The notes under the pieces: generated by a model
Database searches by the model: none
Seen by the model: only the letters and a program-made list of their open reading frames with translations
What the model was told of the DNA's origin: nothing
Shown here: positions 1 through 64,000 of the stretch, piece by piece
Layout: the number at the start of each line of letters is the position of its first letter
Position numbering within the stretch: the first letter of the stretch is position 1
Program-made: the position numbers and the translations under genes
Assembly (NCBI RefSeq): GCF_041886205.1
Contig: NZ_CP169029.1
Length of the DNA: 64,000 bases
Reading direction: 5' to 3' (one strand)
Source: Escherichia coli
Lineage (GTDB): Bacteria > Pseudomonadota > Gammaproteobacteria > Enterobacterales > Enterobacteriaceae

Positions 1-2970
<2,970 letters not shown>

Positions 2971-3283
2971 GCTTACCTTCCCTGAACGAGCTAACATAAA
3001 TGCGCCCTTTCTAGCACAGCGAAAAAATGTAAATACTGATAGCAATATGATTGAAAATTAATAACTTTTCGTTAGGCAGTTTTGGGTGTGAGTTGCAAGA
3101 GGGGAGACTACTGAATAACTCAAGTTTTATAATCGAGGGGAAAATGGTGATGGCGTTCATAGCAAAACGCCCTCAACCATAAAGGTCGAGGGCGCTTAAG
3201 ATGTTAAAAACCCGCTATCCGTTAAAAAACAATGTTCAACTAAGGTCAGTGACATTGCGCTAAAAAAGCGAATTATTAGAATT

Positions 3284-3359
3284 TGGCTCCTCTGACTGGA
3301 CTCGAACCAGTGACATACGGATTAACAGTCCGCCGTTCTACCGACTGAACTACAGAGGA
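3284..3359 (-). tRNA. asnT: tRNA-Asn
   Basis: Reverse complement reads TCCTCTGTAGTTCAGTCGGTAGAACGGCGGACTGTTAATCCGTATGTCACTGGTTCGAGTCCAGTCAGAGGAGCCA, 76 nt, canonical E. coli tRNA-Asn. Confidence 0.95.
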
Positions 3360-3459
3360 ATCGTGTGAACGGGGCGAATATTACTTAGCGGTACCTTGTC
3401 TGTCAACACTAAATTTCATAAGTCATTTCAATTGGTTAATTAATCTGCAAAGTTGTTAA

Positions 3460-4257
3460 TTAATGAACATTCGTCGCCGAAAACGAGTCTGTATCATTAG
3501 CGTGATGCAGTCTCTGCAAAGGATCTTGTTGATAAAATTGGCAGAAACGTTGCCACAATGAAGGGAAACGAGGAGCAAAAAGTTCTGGGGCGCTAAAGAA
3601 ATATTCAGAAAGTACGGCAAAACATTCAGCAGGATCGCTGGCTGCATAAGCATCAATGCTCGCCGCATTCTCGCCAACCAATTCGATTTCTTCCTGAATG
3701 TTGTTCATTGCAGCATGAAGATCGTGTTCCCAGCCAGCAACCTCACGCAACGGAATAAAGGGAACTCCGCTGGCGCGATCGCCGTTACGGGTGTCCAGCT
3801 TATGAGCGACTTCATGAATAATCAGGTTAAAACCAGAAGCATCAAAAGAATCTTGTATATCCAACCAGTTCAAAACGATAGGCCCTTGCTGCCAGCTCTG
3901 ACCTGACTGAACAATACGTTGGTTATGCACCAGACCGATATCGTCTTCCCATTCATCATCGACCACAAATGGCGCAGGATAAATTAAGACTTCATGAAAA
4001 CCATCCAGCCATTCCAGTCCTAACTCCAGAACGGGTAGGCAAAATAGAAGTGCTATCCGGCAGCTTCTTAATGAATCCAGTTCAAAGCCCTGTAAAGGAA
4101 CAAGCCGCTTTTGCTGTAAAAAACGTTCGGCAAGAGTGACTAATTTGCTTTGTTCCTGTTCCGTCAGACACGTTAAAAGGGGGATCGATAGTGCTTCCTG
4201 CCAGGGAAGGGCAGTTTGATGTGCTGATTCTTGTACTTTCCAGGGCCACTTAATCAT
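3460..4257 (-). CDS. mtfA: Mlc titration factor A (265 aa)
   Basis: ORF 3460-4296; internal start [11 protein letters not shown] matches MtfA N-terminus; ATG confirmed at 4255-4257. Confidence 0.92.
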
Positions 4258-4350
4258 CGTTTTGCTCGCAAACTCGTCACTTGAACAAAATTGCACGGAC
4301 AGGGACTGTTAAAATGCCAAATTTCCTGGCATCATGGCAACCATCTGAAC

Positions 4351-4440
4351 GGAGAGATGCCGGAGCGGCTGAACGGACCGGTCTCGAAAACCGGAGTAGG
4401 GGCAACTCTACCGGGGGTTCAAATCCCCCTCTCTCCGCCA
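4351..4440 (+). tRNA. serU: tRNA-Ser
   Basis: GGAGAGATGCCGGAGCGGCTGAACGGACCGGTCTCGAAAACCGGAGTAGGGGCAACTCTACCGGGGGTTCAAATCCCCCTCTCTCCGCCA, long variable arm, 3' CCA. Confidence 0.95.
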
Positions 4441-5009
4441 CTTTATCAATGACTTATCTCCCGACTTCCCGCCTTGCTTTTCCTAAACAGAACAATCGTA
4501 GAATATTCTTGAAGGGTTAGATCGTCACTGTTTTCTGTTCGATACTGTGACATTCAGCACTTGATTCGCTATGGATCTGACAGGAAGCTTTCGAGCGAAA
4601 ATGTGCAGTTATTCAGTCGTTTTCTTATCGCTCACCATTATTCTTTTAGACATTCATCCTATGAAACTGCCGCAAAGTTGGTGGTGGGAACTGAAGTTGC
4701 GTAGAGAAGGGTTCAATAATTGAGTCAAAAAAGGAACGCGGCCGTCAGATTAAAGCCGCGGGACAAAGTCCATAATTTCCAAGAGTTGTTGAATTTCCCA
4801 GCTTTTTTGAAAGCCTTTGTATCACACTAACAAGTAAAAAAGGTTTAAATACCAAAATTAACCTGTATTTTTGATAAGTCTTACCATTGTACGATTTACA
4901 CAGTTTCTGCTCCTCCTTGTTGATAGTGGAAAGGGTGCATTGTGCACTTGCGTAAACATTTATGACGCGTTGATGTCCATGGTTCACATTTCCTTGTCAG
5001 GGGATCGAC

Positions 5010-5540
5010 TTATTTGCGGCGAGGCATCATTCGTAACAGAGTATTATCTTTCTGAATGTAGTGATGAAAGAGTGCTGCGCCAGCGTGAGCTGCGATTAAA
5101 AAGTAACCTATATTTGCCCAGGTTTCGTGAATATTTTTTATCAGTGCTTTAATTTCGCTGTTTGGGGTAACAAAGGGAGACACATTGAAACCAAGGAAAC
5201 TCCACGATTTTCCACTGTAAGCCATCAAAGCAATCCCCAGCAGAGGAAGTGCAAGGAAGGTTATATAAAGCATGATGTGCATTAGCGAAGCCGCTTTCAT
5301 TTGCCAGGCAGGTGGCGGTGGCACAATAGAAGGATCACTATAACGGTGTTTTATAATCAGGCGTGAAAACATTAACACCCAAACGAATATACCCGCATTG
5401 TAATGTGTTTCTCGCATCAGCAGATAAGTACTACTACCTTTAGGAAACCAGCCACGGAGTTCCATCGCGGCATAGGTTATTGCAACGAAAAGCAGCGTTA
5501 TCCAATGTAAATAAATTTGAGTTTTTGAGAATCGGTTCAT
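5010..5540 (-). CDS. yodB: Cytochrome b561 homolog, inner membrane (176 aa)
   Basis: ORF 5010-5570; internal start MNRFSKTQIYLHWITLLFV matches YodB; hydrophobic, His-rich helices. Confidence 0.88.
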   Translation of the reverse strand: MNRFSKTQIYLHWITLLFVAITYAAMELRGWFPKGSSTYLLMRETHYNAGIFVWVLMFSRLIIKHRYSDPSIVPPPPAWQMKAASLMHIMLYITFLALPLLGIALMAYSGKSWSFLGFNVSPFVTPNSEIKALIKNIHETWANIGYFLIAAHAGAALFHHYIQKDNTLLRMMPRRK

Positions 5541-5883
5541 TTTTGTAGCTCCTGTAATTTTTACAGTCAAGCTATCCCACGAACCTTAAAAATTCCTTAT
5601 ACAGATGTGGTTTTAAGAATTTGTTATTTAAAAAATTGATAGTGCACATTGTAACCAGCCAATATAAGCAATGGCGTGAGCACAGGTATCTTTCTCTGTT
5701 GGCCGTATTGTGTATGGAATCCGTTATTGGTTAACTCAATGCGGGTTAGCTTATTTAATATACAGACACGTCATAGTGATGAGCGTGTCTGTAGCTAGCT
5801 TGCGTTCAGTGGCGTTTGTGGATGGACCAGTGGTAGTTATGATGACTTACTAAAGCGGCATCGAGGCGTTATCATGAGAATAC

Positions 5884-6534
5884 TCAATGAGACATCATTT
5901 CCTCGACCACTTCTTCGCTACTCAACTGATATGGATAAAACGTTGGCCAGTTTTCCATTTCATTTAATAAAGATTGCTGTGAATCATTACCCATAAAAAT
6001 GTGAAAATGAGATGATTTTCGTGGTGCAATTATATGATCGCTAAATTGTATATATTTAGGGGCTTTGCTTTTAGGATCTTTACATTCGAATAAGTAACGA
6101 ACGCCTTTCTTACCTGATTTGTAAGTGAGTATTTTGTATCCATCGTAATCATATTTACAGGATGTTGTTTCATTATTTCTATGGAATTCAACAATGCCGT
6201 CCTCAATGCCAATCATCTCGATATCTGTCGCATAACCTTTGTGATAATAATCTTTAATTTCAGCAAATGTTTTGGTTTTATCTGCATCCGCTTTCTTCTG
6301 AAAGACGGGGCCAAGTTTGCCACTTTGCAGTAAAGGATAAACGGATTGCCAGACTCCATCCCAGTCACTGAGCGTTCGGTTTTGTACATTGGCATCATCA
6401 AAAACACCATTAGCAGCTTTTTGTTCGACCTCTGTTAAGGGTTTGCCGTGTGAGTGATGACCATGCGAAAAGGCAGGAGCGCTAACAATAAAGACACCTA
6501 AAGCAACAGCCAGTTTGTGAAGACGAATCGCCAA
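5884..6534 (-). CDS. zinT: Periplasmic zinc/cadmium-binding protein ZinT (216 aa from probable TTG start)
   Basis: ORF 5884-6555; sequence (L)[29 protein letters not shown]... matches ZinT. GGAGG lies 8 nt upstream of TTG at 6534; the in-frame ATG at 6555 has no Shine-Dalgarno. Confidence 0.88.
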
Positions 6535-6570
6535 AACAGTTTCCTCCAGAGTCATTGTATATGATGTGTA

Positions 6571-6587
6571 ATGTTATATTGTAACAT
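6571..6587. promoter_or_regulatory. Zur-box-like palindrome in zinT promoter
   Basis: ATGTTATATTGTAACAT with perfect ATGTTA/TAACAT arms, just upstream of zinT; zinT is a known Zur-regulon member. Confidence 0.5.
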
Positions 6588-6720
6588 ATGACAAAATGCA
6601 ACAACTCTTAGGAGATGAGAGCATAGTTTTCTCAGGTGTATTTATCTATCTTATTGAAATAAAATGAATTATGTTGATAATTTGAGGTTGATGACAAACG
6701 AAACATAACCTGATGTGATC

Positions 6721-6760
6721 TGCGCAGGCCGGACAGGGCGCTCGCGCCGCATCCGGCAGG
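6721..6760. repeat. REP-like extragenic palindrome
   Basis: GCCGGACAGGGCGCTCGCGCCGCATCCGGCAGG, GC-rich imperfect palindrome typical of REP, between zinT and msrQ. Confidence 0.5.
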
Positions 6761-6790
6761 GATAACGCGTACTTTGTCGGCAATATGAAG

Positions 6791-7426
6791 TTATACAGAT
6801 AATTTGTTGTGAACCTGCTTGCGTAACCGGTTAAAAAGGGAACGCAACTTCTTATACCGTAAGGCTAAAAGCAGTACAGCCAGCCCAGCGTAGATGAGCG
6901 GCTGCGGTGAAATAATCTTCACTGACCACAGATAATGTATTGGGGCCAGGATCGCGACAAGATAGACGAAATTATGCAACTGTTGCCAGTGCTTGCCGAG
7001 TTTTCGCTGCATCGCCTGGGTTGAAGTAAACGCTAAAGCAAGCAAAATAACCCAGCTGATAATTCCTAACGTTAAATAAGGCCGGGTAATTAACTCCTTG
7101 CCTAATAACGCCAGATTATTCACGCCCAGCTCCAGCAATGCGTAACTGGTTAAATGCAGTGTCGCCCAGGCAAAGCACCATAAGCCTAACAGGCGGCGAG
7201 TGCGTATCAATAACGGCTGTTTTGCGTAGCGTGCCAGAGGTGTGATTAACAAGGTCGCCAGCAAAAATTTCAGTGCAGTGCGACCGGTAAAATGCTGAAT
7301 ATCTTTCACCGGATCGGCACCCAGTCCACCGTGATTGATCGCCCAGACCAGCCAGAGAAACGGCAACAATCCGGCAAGATGCAGGCAAACTTTCAGCCAT
7401 GTCACCTGTTTTGCTGTCAGACGCAT
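6791..7426 (-). CDS. msrQ: Methionine sulfoxide reductase heme-binding membrane subunit MsrQ (211 aa)
   Basis: Full-length match [26 protein letters not shown]...; directly downstream of msrP. Confidence 0.93.
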
Positions 7427-8434
<1,008 letters not shown>

Positions 8435-8539
8435 TCATCACACTTTTTTGTCGTTAGCCAGCAAGAGCCGTTTACTGTTAATCTGTCAGGGAGTGTCCTC
8501 CCTAACAGTAGCAGAGATCTGCTTTTACATATTTATGCT

Positions 8540-8953
8540 TTAACTGCCACGATAGGTTGAATACCCATATTGGCTAAGTAATAAAGGCACATGATAATGC
8601 TCGTTCACTTTATTAATATGAAATTCAACGGGGATCTCAGGGAAGAAACTTTCAAGATTTTGTTTCTTGAAATAGTCCCCGGTTTTAAATACGACACGGT
8701 AATCGCCCGTAGTTGCAGTTTGCTCGGGCCACAGTGCCTTAATTCGTCCATCCTTATCTGTTTTGGCGGTATTAAGTTGTAACCAGCCGTTATCCGCCTT
8801 CTTTTCAAGAGTGACTGTCACGTCAGCAGCGGGTTTTCCGGTTTGCTGGTTCAAAATGTGCACGCTAAGAATGTTTTGTTGTGCGGCATAAACCAAAGAA
8901 GGTAATGAAAATGCTGCCGTTGCTACCGAGAGTACTAAATAACGCTTTAACAT
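8540..8953 (-). CDS. hiuH: 5-hydroxyisourate hydrolase, transthyretin-like (137 aa)
   Basis: [45 protein letters not shown]...YRGS C-terminal motif. Confidence 0.92.
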
Positions 8954-9085
8954 GTTTATATCCTTGTCATGTGAATGAGTTTTGAGGATAGCGAAAAAGC
9001 GGCCAGGGTAACCTTACAGCAGCATTACAATTTTGTAATGAACCAGGCTGTTTCTATAACATATGATTTATGGCATATTATTTTC

Positions 9086-9757
9086 ATGAAGATTTTACTT
9101 ATTGAAGATAATCAAAGGACCCAGGAGTGGGTAACGCAGGGGCTTTCCGAAGCGGGTTATGTCATTGATGCCGTTTCTGATGGCAGAGATGGGCTTTATC
9201 TTGCGCTGAAGGATGATTATGCATTGATCATTCTGGATATTATGCTTCCGGGTATGGATGGCTGGCAGATCTTACAAACGTTAAGAACAGCAAAGCAAAC
9301 CCCTGTTATTTGCCTTACTGCAAGGGATTCTGTCGATGACAGAGTCAGAGGGCTGGACAGTGGAGCAAATGATTATCTGGTAAAACCTTTTTCATTTTCT
9401 GAGTTGCTGGCAAGGGTTCGGGCACAATTAAGGCAACATCACGCTTTGAATTCAACATTAGAAATCAGTGGCTTAAGAATGGACTCTGTTAGTCAAAGTG
9501 TGAGCAGGGACAATATCAGTATTACACTGACGCGCAAGGAGTTTCAGTTACTTTGGCTACTGGCCTCCAGAGCTGGCGAAATTATACCCAGAACGGTTAT
9601 TGCGAGTGAAATTTGGGGAATCAACTTTGATAGTGATACCAATACGGTGGATGTCGCCATTCGCAGGCTCCGCGCAAAAGTTGATGATCCTTTTCCTGAA
9701 AAGCTAATCGCCACAATCCGGGGGATGGGCTATTCATTCGTAGCGGTAAAAAAATAA
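9086..9757 (+). CDS. hprR: Two-component response regulator HprR (OmpR family, 223 aa)
   Basis: MKILLIEDNQRTQEWVTQGLSEAGYVIDAVSDG...; ATG at 9086 verified. The 260-aa upstream extension in the ORF track is probably not used. Confidence 0.9.
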   Translation: MKILLIEDNQRTQEWVTQGLSEAGYVIDAVSDGRDGLYLALKDDYALIILDIMLPGMDGWQILQTLRTAKQTPVICLTARDSVDDRVRGLDSGANDYLVKPFSFSELLARVRAQLRQHHALNSTLEISGLRMDSVSQSVSRDNISITLTRKEFQLLWLLASRAGEIIPRTVIASEIWGINFDSDTNTVDVAIRRLRAKVDDPFPEKLIATIRGMGYSFVAVKK

Positions 9758-11115
9758 TGAAAAGATTATCTATAACCGTCCGTTTAACCTTGCTTTTTAT
9801 ATTGCTGCTGTCTGTTGCTGGCGCTGGAATTGTATGGACTCTCTATAATGGCCTGGCAAGTGAGTTGAAATGGCGCGATGATACAACACTCATTAACCGG
9901 ACAGCGCAGATCAAGCAGTTGTTAATTGATGGGGTAAATCCAGATACGTTACCTGTGTACTTTAACCGGATGATGGATGTTAGTCAGGATATCTTGATCA
10001 TTCATGGTGATGGCATCAATAAAATTGTTAACCGGACGAATGTCAGTGATGACATGTTAAATAACATACCTGCTAGTGAGACAATCAGCGCAGCTGGCAT
10101 TTACAGAAGCATTATTAATGATACAGAGATAGATGCTTTACGAATTAATATTGATGAAGTTTCGCCATCATTAACGGTTACTGTGGCTAAATTGGCTTCA
10201 GCCAGACATAACATGCTTGAACAGTATAAAATTAATAGCATTATAATTTGCATTGTCGCCATTGTACTTTGCTCAGTATTAAGTCCGCTGTTAATCAGAA
10301 CGGGATTACGAGAGATCAAAAAGTTGAGTGGTGTAACGGAAGCGCTGAATTATAACGATAGCCGGGAGCCTGTTGAGGTTAGCGCATTACCGAGAGAACT
10401 AAAACCTCTTGGGCAGGCGTTGAATAAAATGCATCAAGCCTTAGTCAAAGATTTTGAACGCCTAAGTCAATTTGCTGACGATCTCGCTCATGAACTTAGA
10501 ACGCCCATTAATGCATTACTGGGTCAGAATCAGGTTACGCTCAGTCAAACCAGAAGTATCGCTGAATATCAAAAAACAATTGCCGGAAACATTGAAGAGC
10601 TGGAAAATATTTCGCGGTTAACAGAGAACATACTGTTTCTTGCCCGGGCAGATAAAAACAATGTTTTGGTAAAACTGGACTCGCTTTCTCTCAATAAGGA
10701 AGTCGAAAATTTGTTGGACTATCTTGAATATCTTTCAGACGAGAAAGAGATTTGCTTTAAGGTCGAGTGCAATCAGCAAATCTTTGCGGATAAAATTTTA
10801 CTGCAACGAATGCTATCGAATCTTATTGTTAATGCCATTAGATATTCACCAGAAAAATCGCGTATTCATATAACCAGTTTTCTTGATACCAACGGTTCTC
10901 TTAATATTGATATCGCCAGTCCTGGAACGAAAATACATGAGCCTGAAAAACTCTTCCGTAGATTTTGGCGGGGAGATAATTCGCGTCATTCCGTAGGTCA
11001 GGGACTTGGTCTTTCTTTAGTCAAAGCGATTGCCGAATTACACGGGGGAAGTGCTACGTATCACTATCTCAATAAGCATAATGTGTTCCGGATTACGTTA
11101 CCGCAAAGAAATTAA
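9757..11115 (+). CDS. hprS: Sensor histidine kinase HprS (452 aa)
   Basis: HAMP/HisKA/HATPase features (HELRTPINAL...), overlaps hprR stop by 1 nt (ATGA). Confidence 0.92.
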   Translation: MKRLSITVRLTLLFILLLSVAGAGIVWTLYNGLASELKWRDDTTLINRTAQIKQLLIDGVNPDTLPVYFNRMMDVSQDILIIHGDGINKIVNRTNVSDDMLNNIPASETISAAGIYRSIINDTEIDALRINIDEVSPSLTVTVAKLASARHNMLEQYKINSIIICIVAIVLCSVLSPLLIRTGLREIKKLSGVTEALNYNDSREPVEVSALPRELKPLGQALNKMHQALVKDFERLSQFADDLAHELRTPINALLGQNQVTLSQTRSIAEYQKTIAGNIEELENISRLTENILFLARADKNNVLVKLDSLSLNKEVENLLDYLEYLSDEKEICFKVECNQQIFADKILLQRMLSNLIVNAIRYSPEKSRIHITSFLDTNGSLNIDIASPGTKIHEPEKLFRRFWRGDNSRHSVGQGLGLSLVKAIAELHGGSATYHYLNKHNVFRITLPQRN

Positions 11116-11222
11116 CATAGGGCTTCAGTACGCCATAAATCAACCATGAAAAAACGCAGCCACGTCGTGAGTACTAACGCAGCTGCGATTGATTATGCGC
11201 TTACATTCAAACGTAACAGGGA

Positions 11223-12074
11223 TTAACCCGCGTAAGCTGCCAGCATTTCCTGCGCCGCCAGTTTACCCAACGCATTCGCTGCGAAAGGACTGTCGCCGGT
11301 GAGAACTTTACGGTCCTTATGTACTCGCCCGGTGATGTCGTCATTAATAATGTTCATGCCCATTTTCTTCAGCTCTTCGCCGAAGTACCAGGTGAGATGA
11401 CCCGGCATATAGCCTATCTCTGGCGTTTGTTTGTCTGCGGCGTCTGGGAATGCGCAAATGGAATAACCATTCAGTGGGTTATCGCCGTGGCGAAGCGCCA
11501 GAAAAGCCGCCGGGCCGTGGCAAAGGGAGATAACAAAACGGTCATTTTTGATTGCCCACTGTAAAGCAGCAGCCACGTCCTGGCTTTCTGGTAAACCAAT
11601 AAGTGCGCCATGACCACCAGGAACAAAGATTGCTGCATATTCGCTATCAGCGTTGAGGCTGGCGACAACATCCGCGAGTTTCTTCGGATTGCGGAACAAC
11701 GATTTATGCTGCTCAAAGAATGGCATTACTTTTTCATCTTTGTGCGGCATAGCCCAGTATTCAAACTTGGTCATCAGACCGGAAATGGTCGCCACTTCGA
11801 ATTCGAAACCTGCAGCATGGAGATGATACAACGGCAGCAACGTTTCAATCGGATGGTTACCAGTCGAGAACAGTTTTCCGTTATCGGTCGGCAAATAACG
11901 TTCGTCCGCGGCGATCACCAGAATTTTATGCTTACCGCGATACGGTTTTGGATAGTCCACGCCATCAAGATCAGAGACGGGACTGGTATATTGGCTAAGC
12001 GAATATTCTGAAGGGAAGAATGCATTATCTTCAGCAATATCGACCTGCGGATTTTTACTTGTTTGAACAGTCAT
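11223..12074 (-). CDS. hchA: Hsp31 glyoxalase / protein deglycase (283 aa)
   Basis: MTVQTSKNPQVDIAEDNAFFPSEYSLSQYTSPVSDLDGVDYPKPYRGKHKILVIAADERYL... full-length match. Confidence 0.95.
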   Translation of the reverse strand: MTVQTSKNPQVDIAEDNAFFPSEYSLSQYTSPVSDLDGVDYPKPYRGKHKILVIAADERYLPTDNGKLFSTGNHPIETLLPLYHLHAAGFEFEVATISGLMTKFEYWAMPHKDEKVMPFFEQHKSLFRNPKKLADVVASLNADSEYAAIFVPGGHGALIGLPESQDVAAALQWAIKNDRFVISLCHGPAAFLALRHGDNPLNGYSICAFPDAADKQTPEIGYMPGHLTWYFGEELKKMGMNIINDDITGRVHKDRKVLTGDSPFAANALGKLAAQEMLAAYAG

Positions 12075-12585
12075 AGTGTATTCCTTATTGTTGCTTAGTT
12101 AGGGTAGTCACTATATTTGCGACTGAGCTGGTCGCTATTTTTAACCAGGCTGGAAAATTGAGTCAATATATCGAAAGCGGTAGTCGGCGGGTGTAAGTAT
12201 GTAATGATGATGCTGCACTGGTGTTGAATATTATTCACGCCAAATTTTCCTTATTGAGCAACGTCGTCGCAAGTGGCCTCAATGATTTTAGACCATTATC
12301 AGAGGTACGGGGCGGCGGGGAGAGATTTAGTGCTGTGGAATATTGTGGTGCTGATGAATATTTATATCCCGGATTGGTAGAGAAAAAGCTTATTTCATGC
12401 ACTATTTTTGCAAATATTTCTATATGGGAAGCGTGTTTGTTACGGGTTAATTCATCAGAATGTGCATTTGGGGTGTTGGCTGGAAGAGTCGCTGGTAGAT
12501 GTTATTGTGCCAGCAGGGGCAGGGTAAGGTACTGTATCGATATGCTTTGGCAATTGCATGTGCCGCAGATGGAGATGAAATGCCA

Positions 12586-12624
12586 ATAAAAAAGCCTGAG
12601 TTCGATGAGGGACGAACTCAGGCT
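12586..12624 (-). terminator. Rho-independent terminator of yedS
   Basis: Perfect inverted repeat AGCCTGAGTTCG / CGAACTCAGGCT (12593-12624) followed on the minus strand by a T-run (plus-strand A-run 12586-12592). Confidence 0.55.
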
Positions 12625-12666
12625 AGTGTTAAGTTTTACAGTAACACGCCGCAGCGCGTTGGCTGA

Positions 12667-13881
12667 TTAGAACTGGTAGACTAAGCCCACAGCAACGATG
12701 TCATCGGTAGCGATGCCGTTGTTTGCGTAGAAGTCATCGTCGTTGTCCAGCAGGTTGATTTTGTAATCAACATAGGTGGACATGTTTTTGTTAAAGTAAT
12801 AGGTTGCACCAACCTCAACGTATTTAACCAGATCTTTATTGGTATAATGATAATTACCATTGTTGTACATTTCTTGACCACCTAAATCCTTACCTTTAGA
12901 TTGGAGGTAAGCAATTGAAGGACGCAGGCCGAAATCAAATTGGTACTGAGCAACAACTTCAAAGTTCTGAGTTTTGTTAGCGATACCACCGCCGCCAAGT
13001 TTCCCATCGGCTGAATGAGAGTCGCTGCTACCATAAGCGGTCATATTGCGAGTCTCTGCATACATTGCTGCTAAATATACATTGTTGGCATCGTATTTAG
13101 CACCAACAGTCCACGCTTCTGCAGTACCACCACCTGCATAGCTATTACCATAGAAATGATTGCCATCTCCATACCCACGAGCAGCTTGGTTATTGGAACG
13201 GTCAGAATTAGAGTAAGCAGCACCCAGACTTAAACCGAAGTCGAAGTCGTAGGAAGTAGACATACCGAAACCATCGCCATTTTCTTTAGCAAGGCTACGG
13301 CCATCTCCGCTGCCAGATCCTTCTTGGCCAAAGAGACTGTCACTGCCACTTTCATTATTACTCTGATATTGCAGCGCAAAGTTCAAGCCATCAACCTGAC
13401 CAAAGAAGCCATTGTTACGGTAGGTTGCAACACCGTTGGTACGACCGTTCATGAAATTGTCGGCACCAGCATAGGTATCGCCACCAAATTCTGGCAGCAT
13501 ATCGGTCCATGCTTCGATGTCATATACGACACCGTAGTTACGACCATAATCGAAAGTACCATTCTGACCAAAACCTAAACCTGCGAAAGCCAGACGGGTA
13601 GCAGAGTTATCTCCATCGCCTTCTGTGCCATTTGCTTGCAGGTTGTATTCCCACTGACCATAACCAGTGAACTGGTCAGCGATCTGAGTTTCACCTTTGA
13701 AACCGATACGGGCATATGACTTGTCGCCATCGCTGCCGGCATCATCAGAGAAGTAGTGCAGGCCCGCTACTTTTCCGTACAAATCCAGTTTATTACCATC
13801 TTTATTATAGATTTCAGCCGCATTTGCTGCGCCAGCAACTAATAACGCCGGGACCAGCATTGCCAGAACTTTTCTTTTCAT
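12667..13881 (-). CDS. yedS: General-diffusion outer-membrane porin of the OmpC/OmpF family, intact (404 aa from MKRKVLAML)
   Basis: Signal peptide [21 protein letters not shown], Gly/Asp/Asn/Tyr-rich beta-barrel composition, C-terminal ...VGLVYQF; SD AAGGGA before ATG at 13881. Confidence 0.85.
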
Positions 13882-14192
13882 TATGTATTCCCTTGTGATT
13901 ATAATCTTCATGAATATATCAATAAGTGCCGTTATCCAAAAAAAAGCACATTTGGATACTATTCTATGAAGTTCATTTTATTTTAAGGATTACATGTAAC
14001 AAATGTATTTAAAAGATTTCAAAATGTTTCTAATCTATTTAATATAATTCAGGATTATGAATTCTAAATATAAATATTCATGAAAATTATAAATGTATAT
14101 CAATATGTTATGAGTTGAGCGGAAGCATAGGGGGTATCAATGATTGTTGCGCCAAACGGCTGGTGTGATCACGCGCACATTAATGAAGGCAT

Positions 14193-14285
14193 AAAAAAAA
14201 GCCGGCATCATGCCGGCCCAAAAAATATAAACAAGACGATAAAAGGCTAATAACGGAAGCATCATGACACAGAATAATAAAAAGG
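14193..14285 (-). ncRNA. rseX: Candidate small RNA (RseX-like) ending in a Rho-independent terminator
   Basis: Minus strand: 7-bp stem GCCGGCA/TGCCGGC (14201-14217) followed by an 8-nt T-run. Upstream segment CGUUAUUAGCCUU is complementary (with G-U pairs) to the ompC RBS region as recalled. Position between yedR and yedS matches where rseX is reported in K-12. 5' end not determined. Confidence 0.45.
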
Positions 14286-14447
14286 TATAATTGTAATCAG
14301 TGCTAATATATTGATTGAATGAATTAATAAAGCCGATCTCAAAGATAAATAAAATCGCTCAAAACGATTTTTCCTGTATTCACTGCCGTTGCGCAAAAAT
14401 TATCTATTTGTTCAAAAAATGAGTGAGTCTTGACTGGCTCATCCAAT

Positions 14448-14813
14448 GTGGAAAAATGTGACTTTTATCACATAATAGTACTAAGTCTGAATTTTCCGGG
14501 TTATCTCAAAATGGAATACGGTTCGACAAAGATGGAAGAGAGACTCTCTCGCAGCCCTGGCGGCAAACTGGCTTTGTGGGCTTTCTATACATGGTGTGGC
14601 TATTTCGTCTGGGCAATGGCGCGTTACATCTGGGTGATGAGCCGGATCCCCGATGCCCCCGTGTCGGGATTTGAAAGCGATTTAGGTTCTACCGCGGGAA
14701 AGTGGTTAGGGGCACTGGTCGGCTTTTTATTTATGGCTCTGGTCGGGGCATTGTTAGGTAGCATTGCCTGGTACACTCGGCCTCGTCCCGCACGTAGCAG
14801 ACGCTATGAATAA
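14448..14813 (+). CDS. yedR: Small inner-membrane protein YedR (121 aa from GTG; alternative starts TTG 14430 or ATG 14511)
   Basis: ...MEYGSTKMEERLSRSPGGKLALWAFYTWCGYFVWAMARYIWV... two hydrophobic segments; start codon uncertain. Confidence 0.8.
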   Translation: MEKCDFYHIIVLSLNFPGYLKMEYGSTKMEERLSRSPGGKLALWAFYTWCGYFVWAMARYIWVMSRIPDAPVSGFESDLGSTAGKWLGALVGFLFMALVGALLGSIAWYTRPRPARSRRYE

Positions 14814-14852
14814 AAACTGCTAAGGTTGCGACTCTTTGGCAACGGAGCGCGT

Positions 14853-15548
14853 ATGGACTTACAACACTGGCAGGCACAGTTCGAAAACTGGTTGAAAAAC
14901 CATCATCAGCACCAGGACGCGGCCCATGACGTGTGTCATTTTCGTCGCGTCTGGGCTACGGCACAGAAGCTGGCGGCAGATGATGACGTCGATATGCTGG
15001 TGATTTTAACCGCCTGTTATTTCCACGATATTGTGAGCCTGGCGAAAAATCATCCGCAACGGCAGCGTTCTTCAATCCTGGCGGCAGAAGAGACGCGTCG
15101 CCTGCTCCGTGAAGAGTTCGTGCAATTTCCGGCGGAGAAAATCGAGGCCGTTTGTCATGCCATTGCCGCTCACAGTTTCAGCGCGCAAATCGCCCCCTTA
15201 ACAACGGAAGCTAAAATCGTCCAGGATGCGGATCGGCTGGAAGCCCTGGGGGCGATTGGCCTGGCGCGCGTGTTTGCCGTTTCAGGGGCATTGGGCGTGG
15301 CGCTGTTTGATGGCGAAGATCCGTTCGCACAGTATCGCCCGCTTGATGATAAACGCTACGCGCTGGATCATTTCCAGACTAAGTTGCTGAAGCTACCGCA
15401 AACCATGCAAACCGCAAGAGGCAAGCAGCTGGCGCAGCACAACGCGCATTTTTTAGTCGAGTTTATGGCGAAGCTCAGTGCCGAACTGGCGGGGGAGAAT
15501 GAAGGTGTCGATCACAAGGTGATAGATGCGTTTTCACCCGCGGGCTGA
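14853..15548 (+). CDS. yedJ: HD-domain phosphohydrolase YedJ (231 aa)
   Basis: [34 protein letters not shown]... HD motif; ATG at 14853 verified. Confidence 0.9.
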
Positions 15549-15614
15549 GCGCGTGGCCCTAAATGGCTGTAATTATGTTAACCTGTCGGCCATCTCAGAT
15601 GGCCGGTTAAATCT

Positions 15615-17033
15615 ATGCAGGAAAATATATCAGTAACCGATTCATACAGCACCGGGAATGCCGCACAGGCAATGCTGGAGAAACTGCTGCAAATTTATGA
15701 TGTTAAAACGTTGGTGGCGCAGCTTAATGGTGTAGGTGAGAATCACTGGAGCGCGGCAATTTTAAAACGTGCGCTGGCGAATGACTCGGCATGGCACCGT
15801 TTAAGTGAGAAAGAGTTCGCCCATCTGCAAACGTTATTACCCAAACCACCGGCACATCATCCGCATTATGCGTTTCGCTTTATCGATCTATTCGCCGGAA
15901 TTGGCGGCATCCGTCGCGGTTTTGAATCGATTGGCGGACAGTGCGTGTTTACCAGCGAATGGAACAAACATGCGGTACGCACTTATAAAGCCAACCATTA
16001 TTGCGATCCGGCGACGCATCATTTTAATGAAGATATCCGCGACATCACCCTCAGCCATAAAGAAGGCGTGAGTGATGAGGCGGCGGCGGAACATATTCGT
16101 CAACACATTCCTGAACACGATGTTTTACTGGCCGGTTTCCCTTGTCAGCCATTTTCGCTGGCTGGCGTATCGAAAAAGAACTCGCTCGGGCGGGCGCACG
16201 GTTTTGCCTGCGATACCCAGGGCACGCTGTTTTTTGATGTGGTGCGCATTATCGACTCGCGTCGTCCGGCGATGTTTGTGCTCGAAAACGTCAAAAACCT
16301 GAAAAGCCATGACCAGGGTAAAACGTTCCGCATCATCATGCAGACGCTGGACGAACTGGGCTATGACGTGGCTGATGCAGAAGATAACGGGCCGGACGAT
16401 CCGAAAATCATCGATGGCAAACATTTTCTGCCGCAGCACCGTGAACGCATCGTGCTGGTGGGTTTTCGTCGCGATCTTAATCTGAAAGCCGATTTTACTC
16501 TGCGTGATATCAGCGAATGTTTCCCTGCACAGCGAGTGACGCTGGCGCAGCTGCTGGACCCGATGGTCGAGGCGAAATATATCCTGACGCCGGTGCTGTG
16601 GAAGTACCTCTATCGATATGCGAAAAAACATCAGGCGCGCGGTAACGGCTTCGGTTATGGAATGGTTTATCCGAACAATCCGCAAAGCGTCACCCGTACG
16701 CTGTCTGCGCGTTATTACAAAGATGGCGCGGAAATTTTAATCGATCGCGGCTGGGATATGGCCACGGGTGAGAAAGACTTTGACGATCCGCTGAATCAGC
16801 AACATCGTCCACGTCGGTTAACGCCTCGGGAATGCGCGCGCTTAATGGGTTTTGAAGCGCCGGGAGAAGCGAAATTCCGCATTCCGGTTTCGGACACTCA
16901 GGCCTATCGCCAGTTCGGTAACTCGGTGGTCGTGCCGGTCTTTGCCGCGGTGGCAAAACTGCTTGAGCCAAAAATCAAACAGGCGGTGGCGTTGCGTCAG
17001 CAAGAGGCACAACATGGCCGACGTTCACGATAA
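15615..17033 (+). CDS. dcm: DNA-cytosine C5 methyltransferase Dcm (472 aa)
   Basis: [24 protein letters not shown] and ENV motifs typical of C5-MTases; full-length match. Confidence 0.97.
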
Positions 17034-17484
17034 GGCCACTCGCAGCAAAAATATGCGCGCGATTGCCACGCGTGATACGGCGATAGAGAAGCGCCTCGCC
17101 AGTCTGTTAACCGGGCAGGGCCTGGCGTTTCGCGTTCAGGACGCCAGTCTGCCCGGACGCCCGGATTTTGTCGTTGATGAATATTGTTGCGTGATATTTA
17201 CCCACGGCTGCTTCTGGCATCATCATCACTGCTATCTGTTTAAAGTGCCTGCGACTCGAACCGAATTCTGGCTGGAGAAGATAGGTAAAAATGTTGAACG
17301 CGATCGCCGCGATATCAGTCGTTTGCAGGAACTCGGCTGGCGCGTATTGATTGTCTGGGAGTGTGCATTACGTGGGCGCGAGAAGCTGACGGATGAAGCG
17401 CTTACCGAGCGTCTGGAAGAGTGGATCTGCGGCGAAGGTGCCAGCGCGCAGATCGACACGCAGGGGATTCATTTACTCGCTTGA
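17014..17484 (+). CDS. vsr: Very-short-patch repair endonuclease Vsr (156 aa)
   Basis: [28 protein letters not shown]...; ATG at 17014 lies inside the 3' end of dcm in a different frame (20-nt overlap), the known dcm-vsr arrangement. Confidence 0.95.
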
Positions 17485-18393
17485 TGCGTCCTGAATAACT
17501 GGCGCAACTACGGGTTTTGCCGGGAAGAGATATATTCCCAACGTGACCAGTACCACCGCGAAGACAATTACGCCGAGCGCCAGCCATTCAATCTTCGACA
17601 GCGTTTCGCCACCCAGTCCCGTACCCAGCAAGACCGCGACCACCGGGTTAACGTAGGCGTAGCTGGTGGCGAGAGCCGGACTGACGTTGCGGATTAAATA
17701 CATATAAGCGTTAATGGCGATAATCGAACCAAACAGCGCCAGATAGCCGACCGCAAGGAAGCCTGAAAGGGAAGGGAGCGCCGTCAGTTTTTCACCCGCA
17801 ATCATCGACGCAATCATTAACACCACGCCTGCCGCCAGCATCTCAATCGCACCCGCCATCATCCCTACAGGTAATGTAATGCGCGAGCCATAAACCGAGC
17901 CAAACGCCCAGCTAATCGAGCCGATTAAAATCAGAATCGCGCCCCATGGATTGCCGCTTAAGTTTCCACCGCTATTGAGCATGATGATTCCGGCAAGCCC
18001 AATGGCGATACCCACCCATTCCAGTTTGCGAGTTTTAATGCCAAACAGGCGGCTGAAGCACAGGGTAAAAAGGGGCACGGTTGCAACCACTACGGCGGCG
18101 ATGCCGGAAGGAACATTTTGATGTTCGGCAACCGTCACCATGCCATTACCGACAGCCAGCAATAACAGGCCAATCAGCGCGGCATTGAGCAGCGGACGTA
18201 GCGGGGGGAGTTTGTGTCCGCGCAGTAGCAAAAATGCCAGCAATAAAATACCGGCTGCCAGGAATCGAACGCCCGCCATCATTAACGGAGGCCAGCTTTC
18301 CACGCCAATCCGAATGACAAAATAGGTTGAGCCCCAAATGATATACAACGCAAACAGCGCGCCAAAAAGCGGTAACAACTGGCGGAAACGCAT
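17473..18393 (-). CDS. yedA: EamA/DMT-family transporter YedA (306 aa)
   Basis: MRFRQLLPLFGALFALYIIWGSTYFVIRIG... ten hydrophobic segments. Confidence 0.9.
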   Translation of the reverse strand: MRFRQLLPLFGALFALYIIWGSTYFVIRIGVESWPPLMMAGVRFLAAGILLLAFLLLRGHKLPPLRPLLNAALIGLLLLAVGNGMVTVAEHQNVPSGIAAVVVATVPLFTLCFSRLFGIKTRKLEWVGIAIGLAGIIMLNSGGNLSGNPWGAILILIGSISWAFGSVYGSRITLPVGMMAGAIEMLAAGVVLMIASMIAGEKLTALPSLSGFLAVGYLALFGSIIAINAYMYLIRNVSPALATSYAYVNPVVAVLLGTGLGGETLSKIEWLALGVIVFAVVLVTLGIYLFPAKPVVAPVIQDASSE

Positions 18394-18565
18394 AATCCCT
18401 CACGGCTGAAATAAAAAGGTGGTTCATAGTAAACGTGAAAATCATTCTGCTGGCGAGAGATATAATTGCACTTGATTGTTAAATAAATGTTGACCTGTGA
18501 AGCAAGTATCAGAGCTGCCGTTTTTGCTTCATACTTACACCCTTCAACAATAAAAATGAGAGGGA

Positions 18566-19483
18566 ATGCTTTTGGCCGGGAGTAGTTTACTGACGTTGCT
18601 CGATGATATCGCCACACTGCTGGACGATATCTCCGTGATGGGCAAACTGGCGGCGAAGAAAACCGCCGGTGTATTAGGGGATGACTTATCGCTCAATGCG
18701 CAACAAGTTTCAGGCGTGCGGGCCAACCGGGAACTTCCCGTGGTCTGGGGCGTGGCGAAAGGTTCGCTGATCAATAAAGTGATTCTGGTGCCGCTGGCGC
18801 TGATCATCAGTGCGTTTATCCCGTGGGCGATTACGCCACTGTTGATGATTGGCGGCGCGTTTCTCTGCTTTGAAGGGGTAGAGAAAGTGCTGCATATGCT
18901 GGAGGCGCGTAAACATAAAGAAGATCCGGCGCAGAGTCAGCAGCGTCTGGAGAAGCTGGCGGCGCAGGATCCGCTGAAGTTTGAAAAGGACAAAATAAAA
19001 GGGGCGATTCGTACCGATTTTATATTGTCTGCGGAAATCGTCGCCATCACGCTGGGGATTGTGGCAGAAGCGCCGTTGCTTAATCAGGTGCTGGTGCTTT
19101 CAGGCATCGCGCTGGTAGTGACCGTGGGCGTCTACGGTCTGGTAGGGGTTATCGTTAAGATTGATGACCTGGGGTATTGGCTGGCGGAAAAATCCAGCGC
19201 GCTGATGCAGGCATTAGGTAAAGGGTTATTGATCATTGCGCCCTGGTTGATGAAAGCGTTATCGATTGTCGGCACGCTGGCGATGTTCCTCGTCGGCGGC
19301 GGGATTGTGGTACATGGTATTGCGCCGTTGCATCACGCCATTGAACATTTCGCCGGGCAGCAAAGTGCAGTGGTGGCGATGATATTACCGACTGTTTTAA
19401 ATCTGATTCTTGGATTTATCATCGGCGGCATCGTGGTGCTGGGAGTGAAAGCCGTAGCGAAAATGCGCGGTCAGGCACATTAA
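18566..19483 (+). CDS. yedI: DUF808 inner-membrane protein YedI (305 aa)
   Basis: Full-length match to YedI; divergent from yedA. Confidence 0.88.
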
Positions 19484-19561
19484 TACTCGCACAGGCTATT
19501 ATGCAAAATTCGCCATCTTCAACTAAGGTGAACAAGTTTCACTCGAAAAAAGGAGGCGAGT

Positions 19562-19744
19562 ATGAGCTTTATGGTTAGTGAGGAAGTTACGGTTAAAGAG
19601 GGCGGCCCGCGGATGATTGTCACTGGATACTCCAGCGGTATGGTTGAGTGTCGTTGGTATGACGGGTACGGGGTCAAGCGGGAAGCTTTTCATGAAACCG
19701 AGCTTGTTCCGGGGGAGGGGCGTCGTTCTGCGGAAGAAGTTTGA
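19562..19744 (+). CDS. yodC: Small protein YodC (60 aa)
   Basis: MSFMVSEEVTVKEGGPRMIVTGYSSGMVECRWYDGYGVKREAFHETELVPGEGRRSAEEV. Confidence 0.85.
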   Translation: MSFMVSEEVTVKEGGPRMIVTGYSSGMVECRWYDGYGVKREAFHETELVPGEGRRSAEEV

Positions 19745-19914
19745 AAGGGTATCATTAACACCAGGCCGGATCACATCCGGCCTGGTGTGCCAATGCCTGC
19801 AATGAATGATAGTCGCGTCTTATCATGCCACCATTATAAAATTATCGCTGTTTTGCGGTACGTTATCGCCGGGTTATGCCAGAATCATAAAAAAGCAGGT
19901 TGGGAGTCGTCAGG

Positions 19915-22439
<2,525 letters not shown>

Positions 22440-22618
22440 TTACCAGGATGATTCTCAAAACAGCACAAATAATCAAAGATGATTTTTTCGGGAGCGATCC
22501 CGTTGACGCCAGAGCCACCAAGGGGTGACGCACGTCACATTTCTATTCATAAGTAGCGTTAATCATTCATATCGCGAATATTTTCTTGTCAGCGAAAAAA
22601 ATTGCGGATAAGGTGATG

Positions 22619-22705
22619 AACACATCAGATTTCCTGGTGTAACGAATTTTTTAAGTGCTTCTTGCTTAAGCAAGTTTCATCCCGACCCCCTCAGGGTCGG
22701 GATTT
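22619..22705 (+). ncRNA. dsrA: DsrA small regulatory RNA
   Basis: AACACATCAGATTTCCTGGTGTAACGAATTTTTTAAGTGCTTCTTGCTTAAGCAAGTTTCATCCCGACCCCCTCAGGGTCGGGATTT, matches DsrA including terminator stem-loop and T-run. Confidence 0.93.
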
Positions 22706-22718
22706 TTTTATTGTGCAT

Positions 22719-22946
22719 TCAACGATTCACTTCAGAGACGCTGAAGTCATGAATATCCAGTTCGAAGGCATCCGCCAATTCACGCCATGTATGATATTCA
22801 CGTCCATCGACGCTAACGTGTTCAGAATCGTTCTGGCTGCGATGAACTTCGCTTTCGCTAATTTCATTGATCGCCGCCAGCAGGGCATCGACATCGACGC
22901 TGACCTCACGTTTTGCGGTATCGCTGTACTCTTTTGCGGTTTTCAT
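22719..22946 (-). CDS. yodD: Stress-induced small protein YodD (75 aa)
   Basis: MKTAKEYSDTAKREVSVDVDALLAAINEISESEVHRSQNDSEHVSVDGREYHTWRELADAFELDIHDFSVSEVNR. Confidence 0.85.
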   Translation of the reverse strand: MKTAKEYSDTAKREVSVDVDALLAAINEISESEVHRSQNDSEHVSVDGREYHTWRELADAFELDIHDFSVSEVNR

Positions 22947-23018
22947 CATCTTTCCTCGCAACCGTTACTCTGTTGTTGCCGCCAGTCGTTAAGTCCGCCT
23001 GGCATCTCTTAAGTATAG

Positions 23019-23297
<279 letters not shown>

Positions 23298-23340
23298 TCT
23301 TATTCAGCCTGACTGGTGGGAAACCACCAGTCAGAATGTG

Positions 23341-23964
23341 TTAGCGCATGTTGACAAAAATACCATTAGTCACATTATCCGTCAGTCGGACGACATGGTA
23401 GATAACCTGTTTATTATGCGTTTTGATCTTACGTTTAATATTACCTTTATGCGATGAAACGGTCTTGGCTTTGATATTCATTTGGTCAGAGATTTGAATG
23501 GTTCCCTGACCTGCCATCCACATTCGCAACATACTCGATTCGGTTCGGCTCAATGATAACGTCGGCATATTTAAAAACGAGGTTATCGTTGTCTCTTTTT
23601 TCAGAATATCGCCAAGGATATCGTCGAGAGATTCCGGTTTAATCGATTTAGAACTGATCAATAAATTTTTTCTGACCAATAGATATTCATCAAAATGAAC
23701 ATTGGCAATTGCCATAAAAACGATAAATAACGTATTGGGATGTTGATTAATGATGTGCTTGATGTGCTGACTGTTAGAAGCATCATGGATGAAACAGTCC
23801 TCATTAATAAACACCACTGAAGGGCGCTGTGAATCACAAGCTATGGCAAGGTCATCAACGGTTTCAATGTCGTTGATTTCTCTTTTTTTAACCCCTCTAC
23901 TCAACAGATACCCGGTTAAACCTAGTCGGGTGTAACTACATAAATCCATAATAATCGTTGACAT
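23341..23964 (-). CDS. rcsA: Capsule-synthesis co-regulator RcsA (LuxR-type HTH, 207 aa)
   Basis: [32 protein letters not shown]... full-length match; AT-rich upstream region 23965-24253. Confidence 0.95.
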
Positions 23965-24253
23965 GGCATACCCTCACTCAATGCGTAACGATAATTCCCC
24001 TTACCTGAATATTTCATCATGACTAAACGGAACAACATGGGTCACCTAATGCGCCACTCTCGCGATTTTTCAGGCGGACTTACTATCCCGTAAAGTGTTG
24101 TATAATTTGCCTGGAATTGTCTTAAAGTAAAGTAAATGTTGCGATATGTGAGTGAGCTTAAAACAAATATTTCGCCGCAGGAGTATCCTGGAAGATGTTC
24201 GTAGGTATTATTTTTCGGATAATCCTTAGGATAACATGATAAACGTTACGGAA

Positions 24254-25039
24254 TTATATTAATGGCAATTCACTAATAATATCAGCCAGCAAATTAAAAA
24301 TTTCACTGAATAAATGTTCGCAAAAAGGCGCAATTAACGGCATTAATGCCGCCATTAAAGAGATACCGACAGTCAGAGTTAATGGAAATCCAATAACAAA
24401 AATGGATAATTGCGGGGCCATACGATTCAGTAAACCTAATGCCAGATTCAGGGTCAGCAGCAGAGTAATGAGCGGTAACGCCAGCATCAGCCCGTTAAGG
24501 AAAATCAAACTCCCTGCTTTGGTGAGTGCCAGAAACGCATTGCTGTTCAACGGTTCGCCACCAATTGGCAGGGTGTGAAAGGTATCGACCAGCAGTGAAA
24601 TTAACCATAAATGACCGTTAAATGTCAGGAACAGCAATAACGCCAGCATATCCATGATACGCGCTAAAACGGGCATATTGAGATGGCTGGCCGGATCGAC
24701 AAACGTCGCAAATGACAGCCCCATTTGCAGGCCGATAATTTCGCCAGCGGTTCGCACAGCGGCAAAGGCAAATTGCATGGTAAAACCAAGCGCAATGCCG
24801 ATCAGGATCTGCTGCACGGCCAGCCACAGAGCAAAGAACGAAAAAACAGGAACATCGTTGGCAGGTAATGATGGGGCAATTGCGAACGTGATCATCATTG
24901 CCAGACCCAGTTTTACCCGTTTCGGCACGCTGCGTTCGCTCAGAATTGGCGCGGTAGAAATGAGCGCCAGCACGCGCAGTAACGGCCAGAAGTAGAGGCT
25001 TAACCAGGATAGCCATTGTTCGCTTGTCACCTGCAACAT
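24254..25039 (-). CDS. fliR: Flagellar export apparatus protein FliR (261 aa)
   Basis: [33 protein letters not shown]...; ORF-track N-terminal extension overlaps fliQ and is not used. Confidence 0.93.
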
Positions 25040-25046
25040 AGTACGG

Positions 25047-25316
25047 CTACCCGATGATATACGGCAGGTTAGCGAACAAGGTGCGGACGTAATCCAGCAA
25101 CAGATTGAGCATCCACGGTCCGGCAATAATAATGGCAATAAATACGGCGATGATTTTTGGAATAAACGACAGCGTCATTTCGTTGATCTGGGTGGCGGCT
25201 TGCAAAATACTGATGATAAGGCCCGTGACCAGCGCCACCAGCAACAGCGGGGCAGCCAGTGCCAGCGCGACTTTCATCGCTTCAGTCCCCATCATCATGA
25301 CCGATTCAGGTGTCAT
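25047..25316 (-). CDS. fliQ: Flagellar export apparatus protein FliQ (89 aa)
   Basis: [43 protein letters not shown]... Confidence 0.95.
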
Positions 25317-25325
25317 TTTGCCTCA

Positions 25326-26063
25326 CTAGCTGTAAAAGCTCTGCGCCAGCGAACCGACCAGCAATTGCCAGCCATCCACCAGTACAAACAGCATCAGTTT
25401 AAAGGGCAGAGCAATTGTGGCTGGGGGAACCATCATCATCCCCAATGCCATCAACACGCTGGCAATCACCAGGTCGATAATCAAAAAAGGAATGAAAATC
25501 GTGAAGCCTATCTGAAATGCGGTTTTCAACTCGCTGGTCACGTAGGCCGGGAGCAAAATGCGCATCGGCACAGCTTCAGGTCCCTGCAACGGGCCAGTAT
25601 TCGCCAGTCTGGCAAACAACCCTAAATCCGCCTCACGGGTCTGACGCAGCATAAACTCACGCAGCGGCTGCGCCCCTTTTTCCAGCGCCTCCTGCATTGA
25701 TATTTTCTCTTCGCTGAATGGCTGGTACGCATCGACATAAATTTTATCGATCACCGGCGACATAATAAAAAAGGTCAAAAACAGCGCCAGTCCCAGCAAT
25801 ACCTGGTTAGGTGGCGCGGAGGGTGTTCCCAACGCGTTACGCAATAAACCAAAAACAATGATGATGCGGGTGAAACTGGTCATCATCAGTAAAATTGCCG
25901 GAATAAACGTCAACGAGGTGATGAACACCAGCGTTTGCACCGGGAGCGACCAGCTTTGTCCACCGCCAGGCAGCGGCTGGCTGGTGATACCCGGCAGTTG
26001 CGCGAAGGCGAGGGGCGTAACCAGCCAGAGAAGGACAGGTGCGACAGACAACAAACGACGCAT
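25326..26063 (-). CDS. fliP: Flagellar export apparatus protein FliP (245 aa)
   Basis: [38 protein letters not shown]... full-length match. Confidence 0.95.
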
Positions 26064-26428
26064 CAGGATCTCCCGCTACGCTTAAGCAAGTTTTTCATAA
26101 CCGACTGAAAATCGGTCTGCGGTATCTCTTCCGTTGGTGCTGAAGGGGGAAGTTTATGCAGCAGATTGATTTGCCCTGCGGTAACGCCGAGCACCAGCCG
26201 TGCATCTTCCACATCGACCACCACAACCCGTTCACGCGCGCCCAGTGAAGCACTGGCGCTAATTTTCAGACCGTTAACGCCAGTGCGTTTAGGGGCAAAT
26301 CCCAGCCGTTTTACCAGCCAGGCAGCAGCGAGGATCAGGGCAATAATGGCGATGAGTGCGCCGCTCACCTGCAGCAGTGGCGCAGCAGATACCGGCGCGG
26401 AAGATTGCACAGTAGCGTGGTTATTCAT
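26063..26428 (-). CDS. fliO: Flagellar protein FliO (121 aa)
   Basis: [43 protein letters not shown]... Confidence 0.9.
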
Positions 26429-26430
26429 CA

Positions 26431-26844
26431 CTAACGGCTCAGGCGACGCATCCGCTCAGACGGAGTAATGATATCGGTGATCCGCACGCCATATTTATCA
26501 GCGACTACGACAACTTCGCCCTGAGCAATTAAATAACCGTTGATCAGAATATCCAGCGGTTCGCCCGCCAGACCGTCCAGCGCCACGACGGACCCTTGCG
26601 TCAGACGCAATAACTCTTTGATGGTCATTCGTGTGCGGCCCAGCTCGACGGTCAGCTTGACCGGAATATCCATAATCAGGTCGATATCCTGCAACGTTCC
26701 GCTGACATCACCACCGCCAAATTGCTGGAACACCGCGTCGGCAGCGCTTTTGCTGCTGCTTGATTTTTGTTCGCTCAACGCTTCAGCCCACAGATCGTCC
26801 ATTGCGCCGTTGTTGTCATCGGCCGGATTATTCATGTCACTCAT
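26431..26844 (-). CDS. fliN: Flagellar motor switch protein FliN (137 aa)
   Basis: MSDMNNPADDNNGAMDDLWAEALSEQK... SpoA-type C-terminus. Confidence 0.95.
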   Translation of the reverse strand: MSDMNNPADDNNGAMDDLWAEALSEQKSSSSKSAADAVFQQFGGGDVSGTLQDIDLIMDIPVKLTVELGRTRMTIKELLRLTQGSVVALDGLAGEPLDILINGYLIAQGEVVVVADKYGVRITDIITPSERMRRLSR

Positions 26845-27845
26845 TTGGGCTGTTCCTCGTTCAGAGAATTTAAAATCGGGTTAATCAAATGTTCTATCCG
26901 TAACGCATACTGACCGTTGAGAGTGCCGTACTGACTGGTCAGCACCGGGACGCCGTCAACATGGGCGATGATGCGGTCGGGTTTTTCTATCGGCAGGACG
27001 TCACCGGGTTTCAGTTTTAAAATCTGCGACAGGCGTAGCGAGATATCGGCAAAGTTGGCGACCAGCTCCAGCTGTGAATGCTGCACCTGGCGCACCAGGT
27101 TATCGCGCCAGTTCTGATCTTCATTACGCGAGTTTTCCAGCGGCGGGTTAACCAACAATTCCCGTAGCGGCTCGATCATGCTGAATGGCAGGCAGATATT
27201 AAATTCGCCGGTCAGGTTGCCAATCTCCACATGGAACGGCGTGTTAACCACAATGTCGTTCGGCGAGGTGGTGATATTGGTAAATTTCACCTGCATTTCC
27301 GAACGCACGTACTCAACTTCCAGCGGATTAATCGCCTTCCATGCGTCGCTATAGCCTTCTAACGCCAGTTTCAACATGCGGTTGATGACGCGCTGTTCGG
27401 TATGGGTAAACTCGCGACCTTCCACTTTGGTCGGGAAGCGTCCATCGCCGCCAAACAGGTTATCCACGGCGATAAACACCAGACTCGGCGAGAACACCAC
27501 CAGCCCTGTGCCGCGCAGCGGTTTCAGATGGATAAGGTTCAGGTTGGTCGGCACCGGCAGGTTGCGGGCAAATTCATGGTACGGCTGAATGCGGATGGCC
27601 CCGACGGTAATATCCGGGCTACGGCGCAGCAGGTTGAACAGCCCCATACGAAAATGGCGAGCAAAGCGCTCATTAATGATTTCCAGCGCCTGCAAACGTT
27701 CGCGCACAACCCGTCGTTGGGTATTCGGATCGTACGGACGAATGTCACTTTCGCCGCTAACACTGGCTGTCGGTTCGTCTTTGACTTCGCTGTCACCATT
27801 CAACAGCGCATCAATTTCAGCTTGAGAAAGAATACTATCGCCCAT
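26841..27845 (-). CDS. fliM: Flagellar motor switch protein FliM (334 aa)
   Basis: MGDSILSQAEIDALLNGDSE... ATG at 27843-27845; ORF-track upstream extension overlaps fliL. Confidence 0.95.
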   Translation of the reverse strand: MGDSILSQAEIDALLNGDSEVKDEPTASVSGESDIRPYDPNTQRRVVRERLQALEIINERFARHFRMGLFNLLRRSPDITVGAIRIQPYHEFARNLPVPTNLNLIHLKPLRGTGLVVFSPSLVFIAVDNLFGGDGRFPTKVEGREFTHTEQRVINRMLKLALEGYSDAWKAINPLEVEYVRSEMQVKFTNITTSPNDIVVNTPFHVEIGNLTGEFNICLPFSMIEPLRELLVNPPLENSRNEDQNWRDNLVRQVQHSQLELVANFADISLRLSQILKLKPGDVLPIEKPDRIIAHVDGVPVLTSQYGTLNGQYALRIEHLINPILNSLNEEQPK

Positions 27846-27849
27846 GTCG

Positions 27850-28314
27850 TTATCGCAGAATAAAAGCGGTATACAGCACGTCGGTGACATCCTGTTTCGG
27901 TTGCCCGGCAACAAGCGGGGTGGAAAGCGTGGTTTTAATCTCGGCAATCAGGTTTTTCTTGCCTTCTTCTGTCGCCAGTACGGCAGCATCCTGACGCGAA
28001 AACAGTAACAGCAAACGGCTACGGACTTCCGGCAAATACTCACTCAGCCGCGAGCGGGTAGCTTCATCTTTCAGGCGCAGGGTTATGCCGATATACAGCA
28101 CGCGATCCGCATCGCCCAAATTGACCGTGAAGGTATCCAGCGCATAGAAGACCGGTGAGGGCACGACGCGTTGCTGCGCTTTGTCTTCAGCGGCAACCTG
28201 ATGCGAATGCCAGTAGCTGTAACCTGCGCTGGCACAGGCCGCGAGGGTAATGAATACCAGAATCGGGATCCAAAGCGATCGCTTGCTTTTCTTGCTTATC
28301 GCGTAATCAGTCAT
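27850..28314 (-). CDS. fliL: Flagellar basal-body-associated protein FliL (154 aa)
   Basis: [35 protein letters not shown]... Confidence 0.95.
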
Positions 28315-28418
28315 GTGTTGCGGTCTTCCTGTGTCGCTACTGCTTATCGGCTAATTATCCTGCGTCTTGAGCGCAACAAAGCGGGGAAAAGACGCGGATT
28401 ACGGTGCTACCTCTGACG

Positions 28419-29546
28419 TTAGGCGAAAATATCAACGCCGCTGTTGCCTGTTACGCGCCCTTGTAAAGAGACGGGAACCGGAAGCGTATCGTCTTCTTCC
28501 CCCGCCAGAGGTTCATGGTTTACTGTGCGTTGGCTTTGCTGTTGTTGGGAAGCGGCCTGCTGCTGACCACTAAAGCTTTCGCCACTGATGTTGCTTTGCC
28601 CTAACTGAATGCCACTTTCGGCCAGCTGCGTACGCAGTACCGGCAGCGCAGCTTCCAGGGCGGCGCGTACATGCTGATGCGGTGAAACCATCTGGATTTG
28701 CGCCTGGTTATCATCCACTTTGAGGGAGATTTGCACTTCACCTAAATCCTGCGGGTGCAGACGCAACTCTGCACTTTGCTGCCCCTGGCGGGTGAACAGC
28801 GAAATATGCTGGCTTAATGATTGTTGCCATTCGTGAGAACCCAGCGGTGCACTCAAAACAGGCGCGGCGACGGTGGGCAGTGGCTGTGTCTGGTGTGGAG
28901 TAATTAGCGGGCTGGCGGCAGCGGTCACCGGTGACGGTGTGCTGATGACTTCCGCTTTACTCTGGGCTTCTGCTACCAGCGGTGTTAATGGCTGAGCTGG
29001 CGTGCCGGGGGCATCATCAGGCTGTGCTGTTGTGAGTTGCGCAGAAGTCAGTTTTGTGAAGAGCGTTGGTTTCTCTGCCGGTAACACGGTTGACGGCACA
29101 TCAGTCACTTTGGGCGTATTGTCAAAACCCGGCAACATCGCAAAAAGGGCGCTCAGGCTTGCGGTGACGTCTTCATTCAGATCATCCGCTTTTTCGTCTT
29201 TTGTCGTATTTTTGTCAGCCACCGCAGCCAACGTCATCGTCTGAGCGGTGGTTAACGGTGTTGATGTGGATTGTTCGTCGTTGATGACAGGCAGTGTTTC
29301 ATCCACAGGGATCAGTAAATCCGCTTGGTGCGCGTCGGCAAGAATATCGCTGATCAGCGGCTCGCCTTTTGTCGTGGGCTTATCTGTTGTCACCAGCAAC
29401 TGGGGGGCCGCTTTGTCGGTTGTTGCCTCGCCTGTTAATGCTTCGCTCAACAACGCGAGAAAATCTTGTGCAGCATCGCTGGCTTTGCCGCCAGGCAATG
29501 TGGTGGTGTCAACGTCGGCGGTAATCAAGGGCGCTAAGCGAATCAT
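28419..29546 (-). CDS. fliK: Flagellar hook-length control protein FliK (375 aa)
   Basis: [33 protein letters not shown]... Pro/Thr/Gln-rich linker, conserved C-terminal domain. Confidence 0.93.
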
Positions 29547-29986
29547 TCAGGTTTCCTCATGGCGGCGCGCTGGGCGAACTCATCCATCTTTTTCTGATCG
29601 AGGCGGTTTTCTGCAAGCAGTGCCGCCGTGGATTGCCGTTCCTGCAGTGTCTGCCAGGCCTGCAAACGTTGTTTCTTTTCTCGCCAGCTGTTCAGGGCAA
29701 GGTCAACTTTCTGCGTCCACTGATTAAGTTGCTGGCGATGCTGAGTAATGGCTTTTTCCAGCGTCTGGATAAACTGCTGATAGTTGATCCAGCGGTTGCT
29801 GGTCATCCCGGCACTCATATCGCTGTTGAGGTTATTGCGATATTCATTCTGATAATCGATCAGCATTTTGAGCTGTTCTTCCGCCTGCTGACATCCGCGA
29901 CGCATTTCACCCAGCAGGCGCGCGGCATCCTCTACCTCTTTTTCTGCCAGATCTTTCAGGGTCGCCAGCGCGCCATGTTCTGTCAT
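29543..29986 (-). CDS. fliJ: Flagellar export chaperone-escort protein FliJ (147 aa)
   Basis: [42 protein letters not shown]... Confidence 0.95.
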
Positions 29987-30004
29987 CTGCCGTTATCTCC
30001 TGGG

Positions 30005-31377
30005 TTATGACACTGTCGGGAAAATACGCTCCAGCCCCTGGAGAGACGCTTCCCAGTCCGCGCGTTCAAAAATGCCTTGTTGCAAATAGCCCTCCAGCTG
30101 CGGCCACAGGGCGATGGCTTTGTCGAGCATCGGATCGCTGCCTTTGGCATACGCGCCGACGCTAACCAGATCGCGGTTACGCTGAAAACTCGACAACAGC
30201 TGTTTGAAGGTGCGCACTCGCGCGTAATGTTGCTCACTGATCAACGCCGTCATTGCGCGGCTGATCGACGCTTCAATATCGATAGCCGGATAGTGCCCGG
30301 CTTCCGCCAGTCGGCGAGACAGCACAATGTGACCGTCGAGGATTGCCCGCGCGGAGTCGGCAATGGGGTCCTGCTGGTCATCGCCTTCAGTGAGCACGGT
30401 ATAAAACGCGGTAATCGATCCGCCGCCGCTAATGCCATTTCCGGCACGCTCGACCAGTGCCGGTAATTTGGCAAACACCGACGGGGGATAACCTTTAGTG
30501 GCGGGTGGTTCGCCAATCGCCAGCGCAATTTCACGCTGGGCCATCGCGTAGCGGGTGAGGGAGTCCATAATCAGCAACACATGCTGACCACGATCGCGAA
30601 AATCTTCGGCAATGCGCGTGGCATAGGCGGCACCCTGCATTCGCAGGAGAGGAGAGACATCCGCCGGAGCGGCAATCACCACGGAGCGTGCACGCCCTTC
30701 GGCACCGAGGATATTCTCAATAAAATCTTTTACTTCGCGTCCGCGTTCACCAATCAAACCCACGACAATGACATCGGCGCGGGTGTAACGTGCCATCATC
30801 CCCAGCAGCACACTTTTACCAACGCCGGACCCGGCAAACAGCCCCATACGCTGCCCACGCCCAACGGTAAGCAGGGCATTGATTGGGCGCACGCCGGTGT
30901 CCAGCACATGTTCAATCGGTGTACGTTGCAACGGGTTAAATGGCGGGGTAATCAGCGCACCGGTTTCCGTCGTATCGGGGGAGGGGAGGCCATCGAGCGG
31001 TTTACCGCTGCCGTCCAGAACGCGACCTAATAACGCCGGACCGAGCGGCAACTGCTTGCCGCTTTGCAGTCCTTCAGCCGAAATGTTTTTGGCATAAACC
31101 CGCGCGCCGGGCAGGACACCTTCGACTTCCTCCAGCGGCATTAAAAACAGCCGTTGACCGTTAAAGCCAACGACTTCGCTTTCTACTTCGTGCGTTTCGC
31201 TGCCGTTCTGGCGCTCAATGACACAGGTTGCGCCGAGCGGCAATTGTAATCCGGTGGCTTCCAGCACCAGCCCGGTAGCGCGGGTTAATCTCCCGTAGCG
31301 ACGTACCGCAGGCAACTGCGCCATTTTGGCTTCAAAGTTATCCAGCGTGGTTAGCCAGCGAGTCAGGCGCGTGGTCA

Positions 31378-31378
<1 letters not shown>
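30005..31378 (-). CDS. fliI: Flagellum-specific export ATPase FliI (457 aa)
   Basis: Walker A GSGVGKS, Walker [12 protein letters not shown]; full-length match. Confidence 0.97.
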
Positions 31379-34703
<3,325 letters not shown>

Positions 34704-34917
34704 CGCGCACCTCGTGGCTGATTATGGACGGCGTTATTGGCAAAGTGGAACAAGACTCACTCCCGGGTCAGCAAACTCGAAAAATTGACGCTCCCATTAT
34801 TTGTGCTTTCGTTTTTTTCTATCCGCCAATAAACCCGTTTTTTTGTTGCTATTTAGCGCCTTTGTCTTATTGACTTACTGGTAGGCTTTGCTACCAGAAA
34901 TTATCCGGGAGATAAAA

Positions 34918-35232
34918 ATGTCAGCGATACAGGGGATTGAAGGGGTTATCAGCCAGTTACAGGCCACGGCGATGAGTGCGCGTGCGCAGGAATCACTGCC
35001 GCAACCGACCATTAGTTTTGCCGGGCAGCTGCACGCCGCGCTCGATCGCATAAGCGATACACAAACAGCCGCCCGCACGCAGGCAGAAAAATTCACTCTC
35101 GGTGAACCCGGCGTGGCGTTAAACGATGTGATGACCGATATGCAAAAAGCCTCAGTTTCTATGCAAATGGGGATTCAGGTGCGTAATAAGCTGGTGGCGG
35201 CGTATCAGGAAGTGATGTCCATGCAGGTGTAG
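34918..35232 (+). CDS. fliE: Flagellar hook-basal body protein FliE (104 aa)
   Basis: [47 protein letters not shown]...; divergent from fliF. Confidence 0.95.
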
Positions 35233-35525
35233 GTTGTGTGACCTGTTGTTGATTACATCCGATTTTACCGCGTGGGCATGGATGGGGCAAACTCACTCAA
35301 TTTCTGGTTTAAAATGGATACCTGATCCTGAAAGTTTTCTGCCATCCACGATCCGTATACGCGATAAACCCTCTGATCATCAGAGCCCTCATTTGATACA
35401 CATCACCACGTCGGATGTTGTTACGACCGCAGACGCAACAGTAACGTTTGAATAATTTAATCTTTGTTGATGTTTTTATTCATATTCCGGGCTAGGGAAA
35501 TAATCAGGCGTAATTGTGTCACTGG

Positions 35526-35594
35526 AATAGAGGTTTCTTGTGGCGCATGTGGAAGGAGCGTCTACTTTGTCTAATAGAGATTTCTTATGACGCA
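35526..35594. repeat. Imperfect 22-bp direct repeat pair, spaced 47 bp start-to-start, in the yedK-fliE convergent intergenic region
   Basis: AATAGAGGTTTCTTGTGGCGCA (35526-35547) versus AATAGAGATTTCTTATGACGCA (35573-35594): 19 of 22 identical, all three differences are G/A transitions. Confidence 0.5.
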
Positions 35595-35623
35595 GTATTA
35601 TTGATCAATAGTCTCCTGGCTTA

Positions 35624-36292
35624 TCAAACCGGTTGAATTAACTCCGCTCCCTGGTTTTTGATATTACCCACCGCGCGCGATACCGGGTGCCAGGTGAACT
35701 GGTTTGCTGGCACACAACCACTGGTAGCGATTTCTGAGGCTTCTTTACCGCTAATCTCTTGCCGCATCCATTCCCGCGCAGCTTCTGGCGACAGTACCAG
35801 TGGGCGGCGGTCATGAATATCTACCAGACCCTGGTCTGCTGCTGCAGTGACAATCAAAAATCCTTCGGCTTCGTCACCGCGCTCGAACGGTGTGCTGCCT
35901 ATCGCGGCCAGAAAAACAGGTTGTCCATCAGCACGATAGATAAAATAAGGCTGCTTTTTGTCGCCTTCTTTTTTCCACTCAAACCAGCCATCGGCAAAAC
36001 AGATTGCCCGACCATGTTGCCAGAGCGGTTTAAACATGCGACTGGTTGCGGCAGTTTCTACGCGGGCGTTAATCAGCGGCGGTTTATCCCACCATCCGGG
36101 AGCATATCCCCAGAAAACCGGATCCAGATGAAGGTGTTCATCACGTTCACTGAGCAGTAGGACTTTGGTTCCCGGCGCGACGTTGTATCTGCCAATGGGT
36201 TCGGGATCATAGGGAATATCGCGTTCAATATCTTCCGCGAGAAGCGCAAGGTAATCTTCACGCGTTTGGGATTGGGCAAAGCGTCCACACAT
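35624..36292 (-). CDS. yedK: Abasic-site processing protein YedK (SRAP/SOS-response associated peptidase, 222 aa)
   Basis: MCGRFAQSQTREDYLALLAEDIERDIPYDPEPIGRYNVAPGTKVLLL... catalytic Cys2. Confidence 0.93.
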   Translation of the reverse strand: MCGRFAQSQTREDYLALLAEDIERDIPYDPEPIGRYNVAPGTKVLLLSERDEHLHLDPVFWGYAPGWWDKPPLINARVETAATSRMFKPLWQHGRAICFADGWFEWKKEGDKKQPYFIYRADGQPVFLAAIGSTPFERGDEAEGFLIVTAAADQGLVDIHDRRPLVLSPEAAREWMRQEISGKEASEIATSGCVPANQFTWHPVSRAVGNIKNQGAELIQPV

Positions 36293-36398
36293 AGAAACCT
36301 CCTGAGATCATACTGAAAAGAATAGGAGAGGGGGCGGGTAAAATCTATGTGTCAGAGGTAACGATGTTCCCGCTGTGGGCCACAGCGGGAATGAGGGA

Positions 36399-36632
36399 TT
36401 ACTTCTGAATTAAATAATGAATGGTCGGCCCGTCTTGCTGAATATCCAGCACCGTATAGCCGTGATTACGCGCATCCAGTGGAATATTATTGATCGACTG
36501 CGGACAGTCGCTCACCACCTCCAGAATTTCCCCTTTTTTTAACTGCGGCATCGCCTCAAGAGTTGCGACTGCCGGATAAGGGCAGGGTTCACCCACCATA
36601 TCAAGGCGGTAATCAGGAACGATATTTTTCAT
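36399..36632 (-). CDS. yedF: TusA-like sulfur/selenium carrier protein YedF (77 aa)
   Basis: MKNIVPDYRLDMVGEPCPYPAVATLEAMPQLKKGEILEVVSDCPQS... CPxP motif. Confidence 0.92.
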   Translation of the reverse strand: MKNIVPDYRLDMVGEPCPYPAVATLEAMPQLKKGEILEVVSDCPQSINNIPLDARNHGYTVLDIQQDGPTIHYLIQK

Positions 36633-37834
36633 GCGATCTCCTTAGCAGTCTGCGGTGCCGCACGGCGGAAGAAGCGTTTTTCCCAGCCGATAATCAACAT
36701 CAGCGCAGCAAACAACAGCAAATATGTCACCAGCAGACCACCCATCGGGCCAAAGGTTTTCAGCAGGTTGATTTTGTCCCAGTCGGTGGCCAGCGCCGGA
36801 GCGAAATCATCCCAGTAATACGCCAGAATCGTTGAGCCGATCACGTTGCCCAGACCGACCCACCAGTAGTGCACCTGGCCTTCTACCGCGCGGTACATCC
36901 AGCCGGTTTCGCAGCCGCCTGCCAGCACGATGCCAAAACCAAACAGTAAACCACCAATTACCGCGTTTGGTCCCGCCCACATGATTTTGGGTTCAACACC
37001 TAACTGTACGTAACTGAAGATCCCGATGGCACTCACCGCCATACCAATAATGATTGCTTTCGCCATGTGGGTACGTCCGGTGATCCACATATCGCGGAAC
37101 GCCGAAGTAAAGCAGATTTGCGCACGTTCAATCAGTAAACCAAAGCCGACGCCAAACAGCATTGCCAGCCCCAGTTTGGGTTGGTTCATCGCCGTGAGCA
37201 GCGCCCAGCCCAGCATGCCGAAAAAGACCAGCATCCCGAGACGAAAACGACGCCGCGCCTGATCCGGTTTTTGCGTCAGCGGTGAGGCGGCAGAAACTTT
37301 CTGCATTTTCACGGGAATACGGAAGATGGGCAGCAGGGTAAAGCGCGCGCCAAACCATGAACCAATGGCAGTGGCGATGGCAAAGAACCAGGCATGCAGC
37401 GAGAACTGAGGAATGCCGGTAAAGAACGCCGCCAGGTTACAGCCCATTGCCAGACGCGCGCCAAAACCGGCGATAATACCGCCAATAATGGCCTGCATAA
37501 TGCGGATACGGCTGCGCGGCATGCGTAGTTTGACATTGTTGGCCCACAGCGCTGCAGCAAAGCAGCCGCCAAACATACCGAGGATCATCATCCCGTCGAT
37601 GCGGGTTAATGGCGATCCTTCCAGATGGATAATTTTAAAATAACCCCACTCTTCAGCATGGATGCCGAACAGCTGCAGGAGCTGACCGCCCCAACGGGTA
37701 AATTCACCCGTGACAGCCCAAAAGGTGCCAGTAATGCCAAAATAGTAAGTGGAGAGAATACCCGCCGCGATGACCGCAGGGATGGGTGCCCAGAATTTAA
37801 TCAACCAGGCGTGTTTGAATTGCTGCCATGACAT
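36629..37834 (-). CDS. yedE: YeeE/YedE-family inner-membrane transporter (401 aa)
   Basis: MSWQQFKHAWLIKFWAPIPAVIAAGILSTYYFGITGTFWAVTGEF...; 4-nt overlap with yedF. Confidence 0.92.
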   Translation of the reverse strand: MSWQQFKHAWLIKFWAPIPAVIAAGILSTYYFGITGTFWAVTGEFTRWGGQLLQLFGIHAEEWGYFKIIHLEGSPLTRIDGMMILGMFGGCFAAALWANNVKLRMPRSRIRIMQAIIGGIIAGFGARLAMGCNLAAFFTGIPQFSLHAWFFAIATAIGSWFGARFTLLPIFRIPVKMQKVSAASPLTQKPDQARRRFRLGMLVFFGMLGWALLTAMNQPKLGLAMLFGVGFGLLIERAQICFTSAFRDMWITGRTHMAKAIIIGMAVSAIGIFSYVQLGVEPKIMWAGPNAVIGGLLFGFGIVLAGGCETGWMYRAVEGQVHYWWVGLGNVIGSTILAYYWDDFAPALATDWDKINLLKTFGPMGGLLVTYLLLFAALMLIIGWEKRFFRRAAPQTAKEIA

Positions 37835-38017
37835 GAATGTAGCCTCTGAACTCAGAAGGTTTGAAACAAGAGTCGCGAATCATACATCAAGCAAATTTAT
37901 TTTCGGGGTAATAATTCACAAAAATAATAGTTAGATCAAATTTCTCTCTGAACCTGGAAAGGCTGGCGACATCAGGGCTTTAATGCCACAATCCTCTTTT
38001 CTTCTCATGCAGGACGA

Positions 38018-38434
38018 ATGATGAAAAAACTCGCAATTGCAGGCGCGCTCATGTTGCTGGCGGGCTGTGCCGAAGTCGAAAACTATAACAATGTCGTGAA
38101 AACCCCCGCGCCGGACTGGCTGGCGGGCTACTGGCAGACCAAAGGGCCGCAACGTGCGCTGGTCAGTCCGGAAGCGATAGGCAGCCTCATTGTCACTAAA
38201 GAGGGCGATACCCTCGATTGCCGTCAGTGGCAGCGGGTGATTGCCGTACCGGGTAAGTTGACATTGATGTCTGATGATCTCACTAACGTTACCGTAAAAC
38301 GTGAGCTGTACGAGGTTGAGCGTGACGGTAACACCATTGAGTACGATGGTATGACGATGGAGCGTGTGGATCGCCCGACGGCAGAGTGTGCCGCCGCGCT
38401 GGATAAAGCGCCGTTACCGACGCCACTGCCGTAA
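38018..38434 (+). CDS. yedD: Lipoprotein YedD (138 aa)
   Basis: MMKKLAIAGALMLLAGCAEVENYNNVVK... lipobox LLAGC. Confidence 0.88.
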   Translation: MMKKLAIAGALMLLAGCAEVENYNNVVKTPAPDWLAGYWQTKGPQRALVSPEAIGSLIVTKEGDTLDCRQWQRVIAVPGKLTLMSDDLTNVTVKRELYEVERDGNTIEYDGMTMERVDRPTAECAAALDKAPLPTPLP

Positions 38435-38467
38435 TGAAATCTCCCCGGCTTGCCGCCGGGGATGAAT

Positions 38468-39955
38468 TTAAATCACCTCTTCGATAACCCACACGCTGAC
38501 GCTGCCGCCGTTGCAAAAGAAGGTTGCTTCGCCGTTTTCGTCGGTCACTACGCTCTCTTGCCGGTTCCCCAGAAAATCACGCCAGGTTTTATTGCCGTAA
38601 TTCTCTCCCAGATGAATGGTTTTTTCGCCATCATCCCCGTTCGACATGACCACCACGCAGCCGGGATATTCGTCAGTGCCACTGCGGCTAAAGGCAATGC
38701 AGTTCGGATGGTCGAAAAATAACGTCTGTACACCGTGGGCGAAACGCTGACGAGCGAGAATTAACTCATCAAGCTGTTCGATTATTGGCATATCTATCGG
38801 ATAGGTTTGCCCGTCACCACCGACATCTTCGTAATGCGCACCGTAGAGGTCCGGATAGAATACCGAAGGAACGCCATTTTCCCGCAACAAAATTAAGGCA
38901 TACGCCAGCGGTTTAAACCACGGTTCGACTGGCGCTTCGAGGGCTTGCAACGGTTGGGTGTCATGGTTGGCAACGAGGGTTACGGCGTGAAAAGGATCGG
39001 CTTCCACCAGCGTCCCAGTGAAAATCTGCGTCATGTCGTAGTCGCGTCCCATGCGCGATGCTTCATGGAATTTCATCTGCAGCGGCGCATCAAACAGCAT
39101 GGTTTTGCCTTCCACCTGATCAATATACGTTTGCAGTTTATCGACTTCATGCGACCAGTATTCCGCCACAATAAACAGCGGCTTTGGCGCAACTTCTTGT
39201 ACGTGTTCGATCCACTCTTTATAAAACCACGCCGGTATATGTTTGACCGCATCAAGACGAAAACCGTCGCATTGTGTTTGTTCCATCACCCAGCGCGCCC
39301 AGTATTTAATCTCTTCCGTCACGGCATGATTGCGGAAATCGATATTCTCGCCCATCAGATAATCGAAATTACCTAACTCATCATCAACCTGATCGTTCCA
39401 GCCTTCGCCGGTGTAGTCGTTAACAATTTTAAATATGCCATCTTCATCAGGATTTTCGATATGGTCGATACCGCTAAAACATTTGAAATCCCAGATAAAC
39501 TGCGAGTATTGCCCGGCACGAGCGGGGAAGGTGTAACGCGTCCAGCCTTCGCACTCAATGATTTCTTCGTCAATTTGCGTACGGTCATCAGCATTTACAC
39601 GCTGCACGCGAATAGCTTCTTTTTCATCCGCGCCCATTTTGTGGTTGACTACCACATCCAACAGCACCGCAATGTCATTACGTTTCAGAGCGTCAATGGC
39701 GGCCAGCAGTTGTGCTTTATCGCCATATTTAGTAGGGATGCTGCCTTTCTGATCAAACTCGCCTAAATCAAATAAATCATAGGAGTCGTAGCCGACCGAA
39801 TACCCGCCCGATGCGCCTTTATAGGCGGGCGGCAACCAGACCATATTGATACCAATATCATTAAAACCGTCGGCGCGCTCGGCCAGTTCAGGCCAGAGCT
39901 TACCGCCTTCCGGGTAATACCAGTGAAAACATTGTAACAGCGTGGGATTACGCAT
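38468..39955 (-). CDS. amyA: Cytoplasmic alpha-amylase AmyA (495 aa)
   Basis: [47 protein letters not shown]... GH13 motifs. Confidence 0.95.
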
Positions 39956-40032
39956 TCTTCGACTCCATTCAAGGGGAACATTAGAAGCGTAGCCGTAATC
40001 AGATTATTCGCGAGCCATTAGCTCGTTAAGAT

Positions 40033-40398
40033 TCACGAGAAGTTATCTTGCGGAGCCAGCACAAAGCCGCCCTGATCGCCATAGGCACTTAACACCGATT
40101 TTTGCACCGATGACTGACCGACCAGTTTCGCCAGTTCATTCATCCGAATCTGTAATAACTGCTTTACCTTGCTTTCGTTATCGAGAATCAGGCGCAGCAT
40201 CGGGCGGAGCTGCTCCTGCATCGTGGTGGACGGGTCAATCTCATCAGTCAGATGTGCAATCTCCTGCACCGCATTCACATACGCCATTTCGCTGGCGATG
40301 AGTTCGTCCCATTGTTCTTCCGTTGCCAGGCGTAACATGAGCTGGCTTTTTTCGACGAGTTGTTGCCAGGCGAAATACAAATGCGGTGCGTGGTTCAT
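40033..40398 (-). CDS. fliT: Flagellar chaperone / FlhDC anti-activator FliT (121 aa)
   Basis: [44 protein letters not shown]... Confidence 0.93.
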
Positions 40399-40808
40399 CA
40401 GACTGGGTCCTGAATCAAAGAAGGGGAGAGTAATGACTCTTTCCAGGCATCGGCAATATTGCGCATTAATGCTTCCACTTCTTCGACTGCGGAGACATCG
40501 TTGCGTAAATTGGCTTGCAGCAAACGCCTGACCATATAGCTATAAAGAGCAATCAAGTTTTGGGTTAGTTCGTCTTTGCTCTCTTCATCAAGACTCACCC
40601 GCAGTCCGTTCTCAATGATGTTGATCGCTTTTGACAAAGAGACGCCTTTGCCTTGCTGATTGTTGTCCTGCATAAACAGGCGCGCTCTAACCAGTGCGCT
40701 TAGCACTCCATCAAATAGCATGGTGACCAGCTGCTGCTGGCTGGCGCTCATTACGGCGCTTTCGACGCCAATTTGTGCATAGGCCTGGGTGCCTTTTGCC
40801 GCGTACAT
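40398..40808 (-). CDS. fliS: Flagellin-specific chaperone FliS (136 aa)
   Basis: [46 protein letters not shown]... Confidence 0.95.
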
Positions 40809-40823
40809 AGTATCTCCTGAAGA

Positions 40824-42239
40824 TTATTTCGAGTTGCTATTTGAGGTGTCGAACTGCTGTGTCAGATAGCTACTGGTGGAGTTAAGCGAGTTCATTAACA
40901 CATCTAATTGGGTGAACTGGGCTTTATAGCGCGTCATTAAGGTATCGATACGCTCACTGGCTGCGTTGTACTGGTCGGTCAAATTATTCAGCGTTTTGCT
41001 GACGCCATCTTTTGCGGCCTGGATTATCCCGGTGGAAGAGAGCCAACTGGTCAGGTTGCTACTAATGCCGGTGGTTACCCCTGTACTTTTACCGTCACCT
41101 ATAAACATTTCACCGATGCCAGTGGCATCTTTTTTTAGCGCCGTTTGCAGTTTGTCGGTCGCGATTTCCAGCTTGCCGGTACTGGCATCGCTGGTAACGC
41201 CAATCTGTGCCAGCGTTTTATAGTTTGAACTGCTGTGAGTATTGGCGAGCAAGGTTTTAAGCTGAGTCTGGATGGTACGCAGTGTGGAGTCACCGAGTAA
41301 TGCGCCATTACTGGAGTCCTGACTTTCTGCTCCGGCATCGACAGCGGTGTATTTGGTTAAGCTACTGAATGTATCCTGCAATGTGTTATAGGCATCCACC
41401 CATGCTTTGACCGCATTTTCAGCTTTGGATGTGTCTTTATTGATGGTCAGTGTCTGATTACCGGTGGTGACGTCATTCAGGTTGAGTGTGATATCTTCCA
41501 GCGCGTCGCTGATAGTGTTACTGCTGTTTTCAATCTCAACGTTATTGACTGTCAGTTTGGCGTTTTGCGCGGTGACGCTTTCAATCATGCCATTGCTGCT
41601 ATCACCCGACGTTCCGTTGTAACCCATAAAACTTTCCAGGGCGCTGTCGCCGCTGACGCTAAGTTTCATAGCGTTATCGTTGCCCGTATCGTTAGCGGTG
41701 ATGGACAGACGATATTCGCCGTTTCCCACATTGATGATACTGGCGCTGACACCAGCTTTGGCGTTGTTAATGGCATCGCGAATGCCGGAAAGTGACGAGT
41801 TAGCTGCGCTGATATCAATCGTGACCGGATCTTTACCGCCGCCTTGCTGGATGGTCAGTACGCTATCGCTGGTGGCGATGGCAGCTTTACTGTCTTTTTG
41901 ACTAATTTTTGTGGTCAGCGTTTGTGCCTGCGCCAGTTGGCTAACGCTAATGGTGTATTTCCCGGCAATCGCGCTGCCCGTGGTGGTGGCGCTGAAAGCC
42001 GATGAACTGCTGGTGGTTGAAGTGGCGGTAAATAAATCGGCTTTATTCAGTGCAGTGTTGGCTGTCTGGAAACTCTCTAGTGCACTTTTCAGCGTCCCGT
42101 AGGCGCTCAGTTTCGCGGTGTAAGAGCTTTGCTGTTTTGATATCGGCGTCAGGGTAGATTTTTCTGCCGCCTCCAGACTGTCAAGGATGCTGCTTAAGTC
42201 CAGCCCCGACCCAACCCCAAGCGTTGAAATACTAGCCAT
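40824..42239 (-). CDS. fliD: Flagellar filament cap protein FliD (471 aa)
   Basis: MASISTLGVGSGLDLSSILDSLEAAEKSTLTPISKQQSSYTAKLSAYGTLKSALESFQ... Confidence 0.95.
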   Translation of the reverse strand: MASISTLGVGSGLDLSSILDSLEAAEKSTLTPISKQQSSYTAKLSAYGTLKSALESFQTANTALNKADLFTATSTTSSSSAFSATTTGSAIAGKYTISVSQLAQAQTLTTKISQKDSKAAIATSDSVLTIQQGGGKDPVTIDISAANSSLSGIRDAINNAKAGVSASIINVGNGEYRLSITANDTGNDNAMKLSVSGDSALESFMGYNGTSGDSSNGMIESVTAQNAKLTVNNVEIENSSNTISDALEDITLNLNDVTTGNQTLTINKDTSKAENAVKAWVDAYNTLQDTFSSLTKYTAVDAGAESQDSSNGALLGDSTLRTIQTQLKTLLANTHSSSNYKTLAQIGVTSDASTGKLEIATDKLQTALKKDATGIGEMFIGDGKSTGVTTGISSNLTSWLSSTGIIQAAKDGVSKTLNNLTDQYNAASERIDTLMTRYKAQFTQLDVLMNSLNSTSSYLTQQFDTSNSNSK

Positions 42240-42381
42240 ATAAATTCCTTAATCATGCGACGTATAGAACGAATACCGGGGTTATCGGCGTAAGCGGGGC
42301 AAAGTTTACGATTTATTTTTTGGCTTAATGACACGAACAGCAACGAGGAAGGGGAGTATTTCGACCGCTAGAAAAAAATTC

Positions 42382-42408
42382 TAAAGGTTGTGAGTGACCA
42401 GACGATAA
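42382..42408 (+). promoter_or_regulatory. Sigma-28 (FliA) class-3 promoter of fliC
   Basis: TAAAGGTT-N11-GACGATAA, close to the sigma-28 consensus TAAAGTTT-N11-GCCGATAA, about 80 bp upstream of the fliC ATG. Confidence 0.6.
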
Positions 42409-42484
42409 CAGGGTTGACGGCGACGAAGCCGAAGGGTGGAAGCCCAATACTTAAACCGTAGACTTGAAAACAGGAAAATGAATC

Positions 42485-43807
42485 ATGGCACAAGTCATTA
42501 ATACCAACAGCCTCTCGCTGATCACTCAGAACAACATCAACAAAAACCAGTCTGCGCTGTCGACTTCTATCGAGCGCCTCTCTTCTGGTCTGCGCATTAA
42601 CAGCGCTAAAGATGACGCTGCGGGCCAGGCGATTGCTAACCGCTTCACTTCTAACATCAAAGGTCTGACTCAGGCCGCACGTAACGCCAACGACGGTATC
42701 TCTCTGGCGCAGACCACTGAAGGCGCACTGTCTGAAATCAACAACAACTTGCAGCGTGTTCGTGAACTGACCGTTCAGGCCACTACCGGTACTAACTCTG
42801 ATTCTGACCTGTCTTCAATCCAGGACGAAATCAAATCCCGTCTCGATGAAATTGACCGCGTATCCGGTCAGACTCAGTTCAACGGCGTGAACGTACTGGC
42901 AAAAGATAACACCATGAAGATTCAGGTTGGTGCGAACGATGGTCAGACTATATCCATCGACCTGCAAAAAATCGACTCTTCTACTCTTGGTTTGAACGGT
43001 TTCTCCGTTTCTAAAAATGCTCTCGAAACTAGCGAAGCGATCACTCAGTTGCCGAACGGTGAGAATGCCCCAATCGCTGTGAAGATGGATGCGTCTGTTC
43101 TGACCGATCTTAACATTACTGATGCTTCTGCTGTTTCGCTGCACAACGTAACTAAAGGTGGTGTCGCAACGTCTACTTATGTTGTTCAGTATGGCGATAA
43201 GAGCTATGCAGCATCTGTTGATGCGGGAGGTACAGTAAAACTGAATAAAGCCGACGTAACATATAACGACGCAGCAAATGGTGTTAAGAATGCCACCCAG
43301 ATTGGTAGTCTGGTTCAGGTTGGTGCTGATGCAAACAATGATGCAGTTGGTTTTGTTACCGTGCAGGGGAAAAACTATGTTGCTAATGACTCATTAGTCA
43401 ATGCTAATGGCGCTGCTGGCGCTGAAGCAACTAGAGTTACAATTGATGGTGATGGTACTAACCAGGCTAAAATTGAACTTAGCCAAAATGGTGATACTGC
43501 TGCAACATCAGAGTTCGCTGGTGCTTCAACCAACGATCCACTGACTCTGCTGGACAAAGCTATCGCATCTGTTGATAAATTCCGTTCTTCTTTGGGGGCG
43601 GTACAGAACCGTCTGAGCTCCGCTGTAACCAACCTGAACAACACCACCACCAACCTGTCTGAAGCGCAGTCCCGTATTCAGGACGCCGACTATGCGACCG
43701 AAGTGTCCAACATGTCGAAAGCGCAGATTATCCAGCAGGCAGGTAACTCCGTGCTGTCCAAAGCTAACCAGGTACCGCAGCAGGTTCTGTCTCTGCTGCA
43801 GGGTTAA
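42485..43807 (+). CDS. fliC: Flagellin FliC (440 aa; H-antigen allele shorter than the K-12 allele)
   Basis: MAQVINTNSLSLITQNNINKNQSALSTSIERLSSGLRINSAKDDAAGQAIANRF... conserved N and C termini (…VPQQVLSLLQG) with a divergent central domain. Confidence 0.97.
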   Translation: MAQVINTNSLSLITQNNINKNQSALSTSIERLSSGLRINSAKDDAAGQAIANRFTSNIKGLTQAARNANDGISLAQTTEGALSEINNNLQRVRELTVQATTGTNSDSDLSSIQDEIKSRLDEIDRVSGQTQFNGVNVLAKDNTMKIQVGANDGQTISIDLQKIDSSTLGLNGFSVSKNALETSEAITQLPNGENAPIAVKMDASVLTDLNITDASAVSLHNVTKGGVATSTYVVQYGDKSYAASVDAGGTVKLNKADVTYNDAANGVKNATQIGSLVQVGADANNDAVGFVTVQGKNYVANDSLVNANGAAGAEATRVTIDGDGTNQAKIELSQNGDTAATSEFAGASTNDPLTLLDKAIASVDKFRSSLGAVQNRLSSAVTNLNNTTTNLSEAQSRIQDADYATEVSNMSKAQIIQQAGNSVLSKANQVPQQVLSLLQG

Positions 43808-43850
43808 TCGTCGTAACCTGATTAACTGAGACTGACGGCAACGCCAAATT

Positions 43851-43950
<100 letters not shown>

Positions 43951-43980
43951 ACATCAAGCGCAATTTGTCAGCAACGTGCT

Positions 43981-44005
43981 CCCCCGCCACCGGCGGGGTT
44001 TTTTC
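43981..44005 (+). terminator. Rho-independent terminator downstream of fliC
   Basis: CCCCGCC-ACC-GGCGGGG stem-loop followed by TTTTTT. Confidence 0.55.
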
Positions 44006-44065
44006 TGTCCGCAATTTACCGGTAACCCCCAAATAACCCCTCATTTCACCCACTAATCGTCCGAT

Positions 44066-44101
44066 TAAAAACCCTGCAGAAACGGATAATCATGCCGATA
44101 A
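44066..44101 (+). promoter_or_regulatory. fliA promoter region with sigma-28-type -10 element GCCGATAA (44094-44101)
   Basis: Exact GCCGATAA about 25 bp upstream of the fliA GTG; -35 element and FlhDC site not confidently placed. Confidence 0.4.
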
Positions 44102-44126
44102 CTCATATAACGCAGGGCTGTTTATC

Positions 44127-44846
44127 GTGAATTCACTCTATACCGCTGAAGGTGTAATGGATAAACACTCGCTGTGGCAGCGTTATGTCCCGCTGGTGCG
44201 TCACGAAGCATTGCGCCTGCAGGTTCGACTGCCCGCGAGCGTGGAACTTGACGATCTGCTACAGGCGGGCGGCATTGGGTTACTTAATGCCGTCGAACGC
44301 TATGACGCCCTACAAGGAACGGCATTTACAACTTACGCAGTGCAGCGTATCCGTGGCGCTATGTTGGATGAACTTCGCAGCCGTGACTGGGTGCCGCGCA
44401 GCGTGCGACGCAACGCGCGTGAAGTGGCACAGGCAATAGGGCAACTGGAGCAGGAACTTGGCCGCAACGCCACGGAAACTGAGGTAGCGGAACGTTTAGG
44501 GATCGATATTGCCGATTATCGCCAAATGTTGCTCGACACCAATAACAGCCAGCTCTTCTCCTACGATGAGTGGCGCGAAGAGCACGGCGATAGCATCGAA
44601 CTGGTTACTGATGATCATCAGCGAGAAAACCCGCTACAACAACTGCTGGACAGTAATCTGCGTCAGCGGGTGATGGAAGCCATCGAAACGTTGCCGGAGC
44701 GCGAAAAACTGGTATTAACCCTCTATTACCAGGAAGAGCTGAATCTCAAAGAGATTGGCGCGGTGCTGGAGGTCGGGGAATCGCGGGTCAGTCAGTTACA
44801 CAGCCAGGCTATTAAACGGTTACGCACTAAACTGGGTAAGTTATAA
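44127..44846 (+). CDS. fliA: Flagellar sigma factor sigma-28 FliA (239 aa, GTG start)
   Basis: (M)NSLYTAEGVMDKHSLWQRYVPLVRHEALRLQVRL... full-length match. Confidence 0.97.
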   Translation: MNSLYTAEGVMDKHSLWQRYVPLVRHEALRLQVRLPASVELDDLLQAGGIGLLNAVERYDALQGTAFTTYAVQRIRGAMLDELRSRDWVPRSVRRNAREVAQAIGQLEQELGRNATETEVAERLGIDIADYRQMLLDTNNSQLFSYDEWREEHGDSIELVTDDHQRENPLQQLLDSNLRQRVMEAIETLPEREKLVLTLYYQEELNLKEIGAVLEVGESRVSQLHSQAIKRLRTKLGKL

Positions 44847-44891
44847 CGTCAGTAAATGCCGCACTTTAACTTTGACTACCAGGAGTTCTTA

Positions 44892-45443
44892 ATGATGGTG
44901 CAGCACCTGAAAAGACGGCCATTAAGCCGCTATCTTAAAGACTTTAAACACAGCCAGACCCATTGCGCGCATTGCCGTAAATTACTCGATCGCATTACCT
45001 TAGTTCGCGACGGCAAAATAGTGAATAAAATCGAGATTTCCCGCCTGGACACGCTGCTTGATGAAAATGGCTGGCAAACGGAACAAAAATCATGGGCGGC
45101 ATTGTGCCGATTTTGCGGTGATTTACATTGCAAAACGCAGAGTGATTTTTTCGATATTATCGGCTTTAAGCAATTTCTTTTTGAGCAAACTGAAATGAGC
45201 CCTGGTACGGTGCGTGAATATGTCGTTCGTCTGCGCCGTTTGGGGAATCATCTACATGAGCAAAATATTTCCCTCGATCAGCTGCAGGACGGTTTCCTTG
45301 ATGAAATCCTCGCCCCGTGGCTGCCCACCACCAGCACCAACAATTACCGCATCGCATTACGGAAGTATCAACACTATCAGCGTCAAACGTGTACCGGACT
45401 TGTGCAGAAATCCTCCAGCCTGCCTGCTTCTGATATATATTAA
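44892..45443 (+). CDS. fliZ: Regulator FliZ (183 aa)
   Basis: MMVQHLKRRPLSRYLKDFKHSQTHCAHCRKLLDRITLVRDGKIVNK... Confidence 0.93.
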   Translation: MMVQHLKRRPLSRYLKDFKHSQTHCAHCRKLLDRITLVRDGKIVNKIEISRLDTLLDENGWQTEQKSWAALCRFCGDLHCKTQSDFFDIIGFKQFLFEQTEMSPGTVREYVVRLRRLGNHLHEQNISLDQLQDGFLDEILAPWLPTTSTNNYRIALRKYQHYQRQTCTGLVQKSSSLPASDIY

Positions 45444-45530
45444 ATAAGAATAAGATGTAGCGGAGTTGTTTTTGTGTTTACAAACAATGGCTCTACACTG
45501 CAAACAGACATAACAACATTCGGGGTGAAT

Positions 45531-47422
<1,892 letters not shown>

Positions 47423-47436
47423 CTCCGGAAACGCTC

Positions 47437-48105
47437 ATGCAAGAAAGTATACAACTGGTTATTGATTCCTTGCCGTTCCTGCTGAAAGGGGCTGGGTATA
47501 CGCTGCAACTCAGTATCGGCGGCATGTTTTTTGGCTTATTACTCGGGTTTATTCTCGCGCTGATGCGCCTGTCGCCAATCTGGCCCGTGCGCTGGCTGGC
47601 GCGTTTTTATATCTCTATTTTTCGTGGTACGCCGCTCATCGCACAACTGTTTATGATCTATTACGGCCTGCCGCAGTTTGGCATCGAATTAGATCCCATT
47701 CCGTCAGCAATGATTGGTCTGTCGCTGAACACTGCCGCCTATGCCGCCGAAACACTGCGCGCCGCCATTTCTTCTATTGATAAAGGTCAGTGGGAAGCGG
47801 CAGCCAGTATTGGTATGACGCCGTGGCAGACCATGCGTCGCGCGATTTTGCCACAGGCGGCGCGTGTGGCGTTGCCGCCGCTGTCGAACAGCTTTATCAG
47901 CCTGGTAAAAGATACGTCGCTGGCCGCGACAATCCAGGTGCCGGAGCTGTTCCGTCAGGCACAGTTGATTACCTCGCGTACGCTGGAGGTGTTCACCATG
48001 TATCTGGCGGCTTCGCTCATCTACTGGATCATGGCGACTGTGTTATCGACGTTGCAGAACCATTTTGAGAATCAACTTAATCGCCAGGAGAGAGAACCAA
48101 AATGA
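47437..48105 (+). CDS. tcyL: L-cystine ABC transporter permease TcyL (222 aa)
   Basis: MQESIQLVIDSLPFLLKGAGYTLQLSIGGMFFGLLLGFILALMRL... Confidence 0.95.
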   Translation: MQESIQLVIDSLPFLLKGAGYTLQLSIGGMFFGLLLGFILALMRLSPIWPVRWLARFYISIFRGTPLIAQLFMIYYGLPQFGIELDPIPSAMIGLSLNTAAYAAETLRAAISSIDKGQWEAAASIGMTPWQTMRRAILPQAARVALPPLSNSFISLVKDTSLAATIQVPELFRQAQLITSRTLEVFTMYLAASLIYWIMATVLSTLQNHFENQLNRQEREPK

Positions 48106-48854
48106 GTGCCATTGAAGTTAAGAACCTGGTGAAAAAATTCCACGGTCAGACGGTGCTGCACGGTATCGACCTCGAGGTAAAGCCTGGCGAAGTGGTGGCA
48201 ATTATCGGTCCGAGTGGTTCCGGCAAAACCACGTTGCTACGCAGCATAAATCTGCTGGAACAACCGGAAGCGGGAACCATCACCGTTGGCGATATCACTA
48301 TTGATACTGCACGTTCATTAAGTCAGCAAAAATCGCTGATTCGCCAGTTGCGTCAGCACGTCGGGTTTGTCTTCCAGAACTTTAATTTGTTTCCGCATCG
48401 TACGGTGCTGGAGAACATTATTGAAGGGCCGGTGATCGTCAAAGGCGAACCGAAAGAAGAGGCCACGGCGCGCGCTCGCGAGCTGTTGGCGAAAGTTGGG
48501 CTGGCCGGTAAAGAAACCAGCTATCCACGTCGTTTGTCTGGCGGTCAACAGCAGCGTGTTGCGATCGCGCGTGCGCTGGCAATGCGTCCTGAGGTGATTT
48601 TGTTTGACGAGCCAACGTCGGCGCTGGATCCAGAGCTGGTGGGCGAAGTCCTGAACACCATCCGTCAGCTGGCGCAGGAAAAGCGCACGATGGTGATTGT
48701 GACGCACGAAATGAGCTTTGCCCGGGATGTTGCGGACCGGGCGATCTTTATGGACCAGGGGCGGATAGTCGAGCAGGGGGCCGCAAAAGCGTTATTTGCC
48801 GATCCTGAGCAGCCTCGCACCCGCCAGTTCCTCGAGAAGTTTCTGCTGCAATAA
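48102..48854 (+). CDS. tcyN: L-cystine ABC transporter ATP-binding protein TcyN (250 aa)
   Basis: Walker A GPSGSGKTT, signature LSGGQQQRVAIARAL. Confidence 0.95.
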   Translation: MSAIEVKNLVKKFHGQTVLHGIDLEVKPGEVVAIIGPSGSGKTTLLRSINLLEQPEAGTITVGDITIDTARSLSQQKSLIRQLRQHVGFVFQNFNLFPHRTVLENIIEGPVIVKGEPKEEATARARELLAKVGLAGKETSYPRRLSGGQQQRVAIARALAMRPEVILFDEPTSALDPELVGEVLNTIRQLAQEKRTMVIVTHEMSFARDVADRAIFMDQGRIVEQGAAKALFADPEQPRTRQFLEKFLLQ

Positions 48855-49083
48855 TAAGAAAAAATCAGCCCCGACGATTCGACAGTCGGGGCGGAACGCC
48901 ATTTCAAGCGTGATAAAACTGTTTAACAAATCAGCATAACTCATTAATAACATAAGAGAATGCGATGGCTTGCAAAAGTAATTCATTGTCTGAATAATAT
49001 AAATTATATATAAATCTTATTTATGTGATAGTTTGAATTATCATTATAAATGATACTCACTCTCAGGGGCGTTGCGGTTTACT

Positions 49084-49806
49084 ATGCAGGATACGGATTT
49101 TTTCAGCTGGCGTCGCACGATGCTGTTGCATTTTCAGAGGATGGAGGCCGCAGAAGAGGTCTACCATGAAATAGAGCTTCAGGCTCAGCTGCTGGAGTAC
49201 GATTACTATTCGTTATGTGTTCGCCACCCGGTACCATTCACGCGACCTAAAGTGGCTTTCTACACCAATTACCCTGAGGCGTGGGTTAGTTATTATCAGG
49301 CAAAAAACTTTCTCGCAATTGATCCGGTGCTGAACCCTGAAAACTTTAGTCAGGGCCATTTAATGTGGAATGATGACTTATTCAGCGAAGCACAGCCGTT
49401 ATGGGAAGCCGCGCGCGCACATGGTTTACGCCGCGGTGTCACTCAGTATTTAATGCTGCCAAACCGGGCGCTGGGCTTTTTGTCCTTTTCCCGTTGCAGC
49501 GCGCGCGAAATACCCATTCTTAGTGATGAACTGCAATTAAAAATGCAGTTACTGGTGCGCGAAAGTCTGATGGCTCTGATGCGTTTAAATGATGAAATAG
49601 TGATGACGCCAGAGATGAATTTCAGCAAGCGCGAAAAAGAAATTCTGAGGTGGACGGCGGAAGGGAAGACATCAGCAGAGATAGCGATGATTTTGTCAAT
49701 CTCTGAGAATACGGTCAATTTCCACCAGAAAAACATGCAGAAAAAAATTAATGCACCGAATAAGACCCAGGTTGCCTGTTACGCGGCCGCTACTGGTTTA
49801 ATTTGA
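49084..49806 (+). CDS. sdiA: LuxR-family AHL-responsive regulator SdiA (240 aa)
   Basis: MQDTDFFSWRRTMLLHFQRMEAAEEVYHEIELQAQLLEYDYYSLCVRHPVPFTRPK... Confidence 0.95.
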   Translation: MQDTDFFSWRRTMLLHFQRMEAAEEVYHEIELQAQLLEYDYYSLCVRHPVPFTRPKVAFYTNYPEAWVSYYQAKNFLAIDPVLNPENFSQGHLMWNDDLFSEAQPLWEAARAHGLRRGVTQYLMLPNRALGFLSFSRCSAREIPILSDELQLKMQLLVRESLMALMRLNDEIVMTPEMNFSKREKEILRWTAEGKTSAEIAMILSISENTVNFHQKNMQKKINAPNKTQVACYAAATGLI

Positions 49807-49834
49807 TCTCTTTTCTGTCCTGCGTGCCAGATGC

Positions 49835-49872
49835 AAAAAACGGCTGAAAGGCACGCTCTCAGCCGGTTTTAT
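49835..49872. terminator. Bidirectional Rho-independent terminator between convergent sdiA and yecF
   Basis: A-run, stem CGGCTGA/TCAGCCG, then T-run. Confidence 0.5.
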
Positions 49873-49873
49873 A

Positions 49874-50098
49874 TTACTGACGGTAGGCTTGTTTAATTTG
49901 CTTAACCGTTTTGGAAAATACTGCAGCCTGGGTTTCGTCTTCGATCAGCGCAAGCTGTTTTTCCATCTTTAACATCACGCGGCCCGCGTCAGCTTGTCCC
50001 ATCGCCTGCAGCATCAGCGTCAGCATCGCTTTCAGGCAGGAGACTTCATTTGCCAGTTCTTGATTATTCTCGGCAGTAGAAAAATCAGGCGTACTCAT
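49874..50098 (-). CDS. yecF: Small protein YecF (74 aa)
   Basis: [74 protein letters not shown]. Confidence 0.88.
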
Positions 50099-50556
50099 TT
50101 ATTTTCCTCGTCATGTTGCAATGAAAATTTGCGGTGAAAAATGTTAAGGCGGCGGAGTATACCATAAGCTTTGCTAAAAATAGCAGTGGTTGTTTTTTGA
50201 GCGTGCCGTCAACGGTGCTATTAAATGCGTTAATATAATGACCAATAAATATTTTTATCATGAATGTTTTTTGCCCGTATTGTTCGGGTTAATTAATGTT
50301 ACATATTCAGCGGGCTGATTTTCATTTTTGCTGAATAAAGGTAATTTTTGTCACATTTCGTCGCAGGGCTTACTGTGAAACGATCCGGTAAGCCGTTGGT
50401 GACGGGCGTGACCATAACTGTGGACAATCGAATTGACAAAAACGAGAGAAAAATCGAATACCCACCATTTTTAACGTTTCAAAGTTGCAATAAAAACCGC
50501 TAATATACGAATGACTAACTATCAGTAGCGTTATCCCTATTTCTGGAGATATTCCT

Positions 50557-51213
50557 TTGATCAACGTTCTACTTGTTGATGACCACGAACTGGTGCGCGC
50601 AGGGATACGACGCATTCTGGAAGATATAAAGGGTATAAAAGTCGTTGGAGAGGCATCGTGCGGTGAAGACGCCGTTAAGTGGTGCCGGACAAATGCCGTT
50701 GACGTGGTGCTAATGGACATGAGTATGCCGGGCATTGGCGGTCTTGAGGCGACGCGTAAAATCGCGCGTTCCACAGCTGATGTCAAAATCATCATGCTTA
50801 CCGTCCATACAGAAAACCCTTTACCAGCGAAAGTCATGCAGGCCGGTGCTGCGGGCTACCTCAGCAAAGGCGCGGCTCCGCAGGAAGTCGTGAGTGCGAT
50901 TCGTTCTGTCTATTCTGGGCAGCGTTACATTGCTTCTGACATCGCTCAACAAATGGCATTAAGCCAGATCGAACCAGAAAAAACAGAAAGCCCATTTGCC
51001 AGTTTGTCTGAACGTGAATTGCAGATTATGCTGATGATCACTAAGGGCCAGAAGGTCAATGAGATCTCAGAACAGCTCAATCTCAGTCCGAAAACGGTGA
51101 ACAGCTACCGCTATCGAATGTTCAGTAAACTAAACATTCATGGCGATGTTGAGCTGACTCACCTGGCAATTCGCCATGGTCTGTGTAATGCGGAGACATT
51201 ATCAAGTCAGTGA
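50557..51213 (+). CDS. uvrY: Response regulator UvrY (BarA partner, 218 aa, TTG start)
   Basis: (M)[41 protein letters not shown]... Confidence 0.95.
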
Positions 51214-53042
51214 GTGATCAGTTTGACGCAAAAGCGTTTTTAAAAACCGTAACCAGCCAGCCAGGCGTTTATCGCATGTACGATGCTGGTGGTACGGTTA
51301 TCTATGTCGGCAAAGCGAAAGACCTGAAAAAACGGCTTTCCAGCTATTTCCGTAGCAACCTCGCTTCGCGCAAAACCGAAGCGCTGGTCGCCCAGATCCA
51401 GCAAATTGATGTAACGGTTACTCATACAGAAACCGAAGCGCTGTTGCTGGAACACAACTACATCAAACTCTATCAGCCGCGTTACAACGTTTTGCTACGC
51501 GATGATAAATCATATCCTTTTATCTTCCTGAGTGGCGATACCCACCCGCGTCTGGCGATGCATCGTGGTGCGAAGCATGCCAAAGGTGAATATTTCGGCC
51601 CGTTCCCGAATGGCTATGCCGTACGTGAAACACTGGCGCTACTGCAAAAGATTTTCCCCATTCGCCAGTGCGAAAATAGTGTTTATCGCAATCGCTCGCG
51701 TCCGTGTCTGCAATATCAGATAGGGCGCTGTCTGGGGCCGTGCGTTGAAGGGCTGGTGAGTGAAGAAGAATACGCTCAGCAGGTCGAGTATGTGCGCCTG
51801 TTTTTGTCTGGCAAAGATGATCAGGTGCTTACGCAACTCATTAGCCGTATGGAAACTGCCAGCCAGAATCTGGAGTTTGAAGAAGCGGCACGTATTCGCG
51901 ACCAAATTCAGGCGGTGCGACGCGTCACCGAAAAACAGTTTGTGTCCAATACCGGCGACGACCTTGACGTTATTGGTGTGGCGTTCGATGCGGGCATGGC
52001 TTGTGTCCACGTATTGTTCATTCGTCAGGGCAAAGTCCTCGGCAGCCGCAGCTATTTCCCGAAAGTGCCTGGCGGTACGGAACTGAGCGAGGTGGTGGAA
52101 ACCTTCGTAGGTCAGTTCTATTTACAAGGCAGCCAGATGCGCACCTTACCGGGTGAGATCCTGCTCGATTTTAATCTTAGCGATAAAACGCTGCTCGCCG
52201 ATTCCCTTTCAGAACTGGCGGGACGCAAGATTAATGTGCAAACCAAACCTCGCGGCGATCGGGCGCGTTATCTGAAACTCGCGCGCACCAATGCGGCGAC
52301 GGCCTTAACCAGCAAACTTTCGCAGCAATCTACCGTTCACCAGCGGCTGACAGCGCTTGCCAGCGTGTTGAAATTGCCGGAAGTGAAGCGGATGGAGTGC
52401 TTTGACATCAGCCATACCATGGGGGAACAAACCGTCGCTTCCTGTGTGGTGTTTGATGCTAACGGCCCGCTGCGTGCGGAGTATCGGCGCTATAACATTA
52501 CTGGCATCACGCCGGGCGATGATTATGCGGCGATGAATCAGGTGCTGCGTCGGCGTTATGGTAAAGCCATTGACGACAGTAAGATCCCGGATGTGATCCT
52601 TATCGACGGCGGCAAAGGCCAGCTTGCGCAGGCGAAAAATGTCTTCGCCGAACTGGATGTCTCATGGGATAAAAATCATCCGCTGCTACTTGGCGTTGCC
52701 AAAGGAGCAGATCGTAAGGCTGGGCTGGAAACGCTGTTCTTTGAGCCGGAAGGTGAGGGATTCAGTTTGCCACCAGATTCTCCCGCGCTGCATGTTATCC
52801 AGCATATTCGCGATGAATCACACGATCACGCGATTGGCGGGCACCGTAAAAAACGGGCGAAGGTCAAAAATACCAGTTCCCTGGAAACTATTGAAGGCGT
52901 CGGGCCAAAACGTCGGCAAATGTTGTTGAAATATATGGGCGGTTTGCAAGGTTTACGTAACGCCAGCGTCGAGGAAATTGCAAAAGTGCCGGGTATTTCG
53001 CAAGGTCTGGCAGAAAAGATCTTCTGGTCGTTGAAACATTGA
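51210..53042 (+). CDS. uvrC: Excinuclease ABC subunit C UvrC (610 aa, GTG start overlapping uvrY stop)
   Basis: GIY-YIG motif ([25 protein letters not shown]), C-terminal HhH; full-length match. Confidence 0.97.
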
Positions 53043-53098
53043 TGTCTCTGTAGCAACATAGGGGTAATCTTACTGACAACAGATAGTTACCCGTCATT

Positions 53099-53647
53099 AT
53101 GCAATTTAATATCCCTACGTTGCTTACACTGTTCCGTGTCATCCTTATCCCATTCTTTGTATTGGTCTTTTATCTGCCTGTCACCTGGTCGCCGTTTGCC
53201 GCCGCGCTCATTTTCTGCGTCGCGGCGGTGACTGACTGGTTCGATGGTTTTCTGGCACGCCGCTGGAACCAGAGTACCCGGTTTGGTGCTTTCCTTGACC
53301 CTGTCGCAGATAAAGTTCTCGTGGCTATCGCCATGGTGCTGGTAACCGAGCATTACCACAGCTGGTGGGTGACCTTACCGGCAGCAACGATGATCGCCCG
53401 TGAAATTATTATTTCTGCGCTACGCGAATGGATGGCGGAGTTGGGTAAACGCAGTAGCGTGGCTGTCTCCTGGATTGGGAAAGTGAAAACCACTGCCCAG
53501 ATGGTGGCGTTAGCCTGGCTGCTGTGGCGTCCGAACATTTGGGTTGAGTACGCCGGTATTGCACTTTTCTTTGTGGCTGCGGTACTGACTCTGTGGTCAA
53601 TGTTGCAATATTTGAGCGCTGCGCGTGCAGATTTGCTTGATCAGTGA
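53099..53647 (+). CDS. pgsA: CDP-diacylglycerol-glycerol-3-phosphate 3-phosphatidyltransferase PgsA (182 aa)
   Basis: [33 protein letters not shown]... Confidence 0.95.
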
Positions 53648-53798
53648 TCGTTTCGGCGCAATTTTCAGCAAACGATCAAAAGTGGTGAAAAATATCGTTG
53701 ACTCATCGCGCCAGGTAAGTAGAATGCAACGCATCGAACGGCGGCACTGATTGCCAGACGATAATAAAATCAAGTGATTAACTGATTGCTTGATGAAT

Positions 53799-53874
<76 letters not shown>

Positions 53875-53927
53875 GTTTAAAAGACATCGGCGTAAGCGGA
53901 TGTCTGGCTGAAAGGCCTGAAGAATTT

Positions 53928-54001
53928 GGCGCGTTAACAAAGCGGTTATGTAGCGGATTGCAAATCCGTCTAGTCCGGTTCGACTCCGGAACGCGCCTCC
54001 A
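53928..54001 (+). tRNA. cysT: tRNA-Cys
   Basis: GGCGCGTTAACAAAGCGGTTATGTAGCGGATTGCAAATCCGTCTAGTCCGGTTCGACTCCGGAACGCGCCTCCA. Confidence 0.95.
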
Positions 54002-54013
54002 CTTTCTTCCCGA

Positions 54014-54100
54014 GCCCGGATGGTGGAATCGGTAGACACAAGGGATTTAAAATCCCTCGGCGTTCGCGCTGTGCGGGTTCAAGTCCCGCTCCGGGTACCA
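54014..54100 (+). tRNA. leuZ: tRNA-Leu
   Basis: GCCCGGATGGTGGAATCGGTAGACACAAGGGATTTAAAATCCCTCGGCGTTCGCGCTGTGCGGGTTCAAGTCCCGCTCCGGGTACCA. Confidence 0.95.
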
Positions 54101-54142
54101 TGGGAAAGATAAGAATAAAATCAAAGCAATAAGCAGTGTCGT

Positions 54143-54168
54143 GAAACCACCTTCGGGTGGTTTTTTTG
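54143..54168 (+). terminator. Rho-independent terminator after the glyW-cysT-leuZ tRNA operon
   Basis: AACCACC-TTCG-GGTGGTT stem-loop followed by TTTTTT. Confidence 0.6.
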
Positions 54169-54295
54169 TGCCTGCAACTTGTCGTTACACCCTCCTTAAT
54201 TTTTAATCACCGGCAAAGCCACTCAAAAAGTATCTCTGATACGGACCGGCATGTAAGATAGGTGCTGGCGAGTTGAGATCCACAAGGAAAAGCGT

Positions 54296-54961
54296 ATGAA
54301 AACGGGACCGTTAAACGAAAGTGAGTTGGAATGGCTGGACGATATTCTGACCAAATACAACACTGACCACGCCATCCTTGATGTGGCGGAGCTGGACGGT
54401 TTATTGACGGCGGTGTTGAGTTCTCCGCAAGAGATTGAACCGGAACAGTGGCTGGTTGCCGTGTGGGGTGGGGCTGACTATGTGCCGCGCTGGGCGTCAG
54501 AGAAAGAGATGACGCGCTTTATGAACCTGGCCTTTCAACATATGGCCGATACCGCAGAGCGTCTGAACGAATTCCCGGAGCAGTTTGAGCCGTTATTCGG
54601 CTTGCGAGAAGTCGATGGCAGCGAGCTGACGATTGTTGAGGAGTGGTGCTTTGGCTATATGCGGGGCGTGGCACTTTCTGACTGGTCAACGTTGCCCGAT
54701 TCGTTAAAACCAGCGCTGGAGGCGATTGCGCTGCACGGTACTGAGGAAAACTTCGAGCGGGTAGAGAAGATGTCGCCAGAAGCGTTTGAAGAGAGCGTAG
54801 ATGCCATTCGACTGGCGGCGCTTGATCTACATGCGTACTGGATGGCGCATCCGCAGGAAAAAGCTGTTCAGCAACCGATCAAAGCAGAAGAGAAACCGGG
54901 GCGTAACGATCCTTGCCCGTGCGGTAGTGGTAAGAAATTTAAGCAGTGCTGCCTGCATTAA
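54296..54961 (+). CDS. yecA: UPF0149/SEC-C-motif protein YecA (221 aa)
   Basis: [40 protein letters not shown]..., C-terminal [13 protein letters not shown] metal-binding motif. Confidence 0.92.
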
Positions 54962-55022
54962 GAGGTCAAATTGGGTGTCAGCGTTAATTCTGGCACCCAA
55001 TAAGGAATTTGAGGCTATCTGA

Positions 55023-56234
55023 TCACCCCACTTCTGGTAACAACCCTGCCGCAATCAAAAATTGCACGCCAATCACAGCAATACCACAGAGAAACACCAC
55101 CACCAGCGCCGGACGACCACCTTTCACCCGGTAACCCGCCTGAGGATTGTGCTTTCTGCTTTGCCAGGTCAACAGCGAAGGGATAATCAATGCCAGTACC
55201 GCCAGCGCCACACCGGCGTAACCCAGCGCCATCACAAATCCTCGTGGATAAAACAGTGCAAACGCCAACGGCGGCAGAAAGGTAATTGCACCAGTTTGCA
55301 ACCGTCCACCAACGGTATTTGGACGCTGAAACAAATCAGCCAGATAATCAAATAAGCCTAACGCAACGCCGAGAAATGACGTGGCGAGGGCTAAATCAGC
55401 AAATAAATGCACCGCCAGTTCAACATGCGGAGAGGCCACCATTTCGCGTAACGCCTGTAACAGCCCGTTTAATCCGGCATGATTAGCCAGCAATCCCATA
55501 AAGGTTGTTGAATCAATGCTGCCAAGCGTCGCCACCTGCCAGAAAATATATGCCACCAGGGGGATCGCACTACCGGTTATAAACACCCAGCGTAGCTTAC
55601 GAATGTTGCCATCCATATAGCTGACAATACTCGGCACACTACCGTGAAAACCAAACGACGTAAAAATCACCGGGATTGCAGACAGTGCCAGCCCCTGTTG
55701 CAACGGCAGGGTTAAAAGATTCACTTTGTGAATATGCGGTAGCAGTAGTACCAGCATTACCACCAGAAAAATAATTTTGGCGCTGAACAGAAAACGGTTA
55801 AATAAATCGACCAGCGATGTCCCGACACAAACCACGCCACCGGCAACAAAAGTGAACAACAGCACGCCAGCGGTTGCCGACATTGAAATACCTGTCCAGC
55901 CGCTGATGCTGGAGGCCAACAATTCACCAGCACCGCTGATGTATGCCGCAGTCAGAGCATACATTAAGAACATCATACTGAAGCCCGTCAGCCACTGACC
56001 GTAGCGTCCCAGATAGCGTTTTGCCAGCGTGCCCAGGCCGGTATCTGCCGGAACATGCTGGTACACCTCCAGCAGTAATAGCGCCGTGTAGCACATCAAC
56101 GCCCAAAGCCCAATCAACAAGATTAACGTGACGCTAAAACCAACACCTGCCGCAGCCAGCGGCATTGCCAGCATGCCTGCGCCAATTGTGGTTCCCGCCA
56201 CGATAAAAACACTTCCCAGAGTTCTGTTTTTCAC
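55023..56234 (-). CDS. tyrP: Tyrosine-specific permease TyrP (403 aa)
   Basis: [49 protein letters not shown]... Confidence 0.95.
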
Positions 56235-56313
56235 GCTTTCTTCTGTCCTGACGATCTTTATGAGTGATATCTGCGGCGCAGGTTAAGGCATAACGGCTGC
56301 TTCGTCAAACCGA

Positions 56314-56343
56314 CGTTACATATAGTGTAAATATAAATGTACA
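56314..56343. promoter_or_regulatory. TyrR box(es) in tyrP promoter
   Basis: TGTAAATATAAATGTACA (56326-56343) fits TGTAAA-N6-TTTACA; adjacent weaker half-site GTTACATATAGTGTAAA; tyrP is a known TyrR target. Confidence 0.6.
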
Positions 56344-56423
56344 ATAAAAGCGTTTAGTTCTGCGCTGGCGCAAAGTCTTCATAAGCGGCAATCGCTACGC
56401 TAGGCTTTTTTTGAGGAGGAACG

Positions 56424-56663
56424 ATGGACTCTATCCACGGTCATGAAGTGTTAAATATGATGATTGAATCAGGCGAGCAATATACGCATGCCAGTCTGGA
56501 AGCAGCAATTAAAGCGCGTTTTGGTGAACAGGCACGTTTTCACACCTGCTCGGCAGAAGGGATGACTGCGGGAGAGCTGGTAGCGTTTCTGGCAGCAAAA
56601 GGCAAATTTATACCTTCAGAAGAAGGTTTTTCGACCGATCAGAGTAAGATTTGCCGTCACTGA
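56424..56663 (+). CDS. yecH: Small protein YecH (79 aa)
   Basis: MDSIHGHEVLNMMIESGEQYTHASLEAAIKARFGEQARFHTCSAEGMTAGELVAFLAAKGKFIPSEEGFSTDQSKICRH. Confidence 0.88.
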   Translation: MDSIHGHEVLNMMIESGEQYTHASLEAAIKARFGEQARFHTCSAEGMTAGELVAFLAAKGKFIPSEEGFSTDQSKICRH

Positions 56664-56700
56664 TTTGAAACGGCGGCAGAAAACCTGCCGCCTGAGAGCA

Positions 56701-57198
56701 TTAGTTTTGTGTGTCGAGGGTAGAGAGTTCTTTGTCGATAAAATACAGACCTTCGCCGCTTTTGCCTGCCAGGCTTAATTTATCAATAATCGATTTGAAC
56801 AGTTTCTCTTCTTCATGCTGCTCAGAAACATACCATTGCAGGAAATTAAATGTTGGGTAGTCCTGATTGGTCATTGCAGCATGAGCCAGTTCGTTAATTT
56901 TCTGCGTGATTAATTGTTCGTGTTTATAGGTTTCCTGGAATAATTCATCAAGTGAGGAATATTCAGCAAACGGAGATTCAACGGTATTAATACGCGGTAA
57001 ATTGCCGGTATCAGTCAGGTAATCAAACAGACGCTGCATATGCGTCATCTCTTCCTGGGCGTGACGGCGCAGAAACGCGGCAGCACCTTCGAAGGTATGA
57101 TAGCTGCACCAGGCGCTCATTTGCTGATAAAGCAGTGAAGAGTACAGTTCCAGGTTCATCTGCTCATTAAGTTTTTCAATCATTTCTGGTTTCAGCAT
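56701..57198 (-). CDS. ftnA: Ferritin FtnA (165 aa)
   Basis: [61 protein letters not shown]... Confidence 0.95.
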
Positions 57199-57368
57199 GA
57201 TAGTGCTCCACAAAGGTTATATTTGTTGCTGTGGCGTCACTATAATTTGTTATTTTATTATTTGCAAAAGGTAAAATATAAACTTCAATTATTAAAAATA
57301 CGAATGGGAATAAAACGCATTACCGCTATTTCTTTAATCAGCGAAGATCCCCTCGCTGATTAAAATAT

Positions 57369-57692
57369 TTAGAGAAAGACAGGGAAGGCGGAATGATGGC
57401 ACTGATATGACAAAGTGAATTCCGTATTCAAACATAAGGAACCCGCAAAAAGGCTACAGTTGCCTACTGGCTGACCAAAGGGGACCGCGTGGGTATAGCC
57501 TTCCTGCTGGCATGCGCGATCGGCGATCCCGCGACTGACATAACGATCGGTATGGGCATGCTGCAAAAAAGCCTGGTCATAAACTAACCGTACAATACCT
57601 GTTGCCGCGTCAACTTTGCTCACATGGGCTTGGCGAGTAACCGTACACCCCGCCAGCGTTATTAATGAAAGAGTCAGAATCAGAAGTCTCAT
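57369..57692 (-). CDS. yecR: Lipoprotein YecR (107 aa)
   Basis: MRLLILTLSLITLAGCTVTRQAHVSKVDAATGIVRL... lipobox LAGC. Confidence 0.88.
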   Translation of the reverse strand: MRLLILTLSLITLAGCTVTRQAHVSKVDAATGIVRLVYDQAFLQHAHTDRYVSRGIADRACQQEGYTHAVPFGQPVGNCSLFAGSLCLNTEFTLSYQCHHSAFPVFL

Positions 57693-57856
57693 GGTCCAGC
57701 CAGAAGAGTAAGAGAAAGCACTATTTTACGCGTTACAGTGCTGCGACAATGGCCGGAAAAGACGCCTGGCAGGCGCTATTTCTTGCCATCTGTAGGTGTC
57801 AGAAATAGGGGGGCTGTTTTTTGATTATCATTTTCATAACATTAAAGGGGTATTTA

Positions 57857-57872
57857 TGTGATTTGCATCACA
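57857..57872. promoter_or_regulatory. CRP-binding site upstream of azuC
   Basis: TGTGATTTGCATCACA, perfect TGTGA-N6-TCACA palindrome about 85 bp upstream of the azuC ATG. Confidence 0.55.
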
Positions 57873-57954
57873 TAAAGATTGATTTTTGTGATGGTTGTCA
57901 TATTATAAGCGCAAAGACAATAACACCTGTATAACAAATAGTCGGAGTGCCGCG

Positions 57955-58041
57955 ATGAAACTGCGCAAAATCCTGAAAAGTATGTTCAATAACTATTGCA
58001 AGACGTTCAAAGACGTACCGCCAGGCAATATGTTCCGATAA
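57955..58041 (+). CDS. azuC: Small protein AzuC (28 aa), coding part of the dual-function AzuCR/IsrB RNA
   Basis: ATG...TAA encodes MKLRKILKSMFNNYCKTFKDVPPGNMFR; below ORF-track size cut-off; followed by terminator. Confidence 0.85.
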   Translation: MKLRKILKSMFNNYCKTFKDVPPGNMFR

Positions 58042-58043
58042 CA

Positions 58044-58069
58044 AAAAACCTGCTCCGGCAGGTTTTTTT
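58044..58069 (+). terminator. Rho-independent terminator of azuC
   Basis: AAAAAACCTGCTCCGGCAGGTTTTTTT. Confidence 0.65.
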
Positions 58070-58155
58070 GTGTCCTGATGACGGTGGATGTGACTATCGC
58101 TGAAGATGTGAAGCCGCTACTATAACGGCTTTCAAAATGCTATCAGGAGTTTACG

Positions 58156-58407
58156 ATGTCCCAGCCGCTGAATGCCGATCAGGAACTGGTTTCTGATGTG
58201 GTTGCTTGCCAGTTGGTTATCAAACAAATTCTGGATGTTCTCGATGTAATCGCGCCCGTTGAAGTTCGTGAAAAAATGTCCAGTCAGCTGAAGAATATCG
58301 ACTTTACTAACCATCCCGCCGCCGCAGACCCGGTCACCATGCGGGCAATCCAAAAAGCCATCGCGCTTATTGAACTCAAGTTTACCCCACAGGGTGAATC
58401 CCATTAA
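58156..58407 (+). CDS. yecJ: Small protein YecJ (83 aa)
   Basis: [83 protein letters not shown]. Confidence 0.88.
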
Positions 58408-58445
58408 AAAAACCGCTGCTTCAAACAGATGAGGCAGCGGTTTCT
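58405..58445. terminator. Shared terminator between convergent yecJ and ftnB
   Basis: A-run, ACCGCTGCTTC...GAGGCAGCGGT stem-loop; strong T-run on the minus strand (ftnB side). Confidence 0.5.
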
Positions 58446-58485
58446 CAAAACCTTCATCGGCGCAATGCATTAGCGCCGATGATGA

Positions 58486-58989
58486 TCAATGCAGCTGGTG
58501 TGACACGACATTCAGAACATGTTGGTCGGTCTGCACAGGGCACATACCCGCAAGTTTCGCACTGCGCACTTCATCAAGAATGGTTTGCAGCAACAGACCA
58601 TCATGCTGCTGTTCTTTTTCCAGATCGCGCAGGAAATTGACGGTTGAATCATCATTCAGTTCTTTCGCTTCATCGGCTAACTGTGCCAACGTACTAGAAC
58701 GTTGCTCGTATTCTTCCATCGTTTTTTGGAACAGTTCTTCCAGAGAGTTCAGTTTTTCACCGGGAACATCAATGGCTTTAACGATGGGGGTAGCGCCGAC
58801 ACTCTTCATAAAGTTAAACATGCGCATCATTTGGGTCACATTACTCTGTGCCTGGGCGCGAAGGAAAGTGGCGGTGCCGTTCAGACTCTGTTCAGAACAC
58901 CAGTTACTCAGGTGAAGGTAGAGATTGGATGCGTAAAACTCGCGGTTCATTTGAGAGTTGAGTTTGAGAAGCATTCCAGCGGTTGCCAT
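58486..58989 (-). CDS. ftnB: Ferritin-like protein FtnB (167 aa)
   Basis: [61 protein letters not shown]... Confidence 0.93.
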
Positions 58990-59785
58990 ACCTAATATCC
59001 TTATATCCAGAAGTGGAGAGGTGCAAGATAAATCAAAACACCATAATTACTGTTTGCAGAATAATTCCTTTCTGCCGGTCCGAAATGTGATCGTGGAGTC
59101 AATTCTGACGATGATCTGAAATAAGAATAACGTCTGAACGGGTATAAGAAAATGCTTAAATCATCAAGTTTATATATTTTTACATTTCATTGATGAAATC
59201 AATGTAACTGCAATGAATTTTAATGATAGTGCTTTTTGTATCTTGTTGATATTAATCAATGAATTTGAATTCATGATGAAGTGATGATTTTATAAAACGT
59301 TTTTTCATTTTTGCGAGATGGCTCTCATTATACGTGTTCTGTTAATTAATGAGCACAGTGATAATTAATGACGAAATGAATGACGTGCATTTTCCACATC
59401 TTTGAGTTGCGGTTATTACACCATTTCAAAAACTCAACGCCAGGTAATGCGGCCTATTGACTGGTTAAAAAGAAGACATCCCGCATGGGTACCAAAGACA
59501 ACAAGGATTTCCAGGCTAATCTTATGGATTAATCTGCTGTGCATTCGACAATTTGTCTGACAAATTGGCTTTCCCTTATGTCTTTTCCCGCTAAATTTAT
59601 GCACGTTCTCACTGTAATTCTGCGATGTGATATTGCTCTCCTATGGAGAATTAATTTCTCGCTAAAACTATGTCAACACAGTCACTTATCTTTTAGTTAA
59701 AAGGTAATGCTTTGTTTTCCGATTAATTTAACGAATGTCATTCGTTTTTGCCCTACACAAAACGACACTAAAGCTGGAGAGAACC

Positions 59786-60775
59786 ATGCACAAATTTACT
59801 AAAGCCCTGGCAGCCATTGGTCTGGCAGCCGTTATGTCACAATCCGCTATGGCGGAGAACCTGAAGCTCGGTTTTCTGGTGAAGCAACCGGAAGAGCCGT
59901 GGTTCCAGACCGAATGGAAGTTTGCCGATAAAGCCGGGAAGGATTTAGGGTTTGAGGTTATTAAGATTGCCGTGCCGGATGGCGAAAAAACATTGAACGC
60001 GATCGACAGCCTGGCTGCCAGTGGCGCAAAAGGTTTCGTTATTTGTACTCCGGACCCCAAACTCGGCTCTGCCATCGTCGCGAAAGCGCGTGGCTACGAT
60101 ATGAAAGTCATTGCCGTGGATGACCAGTTTGTTAACGCCAAAGGTAAGCCAATGGATACCGTTCCGCTGGTGATGATGGCGGCGACTAAAATTGGCGAAC
60201 GTCAGGGCCAGGAACTGTATAAAGAGATGCAGAAACGTGGCTGGGATGTCAAAGAAAGCGCGGTGATGGCGATTACCGCCAACGAACTGGATACCGCCCG
60301 CCGCCGTACTACGGGATCTATGGATGCGCTGAAAGCGGCCGGATTCCCGGAAAAACAAATTTATCAGGTACCTACCAAATCTAACGACATCCCGGGGGCA
60401 TTTGACGCTGCCAACTCAATGCTGGTTCAACATCCGGAAGTTAAACATTGGCTGATCGTCGGTATGAACGACAGCACCGTGCTGGGCGGCGTACGCGCGA
60501 CGGAAGGTCAGGGCTTTAAAGCGGCCGATATCATCGGCATTGGCATTAACGGTGTGGATGCGGTGAGCGAACTGTCTAAAGCACAGGCAACCGGCTTCTA
60601 CGGTTCCCTGCTGCCAAGCCCGGACGTACATGGCTATAAATCCAGCGAAATGCTTTACAACTGGGTAGCAAAAGACGTTGAACCGCCAAAATTTACCGAA
60701 GTTACCGACGTGGTACTGATCACGCGTGACAACTTTAAAGAAGAACTGGAGAAAAAAGGTTTAGGCGGTAAGTAA
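59786..60775 (+). CDS. araF: L-arabinose ABC transporter periplasmic binding protein AraF (329 aa)
   Basis: MHKFTKALAAIGLAAVMSQSAMAENLKLGFLVKQPEEPWFQTEWKFADKAGKDLGFEVIK... Confidence 0.95.
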   Translation: MHKFTKALAAIGLAAVMSQSAMAENLKLGFLVKQPEEPWFQTEWKFADKAGKDLGFEVIKIAVPDGEKTLNAIDSLAASGAKGFVICTPDPKLGSAIVAKARGYDMKVIAVDDQFVNAKGKPMDTVPLVMMAATKIGERQGQELYKEMQKRGWDVKESAVMAITANELDTARRRTTGSMDALKAAGFPEKQIYQVPTKSNDIPGAFDAANSMLVQHPEVKHWLIVGMNDSTVLGGVRATEGQGFKAADIIGIGINGVDAVSELSKAQATGFYGSLLPSPDVHGYKSSEMLYNWVAKDVEPPKFTEVTDVVLITRDNFKEELEKKGLGGK

Positions 60776-60844
60776 TTTGCCGGAAAAATTCCCCTCTGCA
60801 TGATGCAGAGGGGGTGTGAACGACCAGTGATTCACGGAGACGTT

Positions 60845-62359
60845 ATGCAACAGTCTACCCCGTATCTCTCATTTCGCGGCATCGGTAAAACGTTTCCCGG
60901 CGTTAAGGCGCTGACGGATATTAGTTTTGACTGCTATGCCGGTCAGGTTCATGCGTTGATGGGTGAAAATGGCGCAGGAAAATCAACTCTCTTAAAAATC
61001 CTCAGCGGCAACTATGCGCCAACCACGGGTTCTGTAGTGATTAATGGGCAGGAAATGTCCTTTTCCGACACGACCGCAGCACTTAACGCGGGCGTAGCGA
61101 TTATTTACCAGGAACTGCATCTCGTGCCGGAAATGACCGTCGCGGAAAACATCTATCTCGGCCAGCTGCCGCATAAAGGCGGCATTGTGAATCGCTCATT
61201 GCTGAATTATGAGGCGGGTTTACAACTTAAACATCTTGGTATGGATATTGACCCGGACACGCCGCTGAAATATCTCTCCATTGGTCAGTGGCAGATGGTT
61301 GAAATCGCCAAAGCGCTGGCGCGTAACGCCAAAATTATCGCCTTTGATGAGCCAACCAGCTCCCTCTCTGCCCGTGAAATCGACAATCTTTTCCGCGTTA
61401 TTCGTGAACTGCGAAAAGAGGGGCGGGTAATCTTATACGTTTCTCACCGTATGGAAGAAATATTTGCCCTCAGCGATGCCATTACTGTCTTTAAAGATGG
61501 ACGTTATGTCAAAACCTTTACCGATATGCAGCAGGTTGACCACGACGCGCTGGTGCAGGCGATGGTCGGGCGCGACATTGGCGATATCTACGGCTGGCAA
61601 CCGCGTAGTTATGGCGAGGAGCGCCTACGTCTTGATGCTGTGAAAGCACCAGGCGTGCGTACGCCAATAAGTCTGGCGGTTCGCAGTGGTGAAATTGTTG
61701 GGCTGTTTGGTCTGGTAGGGGCGGGGCGTAGCGAATTAATGAAAGGCATGTTTGGCGGGACGCAAATCACCGCCGGTCAGGTTTATATCGACCAACAGCC
61801 GATCGATATTCGTAAACCGAGCCACGCCATTGCCGCAGGCATGATGCTCTGCCCGGAAGATCGCAAAGCGGAAGGCATTATTCCCGTGCACTCCGTTCGC
61901 GACAATATCAACATCAGTGCCAGACGTAAACATGTGCTCGGCGGTTGTGTAATCAACAACGGTTGGGAAGAAAACAATGCCGATCACCACATTCGTTCGC
62001 TCAACATCAAAACGCCGGGCGCGGAGCAACTGATCATGAATCTCTCAGGCGGAAATCAGCAAAAAGCCATTCTGGGCCGCTGGTTATCGGAAGAGATGAA
62101 GGTCATTTTGCTGGATGAACCTACGCGCGGCATTGATGTTGGCGCTAAGCACGAAATATATAACGTAATTTATGCGCTGGCGGCGCAGGGCGTGGCGGTG
62201 CTGTTTGCCTCCAGCGACTTACCTGAAGTCCTCGGCGTTGCCGACCGGATTGTGGTGATGCGGGAAGGTGAAATCGCCGGTGAATTGTTACACGAGCAGG
62301 CAGATGAGCGTCAGGCACTGAGCCTTGCGATGCCTAAAGTCAGCCAGGCTGTTGCCTGA
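60845..62359 (+). CDS. araG: L-arabinose ABC transporter ATP-binding protein AraG (504 aa)
   Basis: [51 protein letters not shown]..., duplicated ABC domains. Confidence 0.95.
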
Positions 62360-62373
62360 GTAAGGAGAGTATG

Positions 62374-64000
<1,627 letters not shown>

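Follow-up and report, generated by a model that had tools for sequence, protein, structure and literature searches.

Introduction

Does the DNA between the tRNA gene serU and the convergent gene yodB of this Escherichia coli chromosome represent an empty attachment site, the remnant of a mobile element, or core sequence of the species? The initial annotation of the window, by which we mean the whole 64-kb stretch of DNA that was analysed, had pointed to a 569-bp non-coding stretch at the 3' flank of serU and regarded it as an unoccupied site or a short remnant rather than an island. We examined the genes, the conservation, the attachment-site context and the transcription termination of this stretch.

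Results

Genes around and within the interval

An intact serU, tRNA-Ser(CGA), is found by ARAGORN at 4351-4440 on the plus strand, with 57 bits against the Rfam tRNA model and no difference from the serU sequence of K-12. The same program places a tRNA-Asn gene, asnT, at 3284-3359 on the minus strand. The other neighbours and the short reading frames, taken from the ORF list and, for yodB, also from the K-12 annotation, are as follows.

3460-4257, minus strand: mtfA
5010-5540, minus strand: yodB, a cytochrome b561 homologue, the convergent neighbour
4745-4987, minus strand: 80-aa ORF
4871-5152, plus strand: 93-aa ORF
4571-4723, plus strand: 50-aa ORF

The extent given by the initial annotation is exact, since 4441-5009 is precisely what lies between the end of serU and the yodB stop at 5010 on the minus strand. 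The two overlapping frames of 80-93 aa, which it had held to be of low plausibility, are present at 4745-4987 and 4871-5152, and neither is credible. Both are split by the boundary at 4887/4888, where the sequence is replaced in yodB-less strains (~40% of genomes). The existence of the ORFs and a hydrophobic stretch in the 50-aa ORF would favour a real small protein. However, all of the nine differences between the 50-aa ORF and the ST131 allele (9/9) are non-synonymous, and the frame has a premature stop in phage-borne copies. In addition, the Pfam search with six-frame translations of the interval gave no meaningful family, the sole match being a GRF zinc finger at chance level (E=0.22), and RefSeq has no annotation under the interval in any of the listed genomes, K-12 included. 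Neither purifying selection nor family membership is seen for the ORFs of the interval, and it is almost certain that none of the three (50, 80 or 93 aa) is a real small protein. The description of the interval as non-coding therefore stands in the sense that it has no credible gene, and it needs a refinement: transcription enters the interval from either side, and each of the two units has its terminator inside it.

Conservation in K-12 and across E. coli

The spacer of K-12 MG1655 also spans 569 bp and is unannotated (NC_000913.3 2042899-2043467), and the gene order around it, msrPQ, zinT, yodB, serU, mtfA, asnT, yeeJ, is the same. K-12 coordinates are converted as 2047908 minus the window coordinate. 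The comparison with the serU flank of K-12 had been proposed in the initial annotation as a check, with the provision that an interval shared across E. coli including K-12 would be an ordinary conserved spacer. The two spacers are colinear and near-identical, with 3 changes in 569 bp (substitutions at 4798, 4825 and 4998).

The whole spacer, used as a query, matches 5,421 of the 5,426 complete E. coli genomes, 3,064 of them over its full length. Spacer positions 1-447 are even more widespread, with at least 80% coverage in 5,342 of the 5,426 genomes and some match in 5,420; about 2,300 genomes have positions 1-447 only. Near-identical to K-12 and common across E. coli, the stretch 4441-5009 is therefore an ordinary conserved spacer by the measure that the initial annotation itself had set.

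serU as an attachment site

The part of serU that is relevant to integration, as delimited by att comparison, is the following.

4379-4440, plus strand: 62-nt 3' segment of the tRNA, the attachment core of lambdoid serU prophages, in single copy here

In the window, the intact tRNA is directly joined to backbone that is colinear with the reference strains. The last 28 nt of serU have only one copy in the 64 kb with up to 3 mismatches allowed, and 4300-5100 contains no relevant direct repeats; the duplicated tRNA 3' segment (att repeat) that the initial annotation had advised looking for is thus found neither in the interval nor in the window. Its statement that the interval has no integrase is borne out by the six-frame Pfam search and by tblastn with the integrase of the ST131 serU prophage, which was empty even at E=100. 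Sensitive blastn against the attL-int region of ST131 also revealed no trace of a decayed gene in the spacer. Altogether, the interval shows no bounding att repeat, no mobile-element gene fragments and no phage-derived homology. The earlier wording is accordingly right in that the site is unoccupied and that there is no island; its other option, a short remnant, is not upheld, as neither an att repeat nor an integrase trace is present.

Elsewhere in the species the same junction is often occupied. A 281-bp probe, which runs from the upstream region through the tRNA to spacer position 140, is continuous in 3,855 of 5,422 E. coli genomes and interrupted in ~29%. The interruptions occur at two places, at tRNA position ~29-30 (window 4379), with a break at probe position 80-82 that recurs in many genomes, or ~14 nt before the tRNA end. 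At attL of ST131, serU is followed only 27 bp on by a frameshifted tyrosine integrase. An A-U pair in the variable arm of this tRNA is changed to G-C by compensatory substitutions, which marks its 3' part as phage-derived; attR, ~42 kb from attL, has the native 62 nt (L002 2939-3000) and then the spacer. Nissle 1917 and 25DN have an island at serU whose integrase adjoins the ~14-nt tRNA end and the spacer. The partial phage record SerU-LTIIb has an annotated 62-nt pseudo-tRNA, followed by this spacer and yodB, and an Stx1d prophage has been located between serU and yodB (PMC9729726). Other strains thus carry integrase-bearing elements and a duplicated tRNA 3' segment at the very junction that is empty here.

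These arrangements indicate that lambdoid prophages recombine inside the 62-nt 3' segment of serU (4379-4440), and that a second class of islands uses no more than the final ~14 nt. The spacer of lysogens is located directly 3' of the duplicated tRNA 3' end, as a bystander flank.

The asnT site (3284-3359) is also empty in the window, with yeeJ directly adjoining as in K-12. ST131 and EC187792 have an integrase at asnT, which in ST131 carries the yersiniabactin island.

A phage-borne copy of the serU-proximal spacer

Part of the spacer is also found in phages, together with the 3' part of the tRNA, as defined by phage alignment.

4379-4718, plus strand: 340-bp host segment (62 nt of serU and 278 bp of spacer), present also as a passenger copy in lambda-like phages and prophages

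The phages ev099, mEp332 and PhiR70_1 match spacer positions 1-278 with 96% identity. The homology extends from window 4379 through the end of the tRNA to 4718, and it is preceded by the same phage arm as attR of ST131. With this block directly after a serU 3' fragment in three phages, the spacer or its first ~280 bp might be read as a decayed prophage or island remnant at serU, i.e. an attL arm left after deletion. The same reading would be in line with the confinement of the spacer to E. coli among the sampled species, and with the integrase-linked sequence and repeated TTGGTATA-like motifs that follow serU in many other Enterobacteriaceae.

The organization of the phages themselves argues against such a remnant. 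In ev099, the copy is located at L005 2939-3278, whereas a lambda-type integrase lies 2.1 kb further on, adjacent to an exact copy of the lambda attP core (L005 5324-5342); the serU block and the integrase are separated by an AraC-family regulator and IS fragments. Since ev099 has its own lambda integrase and attP 2 kb away, the serU block is a passenger and not the attachment site of ev099. In strain 214-4, the block (L075 ~4800-5150) is at the end of a prophage that is integrated at the lambda site beside ybhB-bioA. On these two grounds, the idea that the phage homology makes the spacer a phage arm was rejected. Furthermore, the genuine serU prophage of ST131, with int 27 bp after the tRNA, does not contain the 278-bp block, the variants of the phage copy are those of one natural type of chromosomal allele (LH50c-like), and the chromosomal sequence is unbroken across spacer position 278 in all E. 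coli. Together with the lack of an att repeat and of integrase similarity in the interval, these observations make a remnant very improbable. The data also suggest that the spacer is ancestral throughout E. coli.

In the simplest reading, the serU block of the lambda-like phages is a passenger in the b region that has preserved a fossil attR junction, and the transfer was from host to phage: a serU prophage once excised together with the attR junction and 278 bp of flanking chromosome, and lambda-like phages now carry this piece. Of 5,426 E. coli genomes, 537 (~10%) contain the phage-type junction, O157:H7 among them.

Termination on the serU strand

On the plus strand, base composition, folding and published K-12 data point to the following feature.

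4441-4683, plus strand: serU 3' trailer and Rho-dependent termination zone

The segment 4441-4500 contains 19 C and 6 G residues (C/G = 3.2), and 4441-4560 folds worse than shuffled sequence (z = +2.0). For K-12, Adams et al. (2021) compared DirectRNA-seq reads with and without bicyclomycin in 800-nt windows, so that the Rho positions are only approximate (PMC7815308). Their data contain a very strong Rho termination region, among the strongest tabulated, at 2043225 on the minus strand of K-12, which corresponds to window 4683 (PMC7815308, supplementary file 2). The reads upstream and downstream of this position are 7705/24 without bicyclomycin and 9053/1099 with it, giving a Rho score of 38.97 (p=2e-241; PMC7815308).

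The window sequence 4441-4683 is identical to that of K-12. Thus the bicyclomycin-sensitive read loss of the published K-12 data is accompanied by a C-rich, G-poor and unstructured upstream RNA, as is the case for a Rho-dependent terminator, and we infer that the C-rich 4441-4500 is a candidate rut site. Transcripts reading through serU would enter this unstructured trailer and would be stopped by Rho ~240 nt downstream.

Termination on the yodB strand

Two features are proposed on the minus strand, the first from folding and Term-seq and the second from the RIL-seq span and the terminator.

4727-4760, minus strand: intrinsic terminator, consisting of a hairpin at 4737-4760 and then UUCCUUUUUU at 4727-4736
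4727-5009, minus strand: probable yodB 3'UTR of ~283 nt, Hfq-associated in K-12

The hairpin has 6 G-C pairs and 1 G-U pair around a 10-nt loop (-14.9 kcal/mol, z -2.26), and the whole element 4727-4760 is invariant in 8 of 8 chromosomal alleles compared. The consensus terminator scan missed this real terminator, a 10-nt loop being beyond its loop-size limit. An 'orphan' 3' end from Term-seq is listed at K-12 2043181 on the plus strand, which is the final U of the U6 tract and corresponds to window 4727 (PMC7815308, supplementary file 1). Two of the 3 condition sheets contain it, and in the first sheet it is not found next to serU (PMC7815308). The predicted hairpin and the published 3' end therefore agree to the nucleotide: a GC-rich hairpin is directly adjoined by a U-tract, and the RNA 3' end is inside this tract.

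The RNA that ends here is also seen among Hfq ligands. A RIL-seq node named yodB.serU.IGR covers K-12 2042810-2043160 on the plus strand (window 5098-4748) and includes 85 chimeric fragments with ArcZ (PMC10954441, supplementary file 4). It is also present in the RIL-seq data of Melamed 2016 as re-analysed by Bar et al. (PMC8175672). The fragments are from the yodB strand and extend from inside yodB into the spacer. Most simply, then, the RNA ending at 4727 is a yodB 3'UTR of ~283 nt, its continuity with yodB being inferred; it could instead start at a promoter of its own. The supplements of SMRT-Cappable-seq have no transcription start entry for this region.

The sequence across both terminators is that of K-12, and the K-12 transcript data therefore carry over to the window strain. 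For the window, three points are thus predicted from K-12 data on almost identical sequence, namely Rho dependence after serU, the RNA end at 4727 and association with Hfq. Transcripts from the yodB side would end at the GC hairpin and U6 at 4727, and the two converging units would stop ~44 bp apart, with no collision.

Pattern of variation and the yodB cassette

Spacer positions 1-447 differ from ST131 at 19 places (4.25%), compared with 1.75% overall for mtfA, in which 10 of the 14 changes are synonymous. The differences in the spacer are distributed unevenly.

4441-4574: 1 difference
4575-4726: 10 differences
4727-4824: 0 differences
4825-4887: 8 differences

The same pattern is seen among 8 chromosomal alleles. 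The two quiet blocks are the serU trailer and the ~100 nt upstream of the minus-strand terminator; this fits a spacer of mostly weakly constrained non-coding DNA with two conserved blocks.

To the right of position 447, comparison with ST131 and the other alleles defines a separate part of the spacer.

4888-5009, no strand assigned: right-hand 122 bp of the spacer, part of the yodB cassette

The cassette consists of 996 bp (4888-5883), namely these 122 bp, yodB and the yodB-zinT spacer, and B2-type strains have 222 bp of unrelated sequence in its place. ST131 is homologous to the window up to 4887 and again from the zinT stop (5884) onwards, the replacement in ST131 being L002 3448-3669. Cassette-replaced alleles are those of LH50c, ST131, 25DN and Nissle 1917.

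The 222-bp replacement has a clean hairpin and T-run after zinT, and the zinT-proximal hairpin of the window (~5765-5800) has no T-run. The missing T-run hints at possible co-transcription of zinT and yodB in yodB-positive strains. Between zinT and msrQ, 6727-6792 on the plus strand resembles the Rfam family naRNA4 (a nucleoid-associated RNA derived from REP sequences) only weakly, its 30.5 bits being below the gathering score of 59.5, and probably represents no more than a REP element.

The conserved block next to the minus-strand terminator

The second of the two quiet blocks was delimited by allele comparison.

4727-4824, minus strand: 98-bp block, highly conserved, next to the minus-strand terminator on its upstream side and kept in yodB-less strains

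It has only two singleton changes across 8 alleles. Such a block of ~100 nt, from 4727 to ~4824, could be a distinct Hfq-binding sRNA with targets, either processed from the yodB 3'UTR or transcribed from its own promoter. Its near-invariance across phylogroups between two variable flanks, its retention without yodB, and the RNA 3' end at a canonical hairpin and U6 are consistent with this. So is a possible extended -10 element, TGTTAGTGT, at 4824-4832 on the minus strand, which reads TGTTAGTAT in most alleles; however, no promoter upstream of the block on this strand passed the consensus scan. In the exponential and stationary RIL-seq sets, the node, whose U-tract is 6 nt long, accounts for 39 and 33 chimeric fragments, and its SIC scores imply that it is always the second RNA of the chimera, but the sRNA scores of the published classifier are 0.010 and 0.046 with a cut-off of 0.1, and there are only 1-2 partners (PMC8175672). 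Likewise, the 85 chimeric fragments shared with ArcZ speak for a regulatory RNA, whereas in these chimeras the node is the first RNA, the position of a target, and is only weakly enriched (odds ratio 2.1, p=0.0017; PMC10954441).

A crude duplex search against ArcZ performed no better than shuffled sequence or genomic background. The block belongs to no Rfam family: the Rfam scan of 3000-7000, with E up to 1, returned two tRNAs and matches at chance level overlapping serU. Moreover, the RNA is unannotated in K-12 despite intensive curation of sRNAs. We regard it as unlikely, on this balance, that the block is an uncharacterised Hfq-binding regulatory RNA, with ArcZ and one or two mRNAs as possible partners.

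serU flanks outside E. coli

An exact match to the serU tRNA was found at 59 loci among 100,044 species genomes, with E. albertii and E. fergusonii not among the matches. At all of these loci mtfA adjoins serU. No homologue of the spacer was detected 3' of serU in the sampled cryptic Escherichia lineages or in any other genus covered, the only exceptions being two E. coli-contaminated metagenome bins. As judged from these sequences, the spacer is specific to E. coli among the species sampled. Many of the other loci have integrase-linked sequence after serU. In three cryptic Escherichia loci (L010, L023 and L060), MtfA is ~91-92% identical, and serU is directly followed by shiA-amn-yeeO, not yodB-zinT. 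With mtfA-serU in a different arrangement in these lineages, serU is therefore a synteny breakpoint within the genus.

Several of the flanks have features of their own. Escherichia sp. MOD1-EC7003 (L066) and Klebsiella michiganensis (L042) have nearly the same sequence directly after serU, over the first ~160 nt and beyond, which looks like a common island at serU. ORFs were listed for L066 only; in MOD1-EC7003, the ORFs after this sequence are uncharacterised, and the first 6 kb contain no integrase. In Salmonella and Citrobacter (L045, L046, L049 and L056), TTGGTATA is repeated 2-3 times ~45-80 nt after serU, overlapping the 3' end of the integrase. At attL of the ST131 prophage (L007 19066-19100), it is CTTGGAATATTTTC that is repeated 2-3 times just after the tRNA, again overlapping the integrase 3' end. 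Both sets of repeats look like arm-type binding sites of the integrase. A Salmonella diarizonae locus has the repeats and no ORF of at least 90 aa in the next 2.3 kb, and may be a true attL remnant.

Discussion

Our analysis indicates that 4441-5009 is very probably native core spacer of E. coli, which combines the flank of an unoccupied attachment site with a region of convergent terminators and includes no remnant of a mobile element. The spacer is conserved core sequence that is already known, and both of its terminators are visible in published genome-wide datasets though unannotated. The interval should accordingly be filed as core backbone next to an empty serU attachment site, with no scar of a mobile element.

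This assignment has practical consequences. The second, phage-borne copy in ~10% of genomes can mislead the calling of att sites and of prophage boundaries at serU, and it also provides 340 bp of homology for recombination. In addition, the yodB 3'UTR with the block at its terminator is a cheap candidate for cataloguing of 3'UTR-derived Hfq RNAs.

The locus resembles several known systems, each with a distinct departure. Among tRNA genes that serve as attB sites, serU itself is known from Stx1d and LT-IIb prophages and from islands, and the window shares with these cases the intact tRNA and a spacer that follows the attR copy in lysogens. However, the site in the window is empty and holds nothing mobile, and the spacer is a flank that forms no part of any element.

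The phage-borne copy is reminiscent of the lambda bio and gal specialised transducing phages in that a phage arm, the 3' part of the tRNA and host flank, i.e. an attR junction with the adjacent chromosome, are carried together. It differs from them in the size of the captured spacer, which is only 278 bp, and in being a b-region passenger under a different (lambda) integrase and site that has spread to ~10% of genomes.

With respect to transcription, the Rho-dependent terminator after tyrT is an example for a tRNA gene. Like regions between convergent genes that combine a Rho-dependent with an intrinsic terminator, the interval has a C-rich trailer and a bicyclomycin-sensitive drop after serU, opposed by a hairpin and U-tract on the other strand; here, however, the rut site of serU and the release points are only putative, and the yodB 3'UTR of ~283 nt is unusually long. 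This 3'UTR is comparable to the Hfq-bound 3'UTR RNAs CpxQ, SdhX and GlnZ in its terminator hairpin with U6, its presence in Hfq RIL-seq data and its conserved 3' block. It departs from them in that its partners are few and its classifier scores low, and a discrete RNA species, a seed and a target are only putative for the yodB 3'UTR RNA.

Follow-up and report, generated by a model that had tools for sequence, protein, structure and literature searches.

The locus examined here raises the question of where translation of zinT begins. In the stretch of Escherichia coli DNA that we analyzed (64,000 nucleotides of contig NZ_CP169029.1, hereafter the window), the longest open reading frame (ORF) of the gene runs on the minus strand from an ATG at 6555 to 5884 and encodes 223 aa. 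An earlier note on this DNA, made from the letters alone, proposed that the gene starts not at this ATG but at a TTG codon, at 6534, with a Zur operator immediately upstream. Sequence anatomy, annotation, and conservation agree in bearing this out. We hold it to be very probable that the window carries the standard E. coli zinT 5' end: a Zur box lying over the promoter, a GGAGG Shine-Dalgarno, a UUG start at 6534, and a 216-aa precursor. The TTG start belongs to a 5' end that is already known, already annotated, and already studied; nothing about it is anomalous, and no annotation is in need of correction.

The zinT Gene and Its Product

zinT (yodA) occupies positions 5884–6534 of the minus strand, 216 codons plus a stop when counted from TTG. 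This assignment draws on the ORF list, the 651-nt coding sequence (CDS) that RefSeq places at the corresponding position of six E. coli genomes, Pfam, and the Protein Data Bank (PDB), and the sequence details that had first been read on this strand were all found at their positions. The 216-aa product matches the Pfam ZinT family (PF09223) at 281 bits (cutoff 27; E = 4e-84), with residues 37–216 covered, and matches PDB 1S7D (1S7D_A, 216 aa) at E = 5e-147 over residues 1–216, with four substitutions. By these similarities, the predicted protein is a member of the ZinT/YodA family of periplasmic metal-binding lipocalin-like proteins.

The PDB entries also help to place the N-terminus. Numbering in 1S7D is that of the 216-aa protein beginning MAIRL..., and the mature chains 1OEE and 5AQ6 (193 aa) align with residues 24–216, so that residues 1–23 counted from TTG are the cleaved signal peptide. 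Its coding region (6466–6534, minus strand) specifies the initiator (M) and 22 further residues, with cleavage before His24 according to the alignment of the mature chains. The n-region, the hydrophobic core, and the A-F-S cleavage motif can be read directly from the zinT sequence. Counted from TTG, the n-region contains R4 and K7, for a net charge of +2, and residues 24–30 form the His-rich mature N-terminus HGHHSHG.

The neighbors of zinT are msrQ upstream (RefSeq in six genomes; ferric-reductase-like by Pfam) and a cytochrome b561 homologue downstream (Pfam), an arrangement that we take to be the msrQ-zinT-yodB order of K-12. The cytochrome b561 homologue (PF01292; 5010–5570, minus strand) presents the same longest-ORF issue as zinT: its longest ORF begins at a TTG (MTVKITGATKMNRFSK...), but translation may in fact start at an internal ATG (MNRFSK...). 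Between msrQ and zinT, at 6728–6757, is a GC-rich imperfect palindrome (GCCGGACAGGGCGC/GCGCCGCATCCGGC) that, from its sequence, looks like a REP element. Elsewhere in the window, the small RNA genes DsrA (22619–22705, plus strand) and RseX (14194–14283, minus strand) score above the Rfam gathering thresholds. The tRNA genes are tRNA-Asn(GTT) at 3284–3359 (minus), tRNA-Ser(CGA) at 4351–4440 (plus), and a tRNA-Gly/Cys/Leu cluster at 53799–54100 (plus); islands are commonly inserted at tRNA-Asn genes in this part of the chromosome.

The Zur Box and the Promoter

The Zur box, or Zur operator, spans 23 bp (6568–6590). Its core is the palindrome to which attention had first been drawn, ATGTTATATTGTAACAT at 6571–6587, and the outer arms of this palindrome (ATGTTA/TAACAT) are perfect over 6 bp. 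Searching with what we take to be the gamma-proteobacterial Zur-box consensus (AAATGTTATANTATAACATTT; at most three mismatches allowed) returned one match in 64 kb, at 6569–6589 with three mismatches, and none in 100 dinucleotide-preserving shuffles. The box belongs to the promoter of a gene for zinc acquisition and comes to within 37 nt of the zinT start; in an alignment of seven sequences it is identical to that of K-12. Zur is reported to bind the zinT promoter of K-12, with an apparent Kd of 0.053e-18 M^2 on the operator and about 980-fold repression of zinT (wild type versus delta-zur) (Gilston et al. 2014, PMC4219657). Counting from TTG, the RT-PCR primer of that study, 'zinT18_up' (CAAACTGG...), has nucleotide 18 as its first, and its name thus fits a numbering from the annotated TTG start.

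Within the Zur box lies a candidate extended -10 element, TGTTACAAT (TGnTATAAT-like; 6578–6586, minus strand). The left half of the Zur-box consensus (TGTTATAAT) coincides with the extended -10 consensus, and it is present as exactly TGTTATAAT in Yokenella, Silvania, and others. A generic sigma-70 scan placed no -35/-10 pair over the Zur box, and the searchable literature yielded no mapped zinT/yodA transcription start. We infer the -10 element and the transcription start from the letters, while Zur binding and repression are taken from the K-12 literature.

The promoter scan gave three promoter-like sites in all, versus 1.1 expected. A sigma-70-like pair on the zinT strand (TTGTCA-18 nt-CATAAT; 10/12 matches; 6668–6697, minus) is located about 130 nt upstream of TTG, upstream of the Zur box, and its TTGTCA is invariant in an alignment of seven genomes. 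This pair may serve as a second promoter, at which Zur would act as a roadblock, or may have arisen by chance.

The TTG Start Codon

The TTG initiation codon (6532–6534, minus strand) is preceded by the Shine-Dalgarno GGAGG (6543–6547, minus strand) across an 8-nt spacer (6542–6535). Both are invariant among the aligned E. coli sequences, and for the TTG this is seen in the seven-sequence alignment and in the exact-flank allele counts given below. The minus strand across the zinT 5' end reads ...CATATGTTACAATATAACATTACACATCATATACAATGACTCTGGAGGAAACTGTTTTGGCGATT..., and the spacing in GGAGG-N8-TTG is within the functional range of 5–10 nt. The ORF from TTG 6534 encodes 216 aa, so the earlier reading of TTG, its Shine-Dalgarno, and its product holds in each particular. 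Bacteria have three canonical start codons, of which UUG is one, and its use at 6534, 8 nt after a GGAGG, is nothing out of the ordinary. About 3% of E. coli genes begin with UUG, and in reporter assays it initiates at 10–100% of the level of AUG (Hecht et al., bioRxiv 10.1101/063800). The literature that we found on zinT/yodA contains no direct mapping of the initiation codon, whether by initiation-site ribosome profiling or from the uncleaved precursor N-terminus, and nowhere discusses the TTG start. The same mature protein would arise from either start, and published N-termini therefore cannot tell TTG from ATG.

To count start codons across the species, we used the 907-bp zinT region, which found matches in 5417 of 5426 complete E. 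coli genomes. Six genomes spread over the identity range were inspected: Combat13F7 (99.9% identical to the window), K-12 MG1655, O157:H7 F8798, BEN2908, LD91-1, and MRSN346638. In all six, RefSeq annotates zinT as 651 nt from the position aligned to TTG 6534, and the codon is TTG. Allele counts were then based on 33-nt megablast queries centred on the codon, with a 28-nt exact word, so that a match must be exact at the codon. TTG was found in 4039 genomes with the AAAC flank and in 1246 with the AAAT flank, which places TTG with exact flanks in at least 5285 of the 5417 matching genomes (at least 97.6%). The exact-flank queries of complete E. coli genomes with ATG at the start codon (AAAC flank, 0 genomes; AAAT flank, 0 genomes) and with GTG (AAAC flank, 0 genomes) detected neither codon. 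About 130 of the 5417 matching genomes fall outside these exact-flank classes, through partial copies or other flank SNPs, and about 31 of them cover less than 80% of the region. These partial zinT regions include that of NZ_CP063487.1 (18% covered), annotated 'ZinT/AdcA family'. Two of the roughly 5500 zinT places in E. coli genomes are on a plasmid and not on the chromosome.

The earlier note had left two explanations for the TTG, a non-ATG start or an ATG-to-TTG polymorphism relative to other strains. The former stands and the latter does not, as K-12 and all other examined E. coli share the codon. In the K-12 alignment that the note had suggested, the same TTG is present and zinT is annotated from it, which makes it simply the normal start. 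An in-frame codon listing adds an argument by elimination. The zinT frame is bounded on its 5' side by an in-frame TAA stop (6574–6576, minus strand) that falls within the Zur box. Between this TAA and His24, the K-12 and B2 strains inspected have no ATG, GTG, or TTG other than the annotated TTG. K-12 expresses ZinT, a periplasmic protein that is well characterised, and with no other canonical start available, TTG is the start there.

The Upstream In-Frame ATG

The ATG that gives the longest ORF (6553–6555, minus strand) is a lineage-specific polymorphism and not the annotated start. As had been noted from the letters, it has no Shine-Dalgarno: the 20 nt preceding it (ACATTACACATCATATACA) are pyrimidine/A-rich and contain no run of four or more bases matching AGGAGGT. 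Megablast allele queries at this site found the window allele, AATGAC, in 2104 genomes. The K-12 type, ATTAAC, is present in 1375 genomes and the B2 type, also ATTAAC and with a further A-to-G change 6 nt upstream, in 1403. There are thus 2104 genomes with the upstream ATG and 2778 (1375 + 1403) with TTA in its place; the polymorphic feature is the upstream ATG and not the TTG. About 39% of E. coli genomes carry the ATG allele, which differs by two bases from the TTA of K-12; O157:H7 is among the carriers. In the sister species it is missing: the codon is ATA in Escherichia sp. MOD1-EC7003, and E. albertii is likewise without the ATG.

No annotated feature covers the upstream ATG among the matches listed for ATG-allele genomes, and the annotation pipeline thus leaves the CDS unextended. 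A start at the ATG would prepend MTLEETV to the signal peptide, adding two Glu residues; the net charge of the n-region, +2 when counted from TTG, would drop to 0, a value atypical of Sec signal peptides. We regard ATG 6555 as an accident of the two-base difference and not as a functional start, and we infer exclusive use of UUG in the strains that bear the ATG, although a low level of initiation at the ATG may occur in them. The standard annotation (216 aa, TTG start) holds for the window strain, and simply calling the longest ORF, at 223 aa, would give the wrong start in those E. coli genomes that have the upstream ATG, roughly 39% of them all.

Conservation beyond E. coli

A scan of species-representative genomes yielded 80 zinT loci, 76 of them full-length. 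The frame was traced upstream in each, and the start was chosen per locus by a Shine-Dalgarno together with a positive n-region and a hydrophobic core. The 76 full-length loci form two groups. Group 1 (n = 29, the window counted) consists of 29 genomes/species from about 12 named enterobacterial genera, has signal peptides of the type '(M)A..h.GKLAvALG', and starts with TTG in 26 cases, GTG in three, and ATG in none. Its members include Escherichia, Salmonella arizonae, Citrobacter freundii, Atlantibacter, Enterobacter spp., Phytobacter, Superficieibacter, Yokenella, Silvania, Huaxiibacter, Lelliottia, Pseudocitrobacter, and most Serratia. Group 2 (n = 47), with signal peptides of the 'MKK...' type, starts by the same rule with ATG at 44 loci and GTG at three, and includes Buttiauxella, Cedecea, Pantoea, Kosakonia, Franconibacter, Yersinia, Proteus, Providencia, and Morganella. 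A neighbor-joining tree built from the mature parts gathers the TTG group into a coherent cluster, within which a single ATG branch (Pantoea/Erwinia) is nested; pairwise identity of mature proteins within the TTG group goes down to 61%.

Column by column, group 1 conserves GAGG at -12 to -9 (23–28 of 29), ATT at -3 to -1 (22–27 of 29), the start codon itself (T, T, and G in 26, 29, and 29 of 29), and G at +4 (25 of 29). Neighboring spacer and third-codon positions are conserved in only 9–17 of 29. The Zur box ends 28–39 nt upstream of the start in 29 of 29 members. A by-product of the comparison is therefore that a non-ATG start, its Shine-Dalgarno spacing, and its distance from the Zur box are conserved as a unit in many enterobacterial genera. 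Judged from these alignments, the TTG start of zinT is old and stable. In view of the conserved ATT-TTG, the ATT/GTT codon at -3 was considered as the true start and rejected: this codon is GTT, CTT, ACC, ACG, or GTA in several genomes, and TTG/GTG is always there.

The scan also brought up contigs of a 'Bacillota' MAG and of a 'Bacteroides' MAG with zinT fragments 98–99% identical to E. coli, which are most likely binning contamination. Four contigs of one assembly, Serratia sp. DD3, have identical match statistics and identical translated 5' sequence at zinT, which suggests an assembly duplication or a repeated segment.

Expression of zinT and Alternative Readings

The following account would fit these data. 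Zinc-bound Zur on the 23-bp box, which overlaps the likely extended -10 element, would occlude RNA polymerase and block transcription. Zinc starvation would free the promoter, with a predicted transcription start around 6565–6572 and a leader of about 30–40 nt to the TTG. GGAGG (6547–6543) would then position ribosomes for initiation with fMet at UUG 6534, 8 nt downstream. The product is a 216-aa precursor whose 23-residue Sec signal peptide is cut after Ala-Phe-Ser, leaving a periplasmic ZinT that begins HGHHSHG.

Three competing readings were weighed. The palindrome departs from the 21-nt consensus at three positions, as a chance AT-rich inverted repeat with no role as a Zur operator might, but the probability of this is close to nil: it is the sole match in 64 kb, the 100 shuffles gave none, the identical K-12 sequence has published Zur binding and about 980-fold repression (PMC4219657), and an equivalent box lies 28–39 nt from the start in 29 of 29 related genomes. 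Hardly any more credence can be given to the idea that the TTG arose by an ATG-to-TTG mutation peculiar to this strain and leaves zinT less well translated than in other E. coli. All that recommends it is that a gene would, as a rule, be expected to start with ATG. It is refuted by K-12 and at least 97.6% of the complete E. coli genomes, which have TTG, and by the allele queries, which detected neither ATG nor GTG; TTG is kept as well in E. albertii, Salmonella, Citrobacter, Serratia, and others. A better case, though still a very improbable one, can be made for translation in the window lineage mainly from ATG 6555. On this reading the precursor would be 223 aa long, its signal peptide would have 30 residues, and the TTG would be no more than an internal Leu codon. 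ATG is intrinsically the stronger start codon and opens the longest ORF, the allele is common (2104 genomes), and the mature protein would be unchanged, so that there would be no selection against its use. Against this, the ATG lacks an upstream Shine-Dalgarno and is only about 10–17 nt from the likely transcription start; it is missing from K-12-type and B2-type strains, Escherichia sp., and E. albertii, all of which make ZinT without it; it would put Glu-Glu into the n-region and bring the net charge down to 0; no RefSeq CDS covers it among the matches listed; and it is relative to TTG, not to ATG, that the Shine-Dalgarno and its spacing are conserved.

A further proposal accepts the UUG start and asks why it persists. 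A weak UUG start, together with the fixed GAGG-N8 and AUU-UUG-G context, might be held by selection, for instance as a throttle or as a match to starved ribosomes. We think this unlikely. It rests on finding no AUG replacement in 29 genomes/species of about 12 named genera, with mature identity down to 61%. At the first base of the start codon, group 1 has three independent T-to-G changes versus no T-to-A, which is not significant; with only three first-base changes, all to G, there are too few data to show selection against ATG. If the UUG were in fact selected, it could serve to hold back translation from a promoter whose de-repression is about 1000-fold. Alternatively, initiation could be matched to zinc-starved ribosomes, in which L31/L36 are swapped for zinc-free paralogues.

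Comparison with Known Systems

Setting selection aside and returning to the standard 5' end, zinT resembles the other E. coli genes with a conserved UUG (about 3%) in combining a near-cognate start, read by fMet-tRNA, with a strong Shine-Dalgarno at optimal spacing. The AUU start of infC serves autoregulation; the UUG of zinT, unlike it, has no documented regulatory role. The operator is likewise of a familiar kind. The E. coli Zur regulon operators (znuABC, ykgM/L31p, zinT, and pliG) have an AT-rich GAAATGTTATANTATAACATTTC-type palindrome over the promoter, as in the window (Gilston et al. 2014, PMC4219657), and of the four Zur operators measured, that of zinT is one of the two with the tightest binding and the strongest repression (PMC4219657). 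The window operator does not differ from that of K-12, and in both the central CAATA is off perfect dyad symmetry.

The closest counterpart is zinT/yodA of E. coli K-12 itself (b1973; PDB 1S7D, 1OEE, 1TXL, and 5AQ6), which shares with the window the position next to msrQ, the TTG start, the GGAGG at 8 nt, and the Zur-box sequence. The 216-aa products differ at four residues (H6Y, G75D, K155E, and F197Y). At the site 21 nt upstream in frame, K-12 has TTA and the window has ATG, which gives the window a longer, apparently unused ORF.

Follow-up and report, generated by a model that had tools for sequence, protein, structure and literature searches.

The 592-bp spacer between hchA and yedS in Escherichia coli is very probably the remnant of an interval of about 1.2 kb that carried a gene for a 134-residue universal stress protein (usp). 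The distal ~250 bp of the spacer are an eroding relic of this gene, and the 122-codon cysteine-rich reading frame found there is accidental. The spacer was examined in a stretch of E. coli DNA of 64,000 nucleotides, which as a whole is referred to here as the window. An earlier note on this DNA had delimited the spacer at 12075-12666, and the coordinates of the two flanking reading frames bear this out:

11223-12074, minus strand: hchA
12075-12666: hchA-yedS spacer, 592 bp
12667-13911, minus strand: yedS, an OmpC-like porin reading frame, intact in the window
14194-14283, minus strand: rseX small RNA gene, upstream of yedS as in K-12 (Rfam RF01401 over its full length, 97.7 bits)

The order along the window is hprR and hprS (both plus strand), hchA (minus), the spacer, yedS (minus) and rseX (minus). 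The equivalent spacer of K-12 MG1655 measures 591 bp (2,035,244-2,035,834), and no annotated features were found in it. The spacer was present in 4,868 of the 5,426 complete E. coli genomes, at 93-100% identity and with a median of one place per genome. Being single-copy and poor in repeats, it was dropped as a candidate repeat or mobile element; apart from the stem of a terminator at the yedS end, the only repeats of note are a weak, imperfect inverted one where hchA starts (12073-12114, with 73% complementarity) and a trivial 15-nt direct one. Its GC content of 41-47% is lower than that of the flanking genes, and its plus strand is rich in G and T and poor in A and C (T183 G168 A151 C90), with a GC skew of up to +0.45. 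That the spacer is unusually long had been noted correctly; the reason had been missed, namely that a relic of usp, recognised by homology to the intact gene, fills the distal ~250 bp.

The intact gene was found in other members of the genus. When GTDB was scanned for HchA relatives, with one genome per species, five non-coli Escherichia loci were obtained, in four of which yedS and hchA stand about 1.06-1.19 kb apart. In a blastn comparison of the spacer with the five loci, only its two ends matched. Between yedS and hchA, an intact 134-codon reading frame was present in L006 (labelled 'E. coli E69'), L007 (E. whittamii), L008 (Escherichia sp. E1V33) and L009, and also in the further assemblies L056-L063. 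In all of these usp-bearing loci the gene order is hchA(-) usp(+) porin(-): usp is divergent from hchA, convergent with yedS, and lies on the same strand as the 122-codon frame of the window. Its product matched the Pfam Usp family PF00582 over residues 1-124 with 38.4 bits (L008) and 28.4 bits (L006), the gathering cut-off being 24. Its nearest NCBIfam models were UspG (62.9 bits, cut-off 189) and UspF (36 bits, cut-off 166). The gene thus resembles the single-domain, UspG/UspF-like Usp proteins of E. coli in matching PF00582 and in having these two models as its closest, and since its scores fall far below both equivalog cut-offs, it is a paralogue distinct from UspG and UspF. Pairwise dN/dS values of 0.18-0.36, and variable sites distributed 22/12/44 over codon positions 1/2/3, point to purifying selection on the intact gene. 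The paralogue also seems to be narrowly distributed: in a search of 5.8 billion proteins, in which candidates had to share exact five-residue words with the query, eight relatives were found at E<=1e-5. NCBI lists one of the eight as 'universal stress protein [Escherichia coli]', and all contigs encoding it have the order hchA(-), usp(+), porin(-), drpB, yedJ. Outside Escherichia, usp beside hchA was absent from the retrieved loci of Citrobacter, Enterobacter, Pluralibacter, Rosenbergiella, Pantoea, Stenotrophomonas and other genera.

Alignment with the intact gene indicated that E. coli retains about 240 of the 405 nt of usp at 12339-12581, as four collinear blocks on the plus strand with their order kept:

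12339-12441, plus strand: usp relic block 1, usp nt 10-113 (codons 4-38), from the MAFFT alignment and block map
12442-12486, plus strand: usp relic block 2, usp nt 245-289, followed by a 21-nt deletion
12487-12521, plus strand: usp relic block 3, usp nt 311-345, followed by a 1-nt deletion
12522-12581, plus strand: usp relic block 4, usp nt 347-406, with the former TGA stop now AAA at 12578-12580

Block 1 is the strongest of the four. With positions 12339-12421 as the query, blastn aligned 85 nt to E. whittamii usp at 78% identity (58 bits, E 2.6e-12), while shuffled queries reached 18.8 +/- 2.6 bits and at most 29. Blocks 2-4 are only 62-66% identical to usp and are weak when taken singly (E 0.001-0.05); they were assigned on their collinearity with block 1, which is strong, and with the conserved terminator, and blastn returned collinear segments at usp 302-334 (the region of blocks 2-3) and usp 360-401 (block 4). 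At the peptide level, the tblastn matches hop between all three frames. In block 1, NIVVLMNIY was aligned with NIVIPVNIF of usp and SRIGREKAYFMHYF with SRDDREQAFLHAQF; in blocks 2-3, GLIHQNVHLG...WLEESLVDVIV was aligned with GFIHTYVHFGTLPEGIKKLAEQQLADVIV (GFIHTYVHFG...LAEQQLADVIV); and in block 4, IDMLWQLHVP was aligned with IDMLRQFSVP. Homology and synteny taken together, the relic is a significant, collinear, same-strand match at the syntenic hchA-usp-yedS position.

The lesions separating the relic from a functional gene comprise loss of the start, single-base indels (+1/-1/-1/-1), deletions of 131 and 21 nt, and loss of the stop. Block 1 has gained one nucleotide at 12364 and lost one after each of 12389 and 12409, and the original usp frame, read onward within it, meets a TAG at 12378-12380. 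The 131-nt deletion (usp nt 114-244) lies between blocks 1 and 2, and the 21-nt deletion (usp nt 290-310) between blocks 2 and 3. At the 12338/12339 junction about 420-430 nt are missing (usp -420 to +9), and with them the promoter region, the ribosome binding site and the start codon. Hence, although the E. coli relic is collinear with intact usp, it has neither a start codon nor an intact frame, unlike the Usp genes of PF00582.

These comparisons are consistent with the following history. The yedS-hchA interval of about 1.2 kb would once have held a UspG/UspF-like gene of 134 codons, transcribed away from hchA and towards yedS, with a terminator lying between this gene and the convergent yedS. 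Inactivated in the E. coli lineage, usp would have been eroding since: a deletion of ~430 nt may have removed its promoter region, ribosome binding site and first three codons, and the 131- and 21-nt deletions together with four single-base indels would have broken the remainder. The 122-codon cysteine-rich frame would be an accidental opening across this debris, presumably not translated into any conserved product. The working parts of the present spacer would be its two ends, the hchA promoter and leader on one side and the yedS terminator on the other, with the middle a neutrally evolving filler.

The loss of usp is fixed in E. coli. The intact 1185-bp interval was found at >=80% coverage in none of the 5,426 complete genomes; the best coverage was 35-36%, in two pieces spanning ~591 bp. 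When the intact usp gene alone served as the query, no match was returned from the E. coli genomes, as expected: against a database of 28 Gb, the 85-nt block narrowly misses the E-value limit. Within E. coli, nucleotide diversity (pi) over all sites of the relic is 0.082, compared with 0.068 at the third codon positions of hchA in the matching strains, 0.034 in the terminator and 0.019 in the hchA-proximal 146 nt (12075-12220). The relic thus evolves neutrally, at or above about the synonymous rate. In E. albertii (L005 2881-3396) the spacer is 516 bp long and contains neither usp nor any recognisable remnant of it. Its deletion end points differ from those of E. coli, and it keeps ~70 nt more of the hchA-side intergenic DNA, which suggests that usp was lost there independently.

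The reading frame that first drew attention to the spacer was present as the earlier note had described it:

12221-12589, plus strand: Cys-rich frame, GTG start, 122 codons, 8 Cys (6.6%)

It does run head-on into the yedS terminator, its TAA stop (12587-12589) lying inside the A-run just before the hairpin at 12593-12624. The note had preferred to regard it as non-coding, and had proposed comparison across strains and scoring of codon usage and of the ribosome binding site as ways to find out. If the frame encoded a real cysteine-rich small protein, for instance from a lineage-specific or newly born gene, its length would be an argument, as it exceeds 98% of dinucleotide shuffles: a frame of at least 122 codons arose in 1.75% of 2000 shuffles of the spacer, the mean longest frame being 67 codons, so that its length is only modestly unusual against chance. 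The abundance of G and T and scarcity of A and C on the plus strand lower the chance of a stop codon and raise that of the cysteine codons TGT and TGC. The other argument for a protein is annotation, since in a minority of genomes PGAP reports a 'hypothetical protein' on the plus strand. Most genomes have no call here, the calls that exist are four different ones (195, 213, 336 and 411 nt), and these sporadic calls are artefacts.

Comparison between strains speaks clearly against a protein. We used 18 E. coli spacers, picked to span the 93-100% identity range and not as a population sample, one of which (L039) came from the GTDB genome-contig scan as an E. coli-like contig of a metagenome-assembled genome (MAG) labelled Collinsella. 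The frame was intact in three of them, namely the window, its identical twin L001, and L044. It was broken in the other 15, where the frames from the equivalent GTG run to 36, 58, 78, 101 or 136 codons, making six different lengths in all. Among the 17 distinct E. coli sequences, the 88 variable sites inside the frame split 32/30/26 over codon positions 1/2/3, without the third-position excess seen in the first 66 codons of hchA in the matching strains (0/2/16), and nine indel columns fall in or beside the frame, with 1-nt indels segregating. Codon usage gave a score of -0.28 log2-odds per codon, below every one of the 23 long reading frames of the window (+0.38 +/- 0.10, minimum +0.056). The start is a GTG, and no Shine-Dalgarno sequence was found in the 25 nt upstream of it (AGTATGTAATGATGATGCTGCACTG). 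A Pfam scan of the 122-residue product and of four other spacer reading frames, from both strands, returned no match at E<=1. The non-coding view is thus supported by the strain comparison, the codon-position pattern, the codon usage and the missing Shine-Dalgarno sequence alike. A real cysteine-rich protein, to which we give next to no probability, appears essentially excluded by the strain comparison and is largely refuted.

The composition of the frame can be read from the block map. By frame arithmetic, its codons 1-39 are former intergenic DNA and the remainder is derived from usp. The ancestral usp frame coincides with it only at 12410-12441 and 12522-12578, some 30 codons, which leaves three quarters of the frame as out-of-frame usp debris or former intergenic DNA. 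At its end, the frame reads through the lost usp stop into the A-run of the terminator. Rather than a gene, it is a chance mosaic over usp debris and adjoining former intergenic DNA. The odd composition of its product, which the earlier note had pointed out, and its cysteines are accounted for by this mosaic origin together with the G/T-rich strand.

The suggestion that the spacer is regulatory DNA of hchA held for the hchA-proximal third or so, which is constrained in E. coli and conserved in the genus; it did not hold for the distal ~250 bp, which are usp relic. The following elements were distinguished upstream of hchA:

12075-12338, minus strand: hchA upstream region, the hchA-side part of the former divergent hchA-usp intergenic region
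12085-12082, hchA strand: candidate Shine-Dalgarno sequence AGGA, 7 nt before the ATG, from reading of the sequence
12115-12110, hchA strand: candidate -10-like TATAGT, invariant
12135-12119, hchA strand: palindrome GCGACCAGCTCAGTCGC, nearly invariant in seven aligned Escherichia sequences
12166-12161, hchA strand: candidate -35-like TTGACT, paired with a weak -10 AAAAAT at 12142-12137

When 12075-12338 was compared with Escherichia sp. E1V33, the first 111 nt were 89% identical, with identity falling to ~50% by 12283-12338. We infer that the hchA promoter and 5' leader are contained in the 150-240 nt or so that adjoin hchA. A consensus promoter scan of the spacer gave one match where 2.0 were expected from shuffles, and hence does not count as evidence. 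In the control region of hchA, the palindrome may serve as an operator or have a structural role; read on the plus strand, GCGACCAGCTCAGTCGC scores as terminator-like and is followed by TATTTTT. An upstream reading frame in the hchA sense (12095-12238, minus strand, 47 codons) was also considered and rejected: neither its starts nor its upstream stops agree between species, and the promoter DNA that it covers is the most conserved. It terminates 20 nt short of the hchA start, the final ~27 codons are free of stops in all seven Escherichia sequences, and it is probably a by-product of nucleotide conservation in the promoter.

One could extend the regulatory role to the whole spacer, distal part included, which would then be a long leader of hchA or an extended region for silencing or for the binding of nucleoid proteins. 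The GC content, lower than in the flanking genes, and the evident constraint on the hchA-proximal part would fit such a role. So would the control of hchA (Hsp31) itself: in the work of Mujacic and Baneyx (Mol Microbiol, 2006), H-NS is reported to silence the gene, and sigma-S and sigma-70 to drive it. The constrained 150-240 nt described here are where the promoter region of that work must lie; the work is not known to concern the distal relic. The distal 250 nt themselves argue otherwise, as they diverge at or above the synonymous rate with segregating indels and are demonstrably gene debris, and E. albertii is without the distal stretch entirely, has other end points, and has kept the proximal part. 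We therefore regard regulation by the whole spacer as unlikely. The relic reading instead narrows the DNA likely to be relevant to hchA regulation to the hchA-proximal 150-240 bp.

The other end of the spacer is occupied by a predicted terminator:

12583-12624, minus strand: yedS intrinsic terminator, hairpin 12624-12593, then T-run
12625-12666, minus strand: untranslated stretch from the yedS stop codon to the terminator, 78-94% identical to other Escherichia species

The hairpin has a perfect 12-bp stem with seven GC pairs and an 8-nt loop (-21.5 kcal/mol, z -5.4). On the yedS strand it is followed by U6 (UUUUUUAUU), and in the plus-strand reading of 12593-12624 only a patchy U tract comes after it. 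The sequence is nearly invariant across seven Escherichia sequences, and the hairpin with its U-run is predicted to terminate yedS. As a genus-conserved, GC-rich 12-bp hairpin between the former pair yedS and usp, it resembles the intrinsic terminators common to convergent genes, but unlike these it has a proper U-run on the yedS side only. With usp dead in E. coli, the terminator would now serve yedS alone.

A hairpin usable from either strand, in a long intergenic region near a known small RNA neighbourhood (rseX is 1.6 kb away), might also point to an RNA product of the spacer, either a small regulatory RNA or a cis-antisense one. We consider this highly improbable. The Rfam 15 covariance models, run over 10500-15000 at E<=1, gave no match inside the spacer and only two overlapping matches elsewhere, at 14193-14283: rseX with 97.7 bits and a sub-threshold RyhB match with 23.1 bits against a gathering score of 55. 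At the same threshold no Rfam match fell in the yedS-hchA interval of the intact locus that would indicate such an RNA, the only two, both sub-threshold, lying over the yedS 3' end and the terminator. Nor is there any conserved block beyond the hchA-proximal promoter region and the terminator, the central part being highly variable. There is a slim chance that the usp debris is not entirely inert. It might act as a proto-gene, with low-level transcription and translation, where a frame of 122-136 codons is open (the window, L044 and L003), or the loss of usp and of the ~430-nt control region might have rewired hchA regulation in E. coli with respect to other Escherichia.

The usp relic is a small new case of a familiar kind, the unannotated pseudogene relic in an intergenic region. 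It shares with other such relics of E. coli inactivation followed by deletional erosion, frameshifts and neutral drift, and like them it is recognisable only against relatives that keep the gene. The neighbouring yedS offers a contrast: it is an annotated pseudogene in K-12 and intact in the window, whereas the usp relic is broken in every E. coli examined and is annotated neither in K-12 nor by PGAP, in whose records we found no entry for it. A search of the literature on the yedS-hchA intergenic region, or on a usp pseudogene there, returned nothing relevant. The relic accounts for the odd length of an intergenic region that lacks annotation in the best-studied of bacterial genomes, and reveals a difference in gene content between E. 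coli and its sister species, in that a Usp paralogue beside the stress gene hchA has been lost in all E. coli examined. Its value is mainly one of housekeeping, and it will not surprise a specialist.

Several further observations were made on the locus. The HchA of the window is 98% identical to that of E. albertii and only 93-95% identical to that of the usp-bearing Escherichia species, and in the usp-bearing assemblies the gene beyond hchA encodes a family-9 glycosyltransferase and is not hprS; the hchA neighbourhood has been rearranged or exchanged between lineages. In the window, yedS comprises 414 codons from the first ATG, with a signal-peptide start, MKRKVLA, 10 codons in. In other strains it is annotated as 'porin' or 'OmpC', with lengths that range widely, between 1059 and 1215 nt. 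Two short contigs of the 'Collinsella' MAG (L017 and L039) carry hchA and the spacer at 94-99% identity to E. coli, and are almost certainly E. coli contamination of the bin.

Strain KBN10P04869 (L001) has a spacer 100% identical to that of the window, yet its hchA (L001 2150-3000) is annotated as frameshifted, at 851 nt, unlike the intact 852-nt frame of the window. Therefore, either the two are very close but non-identical genomes, or the KBN10P04869 record contains a sequencing error. In strain VG888-46E9 (L043 3052-4050), an IS1B adjoins the last ~50 nt of the spacer beside yedS, and an IS1-associated deletion has taken away hchA, hprS and hprR together with the 5' part of hiuH (uraH). Similar events may be behind some of the ~560 E. 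coli genomes in which the spacer is absent.

Follow-up and report, generated by a model that had tools for sequence, protein, structure and literature searches.

The porin gene yedS occupies positions 12667–13881 on the minus strand of the 64,000-nucleotide stretch of Escherichia coli DNA that we analysed (hereafter the window; contig NZ_CP169029.1). Its open reading frame spans 1215 nt, comprising 404 codons followed by a TAA stop codon, and the ORF list and its translation contain no internal stop and no frameshift. The first-pass annotation, which had described a complete 404-codon gene at this position between hchA and yedR, agrees in all these respects with the ORF list and the annotation; the minus strand is our addition to it. 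We annotate the coding sequence (CDS) as a general diffusion porin precursor on the basis of the open reading frame, the Pfam family PF00267 and an identical annotated CDS in E. coli ECONIH5. A longer, 414-amino-acid reading frame from an in-frame ATG at 13911, 10 codons upstream, was rejected: it lacks a Shine–Dalgarno sequence, and the homologues and RefSeq all begin with MKRKVL (13881).

The gene carries a full set of expression and export signals, each of which had been claimed for it earlier and each of which we could locate. The Shine–Dalgarno sequence AAGGGA (13889–13894, minus strand), read directly from the sequence, lies 7 nt 5′ of the ATG, an arrangement also seen in the translation initiation regions of ompF and ompC. 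The first 21 codons (13819–13881, minus strand) encode a signal peptide with cleavage before AEIYNK, as assigned by alignment with OmpC, OmpF, PhoE and OmpN, in which it matches OmpC, OmpF and OmpN column for column. This signal peptide is nearly identical to that of OmpC and ends in Ala-X-Ala, and the start of the mature protein fits AE(I/V)YNKDGNK. Beginning 42 nt past the stop codon, the terminator scan identified an intrinsic terminator (12593–12624, minus strand) with a 12-bp stem that includes seven G–C pairs, followed by a T-run (TTTTTATT).

On either side of yedS lie hchA (11223–12074, minus strand) and drpB, also known as yedR (14532–14813, plus strand), within the order hprR-hprS-hchA-yedS-rseX-drpB-yedJ-dcm-vsr, which equals the K-12 order read in the opposite direction. 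The earlier placement between hchA and yedR is thus correct but overlooked rseX, an Hfq-binding small RNA (sRNA) gene that lies in the same interval (14194–14283, minus strand). Its full-length match to Rfam RF01401 scores 97.7 bits (gathering score 50), and K-12 carries b4603 in the same place. The terminator scan also found a terminator belonging to rseX itself (14219–14199, minus strand). The two genes share a strand, with rseX directly upstream of yedS at a distance of 313 nt. No mobile-element genes flank yedS within the window, and the GC content of its CDS, approximately 46–48%, is unremarkable.

Positions 12500–14450 of the window are 100% identical to E. coli ECONIH5, in which the CDS has the same coordinates and is annotated as ‘ompC: porin OmpC’ (WP_000824347.1). 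Elsewhere, the aligned parts of the window match ECONIH5 at 91–99% identity, with differences in insertion sequences and islands. Because identical DNA exists in independent genomes, a hidden frameshift that results from sequencing error is unlikely.

The encoded protein matches Pfam Porin_1 (PF00267) end to end (residues 27–404, profile positions 1–337 of 337; 471.7 bits), with an E value of 2.1e-141 that places the assignment far beyond chance. A total of 48 solved enterobacterial porins match YedS at E < 1e-94. The best of these is Klebsiella OmpK37 (E 2.3e-145), followed by OmpK36 and OmpC, with OmpF and PhoE more distant. Among the K-12 paralogues, BLASTP identity is highest for OmpN (66.6%; 70–71% over aligned columns), then OmpC (60.6%), OmpF (54.5%) and PhoE (53.8%). 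Membership of the OmpC/OmpF family, as originally proposed, is thereby upheld, with the refinement that the protein is closer to OmpN and OmpK37 than to OmpC.

In OmpF, the pore is constricted by charges, with the acidic residues D113 and E117 facing the basic residues K16, R42, R82 and R132. All six constriction residues are kept in the YedS precursor (K37, R58, R96, D127, E131 and R147). The constriction loop L3, which has a PEFGGD motif, is encoded at 13432–13494 (minus strand), and D127 and E131 in this loop correspond to D113 and E117 in OmpF numbering. The protein ends in VGLVYQF, and F404 is invariant across the alignment; a C-terminal phenylalanine is the usual signal for outer-membrane assembly in porins. 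An AlphaFold2 model built from an 18-sequence alignment has 17 strand segments at only moderate confidence (mean pLDDT of 62.4, pTM of 0.64). Its low-confidence parts are the signal peptide and residues 85–91, 130–150, 176–200, 234–250, 284–298 and 336–343. This strand pattern is compatible with a 16-stranded β-barrel, a fold that is strongly implied by the 60–70% identity to solved porins.

YedS is longer than OmpC (404 compared with 367 amino acids), and the 37 extra residues are loop insertions that coincide with loop segments of low pLDDT. The corresponding hypervariable part of the gene (12853–13356, minus strand) encodes the long loops at residues 176–200, 234–250, 284–298 and 336–343, which are insertions relative to OmpC, OmpF and OmpN and have a pLDDT below 50. 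Taken together, these features point to a general diffusion porin that is structurally complete, is of the OmpN/OmpK37 type and has extended loops. Such a protein would be exported by Sec and would form a 16-stranded β-barrel of the OmpC/OmpF/PhoE/OmpN family, the pore of which is predicted to be narrowed by L3, with the acidic pair D127 and E131 opposite a basic ladder of K37, R58, R96 and R147.

The RefSeq and PGAP label ‘ompC: porin OmpC’ suggests a different identity, in which the gene would be another copy of ompC or an allele of it. The protein does exceed the cut-off of the NCBIfam OmpC model NF007841 (542.7 bits compared with 484), which is why it receives the name ‘porin OmpC’, and PGAP gives the name ompC to the porin in the yedS slot of many genomes. 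However, NF007841 is a ‘subfamily’ model rather than an equivalog; the best solved relative is OmpK37, and neither OmpC nor OmpK36; and the true ompC adjoins micF and rcsD at another locus, whereas the gene in the window occupies the yedS slot. A duplicated ompC allele, which the first-pass annotation had named as the outcome that would overturn its call, was ruled out by this difference in locus together with the BLASTP identities (60.6% to OmpC, below the 66.6% to OmpN), and we consider an ompC identity barely credible. The ‘ompC’ label is a naming artefact, through which many E. coli genomes acquire two ‘ompC’ genes. This second ‘ompC’ can mislead genome-based resistance screens that rely on counts of ‘ompC’ genes or on the loss of ompC.

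At the corresponding position, K-12 MG1655 has the annotated pseudogene yedS (b4496), which PGAP flags as ‘frameshifted; internal stop’. Set against an intact allele of the same type, from strain 23CRST004, it shows two lesions: a C484T substitution that converts codon 162 from CAG to TAG, and the loss of a single nucleotide at nt 663. The statement in the first-pass annotation that yedS is broken in K-12 is thereby confirmed, with an amber codon at position 162 and the deletion at nt 663. In the window, codon 162 is CAG (13396–13398) and the deletion at nt 663 is absent. A single blastn alignment to K-12 covers 14533–12200 of the window at 90.8% identity, and synteny and full-length colinearity with b4496 support the assignment of the window gene as a yedS orthologue.

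The gene is not simply the K-12 allele without its lesions, as the CDS alone is only 85.1% identical to that of K-12. Identity falls to 66–80% in the region that encodes the long loops (13350–12851) compared with 92–100% elsewhere. The strain had been described as non-K-12, which fits both this divergence and the closest complete genomes: over its first 25 kb, the window is best matched by those of wild isolates, at 99.6% identity.

An intact yedS is not distinctive: it is the norm outside K-12 among the loci that we sampled. Ten of the 12 annotated non-K-12 E. coli loci have an intact gene; MS 198-1 has an internal stop, and in S1-CAM-01-C the gene has been lost next to an IS3 element. In a thirteenth non-K-12 case, NZ_CP147009.1, an otherwise identical allele is split by IS1, as read from its row in the search table. 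With pseudogenes in K-12 and MS 198-1, the IS1 insertion and the IS3-linked loss, the locus is dispensable. In a megablast search with the CDS only, the window allele (at least 99% identity) is present in 256 of 5,426 complete E. coli genomes (approximately 5%), and 537 of the 5,426 have no match to the CDS. The 90% protein cluster that contains it has 664 members. The exact protein (WP_000824347.1) is already in RefSeq, and a functional YedS was published in 2013; the finding of an intact gene is thus correct but already known.

The arrangement yedJ-drpB-rseX-porin, with an intact porin, holds for each of the six species representatives in which rseX is present; outside E. coli, we observed it in E. 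albertii, E. whittamii, two further Escherichia species and C. amalonaticus. Comparisons of the window allele with other E. coli alleles and with E. albertii, E. whittamii and another Escherichia species yield a dN/dS of 0.07 outside the variable loops and 0.2–0.5 within them, at a dS of 0.4–0.7. We infer from these values that yedS is kept under purifying selection.

The dispensability of the locus could also be taken to mean that the gene is an intact-looking but functionless relic that is never expressed and has not yet acquired a lesion. Breakage or loss without obvious cost in K-12, MS 198-1, NZ_CP147009.1 and S1-CAM-01-C fits this idea, as do several features of expression: the AT-rich, probably silenced leader, the lack of a promoter above chance in our consensus scan, and the rarity of human antibodies to YedS (1 of 141; PMC11242715). 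A dN/dS of 0.07 in the non-loop part of the gene over a dS of 0.4–0.7 argues against such a relic, as does the retention of every pore-lining residue, of the intact gene in most annotated non-K-12 loci and in five other species, and of hundreds of intact YedS protein clusters in the protein database. A functional YedS has also been reported (Warner et al. 2013, cited in PMC4048246). We therefore regard the relic explanation as quite improbable.

The yedS slot holds porins of very different kinds in different E. coli strains. In an even-step sample of 60 CDS megablast matches, four rows are of the window type (404 amino acids), seven are of the K-12 type (397 amino acids) and nine are of a 395-amino-acid type that includes E. 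coli C and O157:H7. A further four rows belong to class B (387 amino acids), 20 to class C (357–371 amino acids, including ST131) and 14 to class D (350–352 amino acids), and the other two are one partial match and one hypothetical protein. The protein encoded by the window allele is 72–73% identical to class B, 62% identical to class C and 59% identical to class D. Identity between the window allele and classes B–D is as low as that between OmpC and OmpF. For classes C and D, the closest porin is Klebsiella OmpK35, which is of the OmpF type, and not OmpK37, and in a distance tree these classes fall outside the group formed by OmpC, OmpN and the class A YedS proteins. By sequence comparison, two classes are OmpN/OmpK37-like, including the rare long-loop form in the window, and two are OmpF/OmpK35-like.

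The divergence between classes is confined to 13850–12651, and the flanks, which comprise rseX, the leader, the signal-peptide codons and the terminator, are 96–100% identical. By region, identity across classes is 97–100% for the leader, 96–100% for the signal-peptide codons and 96–99% for the terminator. In genomes in which the remainder of the gene is too divergent, only 93–110 nt of the signal-peptide region match, at 96–97% identity. Within class A, dS between the window allele and other E. coli alleles is 0.43–0.53, which would be far above typical within-species values.

A sharp boundary between a divergent porin and nearly identical flanks, together with a dS of 0.43–0.53 relative to other class A alleles of E. 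coli, is what would be expected if a foreign porin gene had recently been imported by horizontal transfer, rather than descending from an ancestral E. coli gene. A possible Salmonella origin of the rseX–yedS region has also been mentioned (PMC8313858). However, E. albertii, E. whittamii and two further members of the genus also have this slot, with its flanks and a porin of the class A type. The gene family found here is therefore ancestral to Escherichia. The unremarkable GC content of the CDS and the lack of flanking mobile-element genes likewise argue against import, and although alleles have probably been replaced by homologous recombination, such replacement is exchange within the locus and not a new acquisition. 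We consider recent import unlikely.

The mature-porin part instead looks like a segment that has been exchanged, or that has been kept as very old alternative forms. We tentatively hypothesize that the yedS position may be a porin ‘cassette slot’, in which the promoter region, rseX, leader, signal peptide and terminator are constant and the mature part takes one of at least four classes that are 59–73% identical and 350–404 amino acids in length. Long-term balancing or diversifying selection, by phages, colicins or immunity, might maintain these classes; this is a possibility that we hold loosely. Such selection would act on a gene that is usually dismissed as a pseudogene. The divergence between classes also suggests that pore size may genuinely differ from strain to strain. 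We found no earlier description of this class pattern in the searchable literature, which covers yedS sparsely.

The leader or regulatory region between yedS and rseX (13882–14193, minus strand; 313 nt) has a GC content of only 20% at 13900–14099 in the composition profile. Our consensus scan for σ70 promoters in this leader returned 7 matches compared with 6.2 expected in shuffled sequences, none of them above chance; the promoter-like matches at 14068–14041 and 14002–13975 have a frequency like that in the shuffles. A CRP-type site (TGTGATCACGCGCACA; 14164–14179, plus strand), the only match in the window, lies 283 nt upstream of the yedS ATG and 15 nt past the 3′ end of rseX. At the corresponding K-12 site (2033766, ggTGTGAtcaggcGCACAtta), purified CRP bound in genome-wide Footprint-seq, and the site was assigned to yedS (PMC12871828).

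The 20%-GC leader and the CRP-type site suggest that yedS is normally silenced. Because this leader resembles an H-NS target, the gene is probably silent or only weakly expressed in ordinary growth. The neighbouring gene has been described in similar terms: RseX can be detected only once H-NS, together with StpA, has been removed, such that rseX is silenced by H-NS and StpA (PMC8313858). Among 141 healthy people, only 1 had serum antibodies to YedS (PMC11242715), a rarity that fits either low expression or an allele mismatch.

When σE is induced in K-12, yedS (ompS1) mRNA decreases by 2.5-fold, alongside ompC, ompF, ompN and phoE (PMC2731931). We identified with RNAduplex a predicted pairing site for the σE-dependent sRNA RybB at codons 2–7 of yedS (AAAAGAAAAGUUCUGGCA; 13861–13878, minus strand). 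Nucleotides 1–16 of RybB pair with these codons at a ΔG of −17.2 kcal/mol (z −3.4), and 1 of 300 shuffles was as good; the predicted position is the same as that predicted in ompN. By megablast, the RybB query sequence is present in 5,418 of the 5,426 genomes. We infer that yedS mRNA, when it is made, is probably lowered by RybB through pairing with codons 2–7.

Control of YedS by another sRNA, MicF, was reportedly described by Warner et al. in 2013. Predicted pairing between MicF and yedS did not exceed chance in either region that we considered (−40 to +21, ΔG −7.7, z +0.7; −313 to +90, z +0.8), despite a strong result for ompF, which served as the positive control (ΔG −27.1, z −5.5). MicF control of yedS thus finds no base-pairing support in these two regions.

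Considering all of these observations, we favour a picture in which the gene is the intact chromosomal yedS of a wild E. coli, known in the literature also as ompS1, and encodes a quiescent back-up porin. We assign this explanation as a whole a probability of roughly 85%. The features of the protein are read from its sequence, and the proposed expression and permeability roles are extrapolated from them and from the leader. Under this explanation, YedS would serve as a reserve channel through which small hydrophilic solutes, β-lactams among them, could enter the cell, chiefly after loss of OmpC and OmpF. A functional YedS that affects the resistance of a clinical isolate to carbapenems was reported by Warner et al. 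2013 (AAC 57:1935), according to the summaries of that work in PMC4048246 and PMC11267920. The same paper is cited in PMC8537846, and the link to carbapenems rests on this one paper.

For the strain analysed here, the effect of YedS on permeability is putative. In itself, the gene matters little, other than showing that the strain is a natural isolate. It represents one potential back-up porin, which could influence the entry of β-lactams and carbapenems if OmpC and OmpF were lost. The type of porin in the yedS slot differs greatly by strain, and conclusions about YedS that are drawn from K-12, or from a single isolate, should not be extended to others.

The window gene has much in common with several known systems. 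It shares with K-12 yedS the chromosomal slot (between hchA and rseX–drpB), the signal peptide, the leader and the terminator, and the whole gene is colinear; the K-12 type is 397 rather than 404 amino acids in length, and the intact K-12-type allele is approximately 88% identical at the protein level. With OmpC it shares family, fold and a near-identical signal peptide, whereas the neighbouring sRNA gene is micF for ompC and rseX for yedS.

Salmonella OmpS1 is a quiescent porin that is silenced by H-NS, a mode of control that is compatible with the AT-rich leader of yedS. The connection between the two is one of naming: yedS and ompS1 are used as synonyms (PMC2731931), and one protein is listed in the database under the name ‘outer membrane protein S1 [E. 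coli KTE142]’. Our rseX pattern scan returned no Salmonella rseX locus. A search seeded with the Citrobacter protein recovered mainly OmpD-, NmpC- and Lc-type names, and the one Salmonella homologue that we traced lies in an unrelated context flanked by insertion sequences.

The closest parallels are OmpK37 and OmpN; these are ‘quiescent’ porins with poor expression and long loops, features that YedS may share. OmpK37 (PDB 6v78; E 2e-145) is the closest solved structure, and OmpN is the closest K-12 paralogue, but the ompN locus is elsewhere, beside micC and ydbK. YedS has additional insertions of approximately 10–15 residues in three loops. At the RNA level, yedS and ompN have in common the predicted site of RybB pairing at codons 2–7.

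The chromosomal slot that yedS occupies (between hchA and rseX–drpB) holds other intact porins in E. coli. In other strains (loci L011–L016), the slot encodes porins of 352–387 amino acids that share just 59–73% identity with the window protein, despite signal peptides and flanks almost identical to those of the window. The nearest relative of the class C and D porins is the OmpF-type Klebsiella porin OmpK35, not OmpK37, the porin of solved structure closest to the YedS of the window. In the class B alleles (L011:871-2031 and L012:869-2029), three of the six pore-constriction residues are changed (in OmpF numbering, R42E, R82K and E117V), substitutions that hint at an altered charge selectivity of the predicted pore.

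Strain FACU 2024 (NZ_CP147009.1 3471097-3473088, database match H31) carries an allele 100% identical to that of the window but split by an IS1A insertion, a further and independent way in which yedS can be lost. An IS3-family element stands in place of the entire rseX–yedS segment, between drpB and hchA, in S1-CAM-01-C (L018, NZ_CP145718.1). PGAP names class A and B alleles, including the K-12 pseudogene, ‘ompC: porin OmpC’, and many genomes consequently have two ‘ompC’ genes. The Citrobacter amalonaticus slot porin is named ‘phosphoporin PhoE’ by NCBI.

The window differs from its close relative ECONIH5, in which the yedS region is 100% identical, at 1-5900, 35492-35573, 42984-43549 and 50405-50413. 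It lacks the IS66 element and integrase that ECONIH5 carries beside tRNA-Asn, starting instead within yeeJ, and it has neither the DUF5503 pseudogene segment nor, near uvrY, the IS903B insertion. The two sequences cannot be aligned across the middle of fliC, which suggests that their H antigens differ.

On the strand opposite to yedS, between its terminator and hchA, lies a 122-codon GTG open reading frame (12221-12589, +) that is probably spurious; some genome annotations have a ‘hypothetical protein’ at the matching spot (WP_001325374.1 and WP_152921192.1). Flanked by yedP and rcsA, the usual arrangement in E. coli, is the DsrA sRNA gene (22619-22705, +; Rfam RF00014, 102.5 bits).

YedS is reportedly regulated by MicF. 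Base-pairing of MicF with the yedS start region (13841-13921) and leader (13792-14194) was no better than chance, and the MicF–ompF control paired strongly in the same test. A CRP-type site, TGTGATCACGCGCACA (14164-14179, +), between the rseX terminator and yedS is a candidate regulatory site for yedS; CRP binds the homologous K-12 site in vitro (PMC12871828).

The first-pass annotation omitted rseX from its description of the yedS surroundings, and we amend it here: Rfam RF01401 (97.7 bits) places this sRNA gene at 14194-14283 (−), immediately upstream of yedS and on the same strand. It is also absent from the PGAP annotation of ECONIH5. The yedS–rseX pair resembles ompC–micF and ompN–micC, in which a porin gene likewise has a neighbouring sRNA gene.

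Follow-up and report, generated by a model that had tools for sequence, protein, structure and literature searches.

A K-12-identical rseX small RNA gene upstream of an intact yedS-type porin gene in Escherichia coli

Introduction

RseX has reportedly been known since 2006, from the work of Douchin et al. in JBC. A passage in PMC7648144 describes it as a 91-nt RNA that represses OmpA and OmpC. The native RNA long remained undetectable and has never been detected in wild-type K-12; on northern blots of K-12 RNA, a band of 91 nt accompanied by a band of ~75 nt appears only when H-NS is removed, and the signal is stronger in hns stpA mutants (PMC8313858). According to the legend of Fig. 5B in the same study, "RseX and surrounding areas" are enhanced in RNA-seq of the hns mutant. 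RseX represses an ompA-gfp fusion as well as fimB and ihfB, and it binds the latter two (PMC8313858). RseX also represses fepA, a process that depends on Hfq, RNase E, and the loop of the terminator and apparently involves no direct pairing (PMC11979758). In K-12, the sRNA is silent and the neighboring yedS is also dead. Joint activation of the two genes is therefore best sought in strains with an intact neighboring porin gene.

Here, we analyzed a stretch of 64,000 nucleotides of E. coli DNA (NCBI RefSeq assembly GCF_041886205.1, contig NZ_CP169029.1; hereafter referred to as the window), in which the original prediction had placed an RseX-like sRNA at 14193..14285. The identity, anatomy, conservation, and in silico pairing of the RNA come from the present analysis, while its transcript, Hfq dependence, target repression, and H-NS silencing are taken from the literature on K-12.

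Results

Identification of rseX in the window

The Rfam scan of the whole window gave a match to RF01401 (rseX) at 14194..14283 on the minus strand, which spans model positions 1–94 of 94 (full length) with a score nearly twice the gathering score (97.7 bits versus 50; E = 3.2e-12). In a permissive local scan, RF01401 was still the sole significant match. The minus strand from 14283 to 14193 reads UUUUUAUUAUUCUGUGUCAUGAUGCUUCCGUUAUUAGCCUUUUAUCGUCUUGUUUAUAUUUUUUGGGCCGGCAUGAUGCCGGCUUUUUUUU and is identical at every one of its 91 positions to rseX of K-12 MG1655 (b4603), and the flanks differ from those of K-12 at few positions only. In K-12, b4603 is annotated at NC_000913.3 2033649..2033739, between drpB and the yedS pseudogene. 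The original prediction had correctly named the yedR–yedS spacer as the K-12 site of rseX, and the copy in the window lies in the same spacer, divergent from drpB (formerly yedR) and co-directional with yedS. E. coli strain ECONIH5 matches the window at 100% over 1.5 kb.

Since the covariance model, the K-12 alignment, and the conservation of the pairing region (described below) are all positive, the feature is rseX itself and not merely RseX-like. The proposal of an RseX-like sRNA was thus sound, with the same neighbors as in K-12, and the proposed boundaries were correct within two bases. The gene is already known, and a K-12-identical copy is ordinary. The features of the locus, together with other RNA genes in the window, are listed in Table 1.

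Table 1 Features of the rseX locus and other RNA genes in the window
Feature	Position	Strand	Basis
rseX, gene of the 91-nt Hfq-dependent sRNA RseX	14193..14283	-	RF01401, 97.7 bits; 91/91 identical to K-12 b4603
Rho-independent terminator, expected Hfq-binding 3' module; stem nt 65-85, UGA loop, U tail	14193..14219	-	Terminator scan, fold, sequence only
Predicted target-pairing segment, RseX nt 29-51 (CGUUAUUAGCCUUUUAUCGUCUU)	14233..14255	-	Computed pairing and conservation
rseX promoter region; candidate -10 TACAAT at 14295..14290, poor -35	14284..14330	-	Inferred from the annotated 5' end
yedS-type (ompS1-like) porin gene, intact, 404 aa	12667..13881	-	NCBIfam OmpC subfamily, 542.7 bits (cutoff 484)
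drpB (formerly yedR), divergent from rseX	14511..14813	+	NCBIfam div_DrpB_YedR, 151.9 bits
DsrA sRNA gene	22619..22705	+	Rfam RF00014, 102.5 bits, full length
tRNA genes (five in the window)	3287..3359; 4351..4437; 53799..54097	-; +; +	

Architecture of the RNA and its promoter

The terminator reads GGGCCGGCA-UGA-UGCCGGCUU on the minus strand and is followed by a U run, with GCCGGC and 8 T just as had been described. It consists of a 9-bp stem with 6 G-C pairs and a 3-nt loop, and it is the sole terminator-like site given by the terminator scan in 13700..14900. The earlier observation that no coding gene lies upstream of it also holds: no gene on the minus strand ends there, and the nearest upstream gene, drpB, is on the opposite strand and divergent. 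In the centroid fold of the 90-nt RNA, the terminator hairpin is the sole helix. Among homologues, the stem shows one compensatory GC-to-AU change in Citrobacter with 97% of the alignment cells paired, and the U run varies from 7 to 8 T among strains. The loop is reported to matter functionally in the repression of fepA (PMC11979758). A second helix, the 5' hairpin of the Rfam model (nt 14–38), was rejected because the centroid fold lacks it and covariation does not support it, sequence changes there only breaking pairs; the 5' 64 nt are therefore treated as essentially open.

The only ORF overlapping the terminator is a frame of 42 codons at 14265..14137 (MMLPLLAFYRLVYIFWAGMMPAFFYAFINVRVITPAVWRNNH), from which a small hydrophobic protein could be made instead of or besides a regulatory RNA. 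The frame does exist and its product would be hydrophobic, but hydrophobic codons are the default of T-rich DNA. No Shine-Dalgarno sequence precedes the frame, which moreover runs through the terminator, so that the 91-nt RNA would contain no stop codon. The variation between 7 and 8 T in the U run shifts the frame after the terminator; C. amalonaticus lacks the ATG (CATTATC), and in E. coli EC958 and NCTC9022 the codon is displaced. The ORF was thus rejected as a gene for want of a Shine-Dalgarno sequence, a stop within the transcript, and a conserved frame or start, and we regard a protein product as extremely unlikely.

A simple sigma-70 scan gave no promoter on the rseX strand. A sigma-70-type promoter of rseX is supported by 5' RACE, and an H-NS motif lies at −42..−32 (PMC8313858). 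The promoter region shows 74–90% identity between loci. The GC content of the spacer containing rseX is 27–36%, versus about 50% in its flanks. Such an AT-rich spacer is consistent with what would be expected for a region bound by H-NS.

The plus strand, opposite to rseX, has a near-consensus sigma-70 promoter-like site at 14264..14291 (ATGACA-16-TATAAT, 11/12 matches), overlapping both RseX nt 1–20 and the −10 region of rseX. Its −35 element is the complement of the invariant UGUCAU in RseX. This site could interfere with rseX or could be a spurious promoter within the AT-rich spacer bound by H-NS. It was rejected as the drpB promoter, which has been mapped elsewhere, between the old GTG-1 and ATG-22, corresponding to ~14448..14511 in the window (PMC7648144).

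Predicted pairing with ompC, ompA, and yedS

Pairing was computed with a home-made approximation, in which short local duplexes are combined with the cost of opening both RNAs, and the results were compared with a background of 68 other initiation regions from the window and with shuffled targets. This short-duplex model replaced unrestricted RNAduplex-type folding of RseX against 90-nt leaders, which was discarded for giving pseudo-duplexes of 70–90 nt with no discrimination.

The string CGUUAUUAGCCUU, proposed beforehand as the pairing sequence, is present as RseX nt 29–41. The ompC string given with it, AGGGUUAAUAACA, is real and corresponds to K-12 ompC −12..+1. In the pairing proposed between them, 12 of the 13 positions of the ompC string pair with RseX, two of them as G-U pairs as originally claimed, and the last position is an A/C mismatch. 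In the short-duplex model, this helix gains two further pairs, and the best interaction with ompC has 14 contiguous pairs, three of which are G-U, between ompC −14..−1 and RseX nt 30–43, and spans the Shine-Dalgarno sequence, with a hybrid energy of −16.3 kcal/mol and a total energy of −8.2 kcal/mol. The length of this helix is matched by 1.5% of the 68 initiation regions and 2% of the shuffles; the total energy is unremarkable, being reached by 13% of the background. The best interaction with ompA, between ompA −22..−8 and RseX nt 37–51, also covers the Shine-Dalgarno sequence, and its total energy in the same model (−11.5 kcal/mol) is matched by 1.5% of the 68 initiation regions and 3% of the shuffles. 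Each of the two Shine-Dalgarno regions thus beats ~97–98% of the controls on one measure each. The exact registers with ompC and ompA are those that we infer from this model; the RseX–ompA site has not been mapped experimentally (PMC8313858). Of 5370 genomes, 5356 have an ompC leader with at least 99% identity.

In the computation, no pairing of RseX above background is found in yedS −60..+30, where 63% of the background regions and 89% of the shuffles do as well. This computation gives no support to the suggestion that the adjacent porin is itself a potential target of RseX.

Distribution and conservation

A single chromosomal copy of rseX is present in 4879 of 5426 complete E. coli genomes (90%), the remaining genomes (about 10%) carrying none. 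This agrees with the secondary losses published for S. dysenteriae, S. flexneri, and E. coli HS (PMC3318445). A pattern scan with one genome per species located rseX in E. albertii, E. whittamii, three further Escherichia lineages, and Citrobacter amalonaticus. These homologues outside E. coli score 70.9–95.2 bits with RF01401, all above the gathering score. The pattern fixed nt 34–46 and the terminator stem, and hence the agreement of the non-E. coli sequences at these positions is partly by construction; nt 29–33 and 47–50, which the pattern did not fix, are conserved too. Four divergent E. coli alleles, retrieved by BLAST and not by the pattern, show no variation in the segment CGUUAUUAGCCUUUUAUCGUC. 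Salmonella, for which Rfam-based annotation reports RseX (PMC3632133), was not retrieved by the pattern scan, and the distribution given here is that in Escherichia and C. amalonaticus.

The RefSeq/PGAP annotation carries no rseX feature in ECONIH5 or in any of the 30 E. coli records among the matches listed for a 151-nt query, and among the records compared, rseX is annotated only in the curated K-12 MG1655 record. Because these annotations omit the gene, annotation-based surveys will miss rseX, though 90% of complete E. coli genomes carry it.

We aligned the whole drpB–porin spacer of 12 loci and calculated the mean pairwise identity of each segment. The identity is 56% in the spacer upstream of the rseX promoter, 74% in the promoter, 77% in RseX nt 1–11, 91% in nt 12–50, 95% in the terminator, and 72% in the 140 nt downstream of rseX. 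Taken as ranges, the RNA core (91–93%) and the terminator (95–98%) stand out against the spacer on either side (56–78% upstream and 72–91% downstream). Within nt 12–50, the variation is confined to nt 21–28. The block of nt 29–51 is invariant in the E. coli alleles found by BLAST and nearly so in other genera, and both the ompC- and ompA-pairing sites fall in a block that is invariant across the Escherichia lineages and C. amalonaticus loci examined. The conservation expected of a pairing region is thus borne out, with nt 29–50 being the most conserved unpaired part of RseX in the E. coli alleles, five other Escherichia lineages, and C. amalonaticus.

Polymorphisms in the yedS–yedR spacer (13882..14531) have been used as biomarkers of the host source of E. 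coli (PMC11267920), and the most variable stretches of this spacer flank rseX.

The pattern of conservation also bears on whether rseX is a decaying, functionless remnant that is carried along with a horizontally acquired porin island and never expressed. Such a remnant would account for the failure to detect RseX in wild-type K-12 and for silencing by H-NS/StpA as observed for foreign DNA (PMC8313858), as well as for the secondary losses in S. dysenteriae, S. flexneri, and E. coli HS (PMC3318445) and the absence from about 10% of complete genomes. However, a core and a terminator that are nearly invariant beside a flanking spacer falling to 56–78% identity are a signature of purifying selection, and a TraDIS study found that rseX is required for competitive growth in S. 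Typhimurium (PMC3632133). A functionless remnant is highly improbable in the light of these observations.

The adjoining porin gene and drpB

The porin gene is on the same strand as rseX, 311 nt beyond the terminator, and it is intact (Table 1), as had been stated, with a score above the cutoff of the OmpC subfamily. PGAP labels the yedS-type porin gene of ECONIH5 as ompC. yedS is listed as ompS1 (PMC2731931), and Salmonella ompS1 encodes a quiescent porin, kept silent by H-NS and StpA unless LeuO relieves the silencing (PMC4264507). The yedS gene of K-12 is a pseudogene with six in-frame stops.

The order drpB–rseX–porin is constant across the loci, 11 others sharing it with the window. In each of the 11 loci with sequence extending far enough, rseX lies 310–320 nt upstream of the porin gene on the same strand. 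An sRNA gene directly beside a porin gene, with conserved linkage, is accordingly found in all loci.

The porins at this locus differ considerably from the 404-aa protein of the window: the identity is 52–55% in E. coli EC958, NCTC9022, ECA64, and SCPM-O-B-8794, 83% in G1/2, 81–85% in other Escherichia species, and 63% in C. amalonaticus. By contrast, the porin start codon is preceded by ~170 nt (13882..14050 on the minus strand) that are 95–98% identical in 12/12 loci, Citrobacter included, a level of conservation well above that of the porin coding sequence and of the remaining spacer. This leader contains OmpR-box-like repeats (GAAACATTTTGAAATC...TACATTTGTTACATGT), a promoter-like TTGTTA-16-TAAAAT, and a hairpin (UAUCCAAA/UUUGGAUA), the loop of which has a U run of variable length.

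The constant position of rseX ahead of the porin raises a different reading, in which the rseX promoter and terminator act in cis as an insulator or attenuator before yedS, and the trans effects seen on over-expression are secondary. In agreement with this, rseX is on the same strand as the porin gene and about 310 nt upstream of it in 11/11 reaching loci despite widely differing porin alleles, and native RseX is undetectable in the wild type (PMC8313858). However, the strength of the terminator and the discrete 91-nt RNA that builds up in hns mutants speak against it, as does repression in trans by plasmid-borne RseX, with point mutations relieving the repression of fimB and ihfB (PMC8313858). 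Furthermore, the single-stranded segment, for which an insulator would have no need, is the most conserved part of the RNA, and past rseX the porin gene is preceded by a conserved promoter-like region of its own. We therefore consider a mainly cis role very unlikely.

On the other side of the spacer, the start of drpB is given as 14532 by PGAP (93 aa, MEERL...), while the experimentally supported ATG is at 14511 (100 aa, MEYGSTK...); the true start is the ATG formerly annotated as codon 22 (PMC7648144). A perfect CRP-type palindrome, TGTGA-N6-TCACA, lies at 14457..14472 on the plus strand, with 0.06 such sites expected per window, and its half-sites are invariant in 12/12 loci, Citrobacter included. 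The palindrome falls within the experimentally mapped interval of the drpB promoter (PMC7648144). A second perfect CRP-type palindrome is found at 57857..57872.

Discussion

The observations above are very probably explained as a whole by rseX being a stand-alone transcription unit, the product of which is a 91-nt, Hfq-binding, trans-acting sRNA silenced by H-NS/StpA. A weak sigma-70-type promoter would drive the unit, and the transcript would consist of 64 nt of A/U-rich, largely unstructured RNA followed by the strong Rho-independent terminator, to give the 91-nt Hfq-binding RNA. The conserved single-stranded segment (approximately nt 29–51) is predicted to act in trans by pairing with ompC −14..−1 and ompA −22..−8. 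Pairing at the Shine-Dalgarno sequences would block ribosome binding and, together with Hfq, lower the levels of the ompC and ompA mRNAs. According to the literature, fimB and ihfB are further base-pairing targets, the repression of fepA, through the terminator loop, Hfq, and RNase E, is of an unusual kind, and rseX is silenced in wild-type cells by H-NS with StpA as a backup.

A broader role may be considered for the locus. The variable porin beside a nearly fixed rseX and porin leader, the silencing of Salmonella ompS1, and the likeness to micC–ompN hint that rseX and the adjoining porin gene may form one co-silenced module. In an extended form of this idea, rseX and the yedS/ompS1-type porin gene would constitute a single H-NS/StpA-silenced porin-exchange module; lifting of the silencing, perhaps by LeuO, as for Salmonella ompS1, or by OmpR at the conserved boxes, would lead RseX to remove OmpC and OmpA and spare the co-induced porin. 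We regard this extended form as rather unlikely. If it is true, the exposed parts of the porin would be free to diversify (52–85% between alleles), with rseX and the 170-nt leader staying fixed. K-12 could then never show the module, its yedS being a pseudogene, but a strain with an intact porin could.

Compared with known systems, the closest relative is RseX of K-12 itself (b4603), which shares all 91 nt, the neighbors drpB/yedR and yedS, the terminator, and a nearly identical upstream region. The context differs in that yedS is a pseudogene in K-12, whereas the porin gene of the window is intact, encodes 404 aa, and is a different allele (85% DNA identity to the K-12 pseudogene). MicA and RybB, which repress ompA/ompC, share with RseX both targets and mode of action, namely Hfq-dependent pairing at or near the initiation region. 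However, these two sRNAs are driven by sigma-E, whereas sites for sigma-E or OmpR are absent at rseX, which H-NS silences instead (PMC8313858), and their sequences are unrelated to that of RseX.

In genomic arrangement, the counterparts are micC–ompN and micF–ompC, where, as in rseX–yedS, an Hfq-dependent porin-repressing sRNA is encoded beside a different porin gene. MicC, like RseX, targets ompC. Both micC and ompN are quiescent and de-repressed in hns mutants (PMC5745476), and loss of H-NS has the same effect on RseX and the region around it (PMC8313858). The sequences of MicC and MicF have no relationship to that of RseX. Moreover, micF–ompC and micC–ompN are divergent pairs, whereas rseX and yedS are arranged in tandem on the same strand.

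Follow-up and report, generated by a model that had tools for sequence, protein, structure and literature searches.

A short fliE–yedK spacer in Escherichia coli is probably a twice-deleted island that retains a yedL upstream element and its diverged copy

The window (the whole stretch of Escherichia coli DNA analyzed here, 64 kb long) carries, in order, fliF (33045–34703, minus strand), fliE (plus strand), a 391-bp spacer, yedK (minus strand), yedF and yedE. The last base of the fliE coding sequence is 35232, and yedK, on the opposite strand, has its stop codon starting at 35624, which leaves 35233–35623 for the spacer; its length, as first noted, is borne out by the open reading frame list and the sequence. 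The gene fliE is annotated as such in NZ_AP027829.1, a record that is 100% identical, and the record of E. coli 2017.17.03CC, 100% identical over the spacer, annotates nothing between fliE and yedK. Comparison with the K-12 reference (NC_000913.3, 2005000–2016000, hereafter locus L001) resolved the spacer and its boundaries into the following features.

34918–35232, plus strand: fliE coding sequence, the spacer's left boundary (open reading frame list and sequence; translation matches FliE)
35233–35501, minus strand: phage-type integrase pseudogene remnant, the equivalent of K-12 intG (92% identity to L001 7700–7432)
35498–35501: yedN/espR junction, at which the 1212-bp K-12 segment L001 6220–7431 is absent (BLAST segments abut with a 4-bp overlap)
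35498–35564, plus strand: sp67, the orphaned 3' flank of yedN/espR, corresponding to the K-12 yedN–yedL intergenic spacer (67 bp, 94% identity to L001 6219–6153); holds repeat copy 1
35515–35547, plus strand: hairpin with 5' arm TGTGTCAC (35515–35522), inner 4-bp stem, 7-nt loop and 3' arm GTGGCGCA (35540–35547)
35526–35547, plus strand: repeat copy 1, AATAGAGGTTTCTTGTGGCGCA (pattern search and sequence)
35564–35565: yedL junction, at which the 603-bp K-12 segment L001 5550–6152 is absent (no microhomology)
35565–35623, minus strand: sp59, the orphaned yedL upstream region, corresponding to the K-12 yedK–yedL intergenic spacer (59 bp, 95% identity to L001 5549–5491); holds repeat copy 2
35573–35594, minus strand: repeat copy 2, AATAGAGATTTCTTATGACGCA in plus-strand reading and TGCGTCATAAGAAATCTCTATT in minus-strand reading (pattern search and sequence)
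35624–36292, minus strand: yedK coding sequence (SOS response-associated peptidase), the spacer's right boundary

Results

The K-12 locus reads yedK, yedL, the yedN pseudogene (now including the former yedM), the intG pseudogene and fliE, which agrees with the content named in the first-pass annotation. Window positions 35100–35501, 35498–35564 and 35565–35800 match L001 7833–7432, 6219–6153 and 5549–5314, respectively, and the three spacer parts are each ~92–95% identical to K-12. Exactly between these matching pieces, K-12 holds two additional segments: 1212 bp comprising the yedN leader and coding sequence (L001 6220–7431), and 603 bp comprising the yedL leader, coding sequence and terminator hairpin (L001 5550–6152). 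To call the junction 'empty' compared with K-12 overstates the absence of yedL and yedN: intG remnant accounts for 269 of the 391 bp, and the two intergenic spacers of the island make up the remaining 122 bp. Stop codons break the translation of the integrase remnant, which is labeled 'integrase, incomplete' by PGAP in genomes with the same arrangement (type A below, e.g. L004); sp67 also stands after the espR3 and espR4 stop codons in O157. The window therefore shares its locus, flanking genes, integrase remnant and two intergenic spacers with the K-12 yedL–yedN–intG region ('cryptic prophage PR-G' in NC_000913.3), but lacks the 1212-bp yedN and 603-bp yedL segments, and its two 22-bp repeats lie 47 bp rather than 650 bp apart.

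The 22-bp imperfect direct repeat was found exactly where it had been reported, at 35526–35547 and 35573–35594. The copies agree at 19 of 22 positions, all three differences being G/A transitions, and the 47 bp is measured from start to start. A degenerate pattern search allowing up to three mismatches returned these two sites only in the 64-kb window (expected number, 0), and of 2000 shuffled versions of the 391-bp spacer one contained a 19/22 direct pair; the repeat is genuine and exceeds chance. Homology between the copies past the 22 nt was not detected by sensitive local alignment with shuffles, and a 15-nt match between their surroundings (ACAAAGATT..ATTA) was equaled or beaten in 30 of 500 shuffles.

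In K-12 the copies lie at L001 5520–5541 and 6170–6191, one on each side of yedL, and neither K-12 nor the window has a copy near intG or fliE. The expectation that the 22-mer would flank the whole yedL-to-intG insert holds in part: one copy does stand at each side of a K-12 insert, but that insert is the 603-bp yedL segment alone. Nor do both repeats sit unchanged beside the island in K-12, where yedL splits them. The proposed connection of the 22-mers with a presence/absence polymorphism is thereby supported, whereas the idea that they form the attachment-site core of the island is not, since both copies sit at the integrase-distal end, with yedL alone between them. They resemble the attL/attR core repeats of prophages in being short direct repeats in a region with an integrase remnant, but differ in bracketing one cargo-sized gene and in that copy 2 accompanies yedL in genomes without this island. 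An unoccupied attachment site, with a single core and no element DNA, was likewise rejected: in the window the 269-bp integrase remnant, the two island spacers and the two copies are all still in place.

Junction-specific searches over 5426 complete E. coli genomes placed yedL between the repeats in ~1287 genomes, the adjacent pair of the window type in 1013, and a single hybrid copy without yedL in 390; the region was wholly absent from ~2700. Of the adjacent-pair genomes, 886 reach 99% identity or more to the window across a 161-bp query that covers the repeats. Per genome the region matched a median of one place, always at the fliE–yedK locus apart from a few weak matches to other features. 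With essentially one locus matched per genome, the 22-mer is confined to this locus in E. coli and does not recur widely as a generic or dispersed sequence; a dispersed repeat of the REP, BIME, ERIC or MITE kind was rejected on the same count and on the two matches in the window. Six arrangements were distinguished, where int' and int'' denote integrase remnants.

Type A (window): int' – sp67 – sp59
Type B (K-12): int' – yedN – sp67 – yedL – sp59
Type C (Nord58, L008; F2_81, L091): int' – yedN/LRR gene – one 22-mer – yedK
Type D (O157:H7): tandem int' – espR4 – sp67 – yedL' – int'' – espR3 – sp67 – yedL – sp59
Type E (B2-type strains): int' (about 120–135 bp) – emrE – ybcL – ybcM – IS200/IS605
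Type F (M160133, L089): int' – sp67 – yedL – sp59

All four combinations of yedN and yedL presence and absence occur (K-12 and L007; Nord58, L008; M160133, L089; window), and type F, in which yedL is still present, has the window's yedN junction. In type C the single repeat copy, AATAGAGGTTTCTTGTGACACA, joins the copy-1 upstream flank in register to the copy-2 downstream flank, with sp67 positions 1–51 and sp59 positions 9–59 overlapping across it. Unequal exchange between two copies, or its reverse, is expected to give this arrangement. Position 20 of the type C copy is A, against G in both K-12 copies, and the flank on the yedK side has diverged (TTTTAGTTCATC versus GTATTGTTGATC; 84% identity to K-12 over 51 bp). 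A substitution of its own together with a diverged flank marks type C as an old allele, not a recent recombinant, and in principle it might predate the two-copy arrangement.

The locus as a whole thus fits a repeat-mediated deletion polymorphism, with 1287 yedL-bearing genomes beside 390 single-copy ones (e.g. L008 and L091). Like known cases of deletion and duplication at short direct repeats, by unequal exchange or slipped mispairing, it presents a repeat–gene–repeat arrangement, one in-register hybrid and a tandem amplification (O157). The window differs from these cases: its loss of yedL falls between the repeats (endpoints 35564/35565), spares the two copies and has no microhomology at either end. 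A 603-bp deletion so placed was not mediated by the repeats, and the window allele is not a product of exchange between them.

Types D and E showed further rearrangements. In O157:H7 F6667 (L003 4515–8687; also L103 and L104) the int'–espR–sp67–yedL module is present in tandem, giving espR4 and espR3, and the tandem junction fuses position 404 of the yedL segment with position 17 of the integrase remnant. Expansion thus takes place at this locus in addition to contraction. About half of the complete E. coli genomes carry emrE–ybcL–ybcM with an IS200/IS605 tnpA between fliE and yedK, as in JJ1887 (L005 5978–9592), where yedK is truncated, and AR434 (L006 6001–10745), which also has tnpB. These loci have only ~120–135 bp of the integrase remnant in common with the window. 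We take emrE, ybcL and ybcM to be DLP12 prophage cargo in K-12.

K-12 yedN and O157 espR4 (L001 7140–6350 versus L003) are ~65–80% identical only inside the leucine-rich-repeat region, and their gene ends and flanks are 90–100% identical. Going by this identity profile, the internal divergence looks like diversification or recombination among the repeats of that region. A replaceable yedN/espR cassette was considered and rejected: the divergence is limited to the internal leucine-rich-repeat region, and its boundaries do not match the deletion boundaries.

YedL is a GNAT acetyltransferase with homologues of 75–85% identity in E. fergusonii, Enterobacter, Yokenella, Buttiauxella, Serratia fonticola and others. 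The genes next to yedL in these taxa were as follows.

E. fergusonii: pdeL/aldo-keto reductase
Yokenella: LysR gene
Enterobacter and one further taxon: queH
Buttiauxella: DUF4056
Serratia: HAD/porin

The flanks of E. fergusonii yedL map in E. coli to another variable region (pdeL, ehaA, aldo/keto reductase). The yedL loci of E. fergusonii, Yokenella and Enterobacter become alignable with K-12 DNA from L001 5509–5525 onward, at copy 2, and the homology continues unbroken over 5549/5550, the window's deletion point, into yedL. We aligned the upstream regions of seven taxa and found a block, CATAAGAAAYnnnTATTRGACR, with little or no variation in most columns; it is present in L092, L096, L098, L099, L100 and L101 and at window 35565–35589 (minus strand). 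It lies ~55–86 nt before the ATG in gene neighborhoods that are largely unrelated among the seven taxa, and is followed by a second conserved patch resembling YTTGTTnnTATRTT. Copy 2, located 60–81 nt before the yedL ATG, corresponds together with the adjacent 8 bp (35565–35572) to this block (CATAAGAAATCTCTATTAGACAAAG, window 35565–35589, minus strand). Conservation upstream of orthologues, at a similar distance and independent of gene context, as expected of a cis-element, was thus found in seven taxa.

From these alignments, copy 2 is part of the native upstream element of yedL. The element contains a -35-like TAGACA with CATATT 20 nt on (CATATT at L001 5567–5572), and an ATA-N9-TAT dyad of the T-N11-A type. 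A consensus scan called no sigma-70 promoter at K-12 copy 2, which we attribute to the 20-nt spacing between TAGACA and CATATT. The element is probably a promoter-proximal or operator site, and CATAAGAAAT and TATTAGACA would be the element sequences tied to such a putative promoter role. Our search of the literature on yedL, yedK, fliE, EspR3/4, yedN and intG found no published yedL start site or binding data and nothing on this spacer or on yedL regulation. In six other taxa copy 2 adjoins yedL without a break, and it therefore marks the loss of yedL, not a target awaiting insertion. Its presence without yedL argues that the window allele descends by deletion from a yedL-bearing ancestor and does not represent a site that had never been occupied. 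Orphan promoter or operator fragments of decaying islands offer the closest comparison: here, likewise, a cis-element found with yedL in seven taxa stays beside yedK after the loss of the coding sequence. The difference is that the activity of the yedL element is a prediction, at a place where a simple sigma-70 scan makes no call.

The suggestion that the repeats are paired binding sites for a regulator accordingly stands for one half: copy 2 is a deeply conserved yedL upstream element, but the gene is gone in the window and copy 1 is off consensus. The 22-mers could nevertheless be a working site pair for the transcription factor that regulates yedL elsewhere, acting in the window on fliE read-through or yedK 3' processing, or serving as decoys. 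The position of copy 2 inside the seven-taxon block with its ATA-N9-TAT dyad would fit such a role, as would the retention of both copies intact in 1013 genomes, 886 of them at ≥99% identity to the window; this identity among type-A genomes is, however, expected from recent common descent and hence uninformative on selection. Several invariant positions of the consensus are changed in copy 1. The genes to either side are convergent, so that both have the sites downstream of them, neither strand has a promoter-like site close by, and ~2700 genomes do without the region entirely. We regard a working site pair as quite unlikely.

Copy 1 makes up the loop and 3' arm of a hairpin at 35515–35547, which follows the espR stop; copy 1 is always preceded by ATTGTGTCACTGG, 28 nt after the yedN/espR stop codon. 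The hairpin has an 8-bp outer and a 4-bp inner stem (12 pairs) and a predicted RNA fold of -14.1 kcal/mol (z = -1.25, within the shuffle range). In the window it lacks a T-run and continues into TGTGGAAGG. In its type C counterpart (L008) the stem is perfect and TTTT comes next (-15.3 kcal/mol, z = -2.64); on the folding model, this hairpin looks like an espR terminator; the scanner called no terminator there, owing to its loop limit.

These folds bear on the possibility that the repeats belong to a small-RNA gene, one of the readings first offered for them, or that they terminate transcription of fliE or yedK. The 12-pair hairpin around copy 1 and the perfect hairpin with TTTT of the single-copy allele speak for such a feature. 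Against it, Rfam had no match in 34600–36400 at E ≤ 1, and the promoter and terminator scan of the window spacer found no terminator and a single promoter-like site that is well away from the repeats. The window hairpin, with no T-run, folds no better than shuffles, and folds of the region as a whole do not stand out on either strand (z = -0.45 and +0.22). The small-RNA idea thus found no support and a Rho-independent terminator in the window was rejected for the missing U-run; a function of either kind is very unlikely.

Compared with the yedL element's consensus across genera, copy 1 has CACAAG for CATAAG and TATTCCAGTGACA for TATTAGACA. From its sequence and its position just beyond the yedL terminator, it would be an older, partial and diverged duplicate (paralogue) of the yedL element. 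A tandem duplication of 650 bp may have given rise to it, most of the second unit then being lost; tandem duplication does occur at this locus, as type D demonstrates. We found no tandem yedL paralogue that would explain copy 1; a 188-aa E. coli variant (P0001) is the same locus, not a second gene. In K-12, L001 6195–6224, directly after copy 1 in the yedL direction, contains a promoter-like GTGACA, an 18-nt spacer and TACATT, oriented antisense into the yedN 3' end. This arrangement parallels TAGACA...CATATT after copy 2, and its -10 part is gone in the window.

Discussion

The spacer is probably a twice-deleted derivative of a K-12-type island, in which the 22-mers are the orphaned yedL upstream element and a diverged second copy of it. 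The ancestral layout would have been fliE – int' – espR/yedN – yedL – yedK. One deletion would have removed yedN/espR (1212 bp) and another yedL (603 bp), the latter reaching from between the -35-like and -10-like hexamers through the terminator, and what was left over would be an integrase fragment and two intergenic spacers. With yedL present, the copies would be direct repeats 650 bp apart that mark the exchange points of the second yedL-less allele, the one with the hybrid copy; for this type C allele, a 650-bp repeat-mediated deletion is a possible route. In the window, the adjacent copies have no predicted function of their own. The case is one of ordinary gene and island decay, with no new system.

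The flanking of yedL by repeats could also be read as a trace of mobility. In such a scheme yedL would be a ~650-bp mobile cassette, exchanged by site-specific or Campbell-type recombination at the 22-bp site, with attL/attR-like repeats, an empty or excised site in the single-copy allele and an internally deleted cassette in the window. It would account for yedL being flanked exactly by the repeats, for the one in-register hybrid copy in 390 genomes, for the different gene neighborhoods of yedL in most taxa examined, and for the states of the single-copy allele that are absent from both K-12 copies. Homology between genera also begins at the 22-mer, although an upstream element is naturally an edge of conservation, so this start requires no mobility. 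E. coli has no associated recombinase, however, and the segment has no attC core sites, no terminal inverted repeats and only chance-level resemblance to dif (15/28 against a shuffle mean of 14.3). The other genera examined have the upstream copy alone, with none downstream of yedL, the queH–yedL synteny common to two taxa suggests vertical descent, and the window keeps both copies, unlike the outcome of simple excision. A cassette is therefore quite unlikely.

That yedL and the 22-bp element form a self-contained ~650-bp unit moving between chromosomal sites by recombination at the element is, in our estimate, highly improbable. Were it true, a mobile yedL unit would explain both the largely different neighbors and the occupied, precisely emptied and gutted states of one E. 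coli site, and it would represent a recombinase-less or trans-mobilized single-gene cassette, a kind so far undescribed.

Several established element types were also compared with the repeats and rejected. A target-site duplication of a transposon or insertion sequence does not fit segments of 603 bp and 650 bp without inverted ends, in which the GNAT gene is the sole open reading frame and no transposase is present, nor does it fit the occurrence of copy 2 with yedL in six other taxa. The integron attC core patterns RYYYAAC and GTTRRRY are absent from both strands of 35500–35623. For a Xer/dif site of the IMEX kind, the 15/28 score was the best ungapped match to E. coli dif, and shuffles reached a maximum of 18.

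Under the preferred reading, deletion from a K-12-type island, a short spacer at a known island position can be a secondarily stripped island and not the ancestral empty site, and repeats of this kind can be relics of a lost gene's control region. A by-product is a strongly conserved, hitherto uncharacterized element upstream of yedL-family acetyltransferase genes in seven enterobacterial taxa, which could help to find the regulator and function of the poorly understood yedL. Over thousands of genomes the locus presents five states, namely an intact island, absence of yedN alone, absence of yedL reached by two routes, absence of both genes, and tandem duplication; this allele series is usable for studying the part that short repeats play in gene loss. 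The present view of mobile elements or regulation is unchanged by these results.

Beyond E. coli, a YedK-anchored synteny scan with one genome per species returned 80 loci, among which yedE–yedF–yedK–fliE is kept only in Franconibacter. No other Escherichia species appeared among these 80 loci, and the YedK-homologue search likewise returned no orthologue from E. albertii or E. fergusonii, so yedK itself may belong to the variable region. YedK homologues in Enterobacter, Citrobacter and related genera (L010–L088) have 80–87% amino acid identity and do not lie beside yedEF or fliE, except for one Enterobacter locus with yedE–yedF ~3.5 kb upstream; several genomes have two YedK copies. At the other boundary, Franconibacter pulveris has an integrase C-terminal fragment adjoining the fliE 3' end (L081 10636–10860), and the K-12 intG annotation (L001 7503–7781) overlaps the last 81 bp of fliE. 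The arrangement of these fragments suggests that the fliE 3' end may be an old, reused integration hot spot. Enterobacterial yedK (71–98% identity) also appeared on contigs labeled as a Lachnospiraceae MAG, Chryseobacterium, Streptococcus infantis and Streptomyces morookaense (L009, L018, L058 and L077); these contigs are probably assembly contamination, and L009 is an E. coli B2-type yedK–fliE fragment.

Follow-up and report, generated by a model that had tools for sequence, protein, structure and literature searches.

The flagellin gene of Escherichia coli K-12, fliC-H48 (b1923), is 1497 bp in length, encodes 498 aa and is the same gene, at the same locus and in the same operon layout, as the one described here. 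In Salmonella enterica FliC (PDB 1UCU, 1IO1 and 9GNZ) the D0/D1 regions are clearly homologous to those of the present protein (phmmer E ~1e-109). Among the other E. coli flagellins, fliC-H38 (447 aa; strain CP53, gi|30059908) has ends near-identical to those of the H29 flagellin with which this work is concerned (170/172 N-terminal and 88/88 C-terminal residues) but represents another H antigen, its centre being 49% different and seven residues longer. H38 appears to be the commoner of the two, most of the best partial matches being to a 1344-bp gene, with CP53 alone typed as H38. The outer domains of fliC-H52 and fliC-H33, which are H types distinct from H29, are homologous to that of H29 and share with it the core motifs SLHNV..YVV..G...Y..SV...G.V.LN; the conserved ends of H52 differ somewhat from those of H29 (164/172 and 83/88 residues identical). 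H29 itself has been reported in serotypes including O157:H29 and O26:H29. As a general rule the variable regions of E. coli flagellins have been described as sharing few segments, four pairs excepted (Hu & Reeves; PMC7018530).

In the 64-kb stretch of E. coli DNA analysed here (the window), fliC lies between the divergent fliD and fliA-fliZ, a gene order that is the same as in K-12 and in annotated genomes. It is flanked on one side by fliD, fliS, fliT and amyA and on the other by fliA, fliZ, tcyJ and dcyD, and the fliE-fliR region nearby is complete and intact. The coding features are as follows, the coordinates of fliZ having been transferred from an annotated identical locus with an offset of +36484:

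40033-40398, minus strand: fliT (open reading frame; annotation in identical loci)
40398-40808, minus strand: fliS, flagellin export chaperone (open reading frame; annotation in identical loci)
40824-42239, minus strand: fliD, filament cap protein of 471 aa (open reading frame; FliD_N and FliD_C matched)
42485-43807, plus strand: fliC, flagellin of type H29 (1323-bp open reading frame, 440 aa and stop codon)
44127-44846, plus strand: fliA, the sigma-28 factor that transcribes fliC (open reading frame and annotation; 99-100% nucleotide identity to K-12)
44892-45443, plus strand: fliZ (annotation of the identical locus, inside an enclosing open reading frame)

The feature under study is almost certainly the chromosomal fliC of an E. 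coli strain with the H genotype H29, and nothing in the sequence contradicts this reading. The reading frame is uninterrupted, with both terminal domains at full length, and inspection of the frame revealed neither an IS element nor a frameshift in fliC. Residues 5-143 match the Pfam Flagellin_N family (PF00669) over profile positions 1-139 of 139 with a score of 159 bits (cut-off 26.6), and residues 354-438 match Flagellin_C (PF00700) with 109.6 bits (cut-off 23). Three parts of the gene can be distinguished by comparison with K-12:

42485-42990, plus strand: 5' conserved part, coding for the N-terminal D0/D1 helices (86-91% nucleotide identity to K-12)
42991-43527, plus strand: hypervariable centre, coding for the predicted surface-exposed outer domain that would determine the H29 antigen (no blastn alignment to K-12)
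43528-43807, plus strand: 3' conserved part, coding for the C-terminal D1/D0 helices (85-95% nucleotide identity to K-12)

In a BLASTP comparison with K-12 FliC, residues 1-178 and 351-440 were near-identical and the residues between them gave a heavily gapped and meaningless alignment. A direct count of identical residues gives 163/178 at the N-terminal end and 85/90 at the C-terminal end, corresponding to 92-94% protein identity in the D0/D1 ends. These counts bear out a first-pass annotation of this DNA, which had described conserved N- and C-terminal D0/D1 regions in a FliC of 440 aa as against about 498 aa in K-12; the two lengths are likewise confirmed by the open reading frame and by the 1497-bp K-12 gene. 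The same annotation had named identity of the central region with the K-12 H48 allele as the finding that would overturn it. The centres are not identical: blastn against K-12 left 537 nt (approximately codons 170-348) without alignment, and at the protein level the H29 and H48 centres showed no match (best local E = 0.71). A K-12-type H48 identity is ruled out, as the centre aligns neither as DNA nor as protein. When both are delimited in the same way the centre measures 172 aa here against 230 aa in K-12, a difference of 58, and to have called it ‘compact’ was fair. The interval that had been singled out for it, 43007-43480, corresponds exactly to codons 175-332 and lies inside the variable region, but it is ~50 nt short at its 3' end given the extent of the stretch that cannot be aligned to K-12. 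Alanine (29), valine (20), asparagine (18), threonine (17) and glycine (17) are prominent in the central 180 residues, and the G+C content of the centre is 0.44-0.45 compared with 0.50-0.52 in the ends of the gene.

The H type was assigned from the supplement of Cheng et al. (2013; PMC3578835), a curated FASTA set in which all 53 H types are represented by a total of 196 flagellins. When this set was searched with six variable-region peptides, the only two entries to match were both labelled H29. One of these, gi|33590260, is identical to the present FliC at 440/440 residues. The other, gi|30059896 (443 aa), is 98.2% identical overall and 95.6% identical in the centre. On the identity to the first and the closeness to the second, the genotype at this locus is H29; the H-type comparison that had earlier been recommended has thus been carried out, and the suggestion that the central difference denotes an H antigen other than that of K-12 is supported. 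The entry gi|30059896 is the reference-type sequence from Wang et al. (2003). Since gi numbers in this series rise by 2 per GenBank accession, in agreement with accession-to-H-type tables, we infer that it corresponds to AY250012, from the H29 standard strain N282 (O133:K-:H29). Mass spectrometry of the H29 reference strain has detected peptides of this central region, for example MDASVLTDLNITDASAVSLHNVTK (PMC3578835 supplement). The protein is also an exact match to UniProt Q6VMT9 and RefSeq WP_000079772.1, and at least 260 contigs were found to encode it. It is identical to one deposited ~20 years ago, so that the H29 fliC is an already known and ordinary gene, present in public databases since ~2003, and the assignment serves for in-silico serotyping and for the epidemiological labelling of the strain as H29, which is bookkeeping only.

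Other routes to the H type were less informative. Typing by the AY337xxx accession series was rejected, as the series mixes H12, H21 and H28. Neither the AY337, AY249 and AY250 accessions nor the figure 1323 occurs in PMC7168681, the ECTyper supplements contain no lengths for fliC-type alleles, and a full-text literature search yielded nothing useful on Q6VMT9, its carrier strains or a 1323-bp fliC. Among the records of contigs that encode this FliC, none carries a serotype in its name.

H29 is a recognised but rare H type. Of 5426 complete E. coli genomes, seven have a full-length match to the H29 fliC at a threshold of at least 97.7% identity, and these same seven are the only ones to match the variable region at 43007-43480. 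Four isoforms are present among the genomes with an H29 fliC:

440 aa: the window and four genomes
443 aa, reference type: strain TB06052, an exact match
443 aa with one further change: strain CUVM53
442 aa: strain H9Ecoli

All of the differences among these isoforms fall at residues 193-337. Relative to the reference-type H29 sequence, the allele in the window carries five substitutions (residues 193, 268, 314, 325 and 337) and a three-residue deletion after residue 325, all in the antigenic region. Four independent complete genomes carry exactly this fliC DNA. When the comparison is widened to 25 kb around the gene, three genomes match the window at 100% and two other H29 genomes at only 98.5-98.7%. 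H29 is present on at least three different backgrounds.

An H29 genotype need not in every case correspond to the antigen displayed, since fliC might be silent, either in a non-motile strain or through repression by a second locus such as flkAB. There are precedents for this, as the type strains of H3, H47 and H55 keep intact, unexpressed fliC-H16, fliC-H21 and fliC-H38 genes (PMC7844058). A second fliC-like match was found in one of the H29 genomes, 2017.17.03CC (NZ_AP027829.1), and a second dominant flagellin locus of the flk, fll, flm or fln type is conceivable elsewhere in the present genome because the window covers 64 kb only. On the other hand, the sigma-28 promoter motif, fliA, fliZ, fliDST and fliE-fliR are all intact, with no IS element or frameshift, and wlxctx60, the closest complete genome over the region, has a single fliC-like place. 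In the stretch of wlxctx60 that matches window positions 14001-64000, no second flagellin gene is annotated. We consider it unlikely that fliC is silent or that the antigen displayed is another. As a separate observation, the second match in 2017.17.03CC may be an additional flagellin locus in that genome.

Less probable again is that serology would set the 440-aa isoform apart as a subtype, or in effect as a new H type. Some H types, H1 among them, are reported to contain serological subtypes (PMC4753304), and the five substitutions and three-residue deletion that separate this isoform from the type strain lie, like all the differences, within residues 193-337. Set against this are the identities of 98.2% overall and 95.6% in the centre, as compared with at most 51% between H types (the nearest being H38), and the fact that an identical sequence has been deposited and curated as H29; we would be very surprised if serology were to place it elsewhere. 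That fliC is degraded or chimeric, whether as a pseudogene or as an assembly artefact, is the least credible of these explanations and can for practical purposes be set aside. No evidence was found in support of it and it is refuted by the uninterrupted frame, the two full-length terminal domains, the identical DNA in four independent complete genomes and the occurrence of the exact protein on hundreds of contigs. An intact chromosomal fliC of genotype H29 remains the preferred reading.

Sequences outside the centre of fliC also diverge from K-12. When nucleotide identity was plotted in bins of 150 nt, a single block of allelic divergence could be delimited:

40810-43680, no strand assigned: block comprising fliD, the intergenic region and fliC

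Across the region the identity to K-12 varies as follows:

amyA, fliT and fliS: 93-100% nucleotide identity
all of fliD, from ~40810: 67-80%
fliD-fliC intergenic region: 71%
fliC 5' part: 86-91%
fliC centre: not alignable
fliC 3' part, first 150 nt: 85%
~43680 onward: 95-100%

The block extends from the junction of fliS and fliD to a point ~130 nt upstream of the fliC stop codon, and the bins that flank it are 93-100% identical to K-12, mostly at least 96%. FliD is 471 aa here and 468 aa in K-12 (1407 bp). The first-pass annotation had noted FliD as slightly different in length at 471 aa; the length stands, but ‘slightly different’ understates the case, because at the protein level the identity to K-12 is only 80% and the allele is deeply divergent. 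This fliD allele family is common, occurring in 1325 of 5426 genomes at a threshold of at least 95% identity. The layout of the locus is the same in all H29 genomes examined. The FliD proteins adjoining all four H29 isoforms are 471 aa in length with 461-471 of the 471 residues matching, and the FliD found here (WP_000146824.1) is the same protein that adjoins the H38 fliC in strain CP53. The relation of H38 to H29 looks like an exchange of the centre alone, with the ends and FliD kept. Relative to K-12, and as judged by nucleotide identity, fliD and fliC together are one replaced allelic block in a conserved backbone, a pattern in keeping with homologous recombination, by which H-antigen cassettes are known to be exchanged. 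The locus may serve as a clean example of such a cassette-like replacement of fliD and fliC and raises no new biological question.

Beyond the 3' boundary of the block lies the counterpart of a small RNA. In the K-12 annotation the ncRNA fliX is situated directly 3' of fliC, and positions 43813-44004 of the window are 97.4% identical to it. This is in contrast to the adjacent coding end of fliC (85-95%) and indicates that the sRNA-encoding UTR is outside the replaced cassette. The consensus for sigma-28 promoters is TAAAGTTT-N11-GCCGATAA, and sequences resembling it precede both fliC and fliD. The putative regulatory elements are:

42282-42308, minus strand: sigma-28 promoter-like motif for fliDST, TAAACTTT-N11-GCCGATAA, facing fliD (consensus match)
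42382-42408, plus strand: sigma-28 (FliA) class 3 promoter-like motif for fliC, TAAAGGTT-N11-GACGATAA, 77 nt upstream of the ATG (sequence match)
43808-44004, plus strand: fliC 3' UTR, counterpart of the K-12 FliX sRNA
43982-43998 (stem), plus strand: intrinsic terminator-like hairpin, GC-rich and followed by a T run, which ends the fliC 3' UTR

The functions of promoter, UTR and terminator are ones that we infer from established E. coli flagellar biology, and the same body of work suggests how the gene product would be used. Sigma-28 (FliA) would transcribe fliC from the TAAAGGTT-N11-GACGATAA motif, after which FliS would be expected to chaperone FliC to the flagellar type III export apparatus, the exported subunits polymerising beneath the FliD cap. 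The core of the filament would be formed by the conserved helices at either end of the protein (D0/D1), which would also carry the surface recognised by TLR5; the sequence LQRVRELTVQ is found at FliC residues 88-97. The central domain, of ~170 residues, would project outward and constitute the H29 antigen.

Relatives of this central domain were sought both within E. coli and more widely. A search with the central 185 residues recovered fragments with 47-51% identity across the whole region, and in peptide look-ups in the PMC3578835 set its relatives within E. coli proved to be H33, H52 and H38. The centre of H38 is 51% identical to that of H29 over its full length (E = 5e-51), that of H52 45% (E = 8e-42) and that of H33 44% (E = 2e-33). 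The H29 centre is clearly homologous to all three and belongs with them to a group of related outer domains. The 447-aa relatives were at one point considered as an unnamed H type, which was rejected since they are H38. An exhaustive HMMER scan of 1.84 billion cluster representatives gave only 24 matches to the centre at E <=0.001, a figure to be taken as a minimum, since the clustering of flagellins is governed by their conserved ends. Seven of the 24 were read, and comprised five flagellins (some with D0/D1 regions diverging from those of E. coli), one chimeric-looking fragment and one FG-GAP-repeat protein. An alignment of 21 sequences showed a conserved core at approximately residues 209-300, with invariant G237, Y241, G249, D262 and G295, and variable flanks.

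The FG-GAP-repeat protein, P0061 (775 aa), was the only clearly non-flagellin sequence among the seven matches inspected. Residues 56-121 of the central query were matched in seven repeats (E = 1.2e-8). This is probably a compositional or motif coincidence (SYVVFGGQNFASLVDANGAIEL; GQSYVVFGGQNFASLVDANGAIELS-like) and not homology.

In an AlphaFold2 model built on the 21-sequence alignment, D0/D1 took the long helical form expected of them, with the N-terminal helices at residues 9-129. The centre modelled alone was predicted to form a beta-rich domain, with pLDDT values of 80-91 at approximately residues 177-308, a pTM of 0.72 and a region of low confidence at approximately residues 309-340. 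At the sequence level a search of the PDB with the H29 centre gave no match. A Foldseek search of the PDB with the central-domain model returned Salmonella FliC chains as all of the top 11 hits, though at E ~2e-3 and TM ~0.36. The H29 centre may be remotely related to D2/D3 of Salmonella flagellin.

It may be, though on balance we doubt it, that H29, H38, H52, H33 and a few flagellins with divergent D0/D1 regions have outer domains belonging to one homologous family with a conserved beta-rich core and hypervariable flanking loops, without a solved structure and only marginally like the D2/D3 domains of Salmonella. Were this to be the case, H-antigen diversity in this group would have arisen by divergence on a shared scaffold and not by the import of unrelated domains. 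The published view that few segments are common to the variable regions of E. coli flagellins (PMC7018530) would then need qualification, and the family would be a target for a first structure of this class of outer domain.

Two further observations concern the surroundings of the locus. The genome of wlxctx60 is 100% identical to the window over positions 30000-54999, and over the 50 kb at 14001-64000 the identity is 99.59%, with 203 mismatches and 2 gaps. These differences over 50 kb suggest either that the strain from which the window derives is distinct from but closely related to wlxctx60, or that the flanks have a different recombination history. Elsewhere in the window, yedK (35624-36292, minus strand) and fliE (34918-35232, plus strand) are separated by a gap of only ~390 bp (35233-35623 of the window); the corresponding gap in K-12 is ~2.2 kb and contains yedL, the yedN pseudogene and the intG remnant of cryptic prophage PR-G.

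Follow-up and report, generated by a model that had tools for sequence, protein, structure and literature searches.

The azuCR small-protein and small-RNA locus between yecR and yecJ of Escherichia coli and its two conserved CRP boxes

What is encoded in the short space between yecR and yecJ of Escherichia coli, and in which direction is it controlled? We considered this question for one stretch of E. coli DNA of 64,000 nt (hereafter the window), in which the original prediction had placed a 28-codon ORF, preceded by a CRP palindrome and followed by an intrinsic terminator, and had taken it to be the CRP-dependent azuCR (IsrB) locus. The predicted span, 57857-58069, begins where the palindrome begins and closes with the final T of the terminator. 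Our analysis indicates that this locus is almost certainly the E. coli azuCR (IsrB/IS092), which is already known and well studied; IS092 and IsrB are earlier names of the AzuCR RNA (PMC8915982).

The intergenic region that contains azuCR (57693-58155, 463 nt) is bordered by yecR on one side (57369-57692, minus strand) and by yecJ on the other (58156-58407, plus strand), so that the predicted position between these two genes is borne out, and the order yecR, azuCR, yecJ is the same as in K-12. When this region was aligned without gaps to K-12 MG1655, 459 of the 463 nt were the same, the four differences lying at 57835, 57866, 57940 and 58114. The K-12 annotation there consists of azuC (b4663, 1987873-1987959) and the azuR ncRNA (b4434, 1987843-1988001). 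From this annotation, the published start and the gap-free alignment, the azuCR RNA occupies 57913-58071 in the window, and from the translation, the identity to K-12 and an NCBIfam match, the azuC CDS (28 codons and TAA) occupies 57955-58041; these and all elements of the transcript and promoter described below are on the plus strand, while the CRP boxes are given without a strand. The ORF runs from the ATG at 57955 to the TAA at 58039-58041, as had been proposed, and its translation, MKLRKILKSMFNNYCKTFKDVPPGNMFR, is identical to K-12 AzuC at 28/28 residues. The comparison with annotated azuC, which had been named as the way to check the locus, thus gave a 100% identical peptide together with a match to the NCBIfam equivalog NF033642 at 75.9 bits (E = 1.3e-21, profile positions 1-26 of 26), the cut-off of this model being 30 bits. 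Of 5,426 complete E. coli genomes, 5,419 carry the intergenic region, which is annotated "azuC: stress response protein AzuC".

The window and K-12 therefore have the same AzuC peptide, promoter, pair of CRP boxes, terminator and neighbours. The two RNAs are one base apart, at 57940 in the 5' leader (A in the window, G in K-12); the spacer of the first CRP box has C in the window and T in K-12 at 57866, and the remaining two differences (57835 and 58114) fall in the flanks, so that the half-sites, the FnrS site, the Shine-Dalgarno sequence, the ORF and the terminator are all spared. No Pfam family was found for the AzuC peptide, and the search of the azuCR region against Rfam 15 returned no match at the gathering score; the sub-threshold Rfam matches (STnc370, rsmX, istR and RNAI) all overlap the terminator region and none of them names azuCR. 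It appears that Rfam has no model for the AzuCR RNA, and the missing match is no argument against membership in AzuCR/IsrB.

The AzuCR RNA forms a transcription unit by itself, short and discrete, with a predicted sigma-70 promoter, a predicted intrinsic terminator and a start taken from the literature. A promoter scan placed the -35 hexamer TTGATT at 57879-57884 and the -10 hexamer TATTAT at 57901-57906, which are separated by a spacer of 16 nt, match the sigma-70 hexamers at 9 of 12 positions and are 97% and 99% conserved across genera (identity to the window 0.97 and 0.99 among the 59 sequences compared). The K-12 transcription start is 1988001 (PMC8915982), which maps to the A at 57913, 7 nt past the -10 hexamer. 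The 3' end given by RefSeq maps to 58071 and yields an RNA of 159 nt, while the published length is 164 nt (PMC8915982), so that the position of the 3' end carries an uncertainty of about 5 nt. The terminator expected 3' of the ORF turned out to be a strong one: at 58043-58071, an A6 run, the hairpin CCUGC-UCCG-GCAGG and U7 (hairpin and U-run at 58049-58069, with the A6 run flanking them) fold at -16.0 kcal/mol against -5.5 ± 2.0 for shuffled sequences (z = -5.1; 0/200 shuffles as good), and in the 59 sequences its stem is invariant and its loop variable. A consensus terminator scan did not pick up this element, probably because pairing of the A-run with the U-run leaves no free tail. The sub-threshold STnc370 match (58037-58101, minus strand, 33.4 bits against a gathering score of 54) overlaps the same symmetric A6-stem-U7 element, at which termination both ways would be possible in principle. 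A weak terminator-like hairpin with a T-rich tail, CGCCTGGCAGGCG, was also seen on the plus strand at 57763-57775, upstream of the azuCR promoter; no plus-strand gene ends there, and it may be a chance match.

The ORF had been said to be missed by the ORF track, and this is indeed the case in the sense that the track lists it merely as the tail of a 48-aa ORF starting from TTG (57895-58041); since only this tail appears in the list, the usual length cut-offs would skip azuC. The 48-aa version itself was rejected, because the published start site at 57913 is downstream of that TTG, and an antisense 48-aa ORF on the minus strand (57898-58044) received no support. The ATG of azuC is preceded at 7 nt by the Shine-Dalgarno sequence GGAG (57944-57947), invariant or nearly so in the 59 sequences, and GTG replaces the ATG in some Enterobacter and Lelliottia. 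In most genera AzuC stops after codon 27 at a TGA, whereas in Escherichia this position is CGA or AGA (Arg28) and is followed by TAA (58036-58041 in the window); the Citrobacter amalonaticus locus L012 also reads Arg28 and stops at the next in-frame stop. The peptide has a net charge of +6, and its hydrophobic moment is 0.60 over residues 2-21, with about 1% of shuffles as high, and 0.53 over residues 1-20, against a shuffle mean of 0.24 and with 1% of shuffles reaching it; it is thus predicted to form a cationic amphipathic helix. AzuC of K-12 was described as amphipathic and associated with the membrane; it co-purified with GlpD and increased the dehydrogenase activity (PMC8915982). From the identical K-12 protein and the coding-type pattern of substitutions, we predict that AzuC of the window is likewise translated and membrane-associated and that it binds and stimulates GlpD.

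In addition to being translated, the AzuCR RNA of K-12 represses cadA and galE by pairing inside the ORF, and its translation and pairing interfere with each other (PMC8915982). Synthesis of AzuC is repressed by the sRNA FnrS, whose pairing site is located 25-31 nt upstream of the ORF (PMC8915982). In the window, the FnrS pairing site CACCUGU, which pairs with the FnrS 5' end GCAGGUG, is found at 57924-57930, i.e. 25-31 nt 5' of the ATG and matching the published position, and this block is conserved in most genera. A consensus structure computed from the 59 sequences holds only the invariant terminator and a small conserved hairpin in the ORF (58012-58034, codons 20-27), which we regard as tentative. 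This hairpin has 8 pairs, with 96.6-100% of the cells paired, and its sole covarying pair, 58017/58029, varies in 21 sequences (AU, CG, GC and UG) and corresponds to the third positions of Val21 and codon 25.

The palindrome upstream of the promoter, TGTGATTTGCATCACA at 57857-57872 (box 1), has zero mismatches to TGTGA-N6-TCACA, just as had been claimed, and is centred at -48.5. There is a second CRP box absent from the original prediction, TGTGATGGTTGTCATA at 57887-57902 (box 2), which has 1 mismatch, is centred at -18.5 and extends over the promoter spacer into the -10 hexamer, of which it covers the first two bases. The 64-kb window contains 2 perfect CRP matches against 0.06 expected, and 0/100 shuffles reached 2. 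Both boxes are present in 59/59 sequences, offset by exactly 30 bp every time, and the distance from box to ATG varies between 67 and 74 nt. The half-sites are 0.90 and 0.98 identical to the window in box 1 and 0.99 and 1.00 in box 2, as compared with 0.55 and 0.61 for the respective spacers and 0.30 for the 12 nt 5' of box 1; the bases G2, T3, G4, A5, T12, C13 and C15 of box 1 are invariant. Such conserved half-sites beside variable spacers form the pattern typical of a phylogenetic footprint left by two functional CRP sites. Direct CRP binding at the two boxes is predicted in the literature examined, in which we found no CRP footprint on boxes 1 and 2; occupancy changes were reported mainly upstream of the annotated CRP sites (PMC12266141).

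Several other RNA genes are present in the window. Rfam matches include DsrA (102.5 bits, 22619-22705), RseX (97.7 bits, 14194-14283, minus strand) and five tRNAs, at 3287-3359, at 4351-4437 and, for three of them, clustered at 53799-54097; this cluster corresponds to cysT-leuZ of K-12, presumably also with glyW, and in K-12 the 3'ETS-leuZ sRNA is annotated adjoining leuZ. Just one further perfect CRP consensus is present in the window, TGTGACTTTTATCACA at 14457-14472; the 5' end of the RseX sRNA gene is about 175 nt away from it, and a one-mismatch CRP box is found in the same region at 14164-14179.

Before the function of the locus is considered, it should be asked whether both of its products are real. 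An ORF of this length could be a chance open frame inside a non-coding sRNA, since such ORFs are common (the 3 kb surrounding azuC contain 52 of 20 aa or more), and the 28-codon ORF alone is thus uninformative. However, the azuC frame is open in 59/59 sequences, as compared with 2 and 18 in which the other frames are open, the identity by codon position (0.91 / 0.91 / 0.70) shows third-position wobble, and Pseudocitrobacter azuC has a 6-nt insertion after codon 2 that adds two codons in frame; the Shine-Dalgarno sequence and the start codon are conserved as well, and the NCBIfam equivalog matches. As the detection of the tagged protein, together with ribosome binding, has already refuted a chance frame in K-12 (PMC8915982), we give this explanation practically no credence. 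Conversely, the locus might be an mRNA of AzuC only, and the pairing of AzuR an overexpression effect without a natural role. Target regulation was in fact measured mostly with overexpressed RNA (PMC8915982), and in our own duplex scan, in which a 26-nt sliding window was compared with K-12 cadA and galE along with shuffled controls, the best duplexes were within the shuffled range: -24.2 kcal/mol with cadA -16 to +10 (ribosome binding site and start codon) and -19.2 kcal/mol with galE +19 to +44. Both fall on the same predicted AzuR pairing stretch, 58001-58026 (codons 16-24), which is the same in the window and in K-12. Because these energies are no better than those of shuffles, the sRNA function rests on the published compensatory mutations, which restored regulation for both cadA and galE; moreover, cadA-gfp is higher in an azuCR deletion strain, and the RNA binds Hfq and ProQ (PMC8915982). 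An mRNA-only locus also fits poorly with the terminator stem and part of the 5' leader being near-invariant across genera, and with the synonymous sites of azuC, which change about half as much as those of yecJ in each degeneracy class (two-fold, 0.23 vs 0.42; four-fold, 0.39 vs 0.65; six-fold, 0.31 vs 0.61; stratified permutation p = 0.002, for phylogenetically related sequences and yecJ as the single control gene). This comparison used the amino-acid-keeping codons of 57955-58041 and 58156-58404 in the same 56 species, and the constraint in azuC was strongest in codons 2-8 and 18-27. Such low synonymous variation is suggestive of selection on the RNA as well as on the protein, and we consider it unlikely that azuCR is an mRNA only.

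The remaining question is which regulator uses the palindrome and with what effect. Activating CRP sites are located near -41.5, or near -61.5, -71.5, -82.5 and -92.5 (class I/II). A perfect consensus box upstream of the -35 hexamer could be taken for a class I or class II site at which CRP activates the promoter, but box 1, at -48.5 from the start at 57913, is about half a helical turn off both -41.5 and -61.5, and the second conserved box, at -18.5, covers the spacer and the -10 hexamer, so that the class I/II geometry is lacking and a consensus box overlaps core promoter elements as in a CRP-repressed promoter. Activation is already contradicted by published data: in K-12, AzuC is raised in a crp deletion mutant and expression is higher on glucose than on glycerol (PMC8915982, citing Hemm et al. 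2010), and the AzuCR RNA is abundant only in exponential growth on glucose and low otherwise (PMC8915982). CRP thus represses the azuCR promoter and does not activate it, activation being extremely unlikely; of the predicted "CRP-dependent azuCR (IsrB)", the identity holds, while the published derepression and the box positions require "CRP-dependent" to be read as "CRP-repressed". CRP is not the only repressor reported. FNR, PhoP and NarP were described as further repressors of this promoter (PMC12266141, 2025), with FNR motifs at K-12 1988039-55 and 1988042-58, with derepression on mutating the FNR motif or deleting fnr, and with a citation of an earlier FNR ChIP-seq signal near the promoter (PMC12266141). 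In the window, the FNR motifs map to 57859-57875 and 57856-57872, i.e. to CRP box 1, and the reported NarP region to 57838-57855, in a poorly conserved stretch. On these grounds the palindrome might be mainly an FNR operator for anaerobic repression rather than a CRP site. CRP sites (GTGA...TCAC) are separated from FNR sites (TTGA...TCAA) by discriminating bases, and these, G 57858 and C 57871, are of the CRP type in 59/59 sequences. The core GTGAT-TTGC-ATCAC has 2 mismatches to TTGAT-N4-ATCAA, both at the discriminating positions, and across the 59 sequences box 1 never comes closer than 2 mismatches to this FNR consensus, whereas it is within 1 mismatch of the CRP consensus in 55/59. In addition, the motif mutation would also destroy CRP box 1, and the published mutant therefore cannot separate CRP from FNR. 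We thus regard a mainly FNR-specific operator as very unlikely; FNR may use this CRP-type site weakly, which is compatible with its being a CRP site.

How far does this arrangement extend beyond E. coli? In a survey anchored on YecJ, covering the best 80 of 224 relatives with one genome per species, an AzuC ORF was found upstream of yecJ in 58 of the 80 loci, belonging to 11 named genera: Escherichia, Citrobacter (amalonaticus/sedlakii group), Enterobacter, Lelliottia, Leclercia, Kosakonia, Silvania, Huaxiibacter, Pseudenterobacter, Pseudescherichia and Pseudocitrobacter. At the yecJ loci of Salmonella enterica subsp. arizonae/diarizonae, C. koseri, the C. freundii group and Buttiauxella we found neither azuC nor a remnant of it. 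In Escherichia sp. MOD1-EC7003 (L004:1734-2500), a natural deletion has removed yecR, the azuC promoter and the ORF, so that of azuCR only the terminator is left, between ftnA and yecJ. The neighbourhood also differs in other loci: a 212-aa ORF fills the space between yecR and yecJ in S. enterica subsp. arizonae (L013:1695-2333), and yecR and ftnA are missing upstream of yecJ in the C. freundii group and Buttiauxella.

These observations can be combined into one reading with three parts, which we put forward tentatively and, for the three parts taken jointly, as somewhat short of an even chance. Two CRP boxes 30 bp apart, a promoter, a 27-28-codon ORF and a terminator would form an old module of the Enterobacteriaceae that is not restricted to Escherichia, occurs in at least 11 genera and was lost several times, in Salmonella, the C. 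freundii group, C. koseri, Buttiauxella and one Escherichia lineage; selection at the RNA level would have kept the riboregulator role; and the palindrome would be an operator shared by CRP and FNR.

As to how the locus would work, the sigma-70 promoter (57879-57884 and 57901-57906) is expected to start an RNA of about 160 nt at 57913 that ends at the terminator (58043-58071) and has two roles, as the mRNA of AzuC and as the sRNA AzuR. AzuR would pair through its ORF-internal sequence with the cadA and galE mRNAs and repress them, and the translation of AzuC and the base pairing of AzuR would compete. When glucose is absent, cAMP-CRP would switch the promoter off. We infer a division of labour between the two boxes, with box 1 as a high-affinity anchor for CRP and box 2 as the site where RNA polymerase would be blocked, across the spacer and the -10 hexamer. 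Under anaerobiosis, pairing of FnrS at 57924-57930 would block translation of AzuC. In K-12 the basis is experimental and comprises the transcript, the translated protein, the interaction with GlpD and the pairings with cadA, galE and FnrS, with compensatory mutations (PMC8915982); our own basis in the window is sequence identity, the full set of sequence elements and their conservation.

Two other RNAs invite comparison. SgrS/SgrT of enteric bacteria is like AzuCR in that one short transcript serves as an sRNA and as the mRNA of a small protein in carbon metabolism, but SgrS keeps coding and pairing in different regions, whereas AzuCR pairs through part of its ORF and its two activities compete with each other; the sequences of the two are unrelated. 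Spot 42 (spf) with SpfP is, like AzuCR, a CRP-repressed dual-function sRNA of carbon metabolism with a very small protein; the repression by CRP is published (PMC8915982), and so is the very small protein SpfP (PMC8916003). The Spot 42 peptide acts on CRP itself, while AzuC acts on GlpD, and here too the sequences are unrelated.

azuCR is a textbook dual-function RNA, and the present results leave that picture as it is. The locus works as a positive control, in that a 28-codon gene, a regulator site and a terminator were recovered from raw sequence without tools. Of possible interest to specialists are the invariant 30-bp offset of the two CRP boxes and the CRP-type bases in a palindrome that has been assigned to FNR. 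If the three-part reading is true, selection at the RNA level on the synonymous sites of azuC would mean that the riboregulator role is also conserved, and the shared CRP/FNR operator would integrate carbon and oxygen signals at azuCR.

Follow-up and report, generated by a model that had tools for sequence, protein, structure and literature searches.

Control through AT-rich DNA bound by H-NS has been described for two ferritin-family genes. Upstream of E. coli ftnA, silencing by H-NS is reportedly reversed by Fe-Fur (Nandal et al. 2010), and at Salmonella ftnB, H-NS binds and represses, expression is up in an hns mutant, and Fnr and Fur are both needed for full expression (Troxell et al. 2011, PMC3212961). 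In addition, FNR sites occluded by nucleoid proteins have been reported in E. coli (Myers et al. 2013, PMC3688515). In the araBAD/araC region, AraC direct-repeat half-sites are found together with a CRP site (araI1-I2, CRP). The published architecture of the araFGH promoter, in turn, reportedly has CRP next to RNA polymerase and AraC upstream, with a weak -10 and no -35.

Here, we describe the interval between ftnB and araF in a stretch of 64,000 nucleotides of E. coli DNA (NZ_CP169029.1; hereafter, the window). The interval is a divergent control region common to ftnB (leftward) and araFGH (rightward), and has already been studied. Like the ftnA upstream region, it is AT-rich, adjoins a ferritin-family gene and is covered by H-NS, the aerobic ChIP region of about 7 kb including ftnA itself; unlike that region, it contains no Fur box above chance, and its candidate anti-silencer is an FNR box that Myers et al. 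(2013) give as unbound, among their occluded sites. It shares with the Salmonella ftnB region an orthologous gene and a long AT-rich upstream spacer, but Salmonella retains a DJ-1/PfpI gene beside ftnB and has lost araFGH, and the distal spacers of the two do not align. The araFGH part resembles araBAD/araC in its AraC direct-repeat half-sites 21 bp apart and its CRP site; unlike in araBAD, the half-sites are read on the strand opposite araF, and, judging from a motif scan and from work by the Schleif laboratory, the CRP site lies between AraC and the core promoter. In E. coli K-12 MG1655, the same 796 bases stand between the same flanking genes with no annotated feature, and the differences from the window are all outside the interval.

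We consider it quite likely that the interval is simply the known ftnB/araFGH control region, made long by the loss of a DJ-1/PfpI gene, with its spacer under H-NS. As the control region of a textbook organism it matters little in itself, and its working parts (the ftnB leader with its CsrA sites, regulation by Cpx, binding sites for AraC and CRP, cover by H-NS and a masked FNR box) are already published. The gain is twofold: the unusual length would have a simple historical cause, an ordinary gene loss in Escherichia that is not stated in the papers on ftnB and araFGH consulted here, and the spacer offers a clean local case of DNA whose sequence drifts neutrally without loss of AT-richness or length. 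For genome scans, "long and AT-rich" is thus no evidence of a hidden gene.

Borders, composition and ftnB-proximal elements of the interval

The interval (58990-59785, 796 bp) is free of genes, bounded by ftnB at 58486-58989 (-) and by the start of araF at 59786 (+). Its GC content is 34.8%, falling to 28.0% in the stretch 59160-59420, compared with a window average of 49.5%; the binomial standard deviation for 261 bases at 49.5% GC being about 3%, the AT-richness of this core is far outside chance, and only one further locus in the 64 kb, 13821-14201, holds a 261-bp stretch as AT-rich. The biggest open reading frame (ORF) wholly within the interval has 56 aa (59434-59604, -). The interval is also the longest feature-free gap of the window, a ranking that comes partly from our own ORF scan, since the window elsewhere is not co-linear with MG1655; three other ORF-free gaps of similar size emerged from this crude scan, all with tRNA or small annotated genes (yecU/yecF). 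The initial annotation, made from the sequence alone, had described an AT-rich 796-bp region upstream of araF, the longest intergenic interval of the window, with no ORF of 60 aa or more, and these statements hold, the ranking in the sense of a feature-free gap.

An alignment to the K-12 ftnB-araF spacer, proposed at that stage, gave identity at 796 of 796 bases (MG1655, NC_000913.3 1986129-1986924), and the RefSeq annotation of MG1655 between the two genes is empty. Identity to K-12, together with transcript data free of any additional product, had been named as grounds against further content in the interval; the identity is complete, and the transcript data described below are essentially of that kind. 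Among complete E. coli genomes, the interval was found in 5,417 of 5,426, with 90-100% identity (>95% in all except six). The surrounding window is less uniform: positions 1-50000 belong to an E. coli other than MG1655, the first 24 kb reach 99.7% in their best complete-genome match, which is broken into three pieces, and indels shift the coordinates relative to K-12 by about 2 kb in places, the K-12-identical araF-ftnB interval notwithstanding.

When compared with other genera by blastn, only 58990-~59200 and 59500-59785 align, so that the interval divides into two conserved flanks and a spacer (blocks A to C; Table 1). Identity to E. coli among other Escherichia is 92-97% in block A and 84-91% in block C.

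Table 1. Features of the ftnB-araF interval, in window coordinates (strand given where noted)
Feature	Position	Strand	Description
Block A	58990-59195		ftnB leader and promoter; strongly conserved
ftnB 5' untranslated leader	58990..59117	-	128 nt; TSS-seq, sigma-70 ChIP-seq, CsrA footprint, Term-seq
Predicted leader hairpin	59056..59075	-	GCAGAA-AGGAAUUA-UUCUGC, GGA in loop; MFE and centroid folds agree
ftnB promoter region	59118..59195	-	Upstream of mapped start; -10 TATTCT at 59124-59129
CpxR-like box GTAAAAATATATAAA	59169-59183	-	Centre near -59; 1 mismatch to GTAAA-N5-GTAAA (motif scan)
Block B	59196-59499		AT-rich spacer, Escherichia only; divergence at or above synonymous-site rate
AT-rich Escherichia-specific spacer	59196..59457		31.7% GC; within published H-NS ChIP-chip regions; no gene found
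Perfect FNR consensus box TTGATATTAATCAA	59246..59259		TTGAT-N4-ATCAA, 0 mismatches; centre 135.5 bp upstream of ftnB start
Putative DNA just 3' of lost DJ-1/PfpI gene	59458..59499	+	Stop region and terminator hairpin, including CCCGCATGGG; nhmmer, MAFFT
Block C	59500-59785		araFGH control: two AraC sites, CRP site, promoter, leader (sites by motif); conserved across genera
Upstream AraC site (presumed araFG2)	59502..59539	-	Direct-repeat half-sites CAGCAGATTAATCCATA, TAGCCTGGAAATCCTTG; 1 + 2 mismatches to TAGC-N7-TCCATA, 21 bp apart
Perfect 9+1+9 palindrome	59549..59567		CAATTTGTC-T-GACAAATTG; between the two AraC sites; read from sequence
Promoter-proximal AraC site (presumed araFG1)	59577..59614	-	Half-sites TAGCGGGAAAAGACATA, CAGTGAGAACGTGCATA; 2 + 3 mismatches, 21 bp apart
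CRP site TGTGATATTGCTCTCC	59626..59641		2 mismatches to TGTGA-N6-TCACA; invariant or nearly so across genera
Predicted araFGH core promoter and araF leader	59663..59785	+	Weak -10 TAAAAC 59663-59668; ~111-nt leader; Shine-Dalgarno GCTGGAG

About 206 bp of the interval serve the ftnB leader and promoter, as established by published mapping. The ftnB start site carries 124 TSS-seq reads at U00096.2 1984821, corresponding to window position 59117 and a 128-nt UTR (Kim 2012 supplement), and the sole sigma-70 ChIP-seq peak in the interval, 1984820 (59118), lies one base from it (Myers 2013). Of four GGA motifs in the leader (58997-58999, 59005-59007, 59066-59068 and 59079-59081), three are CsrA binding sites, one overlapping the Shine-Dalgarno, as determined by footprinting on RNA +1..+152 (PMC6686035). 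The leader is not unusually structured overall (fold z = +1.1); its one hairpin with a loop GGA is predicted to adopt a shape typical of a CsrA site. The promoter block 59118..59195 is conserved across Escherichia and homologous to Citrobacter ftnB-proximal DNA up to ~59185-59205. ftnB is a known member of the Cpx regulon, and a sigma-E promoter has also been reported for it.

Term-seq 3' ends were mapped 69 and 26 nt upstream of the ftnB ATG, at 59058 and 59015 (-), and none elsewhere in the interval (Adams 2021). The end at 59058 would mean an RNA of about 60 nt whose terminus falls in the 3' arm of the hairpin with the GGA loop; since a U-tract is missing, processing, pausing or protection seems to explain this end better than an intrinsic terminator. 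This leader fragment is the only short RNA suggested anywhere in the interval. In one human isolate (L042, NZ_AP025214.2), an IS1 element occupies the ftnB leader at 59026-59034, with a 9-bp target duplication between CsrA sites.

Sequence drift and H-NS cover of the AT-rich spacer

The AT-rich spacer 59196-59457 has no similarity to other genera detectable by blastn. Within Escherichia, it is 51-55% identical to the other species and 82% to the nearest one; in these genomes, the fourfold-degenerate sites of ftnB and araF give 62-70% and 82%, respectively. The rate at which block B drifts thus equals or exceeds this neutral yardstick. Across Escherichia, the spacer nevertheless keeps its length (259-264 bp) and GC content (29-33%), and three short islands in it, TTGATA, TGATG and ATAAT, are invariant.

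The initial annotation had suggested an unannotated small RNA or small protein as one possible content of this tract, a reading that length and AT-richness alone might favour and that we now consider very improbable. A -10-like GATAAT is present at 59360-59365, with an ATAAT core that is invariant in Escherichia, but the promoter scan found no sigma-70-like sites versus 3.4 expected, an Rfam search of the interval at a permissive threshold (E <= 1) gave no match, and the AT-rich part has no start site by TSS-seq, no sigma-70 peak and no Term-seq 3' end, in transcript maps that cover few growth conditions, all with H-NS present. Predicted fold energies of the spacer are like those of shuffled sequence (z-scores +0.47 and -0.62), and the divergence is neutral. 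The AT-rich part accordingly presents neither of the marks of a small RNA, that is, its own start with a defined 3' end, or conserved sequence or structure or membership of a known family. As regards a small protein, for which a frame intact in related species would be expected, every one of the six ORFs in 59170-59604 is interrupted by stops or frameshifts in other Escherichia, including where the DNA is still 82% identical, and the divergence at or above the synonymous-site yardstick points the same way. The small-ORF ribosome-profiling supplement of Stringer 2021 has no entry with these coordinates or gene names, a weak negative, and the ROSE supplement has none for the interval. A scan also returned two terminator-like hairpins, which we rejected: no 3' end supports either, and one falls within the conserved CRP/-35 area.

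The suggestion of nucleoid-protein binding sites, or H-NS-bound DNA, fared better. H-NS ChIP-chip regions at U00096.2 1983947-1985830 (-O2) and 1982242-1989198 (+O2) (Myers 2013 Table S3, PMC3688515) both contain the whole interval, 1984153-1984948 in U00096.2 with a derived coordinate offset of +1976, so that the DNA is covered both aerobically and anaerobically, combining low GC content with published in vivo occupancy. The high-affinity H-NS motif TCGATAAATT is not enriched, with 1 match in the spacer versus 0.42 per 300 bp in the window. In the proposed mechanism, what matters about the spacer would be its base composition rather than any specific product encoded in it; H-NS would damp ftnB transcription and block stray transcription from the spacer, as the cases of Salmonella ftnB and E. 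coli ftnA suggest by analogy. Drift with retained AT-richness and length is as expected if H-NS binding depends on composition.

An extension of this explanation, which it overlaps more than excludes, is that the spacer is a working distal module of ftnB, in which activators such as FNR or Fur would bind within the AT-rich tract and oust H-NS, in the way reported for Fe-Fur far upstream of the paralogue ftnA. The Salmonella gene, Fnr- and Fur-activated, H-NS-bound and up in an hns mutant, speaks for such an arrangement, as do the perfect FNR box and the invariant islands, which include its left half-site. The box matches the FNR consensus, but its centre at -135.5 is an unusual distance for FNR activation, which operates near -41.5 or -61.5. 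Its occupancy is disputed: FNR was reported at ftnB by ChIP (Lemmens 2009), in conflict with the unbound listing of Myers 2013, where Table S6 (PMC3688515) predicts an FNR site at araF/ftnB, enters a dash for the FNR peak in wild type and names "H-NS ChIP-chip" as cover. Across Escherichia, invariance is limited to the left half (TTGATA); the right half is kept in E. coli and its nearest relative alone, and most relatives have no FNR box at the matching position. A Fur-box scan of the interval reached at best 12/19, matched by 87% of shuffles and hence not above chance, and the spacer as a whole diverges neutrally. Taken together, we regard a distal module as possible but doubtful.

A probable DJ-1/PfpI loss and the length of the interval

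The ftnB neighbourhood was compared across 38 loci, one genome per species. Six other Escherichia genomes have 789-800 bp between ftnB and araF, compared with 1246-1435 bp in most genomes of Citrobacter, Lelliottia, Enterobacter, Huaxiibacter, Silvania and Leclercia and 1101-1103 bp in two genomes that have a short ftnB-proximal spacer. The extra length in these relatives comes from an ORF of 185 aa, on the same strand as araF, with a Pfam match to DJ-1_PfpI (E about 1e-29; 3e-29). Of the 34 araF-bearing loci, 24 have this gene in the gap between araF and ftnB, decayed copies are found in four more lineages, and two Salmonella loci have the gene beside ftnB and no araF. The decay is in progress in three Citrobacter with internal deletions (L009, L016, L040) and in Leclercia adecarboxylata NCTC13032 (L038), which has a frameshift. 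The DJ-1/PfpI gene is evidently dispensable and has repeatedly been lost.

Between ftnB and DJ-1, the relatives carry a spacer of 260-559 bp (>370 bp in all but two) with 28-38% GC past the first 200 bp. Because these spacers diverge too fast to align between genera, the lack of similarity of block B to other genera is expected. On the right-hand side, cross-genus homology opens ~33 bp past the DJ-1 stop codon, inside the Citrobacter terminator hairpin. A nhmmer profile built from the DJ-1 gene and its flanks in 26 genomes aligns from interval position 490 (59479), with the envelope from 469 (59458), and the alignment opens in the terminator, not in the ORF; in a MAFFT alignment, CTGGTTAA is placed opposite the ...TGGTAA stop of Citrobacter with matching spacing. 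Tentatively, 59458..59499 is thus probably a remnant of the DNA downstream of the lost gene, an assignment made by alignment that finds little support beyond E. coli and the species nearest to it, as the stretch is not conserved in other Escherichia species.

The simplest reading of these comparisons is that the Escherichia ancestor lost the DJ-1 ORF by a near-exact deletion that fused two intergenic regions, which would account for the 796-bp length; that the gene was lost rather than gained is argued from parsimony over the 38 loci. The ancestral layout would have been ftnB, AT-rich spacer, DJ-1/PfpI on araF's strand and araF, and removal of the ORF, almost exactly, in the Escherichia lineage would have left, next to the ~206 bp that control ftnB and the 286 bp that control araFGH, two remnants: ~260 bp from the former spacer upstream of ftnB and DJ-1, and ~40 bp from around the DJ-1 terminator.

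Synteny places DJ-1/PfpI exactly at the interval, and the gene decays in place in the four genomes with deletions or a frameshift named above, which raises the alternative of a very old pseudogene, the AT-rich tract being what erosion has left of the gene body and not a spacer that survived a clean deletion. The position is right for such a pseudogene, but residual similarity to the ORF is missing: no remnant was detected in Escherichia by tblastn (best E = 0.39) or by the 26-genome nhmmer profile run with --max, and Citrobacter DJ-1 DNA has no match in the 5,426 complete E. coli genomes. The putative stop remnant lies ~466 bp from ftnB, a distance that fits a deletion, given 372-559 bp of ftnB-DJ-1 spacer in most relatives, and the 32% GC of the spacer matches the 28-38% of the relatives' upstream spacer. 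We therefore find an eroded gene body very unlikely.

AT-rich, H-NS-bound DNA is often foreign, and some strains have IS1 insertions in the interval, so that DNA taken up by horizontal transfer, or what is left of a mobile element, also comes into question. The spacer has no homologue in 50,697 phage records; its seven matches in a plasmid collection are all E. coli, three of them chromosome-sized and the others likely chromosomal too; and no repeat of it occurs elsewhere in the window. It has the same place and length in all sampled Escherichia species, is present with the interval in nearly all E. coli genomes, as counted above, and the relatives' spacer at the same position is equally AT-rich. 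A foreign origin is, in our assessment, extremely improbable.

On the preferred reading, gene loss followed by H-NS cover, one further consequence can be imagined: the spacer could retain an orphaned DJ-1/PfpI promoter, the conserved -10-like GATAAT (59360-59365) being one candidate, and with it the masked FNR box, and relief of H-NS would then produce a conditional, O2-responsive non-coding transcript running into the AraC sites and modulating araFGH or ftnB. We give this little credence. Expression of araF and yecJ is O2-dependent only in an hns stpA mutant (Myers 2013 Table S11, PMC3688515), which, for araF, is compatible with an orphaned promoter without showing it.

In Salmonella enterica subsp. 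diarizonae (L011), which has no araF, pieces of the araFGH control region, TTGTCTGACAA and ...TTTTCCGCTGAATTTATG, lie downstream of DJ-1; because these pieces persist, the comparison suggests that araFGH was lost there after the gene arrangement was established.

The araFGH control region and neighbouring observations

Judged by motif and conservation, araFGH control appears to fill all 286 bp of block C, 36% of the interval, in agreement with the earlier remark that the araFGH promoter needs only part of it. As expected of an AraC/CRP promoter, the predicted core promoter is preceded by a CRP site and by AraC half-sites in pairs, each pair with a 21-bp spacing. We take the segments 59502-59539, 59577-59614 and 59626-59641 to be araFG2, araFG1 and the CRP site abutting RNA polymerase, respectively, of Hendrickson and Schleif (1990/1992). 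The upstream site is conserved across genera and has a 15-nt identical run, ATCCATAAGATTAGC, in common with araI of MG1655, and the promoter-proximal site is nearly invariant in 35 genomes. From this geometry and the published architecture, the araFGH start would lie near 59675, which would put the CRP centre, 59633.5, at -41.5. The start-site data sets consulted come from cells grown without arabinose; under these conditions, a very weak start site (3 TSS-seq reads) was recorded at 59528 (+), inside the upstream AraC site. A leftward AraC-driven promoter beside the araI-like araFG2 was also considered and rejected, no usable -10 being found at the right spacing in E. coli or Citrobacter.

The palindrome between the two AraC sites has a core, TTGTCnGACAA, with a single match in the window against 0.09 expected. 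This core is kept in most genera, including the araF-less Salmonella, is lost in the C. freundii group and is degenerate in some Escherichia. The palindrome resembles GntR/FadR-type operators and is not known to be bound by a regulator.

In the araF leader, a 31-codon ORF (59707-59802, +) has AAGG ahead of its ATG and extends across the start of araF. All sampled Escherichia keep this ORF intact, but its ATG is missing in Lelliottia (L028). The conserved GGTAATGCnTTGTTTT in this leader may be a DNA or RNA element rather than coding sequence.

Outside the interval, a sub-threshold Rfam match to the enterobacterial sRNA STnc370 lies at 58037-58101 (-), between azuC/azuR and yecJ (33.4 bits versus a gathering score of 54; E = 0.057). 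A preprint describes a large deletion across otsBA, araFGH, ftnB and ftnA in evolved strains. In Ecol_542 (L043, NZ_CP018970.1), IS1 sits at the edge of the AT-rich spacer, with a breakpoint near 59192, and a deletion removes araFGH, otsB and part of otsA, so that ftnB now adjoins uspC-flhDC.
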